The notes under the pieces: generated by a model | What the model was told of the DNA's origin: nothing | What the model saw: the letters and a program-made list of their open reading frames with translations, nothing else | Databases searched by the model: none | Source of the DNA: Candidatus Heimdallarchaeota archaeon | GTDB lineage: Archaea; Asgardarchaeota; Heimdallarchaeia; Heimdallarchaeales; Heimdallarchaeaceae | Assembly (NCBI GenBank): GCA_019057375.1 | Contig: DXJF01000019.1 | Coordinates: 1-49,631, forward strand | DNA length: 49,631 nucleotides | Direction: 5' to 3' | Shown here: piece after piece, positions 1 through 49,631 of the stretch | How the letters are laid out: every line of letters begins with the position of its first letter | Numbering within the stretch: position 1 is the stretch's first letter | Program-made: the position numbers and the translations under genes

Positions 1-2
1 AA

Positions 3-812
3 CCTGCTAAGATTTTAGCATTGAAAGATCTTACTGAAGATACAAGATATTTCAAAATAAGATTTGTAGATGAAAGCATTATTGAAGAAGATTATCGTCC
101 AGGTCAATTTGCAATTTTATCTATTCCAGGAGTTGGAGAAGCAGTGTTTTCAATCTCTTCTCCCCCTACAAGAACAGATTTCATTGAATTTGGAGTGCGA
201 AAAGTAGGTTCATTTACAGAAGCATTATTCAATCTAAATGTAGGTGATATAGTCCATCTACGAGGTCCTTATGGAGACGGATTTGACATGGAGAGTCTAA
301 GGGGAAGGGATCTGATAATTGTTTCAGGTGGTTTGGGAGCTATTCCATTGAGATCGGTACTTCTTTACGTAGAAGATAGAAGAGAAGAATTTAGTCAAGT
401 ATTTTTCTTGAATGGAGCTAGAAGTCCAGCTGATATGTTATATAGAGAAGATATCATAGCTATGGCTCAAAGAGGAATCATAGAATCCCATTTATCTGTT
501 GATAAGGATGATTCTGGAGAATGGCCTTATAATGAAGGTGTTGTAACAACATTATTTCCAAAGATTGTAGACAGAGTTGTAAGTAAAAACACAACTGCAA
601 TCATTTGTGGTCCTCCAATTATGTACAAATATGTAATTCAAGAGTTACTTAAACTGAAAATTCCAAAGGATCAAATCTTGATGACACTTGAACGCAGAAT
701 GAAATGCGGTCAAGGTCATTGTGGTCACTGTGCTATCGGTGGCAGATACACCTGTTTAGAAGGTCCAGTGTTTACCTATTATGACGTTCAACATATTAAG
801 GAGCTGATCTAA
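3..812 (+). CDS. hydG: Group 3b [NiFe] sulfhydrogenase gamma subunit (FAD/NAD(P)-binding, 2Fe-2S); 5' end outside the window
   Basis: The frame is open from base 3 (PAKILALKDLTEDTRYF), so the TTG at 21 is not the true start. Motifs RPGQF, RGPYG, GGLGAIPLRS, CGPPIM and C-terminal ERRMKCGQGHCGHC...C are present. It precedes the delta and alpha subunits. Confidence 0.92.
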   Translation, partial: PAKILALKDLTEDTRYFKIRFVDESIIEEDYRPGQFAILSIPGVGEAVFSISSPPTRTDFIEFGVRKVGSFTEALFNLNVGDIVHLRGPYGDGFDMESLRGRDLIIVSGGLGAIPLRSVLLYVEDRREEFSQVFFLNGARSPADMLYREDIIAMAQRGIIESHLSVDKDDSGEWPYNEGVVTTLFPKIVDRVVSKNTTAIICGPPIMYKYVIQELLKLKIPKDQILMTLERRMKCGQGHCGHCAIGGRYTCLEGPVFTYYDVQHIKELI

Positions 813-813
813 G

Positions 814-1608
814 ATGTGGCAGAGAGAAAAGAAACCTGTTGTAGGTGTTTTCGGTTTTTCAGGCTGTGCTGGAGATCAACTTGCTATACTTCACATGGAA
901 GATGAATTAGTTGATTTCTTTACAAGTGCTGATATAAAATTCTTCCATATGGCTCAATCTCATCAAGAGGTTGATCATGTAGATATTGCTCTTGTTGAAG
1001 GTAGTATTAACACTGATAAACAACTTGCAGAACTTAAAGAAATTAGAGAAAAGGCAGACATTGTTGTAGCTCTAGGGACGTGTGCAACTCATGGCGGAAT
1101 TCAATATCTTGGTGATAACGAAAAAGAATTCAAAGAAAGAATGCTTCTTGTATATGGTAAAGATGGAAAGATTCCTAAATTCAGTGAATTAGTTGGAAAT
1201 CCAATACCTGCAAAACCTATTCATAAGTTCATAGAAGTTGATTATTCAATCCCAGGATGTCCTGTTGCTAAGGAAAATTTCATTCCAATATATACCAAAT
1301 TAATTAGTGGCTTAAAACCTTCTAAATATCCTTATCCTGTATGCATTGAATGTAAATTCCAAGGAAATGATTGCTTCTTATTACATGGAAGATATTGTTT
1401 AGGTCCAGTTACAGCTGGAGGTTGTGATGCTTGTTGTCCTACCTTTGGCGTTCCTTGTGTTGGATGCTTTGGAGCATACGAAGGAGCAAACTTTGAATCA
1501 ATGATTGAGAAGTTAATTGAAATCGGTTTAACTGAAGAAGATGCGAAAAGGAAGCTGATGATGTTTGGAGGCGAAGCCACAGAGCTAGCTTTAAAGGGTG
1601 AAAAATGA
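814..1608 (+). CDS. hydD: Group 3b [NiFe] hydrogenase small (delta) subunit
   Basis: GCAGDQ, VEGS, GTCATHGG, IPGCP and a Cys-rich C-terminal half (CIEC...C...CLGP...C...CP...CVGC). The stop overlaps the next start (ATGA). Confidence 0.92.
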   Translation: MWQREKKPVVGVFGFSGCAGDQLAILHMEDELVDFFTSADIKFFHMAQSHQEVDHVDIALVEGSINTDKQLAELKEIREKADIVVALGTCATHGGIQYLGDNEKEFKERMLLVYGKDGKIPKFSELVGNPIPAKPIHKFIEVDYSIPGCPVAKENFIPIYTKLISGLKPSKYPYPVCIECKFQGNDCFLLHGRYCLGPVTAGGCDACCPTFGVPCVGCFGAYEGANFESMIEKLIEIGLTEEDAKRKLMMFGGEATELALKGEK

Positions 1609-2894
1609 TGAGTGAAAAAACAATTAGTGTAGATGTGCTTGCTAGGGTTGAAGGAGATGGAGGAATTCAAGTATATACAAAAGATGGAAAAGTAGACAAA
1701 GTTCTTGTGAATATTTTCGAGGGACCAAGAATGATTGAAGCCCTTGTTAGAGGTAAAACTATTCATGAAAACATTTCTTTAGTAGCTAGAATTTGTGCAA
1801 TTTGTACAGTATCTCATAGAAATGCTTCAATTAGCGCTATTGAAAAGGCTCTCAAAGTAAAAGTTCCAGAAAAAACCCAATTACTTAGACATCTTTGGCA
1901 TTATGCAGAAATTATAGAAAGCCACGTGCTTCATGTATACTATCTTGCACTACCTGATTTCTTTAAACAAGCTTCTGCTATTGCAATGCTTCCTACTCAC
2001 ACAGACACCGTAGTTGAAGCAGTAGTAATGAAGAAATATGGAACTGAATTGATGAAACTACTTCATGGAAGAAAAATCCATGGAGAAAATGCTCTGATTG
2101 GCGGTTTTGGAAGAGTTCCAACTGATGAAGAATTAGATTATTTTGCTGAAAAAGCAGTTGAATTTAAGGAAAAAGTTTCTGCATTCATTGATGTTTGGGG
2201 TACTTTACCAATTCCAGACTATTGTGAAAGAGAAACTCAATTCATGTGCTGCAATCCAGCAAGTGGCAAATTTGGTTTTGAAGGAGAAACAATTCTTATC
2301 TCAACTGGAGAAGAATTTCCTGTTGAGGATTATAAAAAACTGACCAATGAACGAGTTGTTGAACACAGTTATGCTAAGAGATCCAAATACAACGATAAAC
2401 CATTTACTGTTGGCGCATTAGCTAGACTAATTCTTATTGGTGACAGACTTACTGGAGAAGCAAAAGAGAAATTCGATAAATACTATAATGATAAGTGGAA
2501 AGTTAATCCAATTTACAACAATATGGCACAATTAATTGAAACTCTATGGTGTTTTGAACAAATTCCTAGTTTGATAGAACAAATCAAAGCTTTACCAGAT
2601 TCTGATATAGTAACTGATTACGAAATGGATGGTAAAGGAACAGCTGCTGTGGAAGCTCCAAGAGGAACTTTATACCACACATATGATATCAAAGATCGTA
2701 AAATCGAACATGCTGACATTATTACTCCTACTGCACAGTTTTTAGATGATGTTGAAGAATTCATCAAAACAGCTGCAGAGAAACTTTTGGCAGAAAATCA
2801 TCCTGATACTGAGCTTCAGTTAGAAATGATTGCAAGAGCATATGATCCGTGCATAAGTTGTAGCTGTCATATGGTTAAATTGGTGAAACAATAA
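1605..2894 (+). CDS. hydA: Group 3b [NiFe] hydrogenase large (alpha) subunit
   Basis: RVEGDG, L1 motif RICAIC, VEAPRG, and L2 motif DPCISCSCH followed by a short cleavable tail (MVKLVKQ). Confidence 0.95.
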   Translation: MMSEKTISVDVLARVEGDGGIQVYTKDGKVDKVLVNIFEGPRMIEALVRGKTIHENISLVARICAICTVSHRNASISAIEKALKVKVPEKTQLLRHLWHYAEIIESHVLHVYYLALPDFFKQASAIAMLPTHTDTVVEAVVMKKYGTELMKLLHGRKIHGENALIGGFGRVPTDEELDYFAEKAVEFKEKVSAFIDVWGTLPIPDYCERETQFMCCNPASGKFGFEGETILISTGEEFPVEDYKKLTNERVVEHSYAKRSKYNDKPFTVGALARLILIGDRLTGEAKEKFDKYYNDKWKVNPIYNNMAQLIETLWCFEQIPSLIEQIKALPDSDIVTDYEMDGKGTAAVEAPRGTLYHTYDIKDRKIEHADIITPTAQFLDDVEEFIKTAAEKLLAENHPDTELQLEMIARAYDPCISCSCHMVKLVKQ

Positions 2895-3353
2895 GTGTCA
2901 CCTTCCCTTTCTTTTTTTCATAAAATTGAACCTTCTAGAATTGCTTTCTTTTGTTTTGGAAATAGAGATAGAGCAGATGATGCGTTTGGATTGATGGTTT
3001 CAGATAAATTAGTGAAATTTTATCCAAAGAATGTTTTTTCTGAAGAATATGAGGATATTTCTGTTTTTCTTGTAGATATAATAAACAAAGACATCTATGA
3101 TGCTGTAGTGATAATAGATGCTATAAATTATGGAGCTAAACCAGGTTCAGTGTTGGTAACAGCAGATATATCGGAATATATCAGACCCCTAACAAGTCAT
3201 TCAATTCCTTTGCTTCATATAAAAGAATTAGTTGAGATTCAAAAAAAGGAATTCCTGTTTATAGGCGCTCAAGCTAAATCAGTTGAGTTTATGCAAGAAC
3301 CTTCATTGGAAATTCGTGAAGCTGTAGATGAAGTAATGAAACTCCTAATCTAA
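2895..3353 (+). CDS. Hydrogenase maturation protease (HycI/HybD family)
   Basis: GNRDRADDAFG, IIDAINYGAKPG and TSHSIPL motifs. It directly abuts the large subunit gene (GTG start). Confidence 0.88.
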   Translation: MSPSLSFFHKIEPSRIAFFCFGNRDRADDAFGLMVSDKLVKFYPKNVFSEEYEDISVFLVDIINKDIYDAVVIIDAINYGAKPGSVLVTADISEYIRPLTSHSIPLLHIKELVEIQKKEFLFIGAQAKSVEFMQEPSLEIREAVDEVMKLLI

Positions 3354-3368
3354 ACTACTCGAAGGCTT

Positions 3369-4094
3369 CTAATTGAAGAAGTAAAACAAATCGTATTTAT
3401 CTATGAAAATAAAGCTGATAATAAAACAAGTCCAAATTAGTAATCTAAAAAGATCAACCCATCTGAAAGAAATTTTTCTATAATGTGTTCTTCTCTGAAT
3501 TCCAAGACCTTTGAAGTATAAAGATTGAGCCAAGAATTCAGATCTATAGATAATTGACGCAATGAAAACAGCAAATACTCTTGGTAACCATCTCAAAAAA
3601 AACCCCTTAATTTCTCCCCTAATCTTTAAAGTTGTAAAGGTATCTTCAGCATCTTTTGCTATCCTTGGAATCATCATCAAAGCTAGAGAAGGAATCAACG
3701 CAATTTTAGTTGGGATTTTTAGTTTTTCAAAACTTCTAGTCAAGTCTGAAGGATTAACTATAGAAAAGAAAAAGGAAAAGCCTAATCCCCCTACAAGCAA
3801 ACGCATTAAGACACGATACGTAATTTCCCACCCTCCAAAGAGGTAAGTTAACCCACCTAGAAATATCAAAATTGGTAAAAGAGCCCATAAAATGCTTAAG
3901 GATCCTCTAATATTCTTAAAAATTACATTTTCAAAAATGATGAATATTAACAAAAGTGCTAACACCCAGTTTTTGTTTAGAATTAGAAATCCAAATTGAA
4001 TGGATATGATAACAATTCCAACTAATGGATGAATTTGAAGTTTATCAGGTTTATACAAAAAACCATCATAAATTCTCTTTAGCATAAAAGACAT
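3369..4094 (-). CDS. ecfT: ECF transporter transmembrane T component
   Basis: Hydrophobic protein with the EcfT/CbiQ pattern (PSDL..SFEKL.IP, IRG and FKG X-R-G-like motifs). It sits downstream of a tandem ABC ATPase and an S component. Confidence 0.82.
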   Translation of the reverse strand: MSFMLKRIYDGFLYKPDKLQIHPLVGIVIISIQFGFLILNKNWVLALLLIFIIFENVIFKNIRGSLSILWALLPILIFLGGLTYLFGGWEITYRVLMRLLVGGLGFSFFFSIVNPSDLTRSFEKLKIPTKIALIPSLALMMIPRIAKDAEDTFTTLKIRGEIKGFFLRWLPRVFAVFIASIIYRSEFLAQSLYFKGLGIQRRTHYRKISFRWVDLFRLLIWTCFIISFIFIDKYDLFYFFN

Positions 4095-5732
4095 CTATTC
4101 AGCCTCCTTAAGCAAAAAGTTGAATTCTTTAGGATTAAGAATTCTAGGAAGAGAGATACCTGTTTCTTTTTCTAGCTTTAGAATGTATCTTACAGTTTGA
4201 TTAGGTATCAAATTTGTATGTTTTTCCAACTCATATAGAACGTCTCGAGGTGGTCCATTTAGACATATATCTCCATTTTCAATAACAACCAATCTATCCA
4301 AAGATGTTACAATTCTAGGATCATTGGTTGCAAGAATGACCGTGTTTCCATTTTCTTTTGCTGTTTCAACTAATTCAAGTAGAATTCTTCGACCTTTTTT
4401 GTCCAAAGCAATTGTAGGTTCATCCAACAAAATAATATCTTCTTGAAAATAAAATGAGTTTATCAAAGCAAAAAGTCTCCTCTCTCCTTCACTCAAATGA
4501 TAGAGCTTCCTTTTCATCAGTTTTTGCATTTTAAATTTGTTATAAATTTCTATAACTTCCACATTATTTCTAAGTTGTCTTTCTAAATCTCTTAAGGGAG
4601 TAGGTCCAACTAGAAATAGTTTTGCGTTTTCAGGAACATATATGCAATCTTTTTTTCCCTTTCTGACATTCTTGATTTTTCTTCCTTTTATCCAGACTTC
4701 ACCTTTACTTGTTTTTTCAATTCCCAATATGATTTTCATCAAAGTAGATTTACCGCATCCATTTATCCCCATTAATCCTATTGATTCTCCTTTCTTGAAT
4801 TGAAGATCTACATCTTTCAATATCCATTCAGTTTTGTTGTTATATCTAAAATCTACCTTATTCAAAGAAATGGCTGTATCTTTAGATGTTTCATTATTTA
4901 ACTTGAACAGCTCAGAGATATCCACATTTTTAATTCTAGATATTATTCTTTTCAAATCTGCTTGACCTTCAAGAGAAATTATTTTTTCTTTATCTTTGAA
5001 ATCTATCAAAGATAGTTCTGGTGGGTCAATCTCTTCTAGCAAATCTATATTATTAGAGGGATGTCCGTCACTAACTATTTCCCCTTGTTTTAATATAACT
5101 AATCTATCAGCTTTTGTCACAATATAATCAAGACGGTGTTCAAAAGCAATTACTAAATGACCACTATCAGCAAGTTTTCTTAGCAGTTCAACCAGTTTGA
5201 CCTCTGTTTTTGGATCAATCCTTGCAATAGGTTCATCAAGAATAATGATGGGAGGAGCAAAAGCTAAAGCAGATGCTAAAAAAACTCTTTGCAATTCTCC
5301 AGAACTTAGCTCAGGGATTACTCTTCTTCGTAGGGAACTTATTTCAAGTTCAGCTAGGACTTGATTGAGTCTAGATAAAATTTCTTCAGAATCAAGAGCA
5401 AGATTTTCTAATAGAAAAACAATTTCCTCCTCAACTAATAATGATGTTGTAAAGTCACTTGGATATTGAGGAACATATCCTAGTAAACTAACAAGTTTTT
5501 CTCTTGTCAGCTCCTTGAAGGAAATTCCATTATAGGTGATTTCACCAGAAATGTCAGCTTCAGTAAAATTGGGAATTAAAGTCATCAGAATCTGAGCAAG
5601 GGTGCTTTTACCACTCCCACTAGGTCCTGCTATAACAACGAATTCTCCTTTAGATGCTTCAAAATTTATGTGTTTAAGTGCATCCTCATTACTTGTCATA
5701 TACCTGACAGTTAAATCGTTTATTTGAAGCAT
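4095..5732 (-). CDS. ecfA: ECF transporter ATPase with two fused ABC domains
   Basis: Two Walker A motifs (GPSGSGKST, GINGCGKST), signatures LSSGELQR and LSEGERR, Walker B LDEP twice, and no TM segments. Confidence 0.9.
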   Translation of the reverse strand: MLQINDLTVRYMTSNEDALKHINFEASKGEFVVIAGPSGSGKSTLAQILMTLIPNFTEADISGEITYNGISFKELTREKLVSLLGYVPQYPSDFTTSLLVEEEIVFLLENLALDSEEILSRLNQVLAELEISSLRRRVIPELSSGELQRVFLASALAFAPPIIILDEPIARIDPKTEVKLVELLRKLADSGHLVIAFEHRLDYIVTKADRLVILKQGEIVSDGHPSNNIDLLEEIDPPELSLIDFKDKEKIISLEGQADLKRIISRIKNVDISELFKLNNETSKDTAISLNKVDFRYNNKTEWILKDVDLQFKKGESIGLMGINGCGKSTLMKIILGIEKTSKGEVWIKGRKIKNVRKGKKDCIYVPENAKLFLVGPTPLRDLERQLRNNVEVIEIYNKFKMQKLMKRKLYHLSEGERRLFALINSFYFQEDIILLDEPTIALDKKGRRILLELVETAKENGNTVILATNDPRIVTSLDRLVVIENGDICLNGPPRDVLYELEKHTNLIPNQTVRYILKLEKETGISLPRILNPKEFNFLLKEAE

Positions 5733-5764
5733 TAGTACACCAATTAATCTGACTTAAAAATACT

Positions 5765-6565
5765 TTATCCTTCCTCCGTTTCTGGTACCTCTTCCTCAGC
5801 AATTATTTCCTTTTCATATCGTTTTAATATTCCAAGTTCACTAAGATAGGATACTATAGGAATTGCAATAGCTGCACTCAGAACAACTTGAGCAATATTG
5901 AAAGGTATTTCTGATACAGCAGCTACAAGCAAATATTTTAGAACAACTGTTTCATAGAAGAAATAGCCTAAAACCATTAATGATCCTCCTGCTATGCAGG
6001 ATAAAGCCATTTCCCCTTTTTCCTTTAGGAAGAAGAGCACAAGTCCAATTACAATACTTAGAAATAATGCAATTATTAGAAAAGCATATCCTGGCACAGT
6101 AACAGAAAATTCTCTGCTACCATAAAACGCCATTCCAAAAATAAAATCTTGATTGACATAGAATGCAGAAAAACCTACTAAAGTTCCACATAGAGCAGCC
6201 ATAAACAGATACCTGATCCACTTCTTTAATCGGCGGCTATAGTGGAAAATTACTCCTACAACAAATCCTTCTATACCTTTGATGATTAATGTACCTGGCG
6301 CAAAAACGCCATACCCTAAAGCAACATCTGCTAACATCGCTCCCATTCCTCCTGCGATGGCACCTGTGATTGGACCTCCAATTAGAGCAGCTAAATAAAC
6401 AAAAATTTCTCCAATGTTAAAGAACCCATTAGACGTAGGGATAGCTATAAAGAAGATTGATGTAGAAAGAAATACCAATCCCGTAAAAGTAACAATTAAC
6501 GCTATGTTTCTTACTGAATTTACTTCACGAATTAGACTTTGTCGTAAACCTACTTCTTGCTCCAT
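5765..6565 (-). CDS. ECF substrate-binding S component (HmpT/PdxU2-like family), enlarged
   Basis: IPTSNGFFNIGE...GGPITGAIAGGMGAMLAD..LGYGVFAPGTLIIKGIEG...EIPFNIAQ pattern. It is the first gene of an S-A-T operon. Confidence 0.8.
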   Translation of the reverse strand: MEQEVGLRQSLIREVNSVRNIALIVTFTGLVFLSTSIFFIAIPTSNGFFNIGEIFVYLAALIGGPITGAIAGGMGAMLADVALGYGVFAPGTLIIKGIEGFVVGVIFHYSRRLKKWIRYLFMAALCGTLVGFSAFYVNQDFIFGMAFYGSREFSVTVPGYAFLIIALFLSIVIGLVLFFLKEKGEMALSCIAGGSLMVLGYFFYETVVLKYLLVAAVSEIPFNIAQVVLSAAIAIPIVSYLSELGILKRYEKEIIAEEEVPETEEG

Positions 6566-6663
6566 TCATAACACACTCTTTAGGATATTCAAGTTACAAC
6601 TTGAATAATTTATTATAACTGTTTTGGTATATATTTAAGCCATAAAAATTTTTATAAGTAATT

Positions 6664-6719
6664 TTTTCGATAACTTTAGTTTTCTAAAGAATTTTCGATA
6701 ACTTTAGTTTTCTAAAGAA
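6664..6719. repeat. Perfect tandem duplication of a 28-bp unit, each copy containing the palindrome CTTTAG-N4-CTAAAG (operator-like)
   Basis: TTTTCGATAACTTTAGTTTTCTAAAGAA occurs at 6664-6691 and 6692-6719, in the divergent intergenic region between the ECF operon and the Cys-rich ORF. Confidence 0.9.
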
Positions 6720-6764
6720 GTAACTATTAATAAATATGTACTTCCCAGAATCTTGGCGAAACCT

Positions 6765-7085
6765 ATGAAGGCAAGAAATCTATTTATCGGCTTAAGCTTG
6801 GCGGTTCTTTTGATTTTTACAATGCAGCTCGCATCCTCAAATCAAACAATTAGTAATGGTAACGAATATTTCTTATTCTTCAGTTCTGGAGATACTGATC
6901 ATGAGCAAATCCATGAAAGATATCAACTAAACAATCGTTTAGGAGATTGTGATTGTGGGTGTGAATGTGAGTGCGAATGTGAGTGCAATTGTGAGTGCAA
7001 TTGTGATAATGTTTGTGATCAAATACTAGACAGAATTAGAGACAGAATTAAAGACAAATTACAAGATGGAAGTTGTAAAGATTAG
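6765..7085 (+). CDS. Small secreted Cys-rich protein with a (Cys-X)10 tract
   Basis: Signal-peptide-like start MKARNLFIGLSLAVLLIFTMQLASS (ATG 6765; the ORF track starts at TTG 6753). Contains CDCGCECECECECNCECNC and a C-terminal DRIRDRIKDKLQDGSC. A T-rich tract follows. Confidence 0.7.
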   Translation: MKARNLFIGLSLAVLLIFTMQLASSNQTISNGNEYFLFFSSGDTDHEQIHERYQLNNRLGDCDCGCECECECECNCECNCDNVCDQILDRIRDRIKDKLQDGSCKD

Positions 7086-7151
7086 AATATAATCCATCTT
7101 TTGTGTTTTTTTATAATTTTATACTTATTTATACTATATAATTGTAGGTTT

Positions 7152-8495
7152 TTAAAGAAAATCTATAAGATTTCTCATTTTTTCCAAGGTTTCAAATCCT
7201 TTCTTTGTAACTTTGAACTCCTTAATTTTGGTGTTTTGTCCAAATAACACTATCAAGCCTTTCTCTTGAAGTTCATTCAGATGCTGATAAATAGATTGTT
7301 TAGATTTAGCTCGTCCTAAGGATTCCCACAGAGAAATTCCATAAGTCGCTTTGCCTTCTGAAATAAGATTCAATATCTCAAATTTAGTTGTTGAACTTTC
7401 AGACAAACCCCAAACAACTTTTCTTTTATCTCTTAATTGAGAGGCATAGATATTGAGTGCATTAAAGCCAGATCCAGAAAGAATCGCAACACTATTTGGG
7501 GGATTTATTTCTTCTTCTTTAATCAGCTCATCAGCAGCTACTAAAACAGAAGCTGAAGCTGGTTCAATAAACAATCCTTCTTTTCTGGAAAGATTCAAAG
7601 CTTTCTCAATCATCTGTTGAGCATCAATTTCTATCTCTTTTCCTTTAGAAAACTTAATTGTCTCTCGTACTTCCTCTAAAAGAAAAGGTTGCTCTATTTC
7701 TAAGGATTCAGCCAAGTAAGCACTCTTTGTTTTCTCTAAAGATATTGCATAAATTCTGGGGAGTTCTTCTATCCATCCTGAAGCAAGTGCATCTTCTAGA
7801 CCCCTATAAATTGAATATATAAGAGATCCAGATCCTCTAGGTATAATTAATGCATCAAAAAACTCTTTTTGTAAAGCTATTTCTAAGCCTAAGGTTTTTT
7901 GACCTTCAATAGCTAAAATATTGTTTTCAGGAGTTGCTAAATAGGCATTTACTGCTTTACTAAGCCTTTTCGCTTCAGCAATAGATTCTTCAACAGAATC
8001 GCCCATTTCGATTACGTTACTTCCATAAACCTTCATTTGTTCAATTTTAGAAAGTTCTAAATTCTGAGGAATTACATTTTGAGATTTTATTCCAGCTTTT
8101 GCTGCATAAGCAGATAAACTGATGCCAAAAGAGCCTGTACTTGCGCCAATTACTTGGGAGCTTTTATTCTTAACAGCATCTGAAATTATCAGAGAACTAG
8201 CTCTATCTCTAAAGGATCCAGTAGGATTTCTGAATTCTAGCTTCAAACTTAAATCAGCAAGATTCTCTATATTCTTAACTTCAATAAGTGGTGTGTTACC
8301 CTCATACAAAGAAATAGGCTTTGCATATTCTGGAAGAAAATCTCTAAAAGACCACATAGATGTGAGAGAAATATCAGATTTAGATGGACCTCGAATTGGA
8401 GTTACAGATAGCAGTTTCTCACAAGTAGGACAACGTAATGAATCCCCTATAAGTAAACTTCCGCACTCTTGACAACTATCTGGTTTTCTCCACAT
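7152..8495 (-). CDS. Zn-ribbon + threonine-synthase-like (PLP fold type II) domain + C-terminal winged-helix domain; catalytic Lys replaced by Arg
   Basis: N-terminal CQEC...CPTC, SLYEGNTPL, NPTGSFRDR, EGQKT, IPRGSGS, EGLFIEPASA. The C-terminus (TKFEILNLIS...SKQSIYQHLNELQEKGLI...VTKKG) has the ArsR/PadR-type wHTH pattern. Confidence 0.85.
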   Translation of the reverse strand: MWRKPDSCQECGSLLIGDSLRCPTCEKLLSVTPIRGPSKSDISLTSMWSFRDFLPEYAKPISLYEGNTPLIEVKNIENLADLSLKLEFRNPTGSFRDRASSLIISDAVKNKSSQVIGASTGSFGISLSAYAAKAGIKSQNVIPQNLELSKIEQMKVYGSNVIEMGDSVEESIAEAKRLSKAVNAYLATPENNILAIEGQKTLGLEIALQKEFFDALIIPRGSGSLIYSIYRGLEDALASGWIEELPRIYAISLEKTKSAYLAESLEIEQPFLLEEVRETIKFSKGKEIEIDAQQMIEKALNLSRKEGLFIEPASASVLVAADELIKEEEINPPNSVAILSGSGFNALNIYASQLRDKRKVVWGLSESSTTKFEILNLISEGKATYGISLWESLGRAKSKQSIYQHLNELQEKGLIVLFGQNTKIKEFKVTKKGFETLEKMRNLIDFL

Positions 8496-8543
8496 CTAAA
8501 AATAATAGGTAAAAATCTATTATAACTGTATTGTATATGCTCT

Positions 8544-8738
8544 TCAGACAATCCCGGATGGTTCTTCATCTTTGTCTATTAGTATCTCGCATGAACATAG
8601 ATCATCAAAAATTGATTCAATTTGAAGAGATAAAGGATCTTCAAAATCCAAAAAAAAGTTCATATCTTTCTTTTCTAAGTTGTTGAATAACTGTATGAGT
8701 ATATCTCTTTCTTGTTTTGAATTTACTACAATGTGCAT
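8544..8738 (-). CDS. Small acidic hypothetical protein
   Basis: 64-aa ATG ORF in otherwise unoccupied space, co-oriented upstream of the ThrC-like fusion. No motif recognised. Confidence 0.5.
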   Translation of the reverse strand: MHIVVNSKQERDILIQLFNNLEKKDMNFFLDFEDPLSLQIESIFDDLCSCEILIDKDEEPSGIV

Positions 8739-8861
8739 AGTTTCATTGTAGTTTCATTAAACAAAAATCTTTCTGAAACCAAAAAGACTAGTAATAAGTT
8801 AACAATTATCTTTTGTCAGTCTCATCAGATTTAAAAATCATATAAACGAAAGTCACATGTA

Positions 8862-9308
8862 ATGATTCAAGCTGTTTACATTATCTCAAGAACGGGTGTT
8901 CCTCTATATTTTAAGGAAAGGATACCAGAAGAAGATGATGTAACTAAAATTACTTTATTTTCTGGAGTAATTTCTGCAATACGAGCAGCATTGATTGAAA
9001 TAGATGCTGGGGAAGCAAATTACTTTACAACTCAAACCCATGAAGTCTATATAGAAGCTACAAACGTTTTTGCTGTAGCTCTTGTAAAAGATATAAAGGA
9101 TGAATTTGAGTCAGAAGTAATTAGTGCAATGATTGCAGATGTGATAACACAGATTACTTTTAATTTTGAAGAACTTCCAGAAGCAGGAATACTAAATGCT
9201 GAGGAAGAAGAAAAGATGACTACTATTATAGATAATCTCATGATAAAATGGGATGAATCAGCCAAAGATAGCTCAGCTCTAAAGAAAATAAAAGAATCAT
9301 TCTGGTGA
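8862..9308 (+). CDS. Longin/roadblock-like small protein (Asgard-type)
   Basis: MIQAVYIISRTGVPLY...LFSGVISAI pattern, which I recognise as typical of longin-like domains. Confidence 0.65.
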   Translation: MIQAVYIISRTGVPLYFKERIPEEDDVTKITLFSGVISAIRAALIEIDAGEANYFTTQTHEVYIEATNVFAVALVKDIKDEFESEVISAMIADVITQITFNFEELPEAGILNAEEEEKMTTIIDNLMIKWDESAKDSSALKKIKESFW

Positions 9309-9524
9309 ACCCAATGGTTTATGCAACGAGGATATCTGCTGTGTAGGAGTACTTTGTGGATATTTGGGATACGAGTTCCCAGATTGACTGAAAATGCTGC
9401 TAAAGCTTGGCGGAAACTAATTCCAATCCATTTTTCCAATTTTCCTTAATGAACAGTGTTGATTTATAGAAAATATTTTAAATGAGTACTAGATTAATTT
9501 ACTAAATTAAAGCAGTGAAGAATT

Positions 9525-11237
9525 ATGCCCGAACAGATTTGGAACTATTGTGAAGGAATTCCTGATCATATAGACGTACCGGAAATTAGCATTGTAGAAA
9601 TGTTTCGAAACACAGCGGAGAAGTTTCCTGACCGACAAATTACTGAATTTAAAGGAAAATACAAAACTTATAAAGAAACGGAAGAAGATGTAAACAGATT
9701 TGCAAATTCTCTCAAAGATATAGGAATAAAAAAAGGAGATAGAGTTGCATGTTTAATGCCCAACTGTCCACAATATGTTGTAGCATTTTTCGCAGTAAAT
9801 TCTTTAGGTGCGATTTTTACAGCAATAAGTGTATTGTATACTGCAAAAGAAATAAGATATCAGCTGCAGGACAGTGAAGCAAAAGCAATAATCACACTAG
9901 ATTTATTTCTAGATAAGGTTAGAGAAGTAAAAGGTGAAACAAAACTTGAATTTGTTATAGCTGGTTCAATAGGTGATGAACTACCAGGATTTACAGCATT
10001 TCTGTATAAGAATATAATAGCAAGAAAGAATCCTAAAATACTTGATGAGTTAGCCTACAAGGATTTCTTGAAGAAAGGCGCAAATAAGAGAATAGAAACT
10101 AAAATAGATTCAAAAGAAGATATTGCAGTTTTGCAGTATACAGGGGGTACAACCGGAATTATGAAGGGTGCTATGCTTACCAATTACAATCTCATGGCTC
10201 AAGCTACAATCCTACCTTATTGGGATATCTGGTTACCTTCTCGACCTGAAGGTCAGTATAAGATTTCAGGTTGTTTGCCTATGTCCCATATTTTTGGTTT
10301 TTCAACCTCTTTTCTTTGGACTATTGCTGTAGGTGGATTGCTTTATCTTATTCCTGATCCTCGTCAACTTGAAGAAGTTATGCAAAGTGTTTCTAAAAAT
10401 AAGATTCAATTCATGTTTGCTGTTCCCATTCTTTATCAGAAAATAGCTGAACACCCAAAAATTGACAAATATGACTTATCCTCTCTTTACTTGTGCATAT
10501 CTGGTGGCGAAAGCCTTCCTCAATCTACAGCTGAAAAATTTGAAGAAGCTATTGAAGGTGTCTTAATTGAAGGATATGGATTGTCTGAATCATCTCCTGT
10601 CACTCATGTCAATCCTGGAAATAAGAACTTACGTAAGGTTAATGCCATTGGTATTCCAATTCCTAATACTCTTGCTATGGTAGTTGATCTTGATACTCAA
10701 GAAGAACTCACAGAATATGGGAAGGAAGGAGAACTTTGGGTTCGTGGTCCTAGTGTTATGAAAGGATACTGGAATAATAAGGAGGCTTCAGATGCCGTTT
10801 TAGTCAAAGGTTGGCTAAGAACTGGTGACATTGCATCAATGGATGAAAAAGGTTACTTCAAAATAGTAGACAGAGCAAAAGATATGATTATTGTATCTGG
10901 ATATAAGGTCTGGCCTAGTGATGTTGAAGAAGTTCTTTATGCTCATCCCGATATCAATATGGTTGGAGTTGTTCAAGTCAAAGAAAAAAATTCAGAAAAA
11001 GTTAAAGCATTCTTGGTAGCTGAACCAGGATCAAAAGAATTATCTCGTGAAGAAATCAAAGTTTTCTGCAAAGATAAACTAGCTGCGTACAAAATACCAA
11101 CAATTATTGAGTACAAGGAAGATTTACCAAGAACTGCTGTAGGTAAAGTCTCCCGAAAAGATTTACGACAAAGTGAAGTAGCTGCTAGAAGTACTACTAG
11201 AGCTCCTGATATCAAACAAGAAGTCATTAAGAAATAG
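9525..11237 (+). CDS. fadD: Long-chain fatty acid-CoA ligase
   Basis: YTGGTTGIMKG, EGYGLSE, GELWVRGPSVMKGYW, WLRTGD, DRAKDMI and final PRTAVGK adenylation motifs. Confidence 0.9.
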   Translation: MPEQIWNYCEGIPDHIDVPEISIVEMFRNTAEKFPDRQITEFKGKYKTYKETEEDVNRFANSLKDIGIKKGDRVACLMPNCPQYVVAFFAVNSLGAIFTAISVLYTAKEIRYQLQDSEAKAIITLDLFLDKVREVKGETKLEFVIAGSIGDELPGFTAFLYKNIIARKNPKILDELAYKDFLKKGANKRIETKIDSKEDIAVLQYTGGTTGIMKGAMLTNYNLMAQATILPYWDIWLPSRPEGQYKISGCLPMSHIFGFSTSFLWTIAVGGLLYLIPDPRQLEEVMQSVSKNKIQFMFAVPILYQKIAEHPKIDKYDLSSLYLCISGGESLPQSTAEKFEEAIEGVLIEGYGLSESSPVTHVNPGNKNLRKVNAIGIPIPNTLAMVVDLDTQEELTEYGKEGELWVRGPSVMKGYWNNKEASDAVLVKGWLRTGDIASMDEKGYFKIVDRAKDMIIVSGYKVWPSDVEEVLYAHPDINMVGVVQVKEKNSEKVKAFLVAEPGSKELSREEIKVFCKDKLAAYKIPTIIEYKEDLPRTAVGKVSRKDLRQSEVAARSTTRAPDIKQEVIKK

Positions 11238-11247
11238 TTGAGTTTAT

Positions 11248-11943
11248 TTAAGAATCCAATATCTCTTCTATCCTCTTTCTATCTTTTTCTTCTAGAAGAT
11301 CAAGTCCCTTAATATTTTCCTTCTCAAATCTTTGAAGGAATATACATTTCTCATGATGCCATCGATAGTTTAGGTGATCTTCAAAATAATGAGGTTCGCC
11401 TATTCTTACAGTATCCTTCTCAATATTTGAACCACACTTTCTGCATTTGGCACGACTGCTTTTAGCATATTCAATTTTCCACTTCTCTTCTCTGTCATAC
11501 ATAGTAGGTTTAAAATCCTGATTTTCCATGATAGAATTAATAATCTCATGGGGATTCCCTCCTTCTAACGCATTTTTGTCTATCTTCAAGTGGAATGTAT
11601 CGTGATTGGACATAATGAAAGCCAGTTGTGCGGGTTTATTAATAATAAGCTTTTTCTCCACCATGATTTTAGGAGGTAATTTTTCGAAATCAATAATATA
11701 TTTTGCACAAGCTTTTGACATTAATTTACTCAGTTCTCTTTTATTCATTGGTTGAAGCTTATTGCCATCAATTATTCCATAAGTGGTTTGAATGACTGTT
11801 CTATCTATGTCATCAATGTATTCACGTTCTTTGAAAACAACAAAGGATCTATCTGGAATTTCATCTGTAATCTCTACAATTTGAAATGAATCAGGATCAA
11901 TGAAGTGTCCCCATTCATTATCGGAATCAAGATTAATCTTCAT
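11248..11943 (-). CDS. Hypothetical protein with a C-terminal PARP-type zinc finger
   Basis: WKIEYAKSSRAKCRKCGSNIEKDTVRIG...RWHHEKC at 11344-11481. Confidence 0.8.
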   Translation of the reverse strand: MKINLDSDNEWGHFIDPDSFQIVEITDEIPDRSFVVFKEREYIDDIDRTVIQTTYGIIDGNKLQPMNKRELSKLMSKACAKYIIDFEKLPPKIMVEKKLIINKPAQLAFIMSNHDTFHLKIDKNALEGGNPHEIINSIMENQDFKPTMYDREEKWKIEYAKSSRAKCRKCGSNIEKDTVRIGEPHYFEDHLNYRWHHEKCIFLQRFEKENIKGLDLLEEKDRKRIEEILDS

Positions 11944-12038
11944 CTTATGTCATCTAATTGCTATGTGTAGCATATTATTAATTTTTCTACAAATAAAATG
12001 AAGAAAAATTCAACTTAGATCTATTTGGTGAAAATTGA

Positions 12039-12521
12039 TTATCCACCTGGTGTGCCATGTGAAAAGGCATCTGACCACATGTGATCCCAAACATCTTCTT
12101 CTATTAGAGTTTCTTTTTCAACTATAGTTTTATAGATCCATTTCATTAATTCATGATGTCTAAGTTCATCCTCATAGATTGCTTTGATTACAATCTTTTC
12201 TTTATTATCAATACAGCATAGACTATCAAGATATTCTTTATATTTCTTTATTGCTAGAGCTTCAAGTTCCATATGTTCCTGTATTGCATGAGCAATCTCC
12301 TCTGATACCTTCTCCTCAATTGCTGGACTTGGTCCAGTTAATCTATCAAGCAAAGCTTGTAACATAGTTTCATGTTTTTGGGAATCTAAAGCTACAGCAA
12401 GAATCATCTCCCTAATTAATGGATTTTTAAGACCTTTTACAGCTTTTTGAGCAGCCGCGATGATTTTCTTTTCAACTTCTATTTGTTCGGTAAAAAATTT
12501 AATTCTTTCTTTTTCACTCAT
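12039..12521 (-). CDS. Ferritin-like/rubrerythrin-like four-helix-bundle protein
   Basis: Paired E...DSQKH and E...DELRHH diiron-type motifs. Upstream GGTGT SD-like site. Confidence 0.75.
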   Translation of the reverse strand: MSEKERIKFFTEQIEVEKKIIAAAQKAVKGLKNPLIREMILAVALDSQKHETMLQALLDRLTGPSPAIEEKVSEEIAHAIQEHMELEALAIKKYKEYLDSLCCIDNKEKIVIKAIYEDELRHHELMKWIYKTIVEKETLIEEDVWDHMWSDAFSHGTPGG

Positions 12522-12689
12522 TAATTACACCGATAGTTTGGATAAACTTGAAATTTCTTTAACATAACATTATATAAATATTCACAAGAACCAATAAAAA
12601 GGTTAGAGTTTCAGCTACTTTTGTAGTAATAGTTTTTTTTCTTAAATTAAGTTGCAAAAATTTTTAATCAACACATTTCTTCTTCTTGT

Positions 12690-13703
12690 ATGAGTTTAGC
12701 TGTAGATGTTTTGCTCATATTGATTCCTTTTGTTTTAGGGATTATTTTACTAGTCTTCTTCAAATTCAAAGCAGATACAGTTGGAACGATTCTCATTATT
12801 TTAATGCTTATTATAGGAATATTTTATTTTCTTACTGAATGGAAATTTGCACTTTTAGCATCTCTTGCAGGAATAATCAAATCATTTCCCATATCACTAA
12901 TGGTTTTAACTTCAATTTTGATGATAACCTATCAACAAAAAACAGGAGCATTAGATAAGATAGTTGTATCATTCAAGAAAATAGGTGGTGGAAATAAAGC
13001 TTTTCAAATAATGATGATAAATCTTGCTATAGGATGTTTTCTAGTTTCAATAGGAGCAACCCCCGTTACTATGCTCCCTCCAGTATTAATGGCAATGGGA
13101 TATTCAGCATTCGCTTCAGTTGCCCTTCCAGCAATAGGTTATGATCCCCTTACAACATATGCTTTACTAGCGGTTCCAGCAGAGTTTTTTGCATTCTTTA
13201 TGAAAGACACTCTACTTATCTCTCAAATTGACCAGCTTTCTCTACTTAGCAATCATATAATTGAACCTGAACTAGTAGCGTCAGGAATTGCTTTTTCATT
13301 CTATATGCCTTTAGTAACAATAGGAATAGCTCTGGGAATGCTATGGCTAGGAGGAGGGAGAAAACTACTTTTTAGTAAGGATGGAATAATTTTTGGTTTA
13401 ACAGCTGGAATTACAGCTGTTGGAACAGCTAATGGTGTAGGGGGAGGTCTTGCATCTGTGCTGTCTCCTGCGAAAATACAGAACGCAGCTGCAGTAATTG
13501 ATAGAGTTGGTATTGAAGGAGAAGTAATTAAAAAAGCTGCTCCTGTTGCATTTCTAATGACACTTTCAGTTTCTGCTGTTTGTTTATGTTGGGCTAACGC
13601 TTTTGTCTGGTGGCAATGGTTAATTGTTTTTGGCATATTTATGGCAATTATAGCAATTATTGGAACGCTACTTTACTTCCATAAGGGGAAAGAAGAAAGT
13701 TAA
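12690..13703 (+). CDS. lctP: L-lactate permease family protein, apparently internally shortened
   Basis: GATPVTMLPP...ALPAIGYDPLTTYALL and GGGLASVLSPAKIQNAAA...GIEGEVIKK motifs, but only 337 aa long. Confidence 0.7.
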   Translation: MSLAVDVLLILIPFVLGIILLVFFKFKADTVGTILIILMLIIGIFYFLTEWKFALLASLAGIIKSFPISLMVLTSILMITYQQKTGALDKIVVSFKKIGGGNKAFQIMMINLAIGCFLVSIGATPVTMLPPVLMAMGYSAFASVALPAIGYDPLTTYALLAVPAEFFAFFMKDTLLISQIDQLSLLSNHIIEPELVASGIAFSFYMPLVTIGIALGMLWLGGGRKLLFSKDGIIFGLTAGITAVGTANGVGGGLASVLSPAKIQNAAAVIDRVGIEGEVIKKAAPVAFLMTLSVSAVCLCWANAFVWWQWLIVFGIFMAIIAIIGTLLYFHKGKEES

Positions 13704-13870
13704 GTCCCTACAATAATTTGATGCAATAACTTAATTAGATAAAGCAGAAACAGAACAACTCCTACACTTGAAAGAATATATCCTAAAATAATAGCAGTAC
13801 CTAAAGCCCCTCCTCCAATAATATCAACGATTCTATGAACCAATTTTATATCAGAAGTTTCTTCCATCAT
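13700..13870 (-). CDS. Small 56-aa membrane protein missed by the ORF track
   Basis: Manual translation: MMEETSDIKLVHRIVDIIGGGALGTAIILGYILSSVGVVLFLLYLIKLLHQIIVGT*. It fills the gap and its stop overlaps the lctP stop convergently. Confidence 0.55.
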   Translation of the reverse strand: MMEETSDIKLVHRIVDIIGGGALGTAIILGYILSSVGVVLFLLYLIKLLHQIIVGT

Positions 13871-14055
13871 GCTCTAAAAGAAATCGTGTATTTTAAACTT
13901 TTCTCAGAATTATGTAAATTTTCTATCGAGAAAACAATTTATTAAACTCATAACCATTAAATCAAGAAGCTACAATACTTCTAAAAATCCAGAAGCAACA
14001 GAATACTATTAAGCAGTATTAAGCAACAAATATTCACAACAGAGTTGCTGATAAG

Positions 14056-15297
14056 ATGAAAATCACAAGAGTTGATCTAAAACTAAAATTAAATCCCAAG
14101 GAGCAGAACATGTATGCTTCAGCTTTATTAACAGTAAAGAATCCATCTTCCATCATAGATTTAATGATAAACAATCAACTCCAGTGGTTAGAGATTAAAT
14201 CTGAAGTTGAAAGGAAAAACTATTATTTTACCCCTGAAGAGAAATCTATTCCTGAAGATCACTTTCTCAAGTCAGCTAAGATTTGGTCAATAGAACTTCC
14301 TGAAGAATTACAAAATCTAGATGAATTATTGCTTTCAGTTAGATATTCTGGTCAAATAGAATCTGATCCGTGGACAACTAATTATTTGGAAGCAGAAGGC
14401 GTTGAATTGGGACTATATGTTGCTTATTATCCAATTTTAAACATAACTGATAGGTTAAGCTTTTCATTAATTCTTCAAGGACCTAAGGGGTGGACTTGGA
14501 TAATGAATAGTGAGAGACTCAAAGATTGTAATTGTGAAGTATGGGTAAGCGAAGAACCAAAAATTGATTTATATCTTATAGGAATTCCTGAAGATAAAGC
14601 AATAGAACAAGATGAACCAACAAGATTCTGGGGACTTAAGAGAAATTATGATAAGTTTGCTGACTTGGATGCCCATCTTGAAAAATTCTACAATAACATA
14701 ATTGAAATACTAGGCGAACCTCCTCTAAATCATTTCAAATTAGTTTTAGTTCCTAGAGAAAAAGGAGGAATGATTACTCGACAAGGAATTATAGCAATGC
14801 AAGACAACATTCCTGAAAGTATCATTACAGAAAATAGAGATATCCTTTTACTCAAATGGATTCATGAAATGTGTCATTTTTGGTTCAATAAAACATCTGT
14901 GGAAACTTATCACAATTGGATTGATGAAGCTTTAAGTGATTACTGTGCTTTATTTATTGCTAGATTCGAATTTGGAGAAAAGTTTTACAGAAATCAGATT
15001 GAGGGTATAAAAACAAAAATAAGAGAAAGTAGTGATTTAGTCCCTCTAAAGAATATTACTAGACAACATGAAAAAGCAGATCTTCTTTTTTACAAATATG
15101 GTTCTTTGATTTTTCATGAAATAAGTGAAGAAATTGGAGAAGAATCTTTTAAATTATTTCTTTCAGAATTTTCTAAAAAATCATTAAAAGCAACACAAAT
15201 AACTACTAGAGATCTGGTTAGTACTCTTAAGAAAATTAACAATCGTGATTGGGAGTCCTTCCTAAATGAAAAAATAGACAGAATCCCATCTATATAA
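14056..15297 (+). CDS. M1-family (gluzincin) zinc aminopeptidase-like protein
   Basis: HEMCH...WIDEAL (HExxH-x18-E) and a downstream LFYKYG tyrosine motif. The usual GAMEN motif is diverged (GGMIT). Confidence 0.78.
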   Translation: MKITRVDLKLKLNPKEQNMYASALLTVKNPSSIIDLMINNQLQWLEIKSEVERKNYYFTPEEKSIPEDHFLKSAKIWSIELPEELQNLDELLLSVRYSGQIESDPWTTNYLEAEGVELGLYVAYYPILNITDRLSFSLILQGPKGWTWIMNSERLKDCNCEVWVSEEPKIDLYLIGIPEDKAIEQDEPTRFWGLKRNYDKFADLDAHLEKFYNNIIEILGEPPLNHFKLVLVPREKGGMITRQGIIAMQDNIPESIITENRDILLLKWIHEMCHFWFNKTSVETYHNWIDEALSDYCALFIARFEFGEKFYRNQIEGIKTKIRESSDLVPLKNITRQHEKADLLFYKYGSLIFHEISEEIGEESFKLFLSEFSKKSLKATQITTRDLVSTLKKINNRDWESFLNEKIDRIPSI

Positions 15298-15301
15298 ATA
15301 G

Positions 15302-18100
15302 TTAGGAGAAAAAGCACATCTTTATCTCATAAGGTTTGAAACTCATCTCAAGTTGATTATCTTTAATTGTATCTTCTTTTATGATTCTACCATCTATTTT
15401 GAGCTGCTCACACTTTGTGAATTTAGAATTTACTTGAAAAGTTGATGATTCACTTTCTGAGTTCAAATTGAAGAAAGTAATGCACAACTTATCATTTCTT
15501 TTCCGCATAGAAGAGATTCTTATCCATGGATTAACAACATGTAAAAGTGATTCTGTTAATTTATTCTGGAGATTCCTATTCCTAATTAAGATAGACTTAG
15601 GTTTTAAGCAAAATGATTCTGAATAATTGTCACTTACATACATAGGTTCTTCTCTAGAATGAATAACAAAACCATATTCAAAGATATATTTTTCACCAAT
15701 TTCTTGAGCTCCAGGTGTCTCTAAAAATGGTCCAGCATGCATTGGTCTTTCATCATAATCTGCTCTTGAAAGAAACCCTACACATCTTAAAAGTGTTAAT
15801 GCAACTCTGGAATTATTAGCTAGTTCAACTTCAGGTAATCCTTTATTCATTAGTGAGAAAGCTAAATCTGAACTGCTATCTTCTATTCTAATAAATCTCT
15901 TCTGAGCTTGAATACCTGAAGGTTGTTCTTCATAACTATCATAACTAATTGGATCACTTTTACGTTTTACAACTCCAAAATGTGTTGAAGTAAATGTTTC
16001 CAAAGATGAATAAGGCAAGTCAAAACATATTCTTAAACGATGATCTTTTGCAAAATTGGTCAAAGCTGTTTGTATATCTATTCTTGGGATATCTCTGTAA
16101 AATCGAAAAATTGTTTTAACTGGAATAGTAATATTGCCTACCCTTTTATCTCGATTCTCATTTAAATGTTCAAAAAGTTCTAGGGTCATATCCTGTTCAA
16201 TTTCGGTGAATAAAGGTCCTTTGACAGTTAGTTTTCTTTTCACTTTCTTTATTTTTACAATTTCAGGACCTATTCTTCCAAAAGTATATTCATCTCCCTT
16301 ATCACCATAATCTTCAAATTTATGAAGCTGAGTAAATTCTGTATTTGTTCTTTTGTCTAGGTAATTGAAAGTCCCATCTGAATTAAATTTAATCTCGTAA
16401 AATTTGGTTGTAATCTTATTTTTCGATGATAACAATATTGCATTATTTTCTAGATAATCCATTTTTTCTAGAAGTTTAAATTCGTTGAAATTCCAACTAT
16501 TAAGAGGTGCTAGAACACTATAGTTTTGTTTTGACCCTAAAGATGCTTTAACATGATACTTTTTGTATTTCTTAGTGTTCATTAATTCTGTTGCTTGCTT
16601 CTTAAATTCATCTACATCGAAATCTCCAAGAGGAACTTTTCCACATAAAAGAGTGACATCACATATCTCAGGATTAATGTTATCAGAGATATAAACCTCG
16701 TTAAGGTAATAATCTAGAATCTTTCTTCCAGGCAACAATCTAAAACCTGTCTTTAACACAAGAGGAGAGAAGGTGTTTTCAAACAAAATTTCCTCAGAGG
16801 GATTTAAAGATTGAACCATATAATTGTTACCTAAACTATCCTGTAATCCAACTATTGGCTGTTTTGCAGGGGCAGAGAAATCAAAGAAAGATAGATTGTC
16901 AGAATTATTAGTTGGATTAAAAACATATAATTTTGGTTCATCTTCCTCAATTTCAAGCTTATCAAGTCCTTCCTTTAATTCATTTAACTGAGATTCTCCT
17001 ATGCTTTCAGCCCAATAATACCTTGATTTCATTTCTTCATGTGTTTGATCTATTGAACAACCACAAATGCCATCATGGGTTTGGTTTTTCAATAACCATT
17101 TCCATGCTAGATTCAAATAGGATGTTGGATAATCATAGTTGTTGAATAACCAAAAATAAGTGATTAAAGGTTCCACATAGTGAACAAGTAAATCTTCTAT
17201 TTTCTGGTTCCACTGTTTTATCCACATCCTCATAGAATAGGTATCTTGTAGAAGATGAGCCCTTGCAGAAGAGCGAAATTCACCAGAATATTCAGGTAGT
17301 AAATAATTTGTTCTTTGAAGTGAATCTTGCAACTCTGTAACATAATTATCTAACAAACTGAGGTTGATTTCAGTGTTTTCAATATCTACAAGTTTTGTTA
17401 AGATATCCATATTTGGATTAGGAAACTGATGATCAGTTCCATACATAAGAAGATATACAGGAACAGGGGAAAATTGCTTTAATTGTTCTATTTTGTTAAC
17501 AATTGAATCTTTTAGATCATTTTCATTTTCAGGTAAGTCTGCTGCATTACCATAACCTTTTGGCATGTACACACCAAGGATTGAATCGTGAGAGTGATAA
17601 TCACTTTTCCAATTGAAGGGTACAGTAATTATTTCAGGACCAACTCCCCTCCAGATAACAGCTGCTTTGAACGAAGTAAGATTTGAAAGGATTTGAGGAA
17701 TGGCTCTTGTATGTCCAAATTGGTCTGGAAGATATCCAATCTGCATTAAAGGAATACTTAATTCCTTAGCTAAATCAATGCTAACTTCTAGATTGCGAAT
17801 AAAACTTTCTTGACCTATCAACCACTCGTCAGGAAGTAAATACCATGGACCAAGAGCAATTTTACCTTCTCTAATCAAGGCTAGAAGTTCATCTTTTTTC
17901 TCAGGACGAATTTCAAAATAATCTTCTAAAACCACGGTTTGGCCATCAAGCATGAAAAAATAATCTTTCTTCTTAGTTATTTCAAGCAAATCATCAATAA
18001 GTTTTACTAACTGAACTCTGAAATTTTGAAATGGGAGATACCATTCACGATCCCAGTGTGCATGAGGAACAATAAAAACTTCTCTTTTCTCTTTTTTCAT
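15302..18100 (-). CDS. GH38 alpha-mannosidase
   Basis: HAHWDREWY, GPWYLLPDE, YLPDQFGH, YGTDH, HDGICGC, and C-terminal ALTLLRC...PGAQ motifs. Confidence 0.9.
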   Translation of the reverse strand: MKKEKREVFIVPHAHWDREWYLPFQNFRVQLVKLIDDLLEITKKKDYFFMLDGQTVVLEDYFEIRPEKKDELLALIREGKIALGPWYLLPDEWLIGQESFIRNLEVSIDLAKELSIPLMQIGYLPDQFGHTRAIPQILSNLTSFKAAVIWRGVGPEIITVPFNWKSDYHSHDSILGVYMPKGYGNAADLPENENDLKDSIVNKIEQLKQFSPVPVYLLMYGTDHQFPNPNMDILTKLVDIENTEINLSLLDNYVTELQDSLQRTNYLLPEYSGEFRSSARAHLLQDTYSMRMWIKQWNQKIEDLLVHYVEPLITYFWLFNNYDYPTSYLNLAWKWLLKNQTHDGICGCSIDQTHEEMKSRYYWAESIGESQLNELKEGLDKLEIEEDEPKLYVFNPTNNSDNLSFFDFSAPAKQPIVGLQDSLGNNYMVQSLNPSEEILFENTFSPLVLKTGFRLLPGRKILDYYLNEVYISDNINPEICDVTLLCGKVPLGDFDVDEFKKQATELMNTKKYKKYHVKASLGSKQNYSVLAPLNSWNFNEFKLLEKMDYLENNAILLSSKNKITTKFYEIKFNSDGTFNYLDKRTNTEFTQLHKFEDYGDKGDEYTFGRIGPEIVKIKKVKRKLTVKGPLFTEIEQDMTLELFEHLNENRDKRVGNITIPVKTIFRFYRDIPRIDIQTALTNFAKDHRLRICFDLPYSSLETFTSTHFGVVKRKSDPISYDSYEEQPSGIQAQKRFIRIEDSSSDLAFSLMNKGLPEVELANNSRVALTLLRCVGFLSRADYDERPMHAGPFLETPGAQEIGEKYIFEYGFVIHSREEPMYVSDNYSESFCLKPKSILIRNRNLQNKLTESLLHVVNPWIRISSMRKRNDKLCITFFNLNSESESSTFQVNSKFTKCEQLKIDGRIIKEDTIKDNQLEMSFKPYEIKMCFFS

Positions 18101-18200
18101 CTTTATTACCTAACTTCTAAAGATGATTATATGTAACAGTATATCTTTTTTTTGCTGATTCTGCCAATTCTTGATAGGAGTTAAAAAAGAGAGAAGCTTT

Positions 18201-18881
18201 TTATTTATTGAGAAATTCTTTCGCACTTTCAATGAGTTTTTTTGCTGAAGCTGGACCTATACCTTTTATTGGTGTAAGTTCTTCAATTTTTGCAAGTGCC
18301 AGTTGACTCGCATCCTTGAAACCCGCTTTCCTAAGTTCTACAGCTTTTTGCCCAACTCCTTTTACCTTCTCAATTGGAAAACTTGCAATCTTAGCTTTTG
18401 TTTTATCTTCTTTAGCTGGAACTGTTTTAAGTTTGGAATATTCAATAATTCCTTTTATTCTTCCTAGATGTTCAGTCCTAATACTCTTATCTTTCTTACT
18501 TAGATTTATAATGGTTTTTAGAATATCTTCACTTTGATTAATCATTTGAATAAATTCTTTTTGTTCTTTATTTGAAGCATCATAGAGCATTCCTAACCCA
18601 TTAATTGCATCTAAAAATGTGATAGTCGAATCAATAACAAGAAGTGGATGAGAGATTTCCATACTTTTTCTAAAGGCTGTTTTGGCAAGAAGAAAACTTT
18701 TTTCATAATCTCCTACTTTAATCATGATTTGACAATTAAGCAACATCGCTGCTAGTTTTTCAATATCATTTAGCTCAACACCCTTTTCCAACAAATTAAG
18801 CTGACGAGTTGCTTCTGTATGGTTCCCTTTCTCAAGTAAATCTTCAGCTTGTCTCAATCCATCAAGATATACTCCAAACAT
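18201..18881 (-). CDS. Helical (TPR-like) protein with a C-terminal helix-hairpin-helix domain
   Basis: C-terminal IEKVKGVG...AGF...LTPIKGIGPASAKKLIESA double HhH pattern. The N-terminal region is alpha-helical. Confidence 0.68.
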   Translation of the reverse strand: MFGVYLDGLRQAEDLLEKGNHTEATRQLNLLEKGVELNDIEKLAAMLLNCQIMIKVGDYEKSFLLAKTAFRKSMEISHPLLVIDSTITFLDAINGLGMLYDASNKEQKEFIQMINQSEDILKTIINLSKKDKSIRTEHLGRIKGIIEYSKLKTVPAKEDKTKAKIASFPIEKVKGVGQKAVELRKAGFKDASQLALAKIEELTPIKGIGPASAKKLIESAKEFLNK

Positions 18882-19084
18882 AATTGATCCCCATCTTCAA
18901 AGAAAAATGACTTTCTTTACTAAGAATGTTATAGTAATGTTAATTTTAATGTTTAATAAATTTTCTTAAAGTATTACTTGAGATAAATGACTTCTTTAAA
19001 TTGGAATTAATATTTCTTCAATGATTTATTCTAAAATTTCCAAATCACTTTACTTACCATTTTCTGAAGTCTAGAGCATGATTT

Positions 19085-19108
19085 GAAAAAGAAAAAAAAA
19101 GAAAGAAG
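19085..19108 (-). terminator. Oligo-U tract, probable archaeal terminator of the MMPL gene
   Basis: GAAAAAGAAAAAAAAAGAAAGAAG on the + strand immediately downstream of the minus-strand stop at 19114. Confidence 0.4.
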
Positions 19109-19113
19109 ATTCT

Positions 19114-21495
19114 CTATTCAATATCATCTAGATCTTTCGTAGGTGGTTTCAGCTTCCTTGGCCACCAATTCCATTTAGAGGCCAGACTCATTATTGCTGG
19201 AACAAGTATAGTTCTTATAATGAAAGTATCAACAAGAACTGCTAGTGCTAGGATAAATCCAAATTCATTTAGAATCATTACGCTGCTAAAAATCATCCCA
19301 CTAAATGCTATTGCCATAATGACTCCAGCCATACTTATGATGCCACCTGTTCTGTACAAACCCTTAATGACAGAAGCTCTTTCAGTATAACCATTGTTTC
19401 GATATTCTGACACTCTAGATAAGAGGAAGATGTCATAGTCCAAACCCAAGCCTATCAAAATTGAAAATGACATTACAGGTGTTGCCCAGTAGAGATGGTT
19501 GATGTCTTGTAAAACAGGAATTATGCCATCAAATATTCCTACATCAAAGATTAATGCCGTTAAACCATATATCCAAGAAAGTGTTAATCCTATTGTTATT
19601 ATCAGACGAAGTGGTATAAAAACCGATTTAAACATTAATGCTATTATAACATAAACTATAATTACAATAATTCCAATCATCAAGGGAAACATTTCGTAAA
19701 CTAAATCTACTGAGTCAACAATTTCAGTGCTTCCTCCAGCTAGATGGAATTTAAACCCAGAAGAATCCTCATAGTCAGTCATAATTTCTCTTGTAGCTTT
19801 TATCCAATCTTCTACATAACTTCCAAATGGATCGAAACTTGGTTGTACATCAATCATAACAGTAGAATTGTTTTCGTTTGTATATCTATTGAAAATCATT
19901 TCTCTATACAAGATTGCATTTTCAGAGTAGTAAGTTGAATCATTTAAATTATTTATGAAAGGATAAGCTACGAAGAAAGGAATAGAGAATCCTTGTCCCC
20001 ACGAAATCGTGATGAAAGATTGTTCTGTGATATCCGTTTGATTAGCTATATCTCTGATTAACGTTTGAGTTAGTGTAAAGAATGCAGGATTAATAATCCC
20101 ATCAGTTTGATTTGTTTCTATAAGAATGTACATGGGAGCAAGAACACCAGGTTGAAATTCATCTTTGAGAATATCGAATGCAATAGTAGATTCAGCTTGT
20201 CTAGGAAGAATATGCACTTCACCTATTGATGTACTCATTTTTAGCATCTGAATTGACATGGGTATGGCTACGATGAGAGTTACTACAATTATTGGGAGAG
20301 AATATTTGGTTGCAAACTTACCTATTTTGAACCAAATACTTTTCATCTGATTCTGAAGTTCTCTTTCTTTTCGTTCCTCTTCTGTTTTAGGCTTTTCTTC
20401 TTGTTTCTTCTTCAGCAATCTAAATTTAGAAAAGAAGTTACCAAACTGTAACAGTAATGCTGGTACTAGTGTAAGATTGATTAATAAAGTAGTCAGTATA
20501 CATACAGCTGCACCTAACCCTATTGTCGCTAAAAGGCCTATTGGAAAGAATACAAGTCCAATGAAGCAAATTGCTAAAGTAATTCCTGAAACACCAATTG
20601 TGTGACCTGCATGCTCTAACATCAATGTAACAGCTGAAAAATTCTCTCTCCCTCTGATTAATTCTTCTTTATAACGTGAGAGTAAGAAAAGAGCATAATC
20701 TATTGATAATGCTATTACAAGTGACATCATCACGCTTGGAACAAAACTAAACACAGGCATAGCTTTTGCAATAGGATACATTAAGAAGAATGATGTTCCA
20801 ATTGAAAATGCAACACTTACAATAGGGATAATCATTAATTTGAAACTTCTCAATACTAATGCTAATACAATAAGAGCTATAGGGAGTACAATAGAATCCA
20901 TCACTATAATGTCTTTTTCTGAAGCTTCTTTCATGTCTTCAAATAGAATATGTGATCCAGTAAGTAAAATAGTATAACCATCAGGTTCTAGTGCATCTAT
21001 GGTCAAATCCAAAAAATCAATAAATGCATTCAATTCTTCATCAGAAACTGAGTTGACATTGATTTCAATTATCATAGTATTATTTGAATCACTAACATAC
21101 CCCAGAGCTGCATCTCCCAAACCTCCGCCAACTAAGAAATAATAACCATTAAGACTTACTATCAAATCTGAGAATTCTGAAAGTTTAAGCGAAGAGTTAA
21201 AACTAGAGCTGAAATCTTCAATATCTGTATTAAGAACTGAACCATTTGGATTCTGAATTACTAAAACAATAGTTGTTTCTGTATCTATATCAGGAAATTC
21301 TTCCTTTAGAATAGTATTTGCTATGAAGGAAGGAGTATCTTCTGGGACATTAAAATCAGAACTAGTCTCAGAGATGAATTTTGGAGCTAGCCAAACACTG
21401 AAGCCAATAATTATAACCCAAGCAATAATAATAAACAACTTGTATTTCTTAAGAAAATCGGAATATTTTTCAACGAATTTCATTTTGACTCTCAT
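19114..21495 (-). CDS. MMPL/RND-family membrane transporter
   Basis: Two-repeat architecture (TM, loop, TM bundle), with SIDYALFLLSRYKEE and GLGLDYDIFLLSRVSE motifs. Confidence 0.9.
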   Translation of the reverse strand: MRVKMKFVEKYSDFLKKYKLFIIIAWVIIIGFSVWLAPKFISETSSDFNVPEDTPSFIANTILKEEFPDIDTETTIVLVIQNPNGSVLNTDIEDFSSSFNSSLKLSEFSDLIVSLNGYYFLVGGGLGDAALGYVSDSNNTMIIEINVNSVSDEELNAFIDFLDLTIDALEPDGYTILLTGSHILFEDMKEASEKDIIVMDSIVLPIALIVLALVLRSFKLMIIPIVSVAFSIGTSFFLMYPIAKAMPVFSFVPSVMMSLVIALSIDYALFLLSRYKEELIRGRENFSAVTLMLEHAGHTIGVSGITLAICFIGLVFFPIGLLATIGLGAAVCILTTLLINLTLVPALLLQFGNFFSKFRLLKKKQEEKPKTEEERKERELQNQMKSIWFKIGKFATKYSLPIIVVTLIVAIPMSIQMLKMSTSIGEVHILPRQAESTIAFDILKDEFQPGVLAPMYILIETNQTDGIINPAFFTLTQTLIRDIANQTDITEQSFITISWGQGFSIPFFVAYPFINNLNDSTYYSENAILYREMIFNRYTNENNSTVMIDVQPSFDPFGSYVEDWIKATREIMTDYEDSSGFKFHLAGGSTEIVDSVDLVYEMFPLMIGIIVIIVYVIIALMFKSVFIPLRLIITIGLTLSWIYGLTALIFDVGIFDGIIPVLQDINHLYWATPVMSFSILIGLGLDYDIFLLSRVSEYRNNGYTERASVIKGLYRTGGIISMAGVIMAIAFSGMIFSSVMILNEFGFILALAVLVDTFIIRTILVPAIMSLASKWNWWPRKLKPPTKDLDDIE

Positions 21496-21740
21496 TCAAA
21501 TTATGCTATTTCTTGATGAAATGCCGTTTTAAGACTTATTATGCTTGTAAAGGAAATTGAATGTTTCATAAATAAACTTATAAAATGAAGAACTTCAAAA
21601 CGATTTTTTAAGAAGATTTTTCTAGTTAATCTTATTTTTCTTAAAACTATCACAACCAAGTAAAATGCTTTATAAGAATTTCAAATTTCTATTAGTTATC
21701 CCAATTAATTAGCTTTATATTGTGATAAAACTGAAAGGTT

Positions 21741-23381
21741 TTGAAGATGGCCCCAAAAGAGAAAACGCCAATAAAACGGTACTCAAATTATGTGATTTTT
21801 GGTTCAGTCATGTTTATATTTATGGGTTTTGTAAACCTTGCAGATCAGTTAGTATGGTTTCTAACAGCTCGTAATCCATTCATTGGATATACTTTTATCA
21901 GCTTAACTTGCTTAAGTTTACTTCCTATTGCATGGGGATTAAGAGAGATAACAGATATTTACTTCGTTGATCATATAACAAAAGCGGGACAACAAACAGC
22001 TACATGGATTTTTTTCTATGCAGGTTCGATTTTATTTGATATGCTAACATTTGGTTTTCCACTAACTGCAGGTTTTGTAGGATTAGCTCTTATATTTGGT
22101 AGAGTTATTGCTTATCTGAAAATCAACAAGCTTTTTGAGAAAATTAACCGTATATTTGGTCTAAAAATCGGTAGTTTTTTCTATGTTCTATTTGCATACT
22201 TTGCAATTATAATTTCAGTTCTTGGTGCATTATCTAGCTATGCAAGTGATGTTACTTTTGAGACTTTTTTGAGATTTTTTGATGGTTCTATTGAATCTTT
22301 TCTAATGGTAATTGTAGGAGTAAGATTGATAATAGATATTACAAGAATCAAGAAATTTGTAGAAACTTCTAACATACAACCATATTCTGCAAAGAAAGCA
22401 TTCCTAACAAGAGACAGAACAGAAACACCTGTTCTACAAACAACTAAAGCACATTTTCAATCTACTTCTCAAATAGAGCGGTTACAGGAAAAATCTCAAG
22501 CTAGAACAGCAAGAATAGAAAAGATGAAACCTAAAGTTAAACCTGTTCAAGTTGCTCAAACTTCTAAACCGGACAAACCTAAAAAGGAAACAAAAACTGT
22601 TTTTATAACTTGTCCTTATTGTCAAGAAAGGACTGACAAATATATTGACCACTGTGTGAATTGTGGAGAGAAACTACCTAAACTCTCAAAAAGAAAAAAT
22701 GGTTCTCAAAAGGAAACTACATCTCTTTCTACTAAACGAATTTTATCTCCAAAAAAAGAGAAAATACTTCAACAAGTAACCATAGCTATATTCTTAATTG
22801 CTTTCGTTACTTATGCATTTATTTGGGGTGGTTTATCACTTATTATCTACGCGTGGATTGTTATTGCTCTCTTTGCAACTTACTTAATAGTAAATTATCT
22901 TATTTTATTTCTAGCAGGTAGAGGATTTGCGATATCTACACTTCTAAGTGATATAGCTTTCATATTAGTTATTATACCAATTTTGTCTGCTATCTTGTCA
23001 TACTTTGTAGTAAAAGCTATCGAACAAGTTATAAAAAATAATATCCCATTTCAGGTAATCCAGATAATCCTCTGGGTATTAAGTATCTCTATTTCTCTAT
23101 TAGCAATTATACTAGTTTTCAGATTTAAGGTCAAAGCTACTGATATGAATATTCAAGAGTACATCAAATACAGACTTGATTTTAAAACAAGAGCTGAGGA
23201 ACTGAAGAAAGAGAAACAGCGAGTAGAGAAAAAAAGAGCAGACTTCGACAGTCTTGACAGAATAGAAGCACATATGGCTAAACAAAGACAGGATAAAGTT
23301 ATGGATTACGAGGATTTTGACTTCAAACAGAGATTGAAAGATTTAGGAAGTCCATTAACAAATGATGATGAAGAAGAGTAG
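21741..23381 (+). CDS. Polytopic membrane protein with a central zinc ribbon
   Basis: Two TM bundles separated by a polar linker containing CPYC-x10-CVNC, and a charged C-terminal tail. The start is probably ATG 21747. Confidence 0.7.
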   Translation: MKMAPKEKTPIKRYSNYVIFGSVMFIFMGFVNLADQLVWFLTARNPFIGYTFISLTCLSLLPIAWGLREITDIYFVDHITKAGQQTATWIFFYAGSILFDMLTFGFPLTAGFVGLALIFGRVIAYLKINKLFEKINRIFGLKIGSFFYVLFAYFAIIISVLGALSSYASDVTFETFLRFFDGSIESFLMVIVGVRLIIDITRIKKFVETSNIQPYSAKKAFLTRDRTETPVLQTTKAHFQSTSQIERLQEKSQARTARIEKMKPKVKPVQVAQTSKPDKPKKETKTVFITCPYCQERTDKYIDHCVNCGEKLPKLSKRKNGSQKETTSLSTKRILSPKKEKILQQVTIAIFLIAFVTYAFIWGGLSLIIYAWIVIALFATYLIVNYLILFLAGRGFAISTLLSDIAFILVIIPILSAILSYFVVKAIEQVIKNNIPFQVIQIILWVLSISISLLAIILVFRFKVKATDMNIQEYIKYRLDFKTRAEELKKEKQRVEKKRADFDSLDRIEAHMAKQRQDKVMDYEDFDFKQRLKDLGSPLTNDDEEE

Positions 23382-23470
23382 GAAATATCTAGATTGTCTT
23401 CACATTCAGTTTTGATAATTTAAACTCAAAAAATCCTAAGCTAACCCATGACAAAAGAGTTTTATTATAC

Positions 23471-24142
23471 ATGGGTATTTTTACCTCAATCAAAATGAAT
23501 ATTCGAGCTCCAAAATCAAATGAAACTTTCGCAGCATATTCACATGCGACTGCACTAATTTTTGCTTTTATAGGTTCTGTTTACCTGATAATCCTTGCAA
23601 GAGAAAATATTGGTTTGTTAATTACCACAATTGTCTACTCTTTATGTTTATGTTTTATGTTTGGAGCTAGTGCAATTTATCATACTGTGAAAAGAGAAGA
23701 TTTCGAGGAATCAGTTTGGAGAAAGGTGGATCATATAGCCATTTATTTTATGATTGCAGGGTCTTATACGGCTATATCGTATATATACACTGATGGTAAT
23801 TTTAGGTGGACAATTATAGGACTTCAATGGGGATTTGTTGTTGTTGGAACTATACTCAAAATACTTTACATTAGAGTTCCTATTTGGATAGATGTTGGAA
23901 TATATTTAGTAATGGGGTGGATGATTGTAATTAGGTTGGATTATATGTTTAAAGCCTTTCCACTAAGAATCTTTCTACTTGTTCTGTTTGGAGGTATAGC
24001 ATATACCGTAGGAGCAATTTTTCATGCATTAAACAAACAGAAACCATTCCCTGGAGTGTTTGTATTCCATGATATCTTTCATGTACTGATTATAGTTGGA
24101 GCTTCAGTTCATTATAGTACGATTCTTGAAGCAGTTCTTTAG
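23471..24142 (+). CDS. Hemolysin III / PAQR family membrane protein
   Basis: AYSH, SAIYH, RKVDHIAIYFMIAGSYT, YLVMGW, GGIAYTVG and HDIFH...H motifs. Confidence 0.9.
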   Translation: MGIFTSIKMNIRAPKSNETFAAYSHATALIFAFIGSVYLIILARENIGLLITTIVYSLCLCFMFGASAIYHTVKREDFEESVWRKVDHIAIYFMIAGSYTAISYIYTDGNFRWTIIGLQWGFVVVGTILKILYIRVPIWIDVGIYLVMGWMIVIRLDYMFKAFPLRIFLLVLFGGIAYTVGAIFHALNKQKPFPGVFVFHDIFHVLIIVGASVHYSTILEAVL

Positions 24143-24207
24143 AAATAGTATAACAAAAGACATAATGATTCAGCTTACTTTATATTATTGAAGAACTAGG
24201 GATATTT

Positions 24208-25137
24208 GTGAGCTTAAAGTCTAATATTCGGCAAAAAATTGAATATCAATGTAACAACTGTGGGAAACAAAGGATTCTCTTTATAGCTCCTGCTCTTCAG
24301 AGTGAGAAAGTTGAATCTCATGGTTATAGTGAATATGCTGATGTGCATATTTGTAAAGATAACGAATTACAGGCGATAAAGCTCTTTGTTGACACCAATT
24401 ATGATGTAAGAACACAAGTGACAGTGGAGAGTAAACCAAAAACTGAAATCCCCGGAATTACAGAAATGTCTGGTTTAAGCATCCCTGTTCCTAAGAAAAC
24501 TGAATTCCTTATTGAAATAATAGAACCAACTAAAGATTTTGGTGGATATAATATTTTTTGTTTAGAGATTAAAGATAAATTAAGACAACGAAATTATTTT
24601 CTTAAAACAGAAAAAGAAGGAAAGATAGTAAGTTGTATATCTCCATTAGGGTTCATTGAAATCAAAGCAAAAGTATCTGAAGATACGACTGAGGAATTTA
24701 CACAGGAATGGTTGATTAGTCTAGCAAACACATTAGAATCTCTTGTATTTTTAGATGAGGAACTCTTAAGCTATCTAGGCATTTATCTGGATTATATGAT
24801 TACTTCTAGACCTAAGGAAAAGGAACTCCTAGAATTAAACTTGCTTCTTCACTCTACAAAAGCAATCCCTCACTCAACAGATGAACACATTTCAATATTT
24901 GAAGAGCACGTGAATGAACTTTTTCCAGATTTGAATATCATCAGTTATCGTATGTACAAAACAATTATGAAAGCCTGTTTTAAGAATGAACAACAAACTC
25001 TGATGGATGTTTTTAAAAAAATAAAAGAGAAAATTTCTCAGATTCAAGGTTTTCCATATTTCATATCTGTTGTTAGTATTTTGGTATCTTTTGGATTTAT
25101 AAATTTAGAAAAATTAGAGTTTTACACAGTAGGATAG
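24208..25137 (+). CDS. Hypothetical protein with an N-terminal putative Zn site
   Basis: Long ORF with CNNC...HIC near the N-terminus. No family recognised. Confidence 0.65.
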   Translation: MSLKSNIRQKIEYQCNNCGKQRILFIAPALQSEKVESHGYSEYADVHICKDNELQAIKLFVDTNYDVRTQVTVESKPKTEIPGITEMSGLSIPVPKKTEFLIEIIEPTKDFGGYNIFCLEIKDKLRQRNYFLKTEKEGKIVSCISPLGFIEIKAKVSEDTTEEFTQEWLISLANTLESLVFLDEELLSYLGIYLDYMITSRPKEKELLELNLLLHSTKAIPHSTDEHISIFEEHVNELFPDLNIISYRMYKTIMKACFKNEQQTLMDVFKKIKEKISQIQGFPYFISVVSILVSFGFINLEKLEFYTVG

Positions 25138-25144
25138 TGATCAA

Positions 25145-26443
25145 GTGGAATTTAATAAAGAAAAATTTGAAGGTAAAAAAGCTTTCAGTATTTTAAAATT
25201 TTTAAGCGATGAAATAGGTCCAAGGGTTACAGGCTCCTCTCATGAAGATAAAGCTGCTAAATATATTTTAAGCAAATTTGATGAATATACTAAGAATAGA
25301 TCATTAATTAATACTTATCCTCACAAATTCTATTCAGGTAAAGAAGCTTCAGTAACTAAGTTACCTGATGGGACTCCTGTTCAAGGAAAACCTATGTGGA
25401 TGACAAAATCTACACCTGGTGAGGGTATAGAAGGAAATGGTTTTTATTTAGGATCTATTAATCAAATAGATGAGATTCCTTTAGTTGCTGTTCAAGATAA
25501 GATTGTTTTCATTTTTTTCTCTAGAGATTTTCTGGAACCAGAGATTTTTACAAATTTGAAAAAACTCTATAGATTAAAACCTGGTGGAGTTGTTATGCTT
25601 AGTAATTATAATTCAGAAGTAACAAGATCAGATCCATTCATCGAAGATCAATCTATATTTGCACAAATTCCGACAATGATAGTACCTGCTAAATTTTTCA
25701 GCAAACATAAAGATCACAATTTTTCAGGAAAATACATACTAAAAATCAAAGGAATGACAGAAAACGGAAAGCTAAACAACGTTATTCTTAAACATGAAGG
25801 AAATAGAAAAGAAACAATAATAGTATGTGCGCATCATGATACAGTTGAATATTCCCCTGGAGCAAGAGATAACGCTTCAGGTATTGGAATACTTCTAGAA
25901 TTAGCACAGATAATAACTAGTGACAAAACCAACTATAGTTATATCTTTCTAACCGTGGGTGGTGAAGAACAAGGTTTAGATGGTGCGTGGAGGTTCATTG
26001 AAAACCATAATTTATCTGATGTCATACTATGCTTAAATATTGATGGTGTTGAATCACTTCCAGGTTTTGTTGCCTCTATTGTTGCAGGAGATGAAGATCT
26101 CTTTAAAATAGTGAAAGAAACAAGTCAAATAAATGAATATCCAGCTTTAGCTATTAACAGTACACCTAATGGTGGGGATAATATGGCGTTTGCTCATGAA
26201 GGTATTCCTTCAATTATGCATATGATCAAGGGTTCCACAAATGCAGGAATCAATCATACAGCTTTAGACACTTCTGAAGGTTTAGATGAAGAACCTCTTA
26301 GAATATTGGGACAGTATTTGGTTAAACTAATCAATAGACTCGAGCTAATGGCAGAGGTTGAGTTTTCCGTAAGTATCCCTCTTAAGCTAGAGGAACAAAC
26401 GGTAAATTATTTTAAAAGATTAGAATTGTATAATGAGCATTAA
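25145..26443 (+). CDS. M28-family peptidase with a PA-like insert
   Basis: IGPRVTGS, AHHDT, GARDNASG, GEEQG, NIDG and NHTALD metal-ligand motifs. Confidence 0.87.
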   Translation: MEFNKEKFEGKKAFSILKFLSDEIGPRVTGSSHEDKAAKYILSKFDEYTKNRSLINTYPHKFYSGKEASVTKLPDGTPVQGKPMWMTKSTPGEGIEGNGFYLGSINQIDEIPLVAVQDKIVFIFFSRDFLEPEIFTNLKKLYRLKPGGVVMLSNYNSEVTRSDPFIEDQSIFAQIPTMIVPAKFFSKHKDHNFSGKYILKIKGMTENGKLNNVILKHEGNRKETIIVCAHHDTVEYSPGARDNASGIGILLELAQIITSDKTNYSYIFLTVGGEEQGLDGAWRFIENHNLSDVILCLNIDGVESLPGFVASIVAGDEDLFKIVKETSQINEYPALAINSTPNGGDNMAFAHEGIPSIMHMIKGSTNAGINHTALDTSEGLDEEPLRILGQYLVKLINRLELMAEVEFSVSIPLKLEEQTVNYFKRLELYNEH

Positions 26444-26512
26444 TGTTTTATTCACAGCTTTTTCTAAACAAAGTGCTACAAATCTTTATATTTCATTATT
26501 TTTATTCAATAT

Positions 26513-26540
26513 CAGACAATCTTCATCAAGTAATTGTCTG
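26513..26540. promoter_or_regulatory. Inverted repeat CAGACAAT-N12-ATTGTCTG just upstream of the 26554 gene
   Basis: Perfect 8-bp arms at 26513-26520 and 26533-26540, immediately before the GAGAGTGAG SD-like site. Confidence 0.35.
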
Positions 26541-26553
26541 AGAGTGAGATCAT

Positions 26554-26865
26554 TTGAATGAAAATGAAAAATCTTCTCAAAGTGCATGGAGAGCTTTGCA
26601 AGAAATCTCCAGAAAAGAGAGGGATAAAGCTAAGAAAATCTACGATAAAATAAAATCATTAATTGACAAGTTTGGATATTCCATCCCGACTCAAACAGTA
26701 CTAGAGGAGCTTGGCTTCAATACTATAGATGAGATGATCCATTGGGAGTTGGAATGGTTACCTAGAAAAGAGCTTAATGTTAAGTTTGTATATAAAGATG
26801 ATATAATAAACATAGAAAAAGATGCATTTGATGATGAAGAATTAGGCATCTATGAGATTCTCTAA
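26554..26865 (+). CDS. Small hypothetical protein (possible winged-helix/PCI-like)
   Basis: 103-aa ORF with an SD-like site and a TTG start. It overlaps the convergent aminotransferase by 24 nt. Confidence 0.55.
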   Translation: MNENEKSSQSAWRALQEISRKERDKAKKIYDKIKSLIDKFGYSIPTQTVLEELGFNTIDEMIHWELEWLPRKELNVKFVYKDDIINIEKDAFDDEELGIYEIL

Positions 26866-27960
26866 CATCTCTTCAAATCTTTCTAACCCTTTAAGAAGAT
26901 ACTCTTTTTCTGATCCTATGCCGATTCTAAGATATCTATCCATACCAAAACAATCTCCAGCTACAATTAGAAGACTCTTTTCTTTTCGTAACCTCTCAGT
27001 TAGTTCACTAGAATTAATGTCTAGATTATATCGAATAAAGGACATAGCTCCAGCTTTTTGAGGAATGAAACTAAATAGATGTTTTCTGGTTTCAAGCCAT
27101 TCCAAGAAAAATTCAAGGTTATCATTTAACATTTTTCTATTCCTAGATAAAATCATTTCCCTTTTCTCTGGTTGAAGTGCCCACTCAGCAATCTGTTGAC
27201 TTAAAACACTAGGAGAGATAGTAGTATAATCGTGATAAGCCCAAGCTTTTGCAGCAATATCTTCTGGAGCAACAATCCACCCCATCCTCAAACCTGGTAA
27301 ACTATAAGCTTTAGAAAGTCCAGCAACAGCTAGAACTTTATCATATTTACCAAAGAACGTATCAATTTCTTTTCCATCAAGCTCAGCTCCTCTGTAAACT
27401 TCATCACTATGAATAAAGGCATTAGCTTCTTCAGCAAGGTCTATTATGCATTTTGCAGCTTTTTCGCTCAAGATTGAACCTGTGGGATTATTAGGATTAC
27501 AAACAGAAATCATTTTGGTATTCTTATTAACTATGTTTTTCAATTCCTCAAGATCAGGTTGCCAGTTGAGTTCTTCTTTCAAGTAAAATGGTTTGACATT
27601 TGCACCAAAGGACTTAGCTAATCCCCAAGTTTGCATATAATTAGGGAGCATAAGGACATATTCATCACTCTTTTCTAAAATACTCCAAATAGAGATAAAG
27701 TTAGCTTCTGCAGAACCATTTGTAACAAGTACATTTTCTCTAGTAGAAGTTGGGTAGAGCCTACTTACTGCATCTCTCAGACTTATTGATCCGTTAGTTT
27801 GACCATACCCAATACGGAGATTATTTAATTCGTTAAGTTGATCAGAATCCAAAAGCTCTGCGAGAGTAAAGGGATGAATTCCACTCTCAGTAAGATTAAA
27901 TTCTACAAGATTTTCCCAAAGGGATTGTCTTCTTTCAAGTTCAAAAGTTTCAACATTCAT
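26842..27960 (-). CDS. Class I/II PLP-dependent aminotransferase
   Basis: VTNGSAEA, CNPNNPTG, SDEVY and LSKAYSLPGLRMGW (Schiff-base Lys intact). The likely start is ATG 27960 (MNVETFELER) rather than 28002. Confidence 0.9.
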   Translation of the reverse strand: MNVETFELERRQSLWENLVEFNLTESGIHPFTLAELLDSDQLNELNNLRIGYGQTNGSISLRDAVSRLYPTSTRENVLVTNGSAEANFISIWSILEKSDEYVLMLPNYMQTWGLAKSFGANVKPFYLKEELNWQPDLEELKNIVNKNTKMISVCNPNNPTGSILSEKAAKCIIDLAEEANAFIHSDEVYRGAELDGKEIDTFFGKYDKVLAVAGLSKAYSLPGLRMGWIVAPEDIAAKAWAYHDYTTISPSVLSQQIAEWALQPEKREMILSRNRKMLNDNLEFFLEWLETRKHLFSFIPQKAGAMSFIRYNLDINSSELTERLRKEKSLLIVAGDCFGMDRYLRIGIGSEKEYLLKGLERFEEMLENLIDA

Positions 27961-28130
27961 AAACAAGATAACGTAAGGATACTCATTATATAAATTTTCC
28001 AAATAGAATGAAATTCAATGAATAAAAGAAAAGGTTACAAAAAGTTACAAAACTGTTTCTAAATATAATTCTGCTATATTTAATGTATTTTGAAGACTAT
28101 GATAAAATTACTACAAATGGAAGTGAAAAA

Positions 28131-28220
28131 ATGAACATGAAAAAGAAAGAGATATTCTTCTTGGCAAGCATGATAATTGTAACAATGATTTATGTGATTA
28201 GAAAGAAGGTTCCTTTCTAA
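28131..28220 (+). CDS. 29-aa single-TM peptide missed by the ORF track
   Basis: MNMKKKEIFFLASMIIVTMIYVIRKKVPF*, preceded by a GGAAGTGA SD-like site. Confidence 0.45.
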   Translation: MNMKKKEIFFLASMIIVTMIYVIRKKVPF

Positions 28221-28233
28221 TCAACCTTCCTTT

Positions 28234-28914
28234 TTATTCTTCTAAGTATGGCTGTGCGTCAACTTTTTCTCCTTTCTCTTCTGCCATCTTCTTCCAAGAT
28301 TTAGAGTTCATCGATGTCATTAGATTGGCTAGTGGCCATTTGTAGAAAATTTTTGGAACTAGAATTATTTCCACATTAGGATATTGAGTTTCAGATACCA
28401 AGGAATGTACTATGTCATTCAGTGCTTCTATAGCATTTTTAGCAAATGCACCTATTTCATCAAGTTGTTTTCCAAATCTTCCTTGGATACCCTCTCCCCC
28501 TCCAATAGCTAGACTTCCTCCCCATTTGAAACCTACAGTTGTCGCAAATCGATTGTAAATAGGAATTACACCTTCTGAAATTTGTTCAGGTTCAGGTAAA
28601 CCGCAATTGATGATTGGTATAAAAGTTTTATTTGATAGATTCATCTTCTCTTCAGCTATGATCTCCATTGTTTTTATAACAATAGATGGCTGACAATCAT
28701 CATAAAATGGAGCAAATAATACTACAAAGTCTGCGGATTTAATTTTTTCAATCATTTCTTTAATTCTTTCTTCCTTGTTGAGTTGTGTAAGAATTAAAAC
28801 TATTTCAGCATCTATTCCTTCTGATTCAAATAATTTTTTCAAATAGTTTGATAGACTTGCTGATGAACTTTTCTTACCTCTTGGGCTACCATTCAGAATT
28901 AATGCATTACTCAT
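28234..28914 (-). CDS. Flavodoxin-like NAD(P)H-dependent oxidoreductase
   Basis: ILNGSPRGKKSSS FMN-binding loop and FAPFYDD motif. Confidence 0.8.
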   Translation of the reverse strand: MSNALILNGSPRGKKSSSASLSNYLKKLFESEGIDAEIVLILTQLNKEERIKEMIEKIKSADFVVLFAPFYDDCQPSIVIKTMEIIAEEKMNLSNKTFIPIINCGLPEPEQISEGVIPIYNRFATTVGFKWGGSLAIGGGEGIQGRFGKQLDEIGAFAKNAIEALNDIVHSLVSETQYPNVEIILVPKIFYKWPLANLMTSMNSKSWKKMAEEKGEKVDAQPYLEE

Positions 28915-29501
28915 GAGCTCATCTCCATTTTAGCTAAAATCTGTTTAATGTTTGATCTGAACTGATTCTCTTCTTCATTTACTAGAAAAACTTCTGCTTC
29001 ATGTTTTGGAGGATGAAAATTGAGACTATGTCTTTTTATGAGATTCTTAAATAATTTAGCTTCTTTTTCATCTCTTTTTTCTGTTGTAGCTATTGCTAAA
29101 ATTGAAGGATACTTTTCATAACGTTTGAGATGATGTGATTCTCCATTCTTTCTGAACACGCCAGGTTGAAGTGTTCCGAGCAATCGTTCTATAATCTTTT
29201 TCAATTCTGAAGAATATCCACCAAAAGTCAATGGAGTTAGAAATACAAGTAGATCACAGTTTATAACCTTCTTCTTAATCTCCTCACCGCTATCTCCTTT
29301 AACTCCAGAACATATTCCTGGAGTTGTATCCCAGCATTTGAAACAACCTATGCATGTTTTAATCTCAATTTGATTCATGATTAGAGATTCGGTATCAATT
29401 CCGATATTTGTCAATTCTTCTTCTATTATCTTTTGAAAAGTCATTTGTTGATTCTTGTTAGCTAAAGCACCATTGAAAATTACTGCTTTCAGAATTATCA
29501 C
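28911..29501 (-). CDS. Flavodoxin family (iron-sulfur flavoprotein-like) protein
   Basis: IKTCIGCFKCW...C and LTPLTFGGYSSELKKIIER motifs. Translationally coupled to the next gene. Confidence 0.8.
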   Translation of the reverse strand: MIILKAVIFNGALANKNQQMTFQKIIEEELTNIGIDTESLIMNQIEIKTCIGCFKCWDTTPGICSGVKGDSGEEIKKKVINCDLLVFLTPLTFGGYSSELKKIIERLLGTLQPGVFRKNGESHHLKRYEKYPSILAIATTEKRDEKEAKLFKNLIKRHSLNFHPPKHEAEVFLVNEEENQFRSNIKQILAKMEMSS

Positions 29502-29603
29502 CTTTGATGAGAATAATCTCTCCTAAATATAAAGATAATCCGTAAAATGTAAGAAATAATTCTAAAATGCAAAAAAGTAAATAAGTATAAACTGTCAAGA
29601 CAA

Positions 29604-30563
29604 TTGATGACAGAAATAATTAGATTAGATAAAATCAAGGAGATTCTAAAGACTTTAGATCCAATAAAGTTAATTGAAGAAGGTTTTATAGCTTATTCAG
29701 AAAGGAAGGTTGTTGTTCCTCCTGTTGGAGAGATGATTTTTGATAATCCTCCTGGAGAATGTCATATAAAATATGGATATATCAAAGATGATGATTATTA
29801 TGTAATCAAGGTTGCTTCTGGTTTCTATGATAATCCTAAACTAGGTTTATCTTCTAGTGGTGGATTAATGCTACTTTTCTGCCAAAAAACTGGAGAATTG
29901 ATTTCTATCCTTCTTGATGAAGGACATCTAACGAATATTCGAACCGCAACAGCTGGAGCTATAGCAGCAAAATATATGGCTCCAAGTAAAGTAAATCGTA
30001 TAGGTATATTTGGAGCAGGAGTTCATGGTAGACTGCAACCAATTTATTTACAGAAGGTTTTAGATTGTAAAAATATAATCACTTGGGGAATTAATCAAGA
30101 AGAATTAGACATTTATGAAAAGGATATGGAAGAATTAGGATTTATGGTTGAAACCACTCAAAACCCTGAGACTATCACTTCATCTTGTAATCTTATAGTA
30201 ACTTGTACACCATCAAAAGAACCTTTAATCTTTGCAGATCAAATTAGAAAAGGAACTCATATTACTGCTATAGGTTCAGATACTCCAGAAAAGCAGGAGT
30301 TAGATTCAACTATTCTGAAGAAAGCAGATCGATTAGTAGTAGATAGTATTGGACAATGTCTTGAAAGAGGAGAGAGTTTCAAAGCAATTACTAATGGTAT
30401 GATTACTAAGGAAAAAATGATTGAATTAGGCAAAGTAATAGTTAATAAGAAGCTTCAAAGAGCATCTGATAAAGAAATTACTGTGGTTGATTTAACAGGT
30501 GTTGCAGTACAAGACATCCAGATTACTAAGGCTACATGGTATAATTATTCGAAAGAAAATTAA
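29604..30563 (+). CDS. Ornithine cyclodeaminase/mu-crystallin (archaeal alanine dehydrogenase-like) family protein
   Basis: LTNIRTATAG, GIFGAGVHG, GTHITAIGSD and DLTGVAVQD motifs. Confidence 0.9.
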   Translation: MMTEIIRLDKIKEILKTLDPIKLIEEGFIAYSERKVVVPPVGEMIFDNPPGECHIKYGYIKDDDYYVIKVASGFYDNPKLGLSSSGGLMLLFCQKTGELISILLDEGHLTNIRTATAGAIAAKYMAPSKVNRIGIFGAGVHGRLQPIYLQKVLDCKNIITWGINQEELDIYEKDMEELGFMVETTQNPETITSSCNLIVTCTPSKEPLIFADQIRKGTHITAIGSDTPEKQELDSTILKKADRLVVDSIGQCLERGESFKAITNGMITKEKMIELGKVIVNKKLQRASDKEITVVDLTGVAVQDIQITKATWYNYSKEN

Positions 30564-30660
30564 TCTTGACTTATTTATTGCTTCAAACATGAGAATAATC
30601 TACACAATATTAGTTGCCTTTGTAACTAATCTTTTATTTTAGAAAGATATAAACTAAATA

Positions 30661-30930
30661 ATGACTGTAATTTCTGATCAACACATCTGTCCTAAGTGTT
30701 TTACTGAAGGTGCAAGTGTACTCGAGAAGAAGGAAACTTTTCATCTGGATAATAATAAATTCTTTCAAATAATCCATGTAACCTTTGTTTGTAAAAATGT
30801 GTGTTGGCACAATTGGAATGAGTATTATAAGATTCTGCTTAAAGATTTTTCAGAGGAAGAAAAAATAACAGTTGTTCCATATTTTGCTGATGAAATAATA
30901 AGTCCTGATCAGATTAAATTTAAAGAATAG
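30661..30930 (+). CDS. Small zinc-ribbon-like protein
   Basis: CPKC...CKNVCWHNW. Confidence 0.6.
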   Translation: MTVISDQHICPKCFTEGASVLEKKETFHLDNNKFFQIIHVTFVCKNVCWHNWNEYYKILLKDFSEEEKITVVPYFADEIISPDQIKFKE

Positions 30931-31149
30931 TTTTGGAAAATACAGTCTCCAGTAAATGTTAACAGATAAATTCTGTTATCAATTTTCTAATCTCCAAAGT
31001 ATTTCGGATATAGAACTAGCAGAAGTGGATTTAACTGACATAGAAACCCAAGATATTCAATTTGCATAAGATGTTTGGGTGGTTTTACTCTAAGAATTAA
31101 CAGCAATTAGATTAATTTAGAAAAAGAAAAGAGTTGTAAAAACTCTCAC

Positions 31150-31332
31150 TTATTGAGGATATTCGAGTTTCTTACCAAGAAGAACCCACACCCAATCAAC
31201 TAGCCATCCGATACCGAAGAGACCTCCAGTTACTAACCAGAGAAGACCGGTTAAAATGTATCACTTATAGAATCGATAGATTCCAAATTCTCCTAGAAAG
31301 AAGGCTAGTAAGAAATCTAATAGTTTAACCAT
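31150..31332 (-). pseudogene. TM2-domain protein (60 codons) interrupted by an in-frame TGA at codon 24
   Basis: MVKLLDFLLAFFLGEFGIYRFYK*YILTGLLWLVTGGLFGIGWLVDWVWVLLGKKLEYPQ*, with a GGTGA SD upstream. TGA at 31261-31263. Confidence 0.75.
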
Positions 31333-31441
31333 TTTTATATCACCATTTTTGAGATAAAGATATCCCATTCAAACAATTACTTCGATGTTATTTATAAAAT
31401 TTTATAGAACAAATTTATATATCAATAGAAATACAATTTTT

Positions 31442-31684
31442 TTTTTTGGGAATGAGAAGAAATTAAATTATTGGACAGATTGGCTAGGAGTAGGAAATTA
31501 TACGATTGCTGGTCCAGTTTTAGCAGAAGACATTTATCCATTAGTTGCACCACCAGTCTAGTAATAAAACATAGAAAATACTCTATTGAAAAGTTGTGTT
31601 ACTTTTCTATTTATTTTTTGAGCGATATTTCATATATTTTTATGATTATGTCATTTTATTAAAGCAAAATGCCTTAAAAGGTGA
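31442..31684 (+). pseudogene. Relic of the C-terminus of a NosD-like anchored surface protein
   Basis: The frame starting 31469 reads (N)YWTDWLGVGNYTIAGPVLAEDIYPLVAPPV, then stops and a decayed hydrophobic plus basic tail. It parallels GNFWNEW...PYPI...DPCPL in the 42473 gene. Confidence 0.55.
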
Positions 31685-31919
31685 TTAAATGAACTTAAAA
31701 CAAAATAAGTAAAACCAAAAACAATATTATTATTTGTAGCAATAGGAATATTTGTATTGTTTACTACTACTCAATCATCAGACTATTTCTCATATATTTA
31801 GCAAAAAGGTTTATATTTTTCAAATAAGATTCCAAATAGTTATATATATCATCATTTGCAACTATATTCTCTATAAAATCTGCTAATAAATGAATGTCAA
31901 TAGGGTATAGGGGAAAAAA

Positions 31920-32906
31920 ATGAAGAAAAAAGTGGGTTTACCAAGAGCATTGCTTTATTACAAATTTGAACCAATGTGGAGAACATTTTTTGAGGAACTT
32001 GGGGCTGAGGTTATTGTTTCTCCGGAAACAACTAAAACAATCAAAGATTTAGCAGTAAGATATGCTCCAGATGAAGATTGTTATTCCACAAAATTATATT
32101 TTGGACATGCCATCTATCTTAAAGATAAAGTAGATTACTTCTTCATACCAAGATTTGGTAGTGATCATGAAGTTAATGTTGGTTGTCCTAAATTCATTGG
32201 TCTTGCACAGGTCTTAGATTCTCTTTTCCCTGATTTTCCTGAGATTATAATGCCTTATTATTCACAAGCCAAAGCAAACCATGGAAAGAGAAGACTTCTT
32301 AGAATTATCTTCGAAATTGGTTTAAAATTTACTTACAATCCTTTAAAAATTATTAAAGCTGGAATTAGAGCTTTTAAGGCTCAAAGAGAGTATGAAGAAC
32401 AATTGCATATCTCTGAACAACAGTTAGAAAATTGGATAAAATCTCAAATTTTTCTCAACGAAAAACCAAATTTGAAAATGAGAAAAAAACCATTGAAACT
32501 TGCTTTAGTAGGTCATCCTTATGTGTTAAATGATAATTTGTCTAATCTAGATATCAGAGAAAATTTATCACAAAAGGGTGTAGATATTATTACTTCTCTA
32601 CAGATGCCTAGAAGTACAATTGAAGATCAGATGGAAAAACTCGATTTTAATTTGTATTTCAATTATGAAAGGGAAATTCTTGGAACAATAATGTATTTTC
32701 TAGAAAACAATACAATAGATGGAATATTACAACTAGCTATTTTCAGTTGTGGTCCAGATTCTATTGCTTTAGAACTAGCTTCGAGATACTCAAGAAGACA
32801 ACCTGAGACTCCATTATTACAATTAGTTATAGATGAACTATCATCTGAAGTAGGATTTAGTACTCGTATAGAAGCTTTTATTGATATGATTGATAGGAGG
32901 AATTAA
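31920..32906 (+). CDS. Acyl-CoA dehydratase activase-related protein (DUF2229-like)
   Basis: VGLPRALLYY, CYSTKLYFGH, CPKFIGL, FSCGPDS and IDELSSEVGFSTRIEAFIDM motifs. Confidence 0.82.
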   Translation: MKKKVGLPRALLYYKFEPMWRTFFEELGAEVIVSPETTKTIKDLAVRYAPDEDCYSTKLYFGHAIYLKDKVDYFFIPRFGSDHEVNVGCPKFIGLAQVLDSLFPDFPEIIMPYYSQAKANHGKRRLLRIIFEIGLKFTYNPLKIIKAGIRAFKAQREYEEQLHISEQQLENWIKSQIFLNEKPNLKMRKKPLKLALVGHPYVLNDNLSNLDIRENLSQKGVDIITSLQMPRSTIEDQMEKLDFNLYFNYEREILGTIMYFLENNTIDGILQLAIFSCGPDSIALELASRYSRRQPETPLLQLVIDELSSEVGFSTRIEAFIDMIDRRN

Positions 32907-32907
32907 A

Positions 32908-34008
32908 TTGCCTTTTACTTACCCCCACTTTGGATCTTTGACATATGTTTTCGAAATAGTTCTTAGAGAACTTGGAAGAACAGATATTATGCTTCCAAAA
33001 AAACCAAGCAAGAAAACTTCAGAACTTGGGTCACGATATTCACCAGAATTCGTTTGTACACCCTTCAAATTAACTCTTGGAACTTTTATAGAGATGTTAG
33101 ATTTGGGTGCTGATGAGCTCGGAATAGGAGGTGGGAATATGTATTGTCGCTTTGGTCTTTACTGGCCTGTTCAGAAACTCATTTTAGAAGATTTAGGTTA
33201 TGATTTCAAATTTTTTCCTATTCCAATTTTTGATAAACCACTTAACCTTGTTAAATCATTACAAACAGCAAGCAACAATTGTACTGTTTGGGAAACAATC
33301 AAAGCTTTTAGAACCACCTGGATTAAAACTAGATATATTGAGTTGGTCGACAAGCTACATTTCGAATATAGGGCTTTAGAGATTGGAAAGAATCAAGCGG
33401 ATAGGCTTGCAGAAGAAGCTCACAGAAAGATTGTTGAAATACAGGGATTAGGGAATTTAAGGAGATATGGTAAGAAACTTCCCGAATTATTCAATAAAAC
33501 TATTGAGATCGATAAGAAAAAAAAGAAGAATGCTCTAAAGATTGGTGTGTGTGGAGAGATATATGTAGCTCTAGAACCTACTTTAAATCTAGATGTTCAT
33601 AGAAAACTGAATGAATTAGGAGTAATTACTACAAACTGTGTTTCTTTTGGCATGCTTATCGATTTTGGACGAAAAATCAATCCATTTAAGACCTTACCAT
33701 ATCAAAAAGCTCGAAGAGTAGCTAAACCATATATTGGACAAAGATGTGGAGGAGAAGCTCAAGAAAATATAGGAGATATAATTCTTTACAAGAAGAAAAA
33801 GTGGGATGGATTGGTTCACCTTTACCCCTTTACGTGTATGCCTGAAATAATTACTCGAAGTATAGCTCCTCAAGTTAGTAGGGAGTATGATATGCCTTTC
33901 TTATCGTTGGTTATTGATGAACATACAGGAGAGACAGGATTTCAAACAAGATTGGAAGCTTTTGTTGATTTATTAAGCAGAAAAAAGGATAAAATGCTAG
34001 CTAGTTAA
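32908..34008 (+). CDS. 2-hydroxyacyl-CoA dehydratase-related (CoA protein activase family) protein
   Basis: SPEFVCTPFK, YCRFGLY, GEIYV, PFTCMPEI and DEHTGETGFQTRLEAF motifs. The likely start is TTG 32908 after GGAGG (the ORF track starts at 32890). Confidence 0.8.
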   Translation: MPFTYPHFGSLTYVFEIVLRELGRTDIMLPKKPSKKTSELGSRYSPEFVCTPFKLTLGTFIEMLDLGADELGIGGGNMYCRFGLYWPVQKLILEDLGYDFKFFPIPIFDKPLNLVKSLQTASNNCTVWETIKAFRTTWIKTRYIELVDKLHFEYRALEIGKNQADRLAEEAHRKIVEIQGLGNLRRYGKKLPELFNKTIEIDKKKKKNALKIGVCGEIYVALEPTLNLDVHRKLNELGVITTNCVSFGMLIDFGRKINPFKTLPYQKARRVAKPYIGQRCGGEAQENIGDIILYKKKKWDGLVHLYPFTCMPEIITRSIAPQVSREYDMPFLSLVIDEHTGETGFQTRLEAFVDLLSRKKDKMLAS

Positions 34009-34038
34009 AACTAGGAGTTGAGAAAAATCCGTTACATT

Positions 34039-34089
34039 GTTTCTAAATATTTTTTCTTTTCATTAGAATCAAGTAACTTATTTAGAAAC
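34039..34089. terminator. 11-bp perfect inverted repeat between convergent genes
   Basis: GTTTCTAAATA (34039-34049) and TATTTAGAAAC (34079-34089), with a T-rich spacer. Confidence 0.35.
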
Positions 34090-34151
34090 TTACTAACTTG
34101 AAGTTGCTCATTATATGCACAAGTATAAAAGGATGAGAAGTCAGAGAGAGA

Positions 34152-35330
34152 CTAATATTCTCTGTTTTTGATTGTTCTTCTCTTAAAGAAAGATACCAAT
34201 ACTGTTACACCAATGATCAGAGGTACGAAGAATGCTATAGAAATTTCTCCAATGGGTCCTTCTATTGCAGAAAGAATGTATTCTTCAAAAAGATAGTCTG
34301 GATAATAAGCACCATCAGTTGGAGAAAAATTTGAAGTAACAACAGCTACTATATCATGTTCTGGAACTACATATATCATCTGACCATGTCTTCCTCTAGC
34401 AGCATAGTAACCCTTACCATAGCTAACCCACCAAAGACCCCCATATCCTTCTCCTCCACCAAAATCAATTACAGCTTCGGTAGTGTTTCTAACCCAATCT
34501 GTATGAATTATCGACTCCCCATCCCAAGTTCCATTGTTGAGGTAAAGATAACCAAATCGAGCCATATCTCTAGGTACCATGTAAATTCCATGTCCTCCAT
34601 AATAATAGCCTTGATTATCAACATCCCACGAGTAATTTCTTATTCCAATAGGATTAAACAAGTATTCCTGAGCAAACTCAAGGGTGGAGTTTCCAGAAGC
34701 TTTACTAATTATAGCTGAGAGTAAGTGTGTTCCTCCTGTATCATAGTTAAAATATGTCCAAGGTTCAAAAATCATTGGTAAGTTAAGTATATATGCAACT
34801 TGGTTCTCAGCTCCTACCATCTGAGGCCAGTTAATGTCATCTGTCCAATCAAAGCCAGCTGTCATTGTAAGCAGATTAGCAATGGTTATATTTTCTTTAC
34901 CAAGTGTGTAATTGTTTATTGTGATTTCAGGGAATATATCTACAACCTTTAGATTAACATCTTCAATATAACCTTCAAATAAAGCAATTCCTATTAGAGC
35001 AGATGTGAAGCTTTTTGTTACCGACCAAACAAAATGTTTGTATTCAGGAAAACTTCCTCTGAAATGCTCTTCAAAGATTATATACCCATTTCTTACAATC
35101 GTTATTGAATCAACTTCTAGAGAATTATAATCGATATAATCAACCATTTCATTTAATTTTGAACTGTCCATTTTTTGTTTTTTTGGAGTTGATAATTGCC
35201 ATTCTTCTGTCGGCCAGTATTCTCTCTCCAAAGATGTAGCTGAAGTTACCGATAATGAAATAAAACTGGTTGATAAAAATAATGTGAAAATTATCACGAA
35301 TAATAAATTGTTAGATTTTCCATTCAGCAA
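34152..35330 (-). CDS. Secreted, membrane-anchored serine hydrolase (beta-lactamase class C-like)
   Basis: Signal peptide, WSVTKS (SxxK), FNYD, PRDMARFG.LYL, and a C-terminal TM followed by KRR. Confidence 0.87.
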   Translation of the reverse strand: MLNGKSNNLLFVIIFTLFLSTSFISLSVTSATSLEREYWPTEEWQLSTPKKQKMDSSKLNEMVDYIDYNSLEVDSITIVRNGYIIFEEHFRGSFPEYKHFVWSVTKSFTSALIGIALFEGYIEDVNLKVVDIFPEITINNYTLGKENITIANLLTMTAGFDWTDDINWPQMVGAENQVAYILNLPMIFEPWTYFNYDTGGTHLLSAIISKASGNSTLEFAQEYLFNPIGIRNYSWDVDNQGYYYGGHGIYMVPRDMARFGYLYLNNGTWDGESIIHTDWVRNTTEAVIDFGGGEGYGGLWWVSYGKGYYAARGRHGQMIYVVPEHDIVAVVTSNFSPTDGAYYPDYLFEEYILSAIEGPIGEISIAFFVPLIIGVTVLVSFFKRRTIKNREY

Positions 35331-35389
35331 TTGTATTCCCCATCATTTATTGTTGAATATATGCTATACACATTTAAAAATCTAACATT

Positions 35390-36562
35390 TCAACTTTTCA
35401 TTGATTCAAGATATTTTATCTTTTCATTTTCTTCTAATATTTGTATTAAAGATTCACAATCTAGAAACTGATCTTTATCGTCATAACCATTAGATATGGC
35501 CTTTTCTAGAAATTCTGTAGATTTTTCTTTGTTTTCAATAGCTGCATAACAATCACTTATTCTGAAATATACACGTTCAATAGGAAAATCACTATTAAGA
35601 TAATAAGACTCCTTAAAATCAATTGTCTGAGCGTGAGAAGCTTCAACGATTTGAATGTAGAAATCAATTGCTTCAGGATAATTTTCTTCAACTTTAGCAA
35701 AATAAGCTTTAATGACCAAAAAATCAACTTTATTAAATACATATGAAGCTTTTTTGTATTCCATTATTCTTTCAAAACCAATTTTTTCAGCTGTCTTAAA
35801 TGACCCAATATTTCTTTGGGTACAATGCCATCCCACAGACTTATATCTTGAAAGACAATATTCAGCTGTTGCTGATCCAACAATGGATGCAAAACCCCTT
35901 CTTTGATATTCTGATTTTGTAGCTATACCTACTTCAATATCATTTGTTTCTGTAAGATATTCAGTTGTACACCATGCAACTATTTCGTCATCCTCTTTTA
36001 CTAAGTAGAAACCTCTATTTTCCTTCAAACCTTCTTCTAAGGGATCCCAGTTTTCTAGTATTTCTTCAATCAACCAGTCAAAGTTTTTGAGATAAGCTTT
36101 TTCCAGAAGAGTTAAATCAACAGGTTCTAATGAGTATCCTTCAGGAATAAGATCCTTCCAATCTTCCTGCTTAAGTTCTTTTATCTCATAATAGTATCTG
36201 TCATAATAGAATGAATCTTCCAATATCATAAGTAAGTTTGATTCCCACTGATCATTGCCAAAATAGAAATCAACTTCCGTGAAATTTCTCTTCTTATATT
36301 CAGGAATTAGTACTTCATGAATGTAATTTCGAAGTTCTTGGTTAAATTCTATGTTGTCAGCTCTTCCTCCAACAAATAGTCTAGGTGGTACACCAATAAC
36401 CGCAGTTTGTGGATTATTGATATCATCAACTAAAACTCTTTTTGTTATAGGAGTTCTTTCAAGGTGACTTCTAAAACTATTAACATAATCCCTATCTCTA
36501 AATAGATGCTTAAGTTTCTTGAAATCCTTTTTCTCTAATTCTTTAATCATTTTTATCACCAT
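35390..36562 (-). CDS. GNAT acetyltransferase with a C-terminal TPR-like region
   Basis: IEVGIAT..EYQRRGFAS acetyl-CoA motif and NIGSFKTAEKIGF. Helical C-terminus. Confidence 0.82.
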   Translation of the reverse strand: MVIKMIKELEKKDFKKLKHLFRDRDYVNSFRSHLERTPITKRVLVDDINNPQTAVIGVPPRLFVGGRADNIEFNQELRNYIHEVLIPEYKKRNFTEVDFYFGNDQWESNLLMILEDSFYYDRYYYEIKELKQEDWKDLIPEGYSLEPVDLTLLEKAYLKNFDWLIEEILENWDPLEEGLKENRGFYLVKEDDEIVAWCTTEYLTETNDIEVGIATKSEYQRRGFASIVGSATAEYCLSRYKSVGWHCTQRNIGSFKTAEKIGFERIMEYKKASYVFNKVDFLVIKAYFAKVEENYPEAIDFYIQIVEASHAQTIDFKESYYLNSDFPIERVYFRISDCYAAIENKEKSTEFLEKAISNGYDDKDQFLDCESLIQILEENEKIKYLESMKS

Positions 36563-36769
36563 TCAGAAGAATCAATGAGTTTGAAATACAAAGATGCCGA
36601 ATTCTAAGAAGTTAACAAAAAGACACGTTTAACTGTGTTGTCGAAGTGTCAGTTTGATTTTCTTGTTAGGTTTAATCCACATAATAGCAACAATTCTTTT
36701 CATTTAATCACTGACACCTCTCTTAGTTGAATAAATAAGCAGAATCAGTGATATTTATAATAGTTGTGA

Positions 36770-37468
36770 TTAGAAGAAGTCAGTTATTCTTTTTTGTCTA
36801 TAACGTCTATATTCGTTCCCTATCTTACTCCATAATATCCCTTCAGCTTTTTCAGGAGTCGAAGGAATACCATTAGCATCACGTTGAATTATTGACTTAA
36901 CATCTCGATAACCTTGGTATGAGAAACCAAAATTTAGTACAACCTCATTAGCTGCTTCTCTTACTTCTTTCCTATTATAATGCAAAGCTGCAGTCAAAGG
37001 AGTTATTGCTTCAGGATCTTTAAGTTGCCTTAGAGCTGACATCAAAAATTTTACAGCAGGTTCACCTATTTTTTCTAGAGCATAAACAGCATATTCTCTA
37101 ACGATTACGTCTTCTTTTTCATCTTTGAGTGTAGCTATTAGAGGTTCTATAGCTCTTTTGTTACCTATTTTCCCTAGAGTTTCAACTGCACAGACTCTAA
37201 CCTTACTTTGAGAATTACTTAGTTCAGCAATAAGCTGTGGAACAGCATTAGAACCAATTTTTGCTAGAGCTTTTGAGGCGACAAAACGAATATCTTTATC
37301 TTCATCCTTAAGAGCAGTAATCAAGGGATCTATAACTGGATCACCAATTTTTATGAGAGCGTTGACTGTTCTGGAAATGACTCTGGGATTTTTATTTTTT
37401 AAATCTGATATTAGAGTCAGAATATCTCCAGTATTTTCAAATTTCTCTATGTACTTATCTACACTCAT
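36770..37468 (-). CDS. HEAT/PBS-lyase repeat protein
   Basis: Repeated VR..A..AL.KIG..AV..LI..L units. Confidence 0.85.
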   Translation of the reverse strand: MSVDKYIEKFENTGDILTLISDLKNKNPRVISRTVNALIKIGDPVIDPLITALKDEDKDIRFVASKALAKIGSNAVPQLIAELSNSQSKVRVCAVETLGKIGNKRAIEPLIATLKDEKEDVIVREYAVYALEKIGEPAVKFLMSALRQLKDPEAITPLTAALHYNRKEVREAANEVVLNFGFSYQGYRDVKSIIQRDANGIPSTPEKAEGILWSKIGNEYRRYRQKRITDFF

Positions 37469-37606
37469 GATAATTCCTGCTTAGGATAAAGGTTGAACCA
37501 ACAATATTATGTTTTTTACAACACCTATATAAAGAGAATCCCCCGTTTATATATGTAATTCAGTTTGATGAGGTAATTTTTATATTTAAGAAAGAGAGAC
37601 ACTATT

Positions 37607-39925
37607 TTGTTTGAGGATAGCTATATGTCAGAGGATATCGATGAGATACTAGAAGAGGTTGAAAATCTCTATAAAGATGGTAGATTTGCTGCTGCTCTAG
37701 AGAAAATAGAAGATACTCTAGAAAGCCTTTGGCATGAAAATTTCAATCCTGAGGAGATTTTGAAGTTCAACATCAAAAAACTGTCAATTCTAGTTGCAGC
37801 TAGAGAATATGATAGTGCTCAACTACTATGTGAACAACTGCTGGAAGATATCAATGAGCTAGATATCAGTTTTTACCATATAGATATTCTTTTAGAAAAA
37901 GCGCTAATCTGCAGCAATCTAAAACAAAAAGATGTTTGTGATGATAGTCTTTCTCAAGTAGAAGAAGCATTGACTTTATTCAAGCGAGGAGATCAGGAGA
38001 ACTATCTAAGAAGAAGTGCTCGGTTTAATATGGTCAAGGGTATGCACCATGTCTTAGCTAGCAAATTCTTTGAATCAATTGATTTCTTTGAAGAGAGTTT
38101 GAAAGAGAATAGAAAAATTTCAGATTTATATGGAATCGCTAATAATCTTCTATGGACAGGTAAAGCCCTTTACAATTTAGGAGAATATGATTCTGCGAAT
38201 AGCTTTTGGGATCAAAGTTTCGAGATATTTACTGATTTGGGATATAGACGCCCTATTGCAGAATATTATATGGACAAAGCAGGAATATTTTACAATCAGG
38301 GAATTTTGAGTCAAGCTTTAGAAACTGTGAGTAAATCTTTGTTAATCTTTGAGGAATTAAATGATGAAGTTTCTCTTGCTACCGTATATCATAGAATGGG
38401 ATACATTTACAAACATTCAGGGAACCAAGAAAAAGCCCTTGAAAATTTCTTAAAGAGCAAAGCGATTTATGATCGCAAGAATTTAGTTCACGATGAAGCA
38501 AAAGCCATTCTTGATATCTCAGGAATAAATCGAGATATGGGAGAATACGATGTTTCACTAAAAAATTTGAAAGAATATTATAAGATTAAAGAAGAACATG
38601 ATGATCAATATGCTATTGTAATAGCATTGTACGAAACTGGAAAAATTCACTCTCTTAAAGGTGAATTGGATAAAGCAGAGGAAAATTTCAAGAAAGCATT
38701 ACCATTCGCAATTGAATATGATAGATTGGAAACTCTAAGTAATGTATATTATGCTCTTGGAAATCTATCACAACAAAAAGGTGATCTAGAAAGTTCATCG
38801 AAATCCTTTCTTCAAAGTTTACAGTTACGAGAACAGATAAAAAAGGTATATCTTGTCTCGTATTCTCTAAAAAGTTTGATTCAAATTAATCTAGACTTAC
38901 AACTCAATAAAATTGCTGAAGGATTTCTGAAAAAATTAAATGCTTTATCAAAGGAAACTGAGAATCAAAATATTGCTCAACTATTCAGATTATCCGAAGC
39001 TTTATATCTAAAAAGAACAGGAAATGAAAGAGAAATCCAAAAATCTGCAGTTCTTTTTGAACAGCTAGCTAAAGAAGGAGTCATTGACTATATGATTACT
39101 ATTGAATCTCTACTAAATCTAACTGAAATTCTAATTTGGGAAATGTCAAAAACTGGAGTTGAGCATCTTATAACTGAAGTAGGAGAACATTTGGATAAAC
39201 TTGAAGCAATTGCACAAAGACAAAACTCATTTATTCTGCTTGTTGAAGTTATGCTTCTTCAAGCTGAATTCTCACTTGTTGAACTTAAAGTAGAACAAGC
39301 TCAAGAAATTTTGACTGAAGCATTGAAAATTGCAGAAGAGAAAGGTATTGTAAAACTAGCAATCAAAATTTCTAATGAACATGATCATTTATTGGATCAA
39401 CTGGATTTATGGGAGGATTTCACAATGAAATTACCTACAATCGCTGAGAAATTAGAATTATCTCATATAGAAGATAGATTAAAGCAAATTGTAAGAAGAA
39501 GATCTGTCTTAGGACCTGAAGTTGAAAGTGAAGCTGAACTTCCGGTTATGTTTCTAATACAATCAAACCAAGGAGTAATCATCTATTCTGAATATTTTGA
39601 TGAGAGTTTGGGGGAAAGAATATATGATGAAGTTTTAGTAACAATCAAGAATACTTCATCACTTCTGGAAGATAAAAGTCAAGTGAGAGTAAAGAATAAG
39701 GAATTCACTTTTTTAATAAACGAAGAAAACGAAGTGTATGTTAGTTATACTTTCATTGGTAAATCTTACAACGGAATTAGAAAATTGAACAAATTTATTG
39801 AGATTATTAATTCTAACAAAGAACTTAAGGGGATGATTGAAAATGCTTCAAGGAGTAATCAATCATTAAATTCTGAAGAAAGAATTAGTTTATCAAGTCA
39901 TGTTAAAGAAATTTTTGGCAATTGA
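37607..39925 (+). CDS. TPR-repeat protein with a C-terminal longin-like region (Asgard-type)
   Basis: Multiple TPR units (LxxxGxxYxxxGxYxxA). The C-terminal beta-rich segment begins LPVMFLIQSNQGVIIYSEYF. The start may be ATG 37625. Confidence 0.78.
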   Translation: MFEDSYMSEDIDEILEEVENLYKDGRFAAALEKIEDTLESLWHENFNPEEILKFNIKKLSILVAAREYDSAQLLCEQLLEDINELDISFYHIDILLEKALICSNLKQKDVCDDSLSQVEEALTLFKRGDQENYLRRSARFNMVKGMHHVLASKFFESIDFFEESLKENRKISDLYGIANNLLWTGKALYNLGEYDSANSFWDQSFEIFTDLGYRRPIAEYYMDKAGIFYNQGILSQALETVSKSLLIFEELNDEVSLATVYHRMGYIYKHSGNQEKALENFLKSKAIYDRKNLVHDEAKAILDISGINRDMGEYDVSLKNLKEYYKIKEEHDDQYAIVIALYETGKIHSLKGELDKAEENFKKALPFAIEYDRLETLSNVYYALGNLSQQKGDLESSSKSFLQSLQLREQIKKVYLVSYSLKSLIQINLDLQLNKIAEGFLKKLNALSKETENQNIAQLFRLSEALYLKRTGNEREIQKSAVLFEQLAKEGVIDYMITIESLLNLTEILIWEMSKTGVEHLITEVGEHLDKLEAIAQRQNSFILLVEVMLLQAEFSLVELKVEQAQEILTEALKIAEEKGIVKLAIKISNEHDHLLDQLDLWEDFTMKLPTIAEKLELSHIEDRLKQIVRRRSVLGPEVESEAELPVMFLIQSNQGVIIYSEYFDESLGERIYDEVLVTIKNTSSLLEDKSQVRVKNKEFTFLINEENEVYVSYTFIGKSYNGIRKLNKFIEIINSNKELKGMIENASRSNQSLNSEERISLSSHVKEIFGN

Positions 39926-39962
39926 TATACACAGTTAATACATTTTAAAATGTAGAAAAATA

Positions 39963-39982
39963 GAAAAGAAGAAGAAAAAAAA
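39963..39982 (-). terminator. Oligo-U tract downstream of the 39986 gene
   Basis: GAAAAGAAGAAGAAAAAAAA on the + strand adjacent to the stop codon. Confidence 0.4.
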
Positions 39983-39985
39983 GCT

Positions 39986-40828
39986 TTAGGTTCTATATTT
40001 CTTTCTTTTTACAGATATTGCGATTAAAGATATGAATACAAAACCACTAAAAACGAAGTAGGAAGTTTTAGTTGTTGGAGGTGTTGTTGGTATTACTGGA
40101 GTCGGAACCGCCCAGGTTATATTTATTTTCATTGAAACTCCTTCATTATTTTGTGACCAGAATGAAAGAGTATCTAGAGTAATGTCAGTTGTATTCGAAG
40201 CAACACCAGTATCAGGATCAGTAGTATTAAGATGGGTAATATTTCCACAACATGGAAATTCTGTCAAATCAAAATAAGAAAATGGCGCTGTTGTATCATT
40301 TATGTCAGCATTTGTTCCAAAAGATTCTTTATAGGAATAATCCGGCTGTAATGGTATTGGACCCCAACAATCTTGATCATCACAGAAAAAGAATCCACCT
40401 CCTCCTCCACCACCACCTTGTTTAAGAGACGGTAATGGAGATGGAGAAACTGCATCGTTAAAAGCTATGATTTCTAGATAGTTATGAAAACCAATTATGT
40501 CATTAAAGTAAGTATTAGCATCTAAAGTAAAAGTTACTAGTTTGGTGTTTATTTGAGTTGCAACTAATGAGTTTAAATTCGTTCCATTCAATAGTATTGT
40601 GTAATTGTGTATGTTTGATTCAGTTTCGATGATTGAACCAGAAAGCACACCTGTTGTATTATATAAAGACACATTTAGAACAATTGTAGGGGCAGTTAAA
40701 TCTGTGATATTAATCGCAGATATAATCGGTTGCTCTATCGCCCAAGTATCATTCATCGAAGTGATATTTCTTGGAGTAAAAATAGCTAAAAGAACTAAAA
40801 TACTTGTAATTGCAATTATTTTTCTCAT
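39986..40828 (-). CDS. Secreted, C-terminally anchored surface protein with a poly-Gly tract
   Basis: Signal peptide, many N-x-S/T sequons, G8 tract, Cys pairs, Pro/Thr linker, and a TM followed by KRKK. Confidence 0.75.
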   Translation of the reverse strand: MRKIIAITSILVLLAIFTPRNITSMNDTWAIEQPIISAINITDLTAPTIVLNVSLYNTTGVLSGSIIETESNIHNYTILLNGTNLNSLVATQINTKLVTFTLDANTYFNDIIGFHNYLEIIAFNDAVSPSPLPSLKQGGGGGGGGFFFCDDQDCWGPIPLQPDYSYKESFGTNADINDTTAPFSYFDLTEFPCCGNITHLNTTDPDTGVASNTTDITLDTLSFWSQNNEGVSMKINITWAVPTPVIPTTPPTTKTSYFVFSGFVFISLIAISVKRKKYRT

Positions 40829-40913
40829 AATTTCAACAATAACGAATCCTCATACTTAAGTTTTGTCTCCATAAGTCATTAGAAACCCTCATTTTGGGAG
40901 ATTCTACTATTTA

Positions 40914-42410
40914 CTACGCTTTAGCTTTTTTTAGTTTGATTTCGAAAATAGTACCTTTGGGTTTATTATCTTTGACTTTTATGGAACCCCCATAGGTTTC
41001 AATAACAATTTTTGCTAAAAATAATCCCATCCCACTTACTCCTTTATCTGTTCCTTGATATCCTTGTTGAAAAATAAGATTCTTATTTTTTTCAGAGATT
41101 CCTTTTCCATTATCGCTAACAGAAATAAAAATTTCATCGTTTTGATCCTCAATCTTTACTTCAACATCTATCCCTTTACCTGCATGTTGGAAAGCATTTT
41201 GTATGAAGTTAAACAAAATCGGATAAAGCAATCTATTAGCATTAACTTTCATGTTTGAGGGATATGAATGGATTGTAACATTGTCAAAGGATTCAGCTAC
41301 ATTATTAATTATACTAATTGCTATAGGTTGAATTTTAAGAGATTCTAATAATTTTGATTCAGATTTGAGAAGATCTAACCTTTCAGCTACTGTATCAACT
41401 CTACTCACAGCTCTTTCTAGATATTCCTGTTTCTTAGTTTCTTCAAACAATTCTATTCCACTCTGAATTACAACCAGATCATTTAACAAATCATGACGTA
41501 ATAACGAAGTTACTGTGACTAAATCCTTAGCAAAAATGTTCATTTCCTCATACAGAGTTTGATATTGTTTACGTTCTTTCTCCATTTCAGAAATCGTTAA
41601 GGGTTTTTCATATTGTTCTATCATTGTGATAATTCCAACAACAAACAATGCATAACATACATTAATGAAGAGATCTGGAATAGTTCCAATATCATATGTA
41701 CCTTTTGCTAAAAAATAACCTTTGGTTGAATCTCCAGCTAATTTAAAGAACCATGCTCCACTTACAGTTATCCAAAAAAGTGGCGTGCGCACTCTCCAGT
41801 TTAGATAAACGAAAGTTAAAGCTATTGCCAAGATATCCAGATCTATTATTATAAACACTATCCCAAATACTAAGCTTAAATAATCCTTTGCTGCTATCAT
41901 TGCTGTGCTGAATGCTGTAATTAAAGGAGAAACAACTATAATCAAAAAAAATGTGACAAAGAGACTTGATAACTTCACTCTTCTTGGTATATGTTTCTCA
42001 GCTTTTCGGATTTGACTGATTAACAAAATATACAAAGGAATTATAGCAATAATAGATATCATATGAATGAAAATATTCAACAGAAAAGTATTAGCAATTG
42101 TAATATAAGCTAACTTTGCTTCTAAAATATGAATAAAAGTTAAAATCTCAGCTACCATGAAAAGAAAAAGAGTTACCGTCAAAGGAATTAGGTATTTTTG
42201 GTCTAATCTTTCTTTTTTAGTTATTAGAATTAAGGCAATAGTTACTGCAATAATCAACATAGTAATCTTAAAAATTGGAACAAAGTGGTAGTCAACGATT
42301 GGTTCGAGGAAAATAGGTATAATACCAATTATTAGAGAAAAACCTGCTATTAAAGAACTAAGATTCCTCATTAATATATTATTCTCATACAAAGTATTAA
42401 CTTTAAGCAT
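40914..42410 (-). CDS. Membrane-bound sensor histidine kinase
   Basis: Multi-TM N-terminus, H-box LRHDLLN, N-box NFIQNAFQH, SDNGKGI and GMGLFL. Confidence 0.9.
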   Translation of the reverse strand: MLKVNTLYENNILMRNLSSLIAGFSLIIGIIPIFLEPIVDYHFVPIFKITMLIIAVTIALILITKKERLDQKYLIPLTVTLFLFMVAEILTFIHILEAKLAYITIANTFLLNIFIHMISIIAIIPLYILLISQIRKAEKHIPRRVKLSSLFVTFFLIIVVSPLITAFSTAMIAAKDYLSLVFGIVFIIIDLDILAIALTFVYLNWRVRTPLFWITVSGAWFFKLAGDSTKGYFLAKGTYDIGTIPDLFINVCYALFVVGIITMIEQYEKPLTISEMEKERKQYQTLYEEMNIFAKDLVTVTSLLRHDLLNDLVVIQSGIELFEETKKQEYLERAVSRVDTVAERLDLLKSESKLLESLKIQPIAISIINNVAESFDNVTIHSYPSNMKVNANRLLYPILFNFIQNAFQHAGKGIDVEVKIEDQNDEIFISVSDNGKGISEKNKNLIFQQGYQGTDKGVSGMGLFLAKIVIETYGGSIKVKDNKPKGTIFEIKLKKAKA

Positions 42411-42472
42411 GAATGCAATGCTAAATGTGTAATTTAGAAAAATTCAAATTGTTCAATGTACAGAACTGAACT

Positions 42473-43729
42473 GTGAGAAAGAGAACTAATAGCTTAGTTG
42501 GGTCTACCGTTTTTCTTCTACTAATAGGTCTAGGTGTTGTTTTACCTTTAGTTCTAATGAGAGGTGACCACAATTATATTGAAATCGAGTCTGATAAAGA
42601 TTTCAACAACTATAAATTTGAGGGGACAGGTTCAGCAGAAGATCCCTTTGTGATTGAGAATCTAGTGATTGAAAATCAAGTGAAAAGAGGTATATCAATC
42701 TCTAATACTAAAAATTATTTTGTAATAAAAAATAATCGACTGGTTGAAAATCTGTATAATGTAATTAGATTAAGTAATGTTGAAGCTGGAACTGGTAAAA
42801 TATATAATAACACAATTATTAGTCAGAGTACAGGAGGGATTTATCTTAACTTCAGTGATGATGTTGATGTTTATGATAACTTTTGTATAGAAAATAAATA
42901 TGGAATTTGAGTAGAGGATTCAAATAATTGTCAGCTTACCAATAATTATGTTTCTCTTTATAGACCTATAACTGGACCAACATCTCTTGTTCATCGAGGA
43001 ATTCTTATAGAGCGTTCAGAATATATCGAAGCTAACAATAACTATTTTAGATATTTGCAAGAGGGCATCAGTATTCTTCATAGTGATTATTGCACTGTAA
43101 AAAGAAATTTCATGGATTCGATAACAAAAACAAGTATTAGCATAATATACAGTTCTTATACAGAAATTTTGCAAAACACATGTAATGATGATAATCAGCA
43201 GAGTATCTATGTAAGCTATTCAAATTATACTACTATTAGCAATAATATTGTTTCTGGAAATTATTATGGTATTAATCTGTATTCAAGCAATTTAAACACG
43301 ATTGTTTACAATTCCTTTCTGAATAATTACATAGGAATTTACGCTACTTCATCAAGCGAAAGAAACATTGTAAAAATTAGCGAATTCATCAATAATACAA
43401 GAGAGGGAGTTAAACTTGAGATTACTAATTTCAATAGAATACATCACAATTCGTTCTATTTTAACAATCTAGGTTTACTATCGCAAGCAAGAGATTAAGG
43501 ACTCAACAACACTTGGTTCGATGAGCTGACTCTTTCAGGTAATTTTTGGAATGAATGGACTAACTCAACACCCTATCCTATTCTAGGAGATAAAAACAAC
43601 ACTGACCCTTGTCCTTTAGCTTCTCCTATTTCACTTATGTTAGAAGTGAATCTTCTTTTAACTTTAACAGATATTTTCAACTTTTGGAATATTTTTGTTT
43701 CGAAACTCTATCAAGATGATCAAATCTAG
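42473..43729 (+). pseudogene. NosD-like right-handed beta-helix surface protein broken by two in-frame stops
   Basis: ORFs 42473-42910 and 43055-43498 are in the same frame. Reading through TGA 42908-42910 and TAA 43496-43498 gives a continuous 418-codon frame with N-I-x-x-N repeats and GNFWNEW...DPCPL, ending at TAG 43727-43729. Confidence 0.8.
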
Positions 43730-43774
43730 CTGGAATTTTCCAAGGAATAGCTTTATTATTCTTCGTTAAACAAT

Positions 43775-44683
43775 TTGGTGAGCATAATGTTTAAAGGAAA
43801 AACTCACCATATATCAATGAAAGACGTTGTATTCAAAACTGATCCAACTAACAAACCAGTTTTAACGATTGAATCAGGAGATACAGTTATCTTTGAATGC
43901 AGAGATGCTTTCAATCAAGTTATTAAAAAACCTGAAGATTTACCCATAGATTTTGATATGGAAACAATTAATCCTGCAACAGGTCCTGTTTTCATTGAAG
44001 GTGCTGAACCAGGTGATACTCTTGAAGTGCATATTCTGGATGTAGATGTTGCAGAACAAGGATCGTGTTGCATAATTCCTGATTTTGGATATCTAGCTTC
44101 TGAATTCCCTGAACCATGGACTAGAATAATCCCAATCAAAGAAGGACATGCAATTTTTAGTGATAAAGTCAAGATACCAATCGATCCTTTTCCCGGAACA
44201 ATAATTGTTGCTCCAGCAGAAGGTTCTCATGGGACTCTCATTCCTAAAGAATATGGTGGGAACATGGACTCAAGAGCTTGTACAGCTGGAACAACTGTTT
44301 ATTTACCTGTATTTGTTGATGGTGCTTTGTTTGGTGTAGGAGATGTTCATGCAGTTCAGGGGGATGGAGAAGTATGCGGAACAGCTGTTGAAATAGATGC
44401 AAATGTCACCATCAAACTAGTTGTAAATAAGCAAAAGAAAATCGAACGTCCTCAATATGAAACTGAAAAATATTTCATGACAACTGCTTGGGGCGAAACA
44501 ACTGACGATGCTTGTAAAATTGCTCTTAGAGATATGGTTAACTGGATTGTTCAAGAAAAGGGGTTAACACGAGAAGAAGCATATGCTCTTTGTAGTTGTG
44601 TAGTAGATATGAGAATAAGCCAATTAGTAGATATCACTCCAGGAGTTAGAGCTGTTATTCCAAAATTAATATTCGTAGATTAA
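43775..44683 (+). CDS. Acetamidase/formamidase family protein
   Basis: NPATGPVFIEGAEPGD, GGNMD and GDVHAVQGDGEVCGTAVE motifs. Confidence 0.9.
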   Translation: MVSIMFKGKTHHISMKDVVFKTDPTNKPVLTIESGDTVIFECRDAFNQVIKKPEDLPIDFDMETINPATGPVFIEGAEPGDTLEVHILDVDVAEQGSCCIIPDFGYLASEFPEPWTRIIPIKEGHAIFSDKVKIPIDPFPGTIIVAPAEGSHGTLIPKEYGGNMDSRACTAGTTVYLPVFVDGALFGVGDVHAVQGDGEVCGTAVEIDANVTIKLVVNKQKKIERPQYETEKYFMTTAWGETTDDACKIALRDMVNWIVQEKGLTREEAYALCSCVVDMRISQLVDITPGVRAVIPKLIFVD

Positions 44684-44687
44684 GGGT

Positions 44688-45749
44688 TTGCAGATAATGT
44701 TTAATGAGAAAATTAAACTATCAGAAGAAATTGTAAGAGAAATCATTGATGAAAATTATGATTTAGGAGAGATTCTCTCTATTACTCCCCTTGAATCTGG
44801 GCATGAGAGTGATAATGTTAAGTTTTCTACTAAGAAAGGGGATTTTGTTCTTAAATTGTATGTTTATCCTAATCTAGATCAATTTCAAGATAGAATGAAT
44901 GAATATGAATTGCTTCATGAATATGGTGTAAAGGTTCCCATTCCCATTAAAAACAAGAAAAAGGTTTTTGTAACCTCGTATGATGAGAAAAACCTCTTAG
45001 TAGTTCTAACTTTTATTTCTGGAGAACCAATTTATAGAGAAGATGAACCACTTATGTATAGTTGGATGAAATGGTTCGGAAAGCAATTTGGAATTTTTCA
45101 TAATAAATCAAAACAGATCCCTTTTGAATTATACAAACAGAAAATGAAGAATGGTGAATCATATGAACTCCCTCTCCCTCCAGGTGATTGGATTCTACAA
45201 TTATATAACGAAAGAGAATTCCTTTTACCTGAACATGATAAGAATAAAGAAATAATTGAAGCTTTTGAGCAATTTCTAGTAGATGTTGAAGAATCAGATT
45301 TATCACAATTAACTACAGGAATAGCTCATGGAGATATGATGCCTGGAAACTTTCTTAAGAAAAATGAAGAACTTAAGGGCATACTAGATTTTGGAGGTGG
45401 TTATTACTCATTGATGGCAGATATAGGAAGATGGCTAATGTATACTAAACTCTACAAACCTGAAGTGAAAAATTATTTTAAAGATTTCATTTTACCCTAC
45501 CTTGAACACTCTGAAATCCCAGTAAAGGAGCTCAAATCACTCACATTGTTCTTGAGATCAACAGCTTATCTTCAATACTTCTATTACGCATATCGAATTC
45601 ATAATAATATAACACAAGGTCTTGAAGAAGATGAATTGGAAGATTCGGAAGTGTATAATTGGAGAGGTTTTAATGATGGAATAAAATTTGTGGAAATTTT
45701 TTCTAAAATAGATAACAATTATTTTTATGATCTAGCAACTCAAGTTTAG
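44688..45749 (+). CDS. APH/homoserine-kinase-type-II-like phosphotransferase
   Basis: HGDMMPGNF and ILDFG protein-kinase-like motifs, with an FVLK lysine. The start may be ATG 44697. Confidence 0.82.
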   Translation: MQIMFNEKIKLSEEIVREIIDENYDLGEILSITPLESGHESDNVKFSTKKGDFVLKLYVYPNLDQFQDRMNEYELLHEYGVKVPIPIKNKKKVFVTSYDEKNLLVVLTFISGEPIYREDEPLMYSWMKWFGKQFGIFHNKSKQIPFELYKQKMKNGESYELPLPPGDWILQLYNEREFLLPEHDKNKEIIEAFEQFLVDVEESDLSQLTTGIAHGDMMPGNFLKKNEELKGILDFGGGYYSLMADIGRWLMYTKLYKPEVKNYFKDFILPYLEHSEIPVKELKSLTLFLRSTAYLQYFYYAYRIHNNITQGLEEDELEDSEVYNWRGFNDGIKFVEIFSKIDNNYFYDLATQV

Positions 45750-45850
45750 GAAGAATAGAGCTATTTTTTTCTTCATCAGAAAACATTCTTTTTTCTTTTT
45801 TATTAGAAAATCAAGCAAAATATTTTATACTCCTCTAAAACCCAATAGTT

Positions 45851-47242
45851 ATGGCTAGCAGAATCATCTCCTTTGATATTCTTCGAGGGTGGGCAATAAT
45901 AGGTAACTTAATGGTTCATACTTTCATGTTAGTTAGTCAAGTAGAAGGAATAGCTGAATCAACACCTGAACTTCTTGATACTTCAGGTTACATTATGATG
46001 GGTTTAATTATTGTTTTCGGTCATTGGAGAGGTCTATTTTTGCTAATTAGTGCTTGTGTTCATATGCTTGTGATGAATATGAAACTGAGAAGGGGAATAA
46101 AGAGAGAGGTGATTTTAGTTCAAGAATTATTCAAAGGATTACTTCTCTGGTTATGGGCAATGTTCTTTTATGTATTTCTAGCACAATGGCAATTATCTAA
46201 GGAATGGGTTGAAACTGGTACATCTTCTATTGAATGGCAAAATATTTATCATGCTGATCAATTTGCTAATATAGCCTGGGCTATAATGATATCTGCTGTT
46301 TTATTCTATTTCCTAACTTCAAATGAGAAAACAAAAAAACCACTAATAATGTCAATTGTTTTTGCCATAGTTGGTTGCTTATTTATTTTCCCAGCTCCTG
46401 CTACTTACGAAGCTGCAAATATCTTCTGGGGAGTTGATTTGCATTCAGGACAATCTCTAACCAAGATTGGTGATAAGGGTTGGTGGGATTATATTCTCCG
46501 AATGTTAGGGAATCAATTTCTTGCAACGGAATCTCCATTAATGCCTCATTTTGGGTATAGTGCAGCAGGTTCAATCTTAGGAATCTATCTCTCTCAAGAG
46601 AAAAAACCAAAGAAAGAAAAATTCCTTCTTTGGGGTTATGGTCTTGCTGGAGCGTCAATAGTTTTTGGTGTGATTTGGTTGTTTGGTGTAGAAAAGATTC
46701 CATCTGATCCATTTCAACTTGTAATTTTCCATGCACACCCAACATGGTTTGTTTTTGTAACGATTGGAATGTTAATGTTTGTAGTAATTGGATTGATGCA
46801 TGGACATGAATATAATGAAAGAGTTAACTGGGAAAAGAGATTGAAATGGTCACGATTCAGCAGAAGAGTTGGATTTTTGTCTCTATCAGTTTATTCCTTT
46901 GGATCATTACAAGCTGTACTTAGGGTCATATTACACTATATCTTTCCAAATCAAGGATTTAGAACTTTGTGGGGATTAAATACAGGGATGACATTTATGC
47001 TTATTGGAATTGAAATCTCTGTGTGGTTCGGAATAATGTGGTTATGGGAAAAATGGAACTTTAATTTATCTTTAGAATGGCTGTTCGCATTAATTTTGAA
47101 AAGACCTTCTCAACGGAAGCTGAAAGACAAACCAAAACTATTTGGTGATTTTTTGGATGTGAAAGGTAGAGTAATTAATGTTACCCCTGAACATTGGGTG
47201 GAGAAAACAACAGAAATGTCAGCTAATAAAATAGAAAAATAG
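45851..47242 (+). CDS. Polytopic membrane protein, DUF1624/acyltransferase-like
   Basis: N-terminal RIISFDILRGWAI...H motif, multiple TMs and C-terminal SLEW. Confidence 0.65.
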   Translation: MASRIISFDILRGWAIIGNLMVHTFMLVSQVEGIAESTPELLDTSGYIMMGLIIVFGHWRGLFLLISACVHMLVMNMKLRRGIKREVILVQELFKGLLLWLWAMFFYVFLAQWQLSKEWVETGTSSIEWQNIYHADQFANIAWAIMISAVLFYFLTSNEKTKKPLIMSIVFAIVGCLFIFPAPATYEAANIFWGVDLHSGQSLTKIGDKGWWDYILRMLGNQFLATESPLMPHFGYSAAGSILGIYLSQEKKPKKEKFLLWGYGLAGASIVFGVIWLFGVEKIPSDPFQLVIFHAHPTWFVFVTIGMLMFVVIGLMHGHEYNERVNWEKRLKWSRFSRRVGFLSLSVYSFGSLQAVLRVILHYIFPNQGFRTLWGLNTGMTFMLIGIEISVWFGIMWLWEKWNFNLSLEWLFALILKRPSQRKLKDKPKLFGDFLDVKGRVINVTPEHWVEKTTEMSANKIEK

Positions 47243-47260
47243 AGAGTATTCCCTCATTTT

Positions 47261-47713
47261 TTAACTCATTAAGAAAGGTATTCCAAATGCAAAAGGTACA
47301 ACAAATATTATTCCCCAAAATAGCATCCAAACACCTATAGGTGCAACTATTTGCAGAACTAGATTCTCTCTAGCTGCTTCACGTTCAGATTCAGCTACTC
47401 TAATATCTGCAGAAGAACTTTTCCCAGTGGAAACATATCTACTTGCAGAAGCAGCAGCAAGTTTATCTCTACCTGCTAAAAAGAAAAGACTTACTGCAAT
47501 CATACCTATTCCTATTTTCCCACAAAGTGAAAGTGTACTAGTCCAGTCTCTATTAACAATCCACACAATTAGGGGGATTAAGAGATAAATTATTGACCAT
47601 ACAGAACCAGCAATAAAAAAATATACAACATCTCTTCTAGTAGTTGGAGGTTTATCTTCCTTTTTTGCTGAAACAGATTCTTCAGCTAACTTTTTTCTAA
47701 GACTTGAATCCAT
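47261..47713 (-). CDS. Hypothetical membrane protein (3 TM)
   Basis: 150-aa ORF with hydrophobic segments. Confidence 0.65.
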   Translation of the reverse strand: MDSSLRKKLAEESVSAKKEDKPPTTRRDVVYFFIAGSVWSIIYLLIPLIVWIVNRDWTSTLSLCGKIGIGMIAVSLFFLAGRDKLAAASASRYVSTGKSSSADIRVAESEREAARENLVLQIVAPIGVWMLFWGIIFVVPFAFGIPFLMS

Positions 47714-47784
47714 TGTTTACCCTAGAAGCTAACTAATCGACCTATAAATAGTTTTGGTGAATATACGTCAAAAAAATCTGAACT

Positions 47785-48969
47785 CTATTGTTCATTCATG
47801 GAACTATATTCTTCAATGATGAAATTGGAAGCTTCATTAATCTCATCTTGCAGGACTCTTTCTCCATCTCTGTAATATTCTGATAGATCCCATTTCAAAG
47901 ACAGAATTTCCTTGAAACTTAAATCGGTAATGTCTTCTTCAGATATTCTTCTAAGTATTTCGTCCATAAAAGGATTTTCAGGATGCTGACTTTCTTCTCT
48001 TATACCTGGACAGGAAAAATCTACTTCGATAGTAAAATGATTATTATCTACCGTATGTATCATGAAAGGATAACTAAAACAGCTTAGAGGTTTACTTTCA
48101 TGGATTGTGCATCTCCCTTTTTTACCATCTTGAAAAACACAGACTCCTTCGTTTTGTCTTAGAGCAAGTTGGAAATCAATAATATCTCCTAATTTGTTCT
48201 TTAGATAAATTATAGGATAACAAAACTCTTCGATTCTTTTGTTAATTACAGAGGAAATCTCGATTCCTTCATCTAGAGAGAGAGAAGCTAAATTCGAAGG
48301 AAAACCTATCCTTTTCTCAGTAAATAATTCTTGGAAAGGTTGCTCATTTTTATTTGGTATAGGGTTAACTGAATAGTTACTAGGCAACTCACACATATTG
48401 CAAAACAAGCATGAAAAACCGATATTTGATGAGAACATAGATTCAAACAAAATATTATCATTTACTGTTTGTTCTCTTTTTAAAATATAATTTTCATCTT
48501 TGAAATTTAGGGAATTTTTCTCTAAAATCTCATGTAACTGATTGAGAATTTCGTCAATTGAAGTATCTCCAAATTGTGAAAACGTTCCTCGAAAAACTCT
48601 TTCGTTCCTTGGTTTCATTTTTTTTAAACTGTACAAATCATCCCAGATTATTGATTTTATTGTATCATCCTTTATTAAAACTATTAACTCAAGAGAAGAG
48701 TTTACTTTAACACCATCAATTCTTCGTATTATTACATCAACATCTATAGGAAGTGTTAGATCTTTCCAGTAAGTATCGATTAGATTTCTATCAGTTTTTT
48801 CTCCAAGTCCTACACTAATGCCAGTTTCCAATAACTTCTCATTGATTATTCTAAGAATATAAGGAGAGTAGTAGAAAGATTCTGGTTGCAGATTCTCTCC
48901 AATCATCAATTTTAGAAGATCTTCTTCAGCTTTTTGCTGTAATCCTTCATCAATGAGAAGTCTGGTCAT
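47785..48969 (-). CDS. YkgJ-family Cys-cluster (Zn/Fe-chelating) protein with a long N-terminal extension
   Basis: FSCLFCNMC, CVF...CTIHESKPLSCFSYPF and CPG motifs. Confidence 0.75.
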   Translation of the reverse strand: MTRLLIDEGLQQKAEEDLLKLMIGENLQPESFYYSPYILRIINEKLLETGISVGLGEKTDRNLIDTYWKDLTLPIDVDVIIRRIDGVKVNSSLELIVLIKDDTIKSIIWDDLYSLKKMKPRNERVFRGTFSQFGDTSIDEILNQLHEILEKNSLNFKDENYILKREQTVNDNILFESMFSSNIGFSCLFCNMCELPSNYSVNPIPNKNEQPFQELFTEKRIGFPSNLASLSLDEGIEISSVINKRIEEFCYPIIYLKNKLGDIIDFQLALRQNEGVCVFQDGKKGRCTIHESKPLSCFSYPFMIHTVDNNHFTIEVDFSCPGIREESQHPENPFMDEILRRISEEDITDLSFKEILSLKWDLSEYYRDGERVLQDEINEASNFIIEEYSSMNEQ

Positions 48970-49066
48970 AATTTCTAAAAACTAGAGTGATGTTCAAAAT
49001 AATAATTTTTCCTATAAAATTCATAAAAAAAGAGAAAGTGAGTTTCTCTCCTATTTGAATCTATTT

Positions 49067-49629
49067 CTATTTTTCTATTTTTTGATAACAATCTTGACAA
49101 TATATAGGTTTGTTAGTTTTTGGCTTGAAAGGTATCATTATCTCTTTATTGCATGTTCTACAAGTAGATGGATGCATCCTTTTGTTTGCTCTATATGGAC
49201 CTGGTCTATCACCAAATCTTTCTACAACTTCAACATCATTGTCTTGATTGTTATTAGTTACTTGTGCAGATTCAACTTCTAGCATTTGATTTTGAAAACA
49301 CTCTCGACAGAAAACAGGCTTAGTTCCTGTGGGCTTGAAAGGTACTTGAGTTTCTTTCTTACACTTAGCACAAGTTGCAGTATGAAGTTCAACGTTTCCT
49401 CTCTCTGATGATCTTCTATTTCTTTCTCCAGTTCTTGCTGAAGGCTTATTAGACGATCGATATTTTGATCTACTCCCAGAACGACTAGGAGATCTTCTTA
49501 CTTGTCTAGATCTATCTTGTGGTTTTTGATCCTGAAAACACTCTCGACAGTAAACAGGTTTTGTTCCTGTTGGTTTGAAAGGTACTTGAGTCTCTTTCTT
49601 ACACTTAGCACAAGTTGCGGTGTGAAGTT
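49067..49629 (-). CDS. Protein with at least three CxxC-x17-CxxC zinc ribbons; 5' end outside the window
   Basis: The frame of ORF 49067-49285 stays open to the window edge: ELHTATCAKCKKETQVPFKPTGTKPVYCREC - RS-rich linker - second copy - CRTC-x17-CQDC. Confidence 0.85.
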   Translation of the reverse strand, partial: LHTATCAKCKKETQVPFKPTGTKPVYCRECFQDQKPQDRSRQVRRSPSRSGSRSKYRSSNKPSARTGERNRRSSERGNVELHTATCAKCKKETQVPFKPTGTKPVFCRECFQNQMLEVESAQVTNNNQDNDVEVVERFGDRPGPYRANKRMHPSTCRTCNKEIMIPFKPKTNKPIYCQDCYQKIEK

Positions 49630-49631
49630 CA
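49295..49631. repeat. Intragenic direct repeat with a 240-bp period
   Basis: 49295-49391 vs 49535-49631 show 8 mismatches in 97 nt (counted by hand). The repeats encode the two zinc ribbons. Confidence 0.9.

Follow-up and report, generated by a model that had tools for sequence, protein, structure and literature searches.

A threonine-synthase-like winged-helix protein as a candidate vitamin B6-responsive switch for an ECF importer in a Heimdallarchaeota archaeon

A 49,631-nucleotide stretch of DNA from a Candidatus Heimdallarchaeota archaeon (hereafter the window) encodes a protein that resembles threonine synthase (ThrC) and ends in a winged helix, close to an ECF importer operon. The locus raises the question of whether this protein controls the importer, what it would sense, and through which DNA site it would act. 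A preliminary description proposed that the protein senses B6 vitamers and regulates the importer through a doubled palindrome, CTTTAG-N4-CTAAAG, as an analogue of bacterial PdxR. The operon, the doubled site and the fusion gene are all found where that description placed them. Our analysis upholds the B6-linked regulator and not the proposed operator: the protein encoded at 7152–8495 very probably switches the neighboring vitamin B6 importer, and its DNA site is most likely a different palindrome. The protein and its parts are as follows.

7152–8495, minus strand: ThrC-like pseudoenzyme with winged helix, candidate B6-responsive regulator, 447 aa (PALP, 187.7 bits)
Residues about 8–25: zinc ribbon
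Residues 47–354 (7434–8357, minus strand): ThrC-fold domain, the putative sensor
Residues 357–366: disordered linker
Residues 366–446 (7155–7400, minus strand): PadR-like winged helix-turn-helix
8208–8210, minus strand: codon of Arg96, which aligns with the lysine that forms the PLP Schiff base (Lys61 in T. thermophilus ThrC), from the translation and alignments to 2ZSJ and 1UIM

The protein matches the profile NF004170 end to end (280 bits, below the cut-off of 421), and the top Foldseek matches of its AF2 model (pLDDT 88.4) are threonine synthases, with target-normalised TM scores of 0.78–0.81. Because its NPTGSFRDR segment corresponds in the alignments to NPTGSFKDR in threonine synthases of known structure, Arg96 occupies the position of the Schiff-base lysine. 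Across 63 family members this position is R in 51, I in four, K in three, L in three, S in one and N in one; every listed homologue down to ~40% identity in which a motif search located the site has arginine there, and true ThrCs have lysine. The cofactor contacts are kept in the family alignment: F/Y95, G221 and G223, and T/S340 are present in 63/63 members, and E311-P312-x-S314 in at least 58 of 63. In T. thermophilus ThrC, residues T88, N154, S155 and R160 are taken, after the 1V7C work, to bind the phosphate of O-phosphohomoserine; the window protein has F, T, P and A instead, and nearly all 63 members have non-equivalent residues at these positions, with Thr at position 88 staying in two.

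Residues 366–446 of the model form an H-H-H-strand-strand-H unit. Profile matches to HTH_45 and PadR at residues 374–445 are weak and fall under the Pfam cut-offs (PF03551, 18.8 bits against a cut-off of 27); precomputed annotation places PF03551 in most homologues. A homodimer model scored 0.80, against 0.01 for the best of three controls, a pass that may mirror likeness to known structures because threonine synthase dimers have already been solved. Of 30 proteins whose structures were solved as pairs, 20 reach the mark for a dimer, as does one of 23 that were solved as single chains; the homodimer runs share at least 50% of contacts, with partner pLDDT of at least 80.

The ECF operon described previously is indeed present at 3369–6565 on the minus strand, in the order S, fused A-A', T:

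5765–6565, minus strand: S component of the ECF importer, PdxU/HmpT family, 266 aa, extended at the C-terminal end (PF07155, 88.7 bits; cut-off, 26.7)
4095–5732, minus strand: fused EcfA-EcfA' ATPase, 545 aa, two ABC domains (two ABC_tran stretches)
3369–4094, minus strand: probable EcfT transmembrane component, 241 aa (CbiQ; S-AA'-T order conserved in relatives)

Among solved structures, only the S subunit of L. brevis HmpT (4HZU_S, E = 1.3e-8) matches the S component significantly. The best NCBIfam matches of the ATPase, ECF_ATPase_1 and ECF_ATPase_2, score 273 and 253 bits, below the NCBI equivalog cut-offs, and the T component matches CbiQ (PF02361) at E = 3.7e-4 with 20.7 bits, below the cut-off of 25. 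HmpT uses a shared ECF module, whereas the window's S component sits in a dedicated S-AA'-T operon; it is also longer (266 aa vs 166). Both belong to PF07155 and share Glu41, but His84, Gln87 and Tyr120 of the HmpT pocket are Lys, Glu and Phe in the window, the first two substitutions being invariant in the Asgard subfamily; pocket positions E/D53, K96 and E99 are invariant in 34 Asgard S-component homologues, and HmpT N140 and Q143 lie beyond the alignable region of this comparison. PdxU and PdxU2/HmpT are PF07155 B6 transporters (PMC9997740), and the vitamer of L. brevis HmpT/PdxU2 (4HZU) is pyridoxamine (PMC4860826). Since these pocket residues diverge from HmpT, the vitamer carried by the window's importer may differ from pyridoxamine.

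The gene content of the organism bears on what this importer would supply. We found no match to PdxS, PdxT or PdxJ in the 89%-complete genome, an absence that is provisional because the genome is incomplete, and PdxS is present in only 4 of 30 genomes of the taxonomic family. Because the organism appears unable to make B6, the importer would be its B6 supply line. A search for a PF08543 (PdxK-type) kinase found none, which opens a gap in the route from an imported unphosphorylated vitamer to PLP.

Gene neighborhoods tie the ThrC-like protein to the same vitamin. The family forms one clade separate from true ThrCs (SH-aLRT 100), and its members go by the database name "threonine synthase". In 31 of 58 full-length Asgard homologues a PF07155 S component lies at most three genes away, and pdxS-pdxT stands alongside in 11; neither target is near the other 16 regulator genes. 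Adjacency to pdxS requires at least three changes on the family tree. Within the window's genus a single genomic slot holds ecfS-AA'-T in genomes lacking PdxS, and pdxST in two others (G019 and G027). In Bathyarchaeia, a PF07155 gene follows two of the three regulator-family proteins looked up. This alternation with pdxST beside the same regulator suggests that the importer's substrate is a B6 vitamer. Two cultured archaea, Promethearchaeum syntrophicum and Lokiarchaeum ossiferum, carry members of the family.

The ancestry of the protein also allows that it senses a metabolite of an amino-acid pathway, such as O-phosphohomoserine or threonine, and tunes cofactor supply indirectly; it descends from threonine synthase, and the carboxylate-binding S-T-G segment is mostly kept. 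Against this, the substrate-phosphate residues are hydrophobic or small in nearly all 63 members, both kinds of recurrent neighbor are B6 genes rather than threonine genes, and two ordinary ThrC paralogues are kept elsewhere in the genome. We consider such sensing extremely unlikely.

At the ecfS promoter, an inverted-repeat search returned a palindrome other than the one first proposed:

6586–6607: best operator candidate, a perfect 10+10 palindrome, TATTCAAGTT-AC-AACTTGAATA, between the ecfS TATA box and start codon
6608–6620, minus strand: probable BRE/TATA of the ecfS promoter, AGTTATAATAAAT, in a block (ACCAAAAnAGTTATA) conserved in seven species

We infer from this conservation that 6608–6620 is an ecfS promoter element; a ACAGTTATAATA box also stands ahead of the regulator gene. 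The inner part of the palindrome, TTCAAGTT-N2-AACTTGAA at 6588–6605 (CAAGTT-N2-AACTTG in short), is common to ecfS and pdxS promoters across the phylum, and its 16-base form TTCAAGTT-NN-AACTTGAA occurs once in the 3.47-Mb genome, with 0.01 occurrences expected. CAAGTT-type palindromes are kept at ecfS and pdxS promoters both in the genus and across Asgard archaea, and Bathyarchaeia have the form TAGTT-N2-AACTA. Scanning for AAGTT-NN-AACTT with at most one mismatch, we counted 51 matches in 7,176 nt upstream of ecfS and pdxS against 90 in the remaining 1.04 Mb of these loci, densities of 7.1 and 0.086 per kb, or an 82-fold enrichment upstream of the targets. Of the 46 target promoters, 35 have the motif, frequently as a tandem pair, and 11 lack it at this stringency; some lineages have variant palindromes (for example, TATAGG-type). 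In about ten pdxS promoters from families in which we found no fusion (f3, f4, f17 and one f20 genus), no motif was detected with up to one mismatch. The short 10-base core is at chance level within the window (six matches, seven expected), so the case for an operator rests on the longer palindrome and its cross-genome conservation, in which related genomes are non-independent samples.

Another factor could bind the CAAGTT palindrome, with the ThrC-like protein serving in B6 storage, homeostasis or salvage and its winged helix in some other role. The link between protein and DNA is a putative one, and the window protein's PadR and HTH_45 matches fall below the Pfam thresholds. We nevertheless judge this highly unlikely: the motif accompanies pdxS and ecfS promoters in fusion-bearing genomes and is missing from those pdxS promoters that we checked in families lacking a detected fusion, PF03551 is annotated in homologues, the modeled dimer would suit a palindromic site, and regulator and target are frequently divergent with the motif between them.

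The doubled palindrome of the preliminary description lies farther upstream, and a gene that intervenes between it and the regulator gene offers a different account of it:

6664–6719: perfect 28-bp tandem duplication, with CTTTAG-N4-CTAAAG in each unit (units 6664–6691 and 6692–6719)
6766–7085, plus strand: small secreted Cys-rich protein inside the locus, between the repeat and the regulator gene (from the translation)

Each unit contains CTTTAGTTTTCTAAAG, at 6674–6689 and 6702–6717. That this regulator controls the importer by way of the doubled site is unlikely in our view, although several observations favor it. The palindrome is perfect and doubled, its two exact copies are the only ones in the 3.47-Mb genome (base composition predicts 0.4), its position is some 110–150 nt upstream of ecfS in the divergent region, and it is conserved in the genus amid drifting flanks, including upstream of pdxS in G019. 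However, we saw it only in the window's genus and in none of the target promoters read from other lineages, its arms are unlike the phylum-wide half-sites, and the exact scan yielded no further genomic sites. Six related species have a single copy, and against them the window shows an insertion of 28 bp, so the unit was duplicated only recently. Moreover, the palindrome tracks another gene. Homologues of the Cys-rich protein are found genus-wide, always immediately downstream of the regulator gene and convergent with it, on the other strand, and each has the palindrome 5–8 nt upstream of its own TATA box. In a relative (G018) that has neither ecfS nor pdxS alongside, a degenerate copy, ACTTCAATTTTCTAAAG, in which one arm is mutated, keeps the same position. 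The repeat at 6664–6719 thus probably acts in cis at the promoter of the Cys-rich ORF and not as a B6 operator; we found no evidence that the Cys-rich protein is part of the B6 module.

Our preferred reading, to which we assign a probability of about 0.75, is that the 447-aa ThrC-like protein is a B6-responsive one-component repressor of ecfS-ecfAA'-ecfT acting via TTCAAGTT-N2-AACTTGAA. The protein would be a transcription regulator in place of an enzyme: its catalysis-dead, dimeric threonine-synthase-fold domain would bind a B6 vitamer in the kept cofactor pocket, PLP being the likeliest, and the ligand would tune how tightly the PadR-like winged helices at the two C termini bind the palindrome at 6588–6605. 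With B6 plentiful, the DNA-bound dimer would obstruct assembly of the transcription machinery and turn the importer off; with B6 scarce, the importer would be expressed. The operon would then encode a dedicated ECF importer whose S component comes from the PdxU/HmpT (PF07155) family of B6-vitamer transporters.

Gene context and the shared promoter palindrome support the fusion protein as a regulator tied to vitamin B6 supply and a predicted functional analogue of bacterial PdxR, as had been suggested. Like PdxR and other MocR regulators, it appears to be a one-component regulator whose sensor is a PLP-enzyme fold that is no longer enzymatic, with a dimeric architecture, repeated boxes in target promoters and the same inferred regulon, pdxST plus a PF07155 B6 transporter. 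The relationship is one of analogy, not homology: the sensor fold is fold-type II (threonine synthase) in one and fold-type I, aminotransferase-like, in the other; the DNA-binding domain is C-terminal and PadR/HTH_45-like rather than an N-terminal GntR winged helix; and the Schiff-base lysine, kept in MocR regulators, is replaced in most members of the archaeal family. With ThrC itself (1UIM, 2ZSJ, 6NMX) the protein shares the fold, the N-terminal zinc ribbon of archaeal forms, the cofactor-pocket residues and the dimer interface, but it has arginine for the catalytic lysine, lacks the substrate-phosphate site, carries an added 80-aa winged helix and lies among B6 rather than threonine genes. 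Archaea already have enzyme-derived vitamin regulators, ThiR for thiamine and RbkR for riboflavin, in which a vitamin-pathway enzyme domain joined to a DNA-binding domain controls the synthesis and uptake genes of that vitamin; their enzyme folds and DNA-binding domains differ from those described here.

The regulon of bacterial PdxR comprises pdxST, pdxK and pdxU, and MocR/PdxR proteins are reported absent from Archaea (PMC5320631). We found no description of a vitamin B6 regulator of Archaea in the literature that we searched, and a preprint on Asgard archaea from 2025 describes control of the pdxST pathway as poorly characterised. A bolder proposal, which we consider unlikely, is that the ThrC-like winged-helix family of Asgard archaea and Bathyarchaeia is the missing B6 regulator across Archaea, having arisen from a fold-type II PLP enzyme independently of PdxR, and that the importer may take up PL or PLP itself. 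Such uptake is suggested by the invariant Asgard S-component pocket lysine in place of the HmpT histidine, together with the lack of a PdxK-type kinase in this family of genomes.

On our preferred reading, two unlike PLP-enzyme folds would have been recruited convergently as sensors for one regulon. The label "threonine synthase" is a widespread misnomer in this family and therefore distorts metabolic reconstructions of Asgard archaea and Bathyarchaeia. The regulator and its candidate site would also make it possible to test how Asgard archaea, among them the cultured species P. syntrophicum and L. ossiferum, depend on B6, a dependence that bears on the vitamin exchanges underlying Asgard syntrophic life.

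The window's genome (3.47 Mb, 89% complete, 33% G+C) carries the label Heimdallarchaeaceae on its closest protein matches. In the window, the candidate vitamin B6 importer (the ECF operon) and its candidate regulator are arranged as follows.

Features of the candidate B6 import and regulation locus
1605-3353, plus strand: [NiFe] hydrogenase large subunit and HycI-type maturation protease, abutting the ECF operon
3369-4094, minus strand: probable ecfT, weak CbiQ match
4095-5732, minus strand: fused ecfA-ecfA', two ABC domains
5765-6565, minus strand: ecfS, the S component, 266 aa; PF07155, 88.7 bits
6586-6607: candidate operator, a perfect 10+10 palindrome; inverted repeat ahead of ecfS
6608-6620: probable TATA box of ecfS
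6766-7085, plus strand: ORF for a Cys-rich small protein with a signal-peptide-like N-terminus; promoter at about 6664-6740
7152-8495, minus strand: regulator candidate, 447 aa; PALP domain and weak C-terminal winged-helix match
8544-8738, minus strand: 64-aa ORF, immediately 5' of the regulator gene; no family match

A 200-bp divergent region upstream of ecfS is followed by the Cys-rich ORF on the plus strand and then by the regulator gene on the minus strand. All 12 related loci that we compared have the 64-aa ORF in the same place (48-98% identity), and the interval separating it from the regulator gene has a TATA-like box of its own. Members of the family share the hydrogenase/HycI neighborhood regardless of which B6 genes they carry.

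Sequence and structural modeling indicate that the regulator candidate is a dead threonine synthase fused to a winged helix. Threonine synthases are its nearest solved relatives both by sequence and by predicted fold, with an AlphaFold2 model (pLDDT 88.4) giving target-normalised TM scores of 0.78-0.81 to these enzymes. In the model, the enzyme fold is followed, after a disordered linker (residues 357-366), by a helix-helix-helix-hairpin-helix unit. Where threonine synthases have NPTGSFKDR, the motif of the Schiff-base lysine, the fusion protein has NPTGSFRDR. Arginine occupies this site in every listed homologue down to ~40% identity in which a motif search located it; ordinary ThrCs in the same list retain lysine. 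Residues at this position in the wider family are R, L, I, S or N, apart from one clade that retains lysine. Across 63 family members the cofactor contacts are conserved, including the stacking aromatic, two phosphate-loop glycines, a Ser/Thr facing the ring nitrogen, and an EPxS segment, while the substrate-phosphate positions of T. thermophilus ThrC are substituted in nearly all. We take the roles of the latter positions from the 1V7C work. Two ordinary ThrC paralogues are encoded elsewhere in the genome. The NCBIfam model NF004170 ("threonine synthase") spans the whole fusion, yet the window protein falls below its cut-off, which none of 14 control genomes reached.

When modeled as two copies, the fusion protein forms a symmetric interface via its enzyme fold with a score of 0.80, versus 0.01 for the best of three controls, although this pass may reflect resemblance to the ThrC dimers already solved. 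Among proteins of known structure, 20 of 30 that were solved as pairs pass the score mark, compared with 1 of 23 that were solved as single chains. Contacts agree by at least 50% between runs, and partner pLDDT is at least 80.

From across the phylum, we retrieved 60 family members with ~20 kb of surrounding sequence each and clustered their neighboring genes. The link between the fusion and B6 genes proposed in the preliminary description recurs in other Asgard genomes: 31 of 58 full-length members have a homologue of the window's S component within three genes (PF07155 at 96-132 bits in all those checked), and 11 of 58 adjoin two genes identified by Pfam as PdxS and PdxT. PF07155 includes PdxU and PdxU2/HmpT, the known bacterial S components for B6 vitamers (PMC9997740), and the bacterial PdxR regulon comprises pdxST, pdxK and pdxU (PMC5320631). 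The fusion family forms one clade distinct from true ThrCs, and the tree requires pdxS adjacency to have changed at least three times. Genomes of the window's genus fill the same slot with ecfS-AA'-T where PdxS is missing and with pdxS-pdxT in two cases, G019 and G027. PdxS, PdxT and PdxJ have no match in the window's 89%-complete genome, and only 4 of the 30 genomes in its family have PdxS. Outside the genus, the S-component gene has neither ecfA nor ecfT as a neighbor in most genomes. A large lysine-retaining branch of the regulator family is found in a different phylum, Bathyarchaeia, where a PF07155 gene follows the regulator gene for two of three proteins looked up. Other recurrent neighbors of some homologues (MCM/GINS, glycerate-kinase-like and TIM genes) represent conserved housekeeping synteny rather than parts of the module.

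HmpT's cargo is pyridoxamine (PMC4860826). Our S component retains HmpT Glu41, and has Lys and Glu in place of His84 and Gln87; both replacements are shared without exception by 34 Asgard homologues, and the vitamer that it prefers may therefore not be pyridoxamine. The window's S component is 266 aa long, versus 166-215 for HmpT and many Asgard homologues, and a second, partial PF07155 match (profile positions 77-170) falls at about residues 160-241; its sequence suggests a partial internal duplication with about eight hydrophobic segments. For the regulator, PLP is the obvious effector candidate by analogy with PdxR, and with Arg in place of the Schiff-base Lys, the predicted vitamer binding would be non-covalent.

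No PF08543 (PdxK/ThiD-type) kinase is detectable in the window's genome, and its family shows only three weak matches in 30 genomes. PF08543 is common elsewhere in the phylum, and one large Asgard family has it in all of its 135 genomes. This leaves B6 and thiamine salvage in the window's family short of a kinase; for B6, either some kinase goes unrecognised or the vitamer is imported already phosphorylated. A 317-aa neighbor of ecfS in one Asgard lineage, considered as a novel pyridoxal kinase, is instead a DnaJ-type zinc-finger protein.

The preliminary description placed the operator at a tandem CTTTAG-N4-CTAAAG palindrome. The tandem itself is real: a perfect 28-nt repeat at 6664-6719 holds two copies, the only exact occurrences in the genome (0.4 expected). 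With N3/N5 variants scattered and no exact copy elsewhere in the genome, we rejected it as a regulon motif. An alignment of the divergent regions from seven species with 61-93% identity among their regulators shows three conserved islands: the Cys-rich ORF's TATA box, the adjoining CTTTAG-type palindrome, and a block proximal to ecfS. The CTTTAG palindrome is single-copy in all six relatives, marking the doubling specific to the window's genome as a recent 28-bp duplication. Throughout the genus it precedes the Cys-rich ORF's TATA box by 5-8 nt. One genome, G018, has a degenerate copy with one arm mutated at the same position, though there the Cys-rich ORF is not beside ecfS or pdxS. Its absence from the ecfS and pdxS promoters read beyond the genus and its tracking of this TATA box argue against a role as the B6 operator. 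Most simply, judging from sequence, the palindrome is a control element of the small Cys-rich gene, bound by some other factor; the B6 regulator could conceivably touch it as well.

The Cys-rich protein contains a (Cys-X)n tract, CDCGCECECECECNCECNCD, and a tail motif, RDRIxDKLQDGSC. It has no Pfam or NCBIfam match and no paralogue in the genome; its homologues genus-wide are 104-134 aa long with a variable Cys/Asp tract, and all have the palindrome and then the TATA box upstream.

The ecfS-proximal block reads ACCAAAAnAGTTATA then TAT(T/A)CAAGTT-N2-AACTTGAATA, directly ahead of ecfS (pdxS in G019), and its palindrome is the only one of the three islands found beyond the genus. Asgard lineages have CAAGTT-N2-AACTTG or TAAGTT-N2-AACTTA ahead of ecfS and pdxS, frequently in tandem pairs, and the Bathyarchaeia form is TAGTT-N2-AACTA. 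Allowing up to one mismatch, the density of AAGTT-NN-AACTT in the 150 nt ahead of ecfS or pdxS is 82 times that in the remaining 1.04 Mb of loci, and the motif is present in 35 of 46 of these promoters. At the same threshold, it is found in none of the pdxS promoters read from families where the fusion was not found. The window's copy at 6586-6607 lies downstream of the probable TATA box (6608-6620) and ahead of the ecfS ATG (6565), and the genome has a single occurrence of its 16-base core (0.01 expected). Inside this single window, matches to the 10-base core with one mismatch do not exceed chance, so the operator argument rests on the long palindrome and its conservation at orthologous promoters. 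A repressor at 6586-6607 would block assembly of the transcription machinery, a direction of control that we infer.

Scanning the whole of the window's genome for TTCAAGTT-NN-AACTTGAA at up to three mismatches revealed no additional regulon member; the sites examined, three with two mismatches and one with three, all lie within ORFs and are thus background. In two Bathyarchaeia loci with a regulator and PF07155 pair (L128:6414-6515 and L126:6800-6866), two tandem TATAGTT-N2-AACTA lie just ahead of the S gene; both regulators retain the Schiff-base Lys. At a further locus, L124 (G307:C7:638400-641400), TATATAGG...CCTATAT-type palindromes precede pdxS, and a nearby divergent gene, read from DNA, seems to encode Cys pairs. 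No fusion scored at E 1e-40 in this genome; a more distant member of the regulator family may be encoded there, together with a variant operator as in loci L064, L066 and L095.

Archaea are stated to lack MocR regulators (PMC5320631), and the literature we searched contains no account of an archaeal B6 regulator or of a ThrC-winged-helix fusion. To this, the window adds a missing-kinase gap, a dedicated S-AA'-T operon, an ecfS/pdxST swap inside one genus, and a corrected candidate operator for the B6 regulator.

Follow-up and report, generated by a model that had tools for sequence, protein, structure and literature searches.

The window, a 49,631-nt stretch of DNA from a Candidatus Heimdallarchaeota archaeon, has a G+C content of 29-36% in 2-kb windows. 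On its reverse strand lies a gene for a protein resembling threonine synthase (ThrC), whose closest relatives come from the Asgard archaea Candidatus Heimdallarchaeaceae (up to 91% identity). Downstream on the same strand follow genes for the S component, the ATPase and the T component of an ECF transporter, and a candidate operator precedes the first of these (Table 1). We argue below that the ThrC-like protein is a regulator of this operon, and refer to it by that name.

Table 1. Features of the regulator gene and the adjacent ECF operon, with positions in the window.
Feature	Position	Strand	Basis or remark
Probable ECF T component, weak CbiQ match	3369..4094	-	PF02361, E 3.7e-4, below cut-off
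Fused A-A' ECF ATPase, two ABC domains	4095..5732	-	PF00005 twice; TIGR04520 and TIGR04521 below cut-off
ECF S component, HmpT/PdxU2-like, putative B6 vitamer binding subunit, predicted target	5765..6565	-	PF07155, E 5.9e-25
Candidate operator, perfect 18-nt palindrome TTCAAGTTGTAACTTGAA (coding strand), core AAGTT-N2-AACTT	6588..6605	.	
TATA-like box of the ECF operon, TTATAATA (coding strand)	6611..6618	-	Putative promoter role
Proposed regulator gene, 447 aa plus stop	7152..8495	-	Zinc ribbon, apparently dead ThrC-like PLP domain, PadR-type wHTH
C-terminal PadR-type wHTH, residues 365-447	7155..7403	-	Pfam, AF2 model
Fold-type-II PLP (PALP) domain, residues 61-341, ThrC-like	7473..8315	-	Pfam PF00291, E 3.8e-55
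AGA codon, Arg96 at the Schiff-base Lys position (K61 of T. thermophilus ThrC)	8208..8210	-	
N-terminal Cys4 zinc ribbon (C8, C11, C22, C25)	8421..8474	-	Conservation and alignment with archaeal ThrC

An earlier note on this DNA had proposed that a winged-helix domain of approximately 80 residues is fused to the C-terminus of the ThrC-like domain, and our analysis bears this out. The tail of the window protein itself has weak Pfam matches only (HTH_45 and PadR, residues 374-445), scoring 18.8 bits against PadR PF03551, for which the cut-off is 27. Among 100 relatives, 93 match PadR at E ≤ 1e-3, the best at 3.1e-15. In an AF2 model built on 100 relatives (mean pLDDT 89.3), residues 366-446 form a helix-helix-helix-strand-strand-helix succession that fits a wHTH in its secondary structure, preceded by a low-confidence linker at 356-364. 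The best solved folds for the model are the threonine synthases 6nmx, 2zsj and 1v7c (Foldseek E ~1e-22), with a TM-score normalised to the target of ~0.81; a sequence search of the PDB returned no solved structure for any member of the fused family. Within the N-terminal zinc ribbon, which is also present in alignments of true archaeal ThrC proteins, C25 is invariant among the 100 relatives and C8, C11 and C22 are conserved in at least 90%.

Modeling of the protein as a homodimer gave a score of 0.80 against 0.00 for the best control, with three runs agreeing in at least 45% of contacts, a partner pLDDT of at least 80 and an interface running through the PLP domain. Among the calibration proteins, that mark was attained by 20 of the 30 whose solved structure pairs two copies of one chain and by 1 of the 23 with a single-chain structure. 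Because ThrC dimers have already been solved, this pass may only mirror the likeness to ThrC.

Translation of the reading frame confirms that the fold-type-II motif NPTGSFKDR, which in ThrC contains the Schiff-base Lys, reads NPTGSFRDR in this protein, as the earlier note had stated. The motif starts at residue 90, and R96 is encoded by AGA. This codon differs by one base from the Lys codon AAA. Alignment to ThrC supports two further readings made at the same time: ASTGS (S122) stands where ThrC has ASTGN, and the Gly-rich loop is kept, with IPRGSGSL aligning to the ThrC phosphate loop VGNAGN. We mapped the pocket by alignment to the ThrC of T. thermophilus, whose Schiff-base Lys is K61. Alongside the Gly-rich loop, the positions F60 (F95) and T317 (S340) are kept, which together would presumably preserve a cofactor pocket made of a ring-stacking Phe, a phosphate-binding loop and a Ser or Thr at the pyridine N1. 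By contrast, K61 is replaced by R96, N87 by S122, T88 by F123, N154 by T188, S155 by P189 and R160 by A195. In the T. thermophilus enzyme, N87, T88, N154, S155 and R160 serve as substrate or O3' contacts.

The same division extends to the family as a whole. On the cofactor side, F60 is conserved in 92% of members, G86 in 99% and N87 in 74%, the loop glycines in 95-100%, and T317 is Thr in 91% and Ser in 6%. By alignment, the cofactor contacts are conserved family-wide, and the substrate contacts are replaced in the window protein. Arg cannot form an aldimine, so the affinity for PLP is uncertain. We also considered whether another Lys might occupy the active site, an objection that the earlier note had itself raised. 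A conservation scan of the PLP domain found no family-specific conserved Lys, and Lys 85, 150 and 200 are equally conserved in true enzymes; a migrated catalytic Lys is therefore unsupported.

The Arg is not peculiar to this assembly, another possibility that had been raised. It occurs together with the tail in about 96 Asgard proteins (Heimdall, Loki/Promethearchaeota, Thor and Hod), and because it is kept in every Asgard orthologue at 40-91% identity, it reflects neither chance nor a sequencing slip. Whether the replacement accompanies the fusion, a check that the earlier note had suggested, can be answered from an exhaustive search reduced to 50%-identity representatives, which yielded 95 full-length tail-bearing and 58 full-length tail-less proteins. 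The Schiff-base Lys is missing in 92 of the 95 tail-bearing representatives, whereas all 58 tail-less proteins keep it. The column in the tail-bearing set holds Arg (28), Ile (27), Leu (14), Val (7), Thr (5), Met (4), Lys (3) and single others, Phe among them. In a FastTree tree of the PLP domain, a branch supported at 0.97-0.99 separates all tail-bearing proteins from the rest. Because they form one clade, the fusion arose once, accompanied by loss of the Lys. This clade splits into an Arg-rich subclade, with a few Lys forms nested inside it, and a subclade with Ile, Leu, Val or Met. The few tail-bearing members that keep Lys adjoin the same target genes and have the same operator, both described below, so loss of the Lys is not obligatory in the family.

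These relationships bear on annotation. The best NCBIfam model for the window protein is NF004170 (PRK05638), an 'equivalog' named "threonine synthase", which is matched at positions 42-441 of 442 and so takes in the wHTH tail. The window protein scores 279.9 bits against this model, under the cut-off of 421, which makes it a diverged Asgard branch of the NF004170 superfamily; of 301 genomes in the phylum, just 6 reach the cut-off. It also falls short of TIGR00260 (thrC; 89.6 bits, cut-off 167.1) and, likewise, of every other ThrC model. A separate canonical thrC lies on another contig of the same genome (C44) and exceeds the TIGR00260 cut-off at 190.9 bits. The Thermococcales fusion mentioned in the earlier note does exist: a protein encoded in a Thermococcus genome matches NF004170 over its full length at 784.8 bits, reads NPTGSFRDR and has the wHTH tail. 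Together, these findings suggest that the functional name of NF004170 is probably wrong, in agreement with the suspicion that the window protein is liable to be mis-annotated as threonine synthase. We flag this as a systematic mis-annotation of NF004170 members, through which threonine-pathway calls would be inflated in metabolic reconstructions of Asgard and other archaea.

The gene neighborhoods of family members point toward vitamin B6. A Leu variant lies immediately upstream of pdxS-pdxT at locus L019, and an Ile variant lies immediately upstream of an S-ATPase-T module resembling that of the window at L020; members at L020, L025, L031 and L046 adjoin a PF07155 S gene. The members adjoining pdxS-pdxT or an S gene at these and other loci are at 26-40% identity. 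The S gene is found 1 kb from the regulator in Promethearchaeum and 7 kb from it in Lokiarchaeum. Overall, an S gene or pdxST is nearby in 8 of 13 distinct tail-bearing loci, compared with none of the ~70 loci of tail-less ThrC, these controls being true ThrC genes that made up the bulk of a related-loci scan of genome contigs.

A further sample of 30 Asgard loci with 1.5-kb flanks contains an S gene or pdxST in 21, of which 7 are Leu variants divergent from pdxST and 14 are Arg, Lys or Ser variants beside S genes. Another Asgard family shows a divergent S gene in 6/6 loci. Within the window's own genus, 15 other genomes show the regulator followed by the S gene in nine and by pdxS in one, and in some genomes there is a pair of paralogues, with a separate S gene for each. 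Roughly one third of the family's loci have no B6 gene within the flanks examined, and none lies within 6 kb on either side of the Thermococcus NF004170 gene. No threonine- or cysteine-pathway gene recurs beside family members. One relative (L017) adjoins an aminotransferase gene. The association of the family with pdxST and S genes is found across Asgard archaea and Thermoproteota.

The order of the S, ATPase and T genes downstream of the regulator is identical at L020. The only significant PDB relative of the S component is 4hzu_S, the HmpT protein of L. brevis (E 1.3e-8), and HmpT carries pyridoxamine (PMC4860826). Its Pfam family PF07155 includes PdxU and PdxU2/HmpT (PMC9997740). This family is named for riboflavin transporters and also includes riboflavin S components, so the substrate assigned to the S gene rests on one weak PDB match and on the operator shared with pdxST. 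On these grounds we describe the ECF module of the window as a putative B6 vitamer importer. The window's genome, which is 89% complete, yielded no pdxS and no PF08543 pyridoxal kinase that could phosphorylate an imported vitamer, and this counts against the B6 reading.

The candidate operator lies 23 nt upstream of the ATG of the S gene, directly after the TATA-like box. This box falls within a 23-nt element (6604-6626, family D7) that is 87% identical to an element upstream of the regulator (8511-8533). In its extended 14-nt form, CAAGTT-N2-AACTTG, the motif occurs once in the 3.47-Mb genome, and the palindrome is kept in all ten same-genus loci that have an S gene. Exact matches to AAGTT-N2-AACTT number 28 across 328 kb of Asgard loci. 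All of them are confined to the 5.9 kb that precede S or pdxS genes, and the other 322 kb contain none; because these loci are related and not independent, such enrichment figures overstate the statistics and should be read as a pattern, not as a P-value. In other Asgard lineages the core again precedes S genes and pdxS, frequently in two copies spaced 16-25 nt apart, and in Lokiarchaeum ossiferum it stands upstream of the S gene, 7 kb from the regulator. The Ile/Leu clade has a variant, AGGyT-N2-ArCTT, between two TATA-like boxes (e.g. CCTATATATAGGCTCAAAGTTATATAT), and this variant is common to Asgard and Thermoproteota loci.

Genomes lacking the regulator served as controls. Five Asgard genomes have no tail-bearing protein; in the four of these with a full-length pdxS match, the motif is absent upstream of pdxS, and the fifth contains only pdxS fragments. 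We rejected another candidate operator, a tandem 28-nt repeat with CTTTAG-N4-CTAAAG palindromes (6664-6719), because it is kept only in loci that also carry a divergent Cys-rich ORF. The two closest relatives (L137 and L145) lack it; there the S gene lies directly 3' of the regulator and AAGTT-N2-AACTT alone remains. A search for other regulon members in the window's genome gave 12 further AAGTT-N2-AACTT sites, mostly inside ORFs and none linked to B6; two of them lie upstream of a PAS/response-regulator gene or of ORFs without a Pfam match. Autoregulation was likewise set aside for the window, where the region upstream of the regulator has the shared TATA-like element and no operator.

We consider it likely that the protein, a pseudoenzyme derived from ThrC rather than a working threonine synthase, represses the ECF importer operon as a dimer in response to B6. 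On this view, a duplicate copy of an archaeal ThrC would have kept its fold, dimer interface and cofactor pocket, lost the Schiff-base Lys (to Arg here) along with substrate-binding residues, and gained the C-terminal PadR-type winged helix. The resulting dimer is predicted to bind the palindrome, which separates the TATA-like box from the beginning of the operon. When B6 is plentiful, a vitamer, most likely non-covalently bound PLP, would fill the pocket and cause the operator to be occupied, which would block transcription initiation and switch off B6 uptake. Family members may in this way regulate uptake in the window's genome and synthesis elsewhere. The analysis establishes by computation the architecture, the residue pattern, the single origin of the family, its linkage to pdxST and S genes, and the operator motif and where it occurs, whereas the nature of the effector, the direction of control and the attachment to DNA are inferred. 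The earlier note had proposed a ligand-sensing transcription factor built from a fold-type-II domain, a reading now supported by the pattern of fusion and Lys loss, the single clade and the separate thrC. We refine it in two respects: loss of the Lys is not obligatory, and the operator common to pdxS-pdxT and the S genes points to a B6 vitamer, rather than an amino acid, as the most likely ligand.

Could the protein still be an enzyme? Its fold and many ThrC motifs are intact, NF004170 'threonine synthase' is matched end to end, and a few tail-bearing relatives keep the Lys, all of which would suit a threonine synthase or another beta/gamma-replacement PLP enzyme in which the role of the Lys has been taken over, or a bifunctional protein. 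We regard this as highly improbable, however, given that 92 of the 95 representatives have Arg, Ile, Leu, Val, Thr, Met, Phe or another non-Lys residue without a compensating family-specific Lys, that N87, T88, N154, S155 and R160 are all replaced in the window protein, and that all curated ThrC cut-offs are missed. The canonical thrC elsewhere in the genome and the presence of B6 genes, not threonine-pathway genes, as neighbors argue in the same direction. A regulator that instead detects threonine, O-phosphohomoserine, serine, cysteine or some comparable amino acid or pathway intermediate in its dead pocket, with an ECF cargo other than B6, would fit the descent of the sensor domain from an amino-acid enzyme, the naming of PF07155 for riboflavin transporters and the aminotransferase gene beside the L017 relative. 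Yet a single operator precedes both the S genes and pdxS-pdxT, which are unambiguous PLP synthase genes; the cofactor contacts are conserved family-wide while the substrate contacts are replaced in the window protein; and no threonine or cysteine pathway gene recurs beside members. We therefore think amino-acid sensing quite unlikely.

The direction of control is a separate question from the ligand. Operators between the TATA box and the start are the usual repressor placement in archaeal regulators. The candidate operator separates the TATA-like box from the start codon or, in other loci, stands between two divergent TATA-like boxes, and this placement favors a repressor over an activator as a positional inference only. 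The opposite arrangement, in which the protein activates under B6 scarcity or responds in its apo form instead of acting as a ligand-bound repressor, seems to us unlikely, though sequence does not reveal the sign of regulation. A precedent comes from bacterial PdxR, which activates pdxST and is inactivated by PLP, as cited in PMC9997740 and PMC5320631.

Beyond the B6-responsive repressor proposed for the window, the family may represent a general archaeal B6 sensor in which the residue at the old Lys position tunes the vitamer that is read, an extension that we find possible yet doubtful. In the Asgard sample, the seven Leu-variant loci adjoin pdxST (synthesis), whereas the Arg, Lys and Ser variants adjoin an ECF S gene (uptake); Ile/Leu variants of one family (f11) also adjoin an ECF S gene. 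If such tuning occurs, Lys would correspond to covalent PLP and Arg or a hydrophobic residue to non-covalent PLP, paralogues could separately gauge PLP and unphosphorylated or amine vitamers, and Archaea would possess a two-channel B6 homeostat made from a dead amino-acid enzyme.

A full-text literature search, with subscription journals outside its coverage, returned no description of the fused family, and a full-text search likewise returned no described regulator of archaeal vitamin B6 metabolism. Our analysis contributes an operator traced across lineages, controls from genomes without the regulator, a tree and a residue map. If the proposed mechanism is correct, the gap in archaeal B6 regulation would be filled by an independent invention, in which a fold-type-II PLP enzyme was turned into a sensor. 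It offers AAGTT-N2-AACTT as an operator that can be tested and predicts a regulon of pdxST and the ECF importer across Asgard archaea, Thermoproteota and Thermococcales. The predicted regulon would also provide functional evidence for archaeal PF07155 S components as B6 transporters, in what is a poorly studied area of transport (PMC9997740).

Among known systems, the MocR/GabR/PdxR regulators (PMC5320631) offer a close parallel in logic: they fuse a PLP-enzyme fold, used as a sensor, to a winged helix and are dimeric, as is predicted for the window regulator. Their repeated or palindromic operator boxes near the promoter are analogous to the candidate operator, and their targets to those predicted here, namely pdxST and PdxU-type ECF B6 transporters. 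The parts themselves differ. MocR proteins have an N-terminal GntR-type wHTH and a fold-type-I (aminotransferase) domain with its PLP-binding Lys retained, whereas the window regulator has a C-terminal PadR-type wHTH and a fold-type-II (ThrC) domain with a zinc ribbon, in which the Lys is lost in most family members. MocR regulators are reported to be absent from Archaea (PMC5320631). The two families are independent inventions.

With ThrC itself (TIGR00260; 1UIM, 2ZSJ, 6NMX) the regulator shares the fold, the NPTGSF-x-DR motif, the Gly-rich phosphate loop and the dimer-type interface, and with archaeal ThrC the zinc ribbon as well. It departs from ThrC in the change of Lys to Arg, in the replacement of the substrate contacts N87, T88, N154, S155 and R160, in its extra DNA-binding domain and in its B6-gene neighbors. 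NF004170 (PRK05638) resembles it in the whole architecture, tail included, and the Thermococcus member also has Arg at the Lys site.

Archaea have other vitamin regulators derived from enzymes: ThiR joins a ThiN domain to a wHTH and responds to thiamine, and RbkR joins a riboflavin kinase to a wHTH. Like these, the proposed regulator would reuse a vitamin-related domain as a sensor, fused to a wHTH, to control genes for synthesis and uptake of the vitamin. It differs from them in its fold and its vitamin, and in that the sensor of ThiR and RbkR is a domain of the vitamin's own pathway, whereas here it would come from an enzyme that uses the cofactor.

Two repeated elements lie close to the ECF transporter operon, the predicted target of the probably B6-responsive regulator. 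Within the perfect tandem duplication, each copy of the 28-nt unit contains the palindrome CTTTAG-N4-CTAAAG, which is absent from the rest of the 3.47-Mb genome. A single copy of the unit is kept in same-genus loci, only in those with a divergent Cys-rich ORF. The repeat is probably an operator for another factor that acts on this ORF. The two copies of a 23-nt element are 87% identical, with one upstream of the regulator gene and the other upstream of the ECF S gene. They are unlikely to be operators and more likely reflect a BRE/TATA promoter layout that the two genes share.

Features of the regulator locus and its surroundings
Feature	Position	Strand	Details
23-nt element	8511-8533 and 6604-6626		two copies, containing TTATAATA
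Tandem duplication	6664-6719		perfect; 28-nt unit TTTTCGATAACTTTAGTTTTCTAAAGAA
Cys-rich ORF	6753-7085	+	110 aa; signal-peptide-like N-terminus; Cys/Asp/Glu-rich repeat CDCGCECECECECNCECNCD
12-nt tandem repeat	6945-7004		encodes the Cys/Asp/Glu-rich repeat
PARP-type zinc finger ORF	11248-11943	-	231 aa; C-terminal domain, PF00645, E 1.8e-16

The Cys-rich ORF and the ECF operon are divergently oriented. Its product, which gave no match in a Pfam search and has positional counterparts of like character in same-genus genomes, may be a secreted metal-binding peptide.

Pairing of regulator and S gene recurs in the Asgard genome G134, which encodes two paralogous Ile-variant regulators (L134, L161 and related loci), each divergent from a PF07155 S gene of its own; both pairs carry a CCTATATATAGG...TTATATAT element.

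Neither pdxS (PF01680) nor a PF08543 pyridoxal/HMP kinase was found in the organism's own assembly (89% complete), although it has nine genes with a PALP domain and further PLP enzymes besides. If these absences are real, the organism would be a B6 auxotroph in which imported vitamers are phosphorylated without a PF08543 kinase. In a same-genus genome (locus L139), pdxS adjoins the regulator.

Elsewhere on the contig, the PARP-type zinc finger is noteworthy for an Asgard genome, as this domain is usually linked to DNA-nick sensing in eukaryotes.
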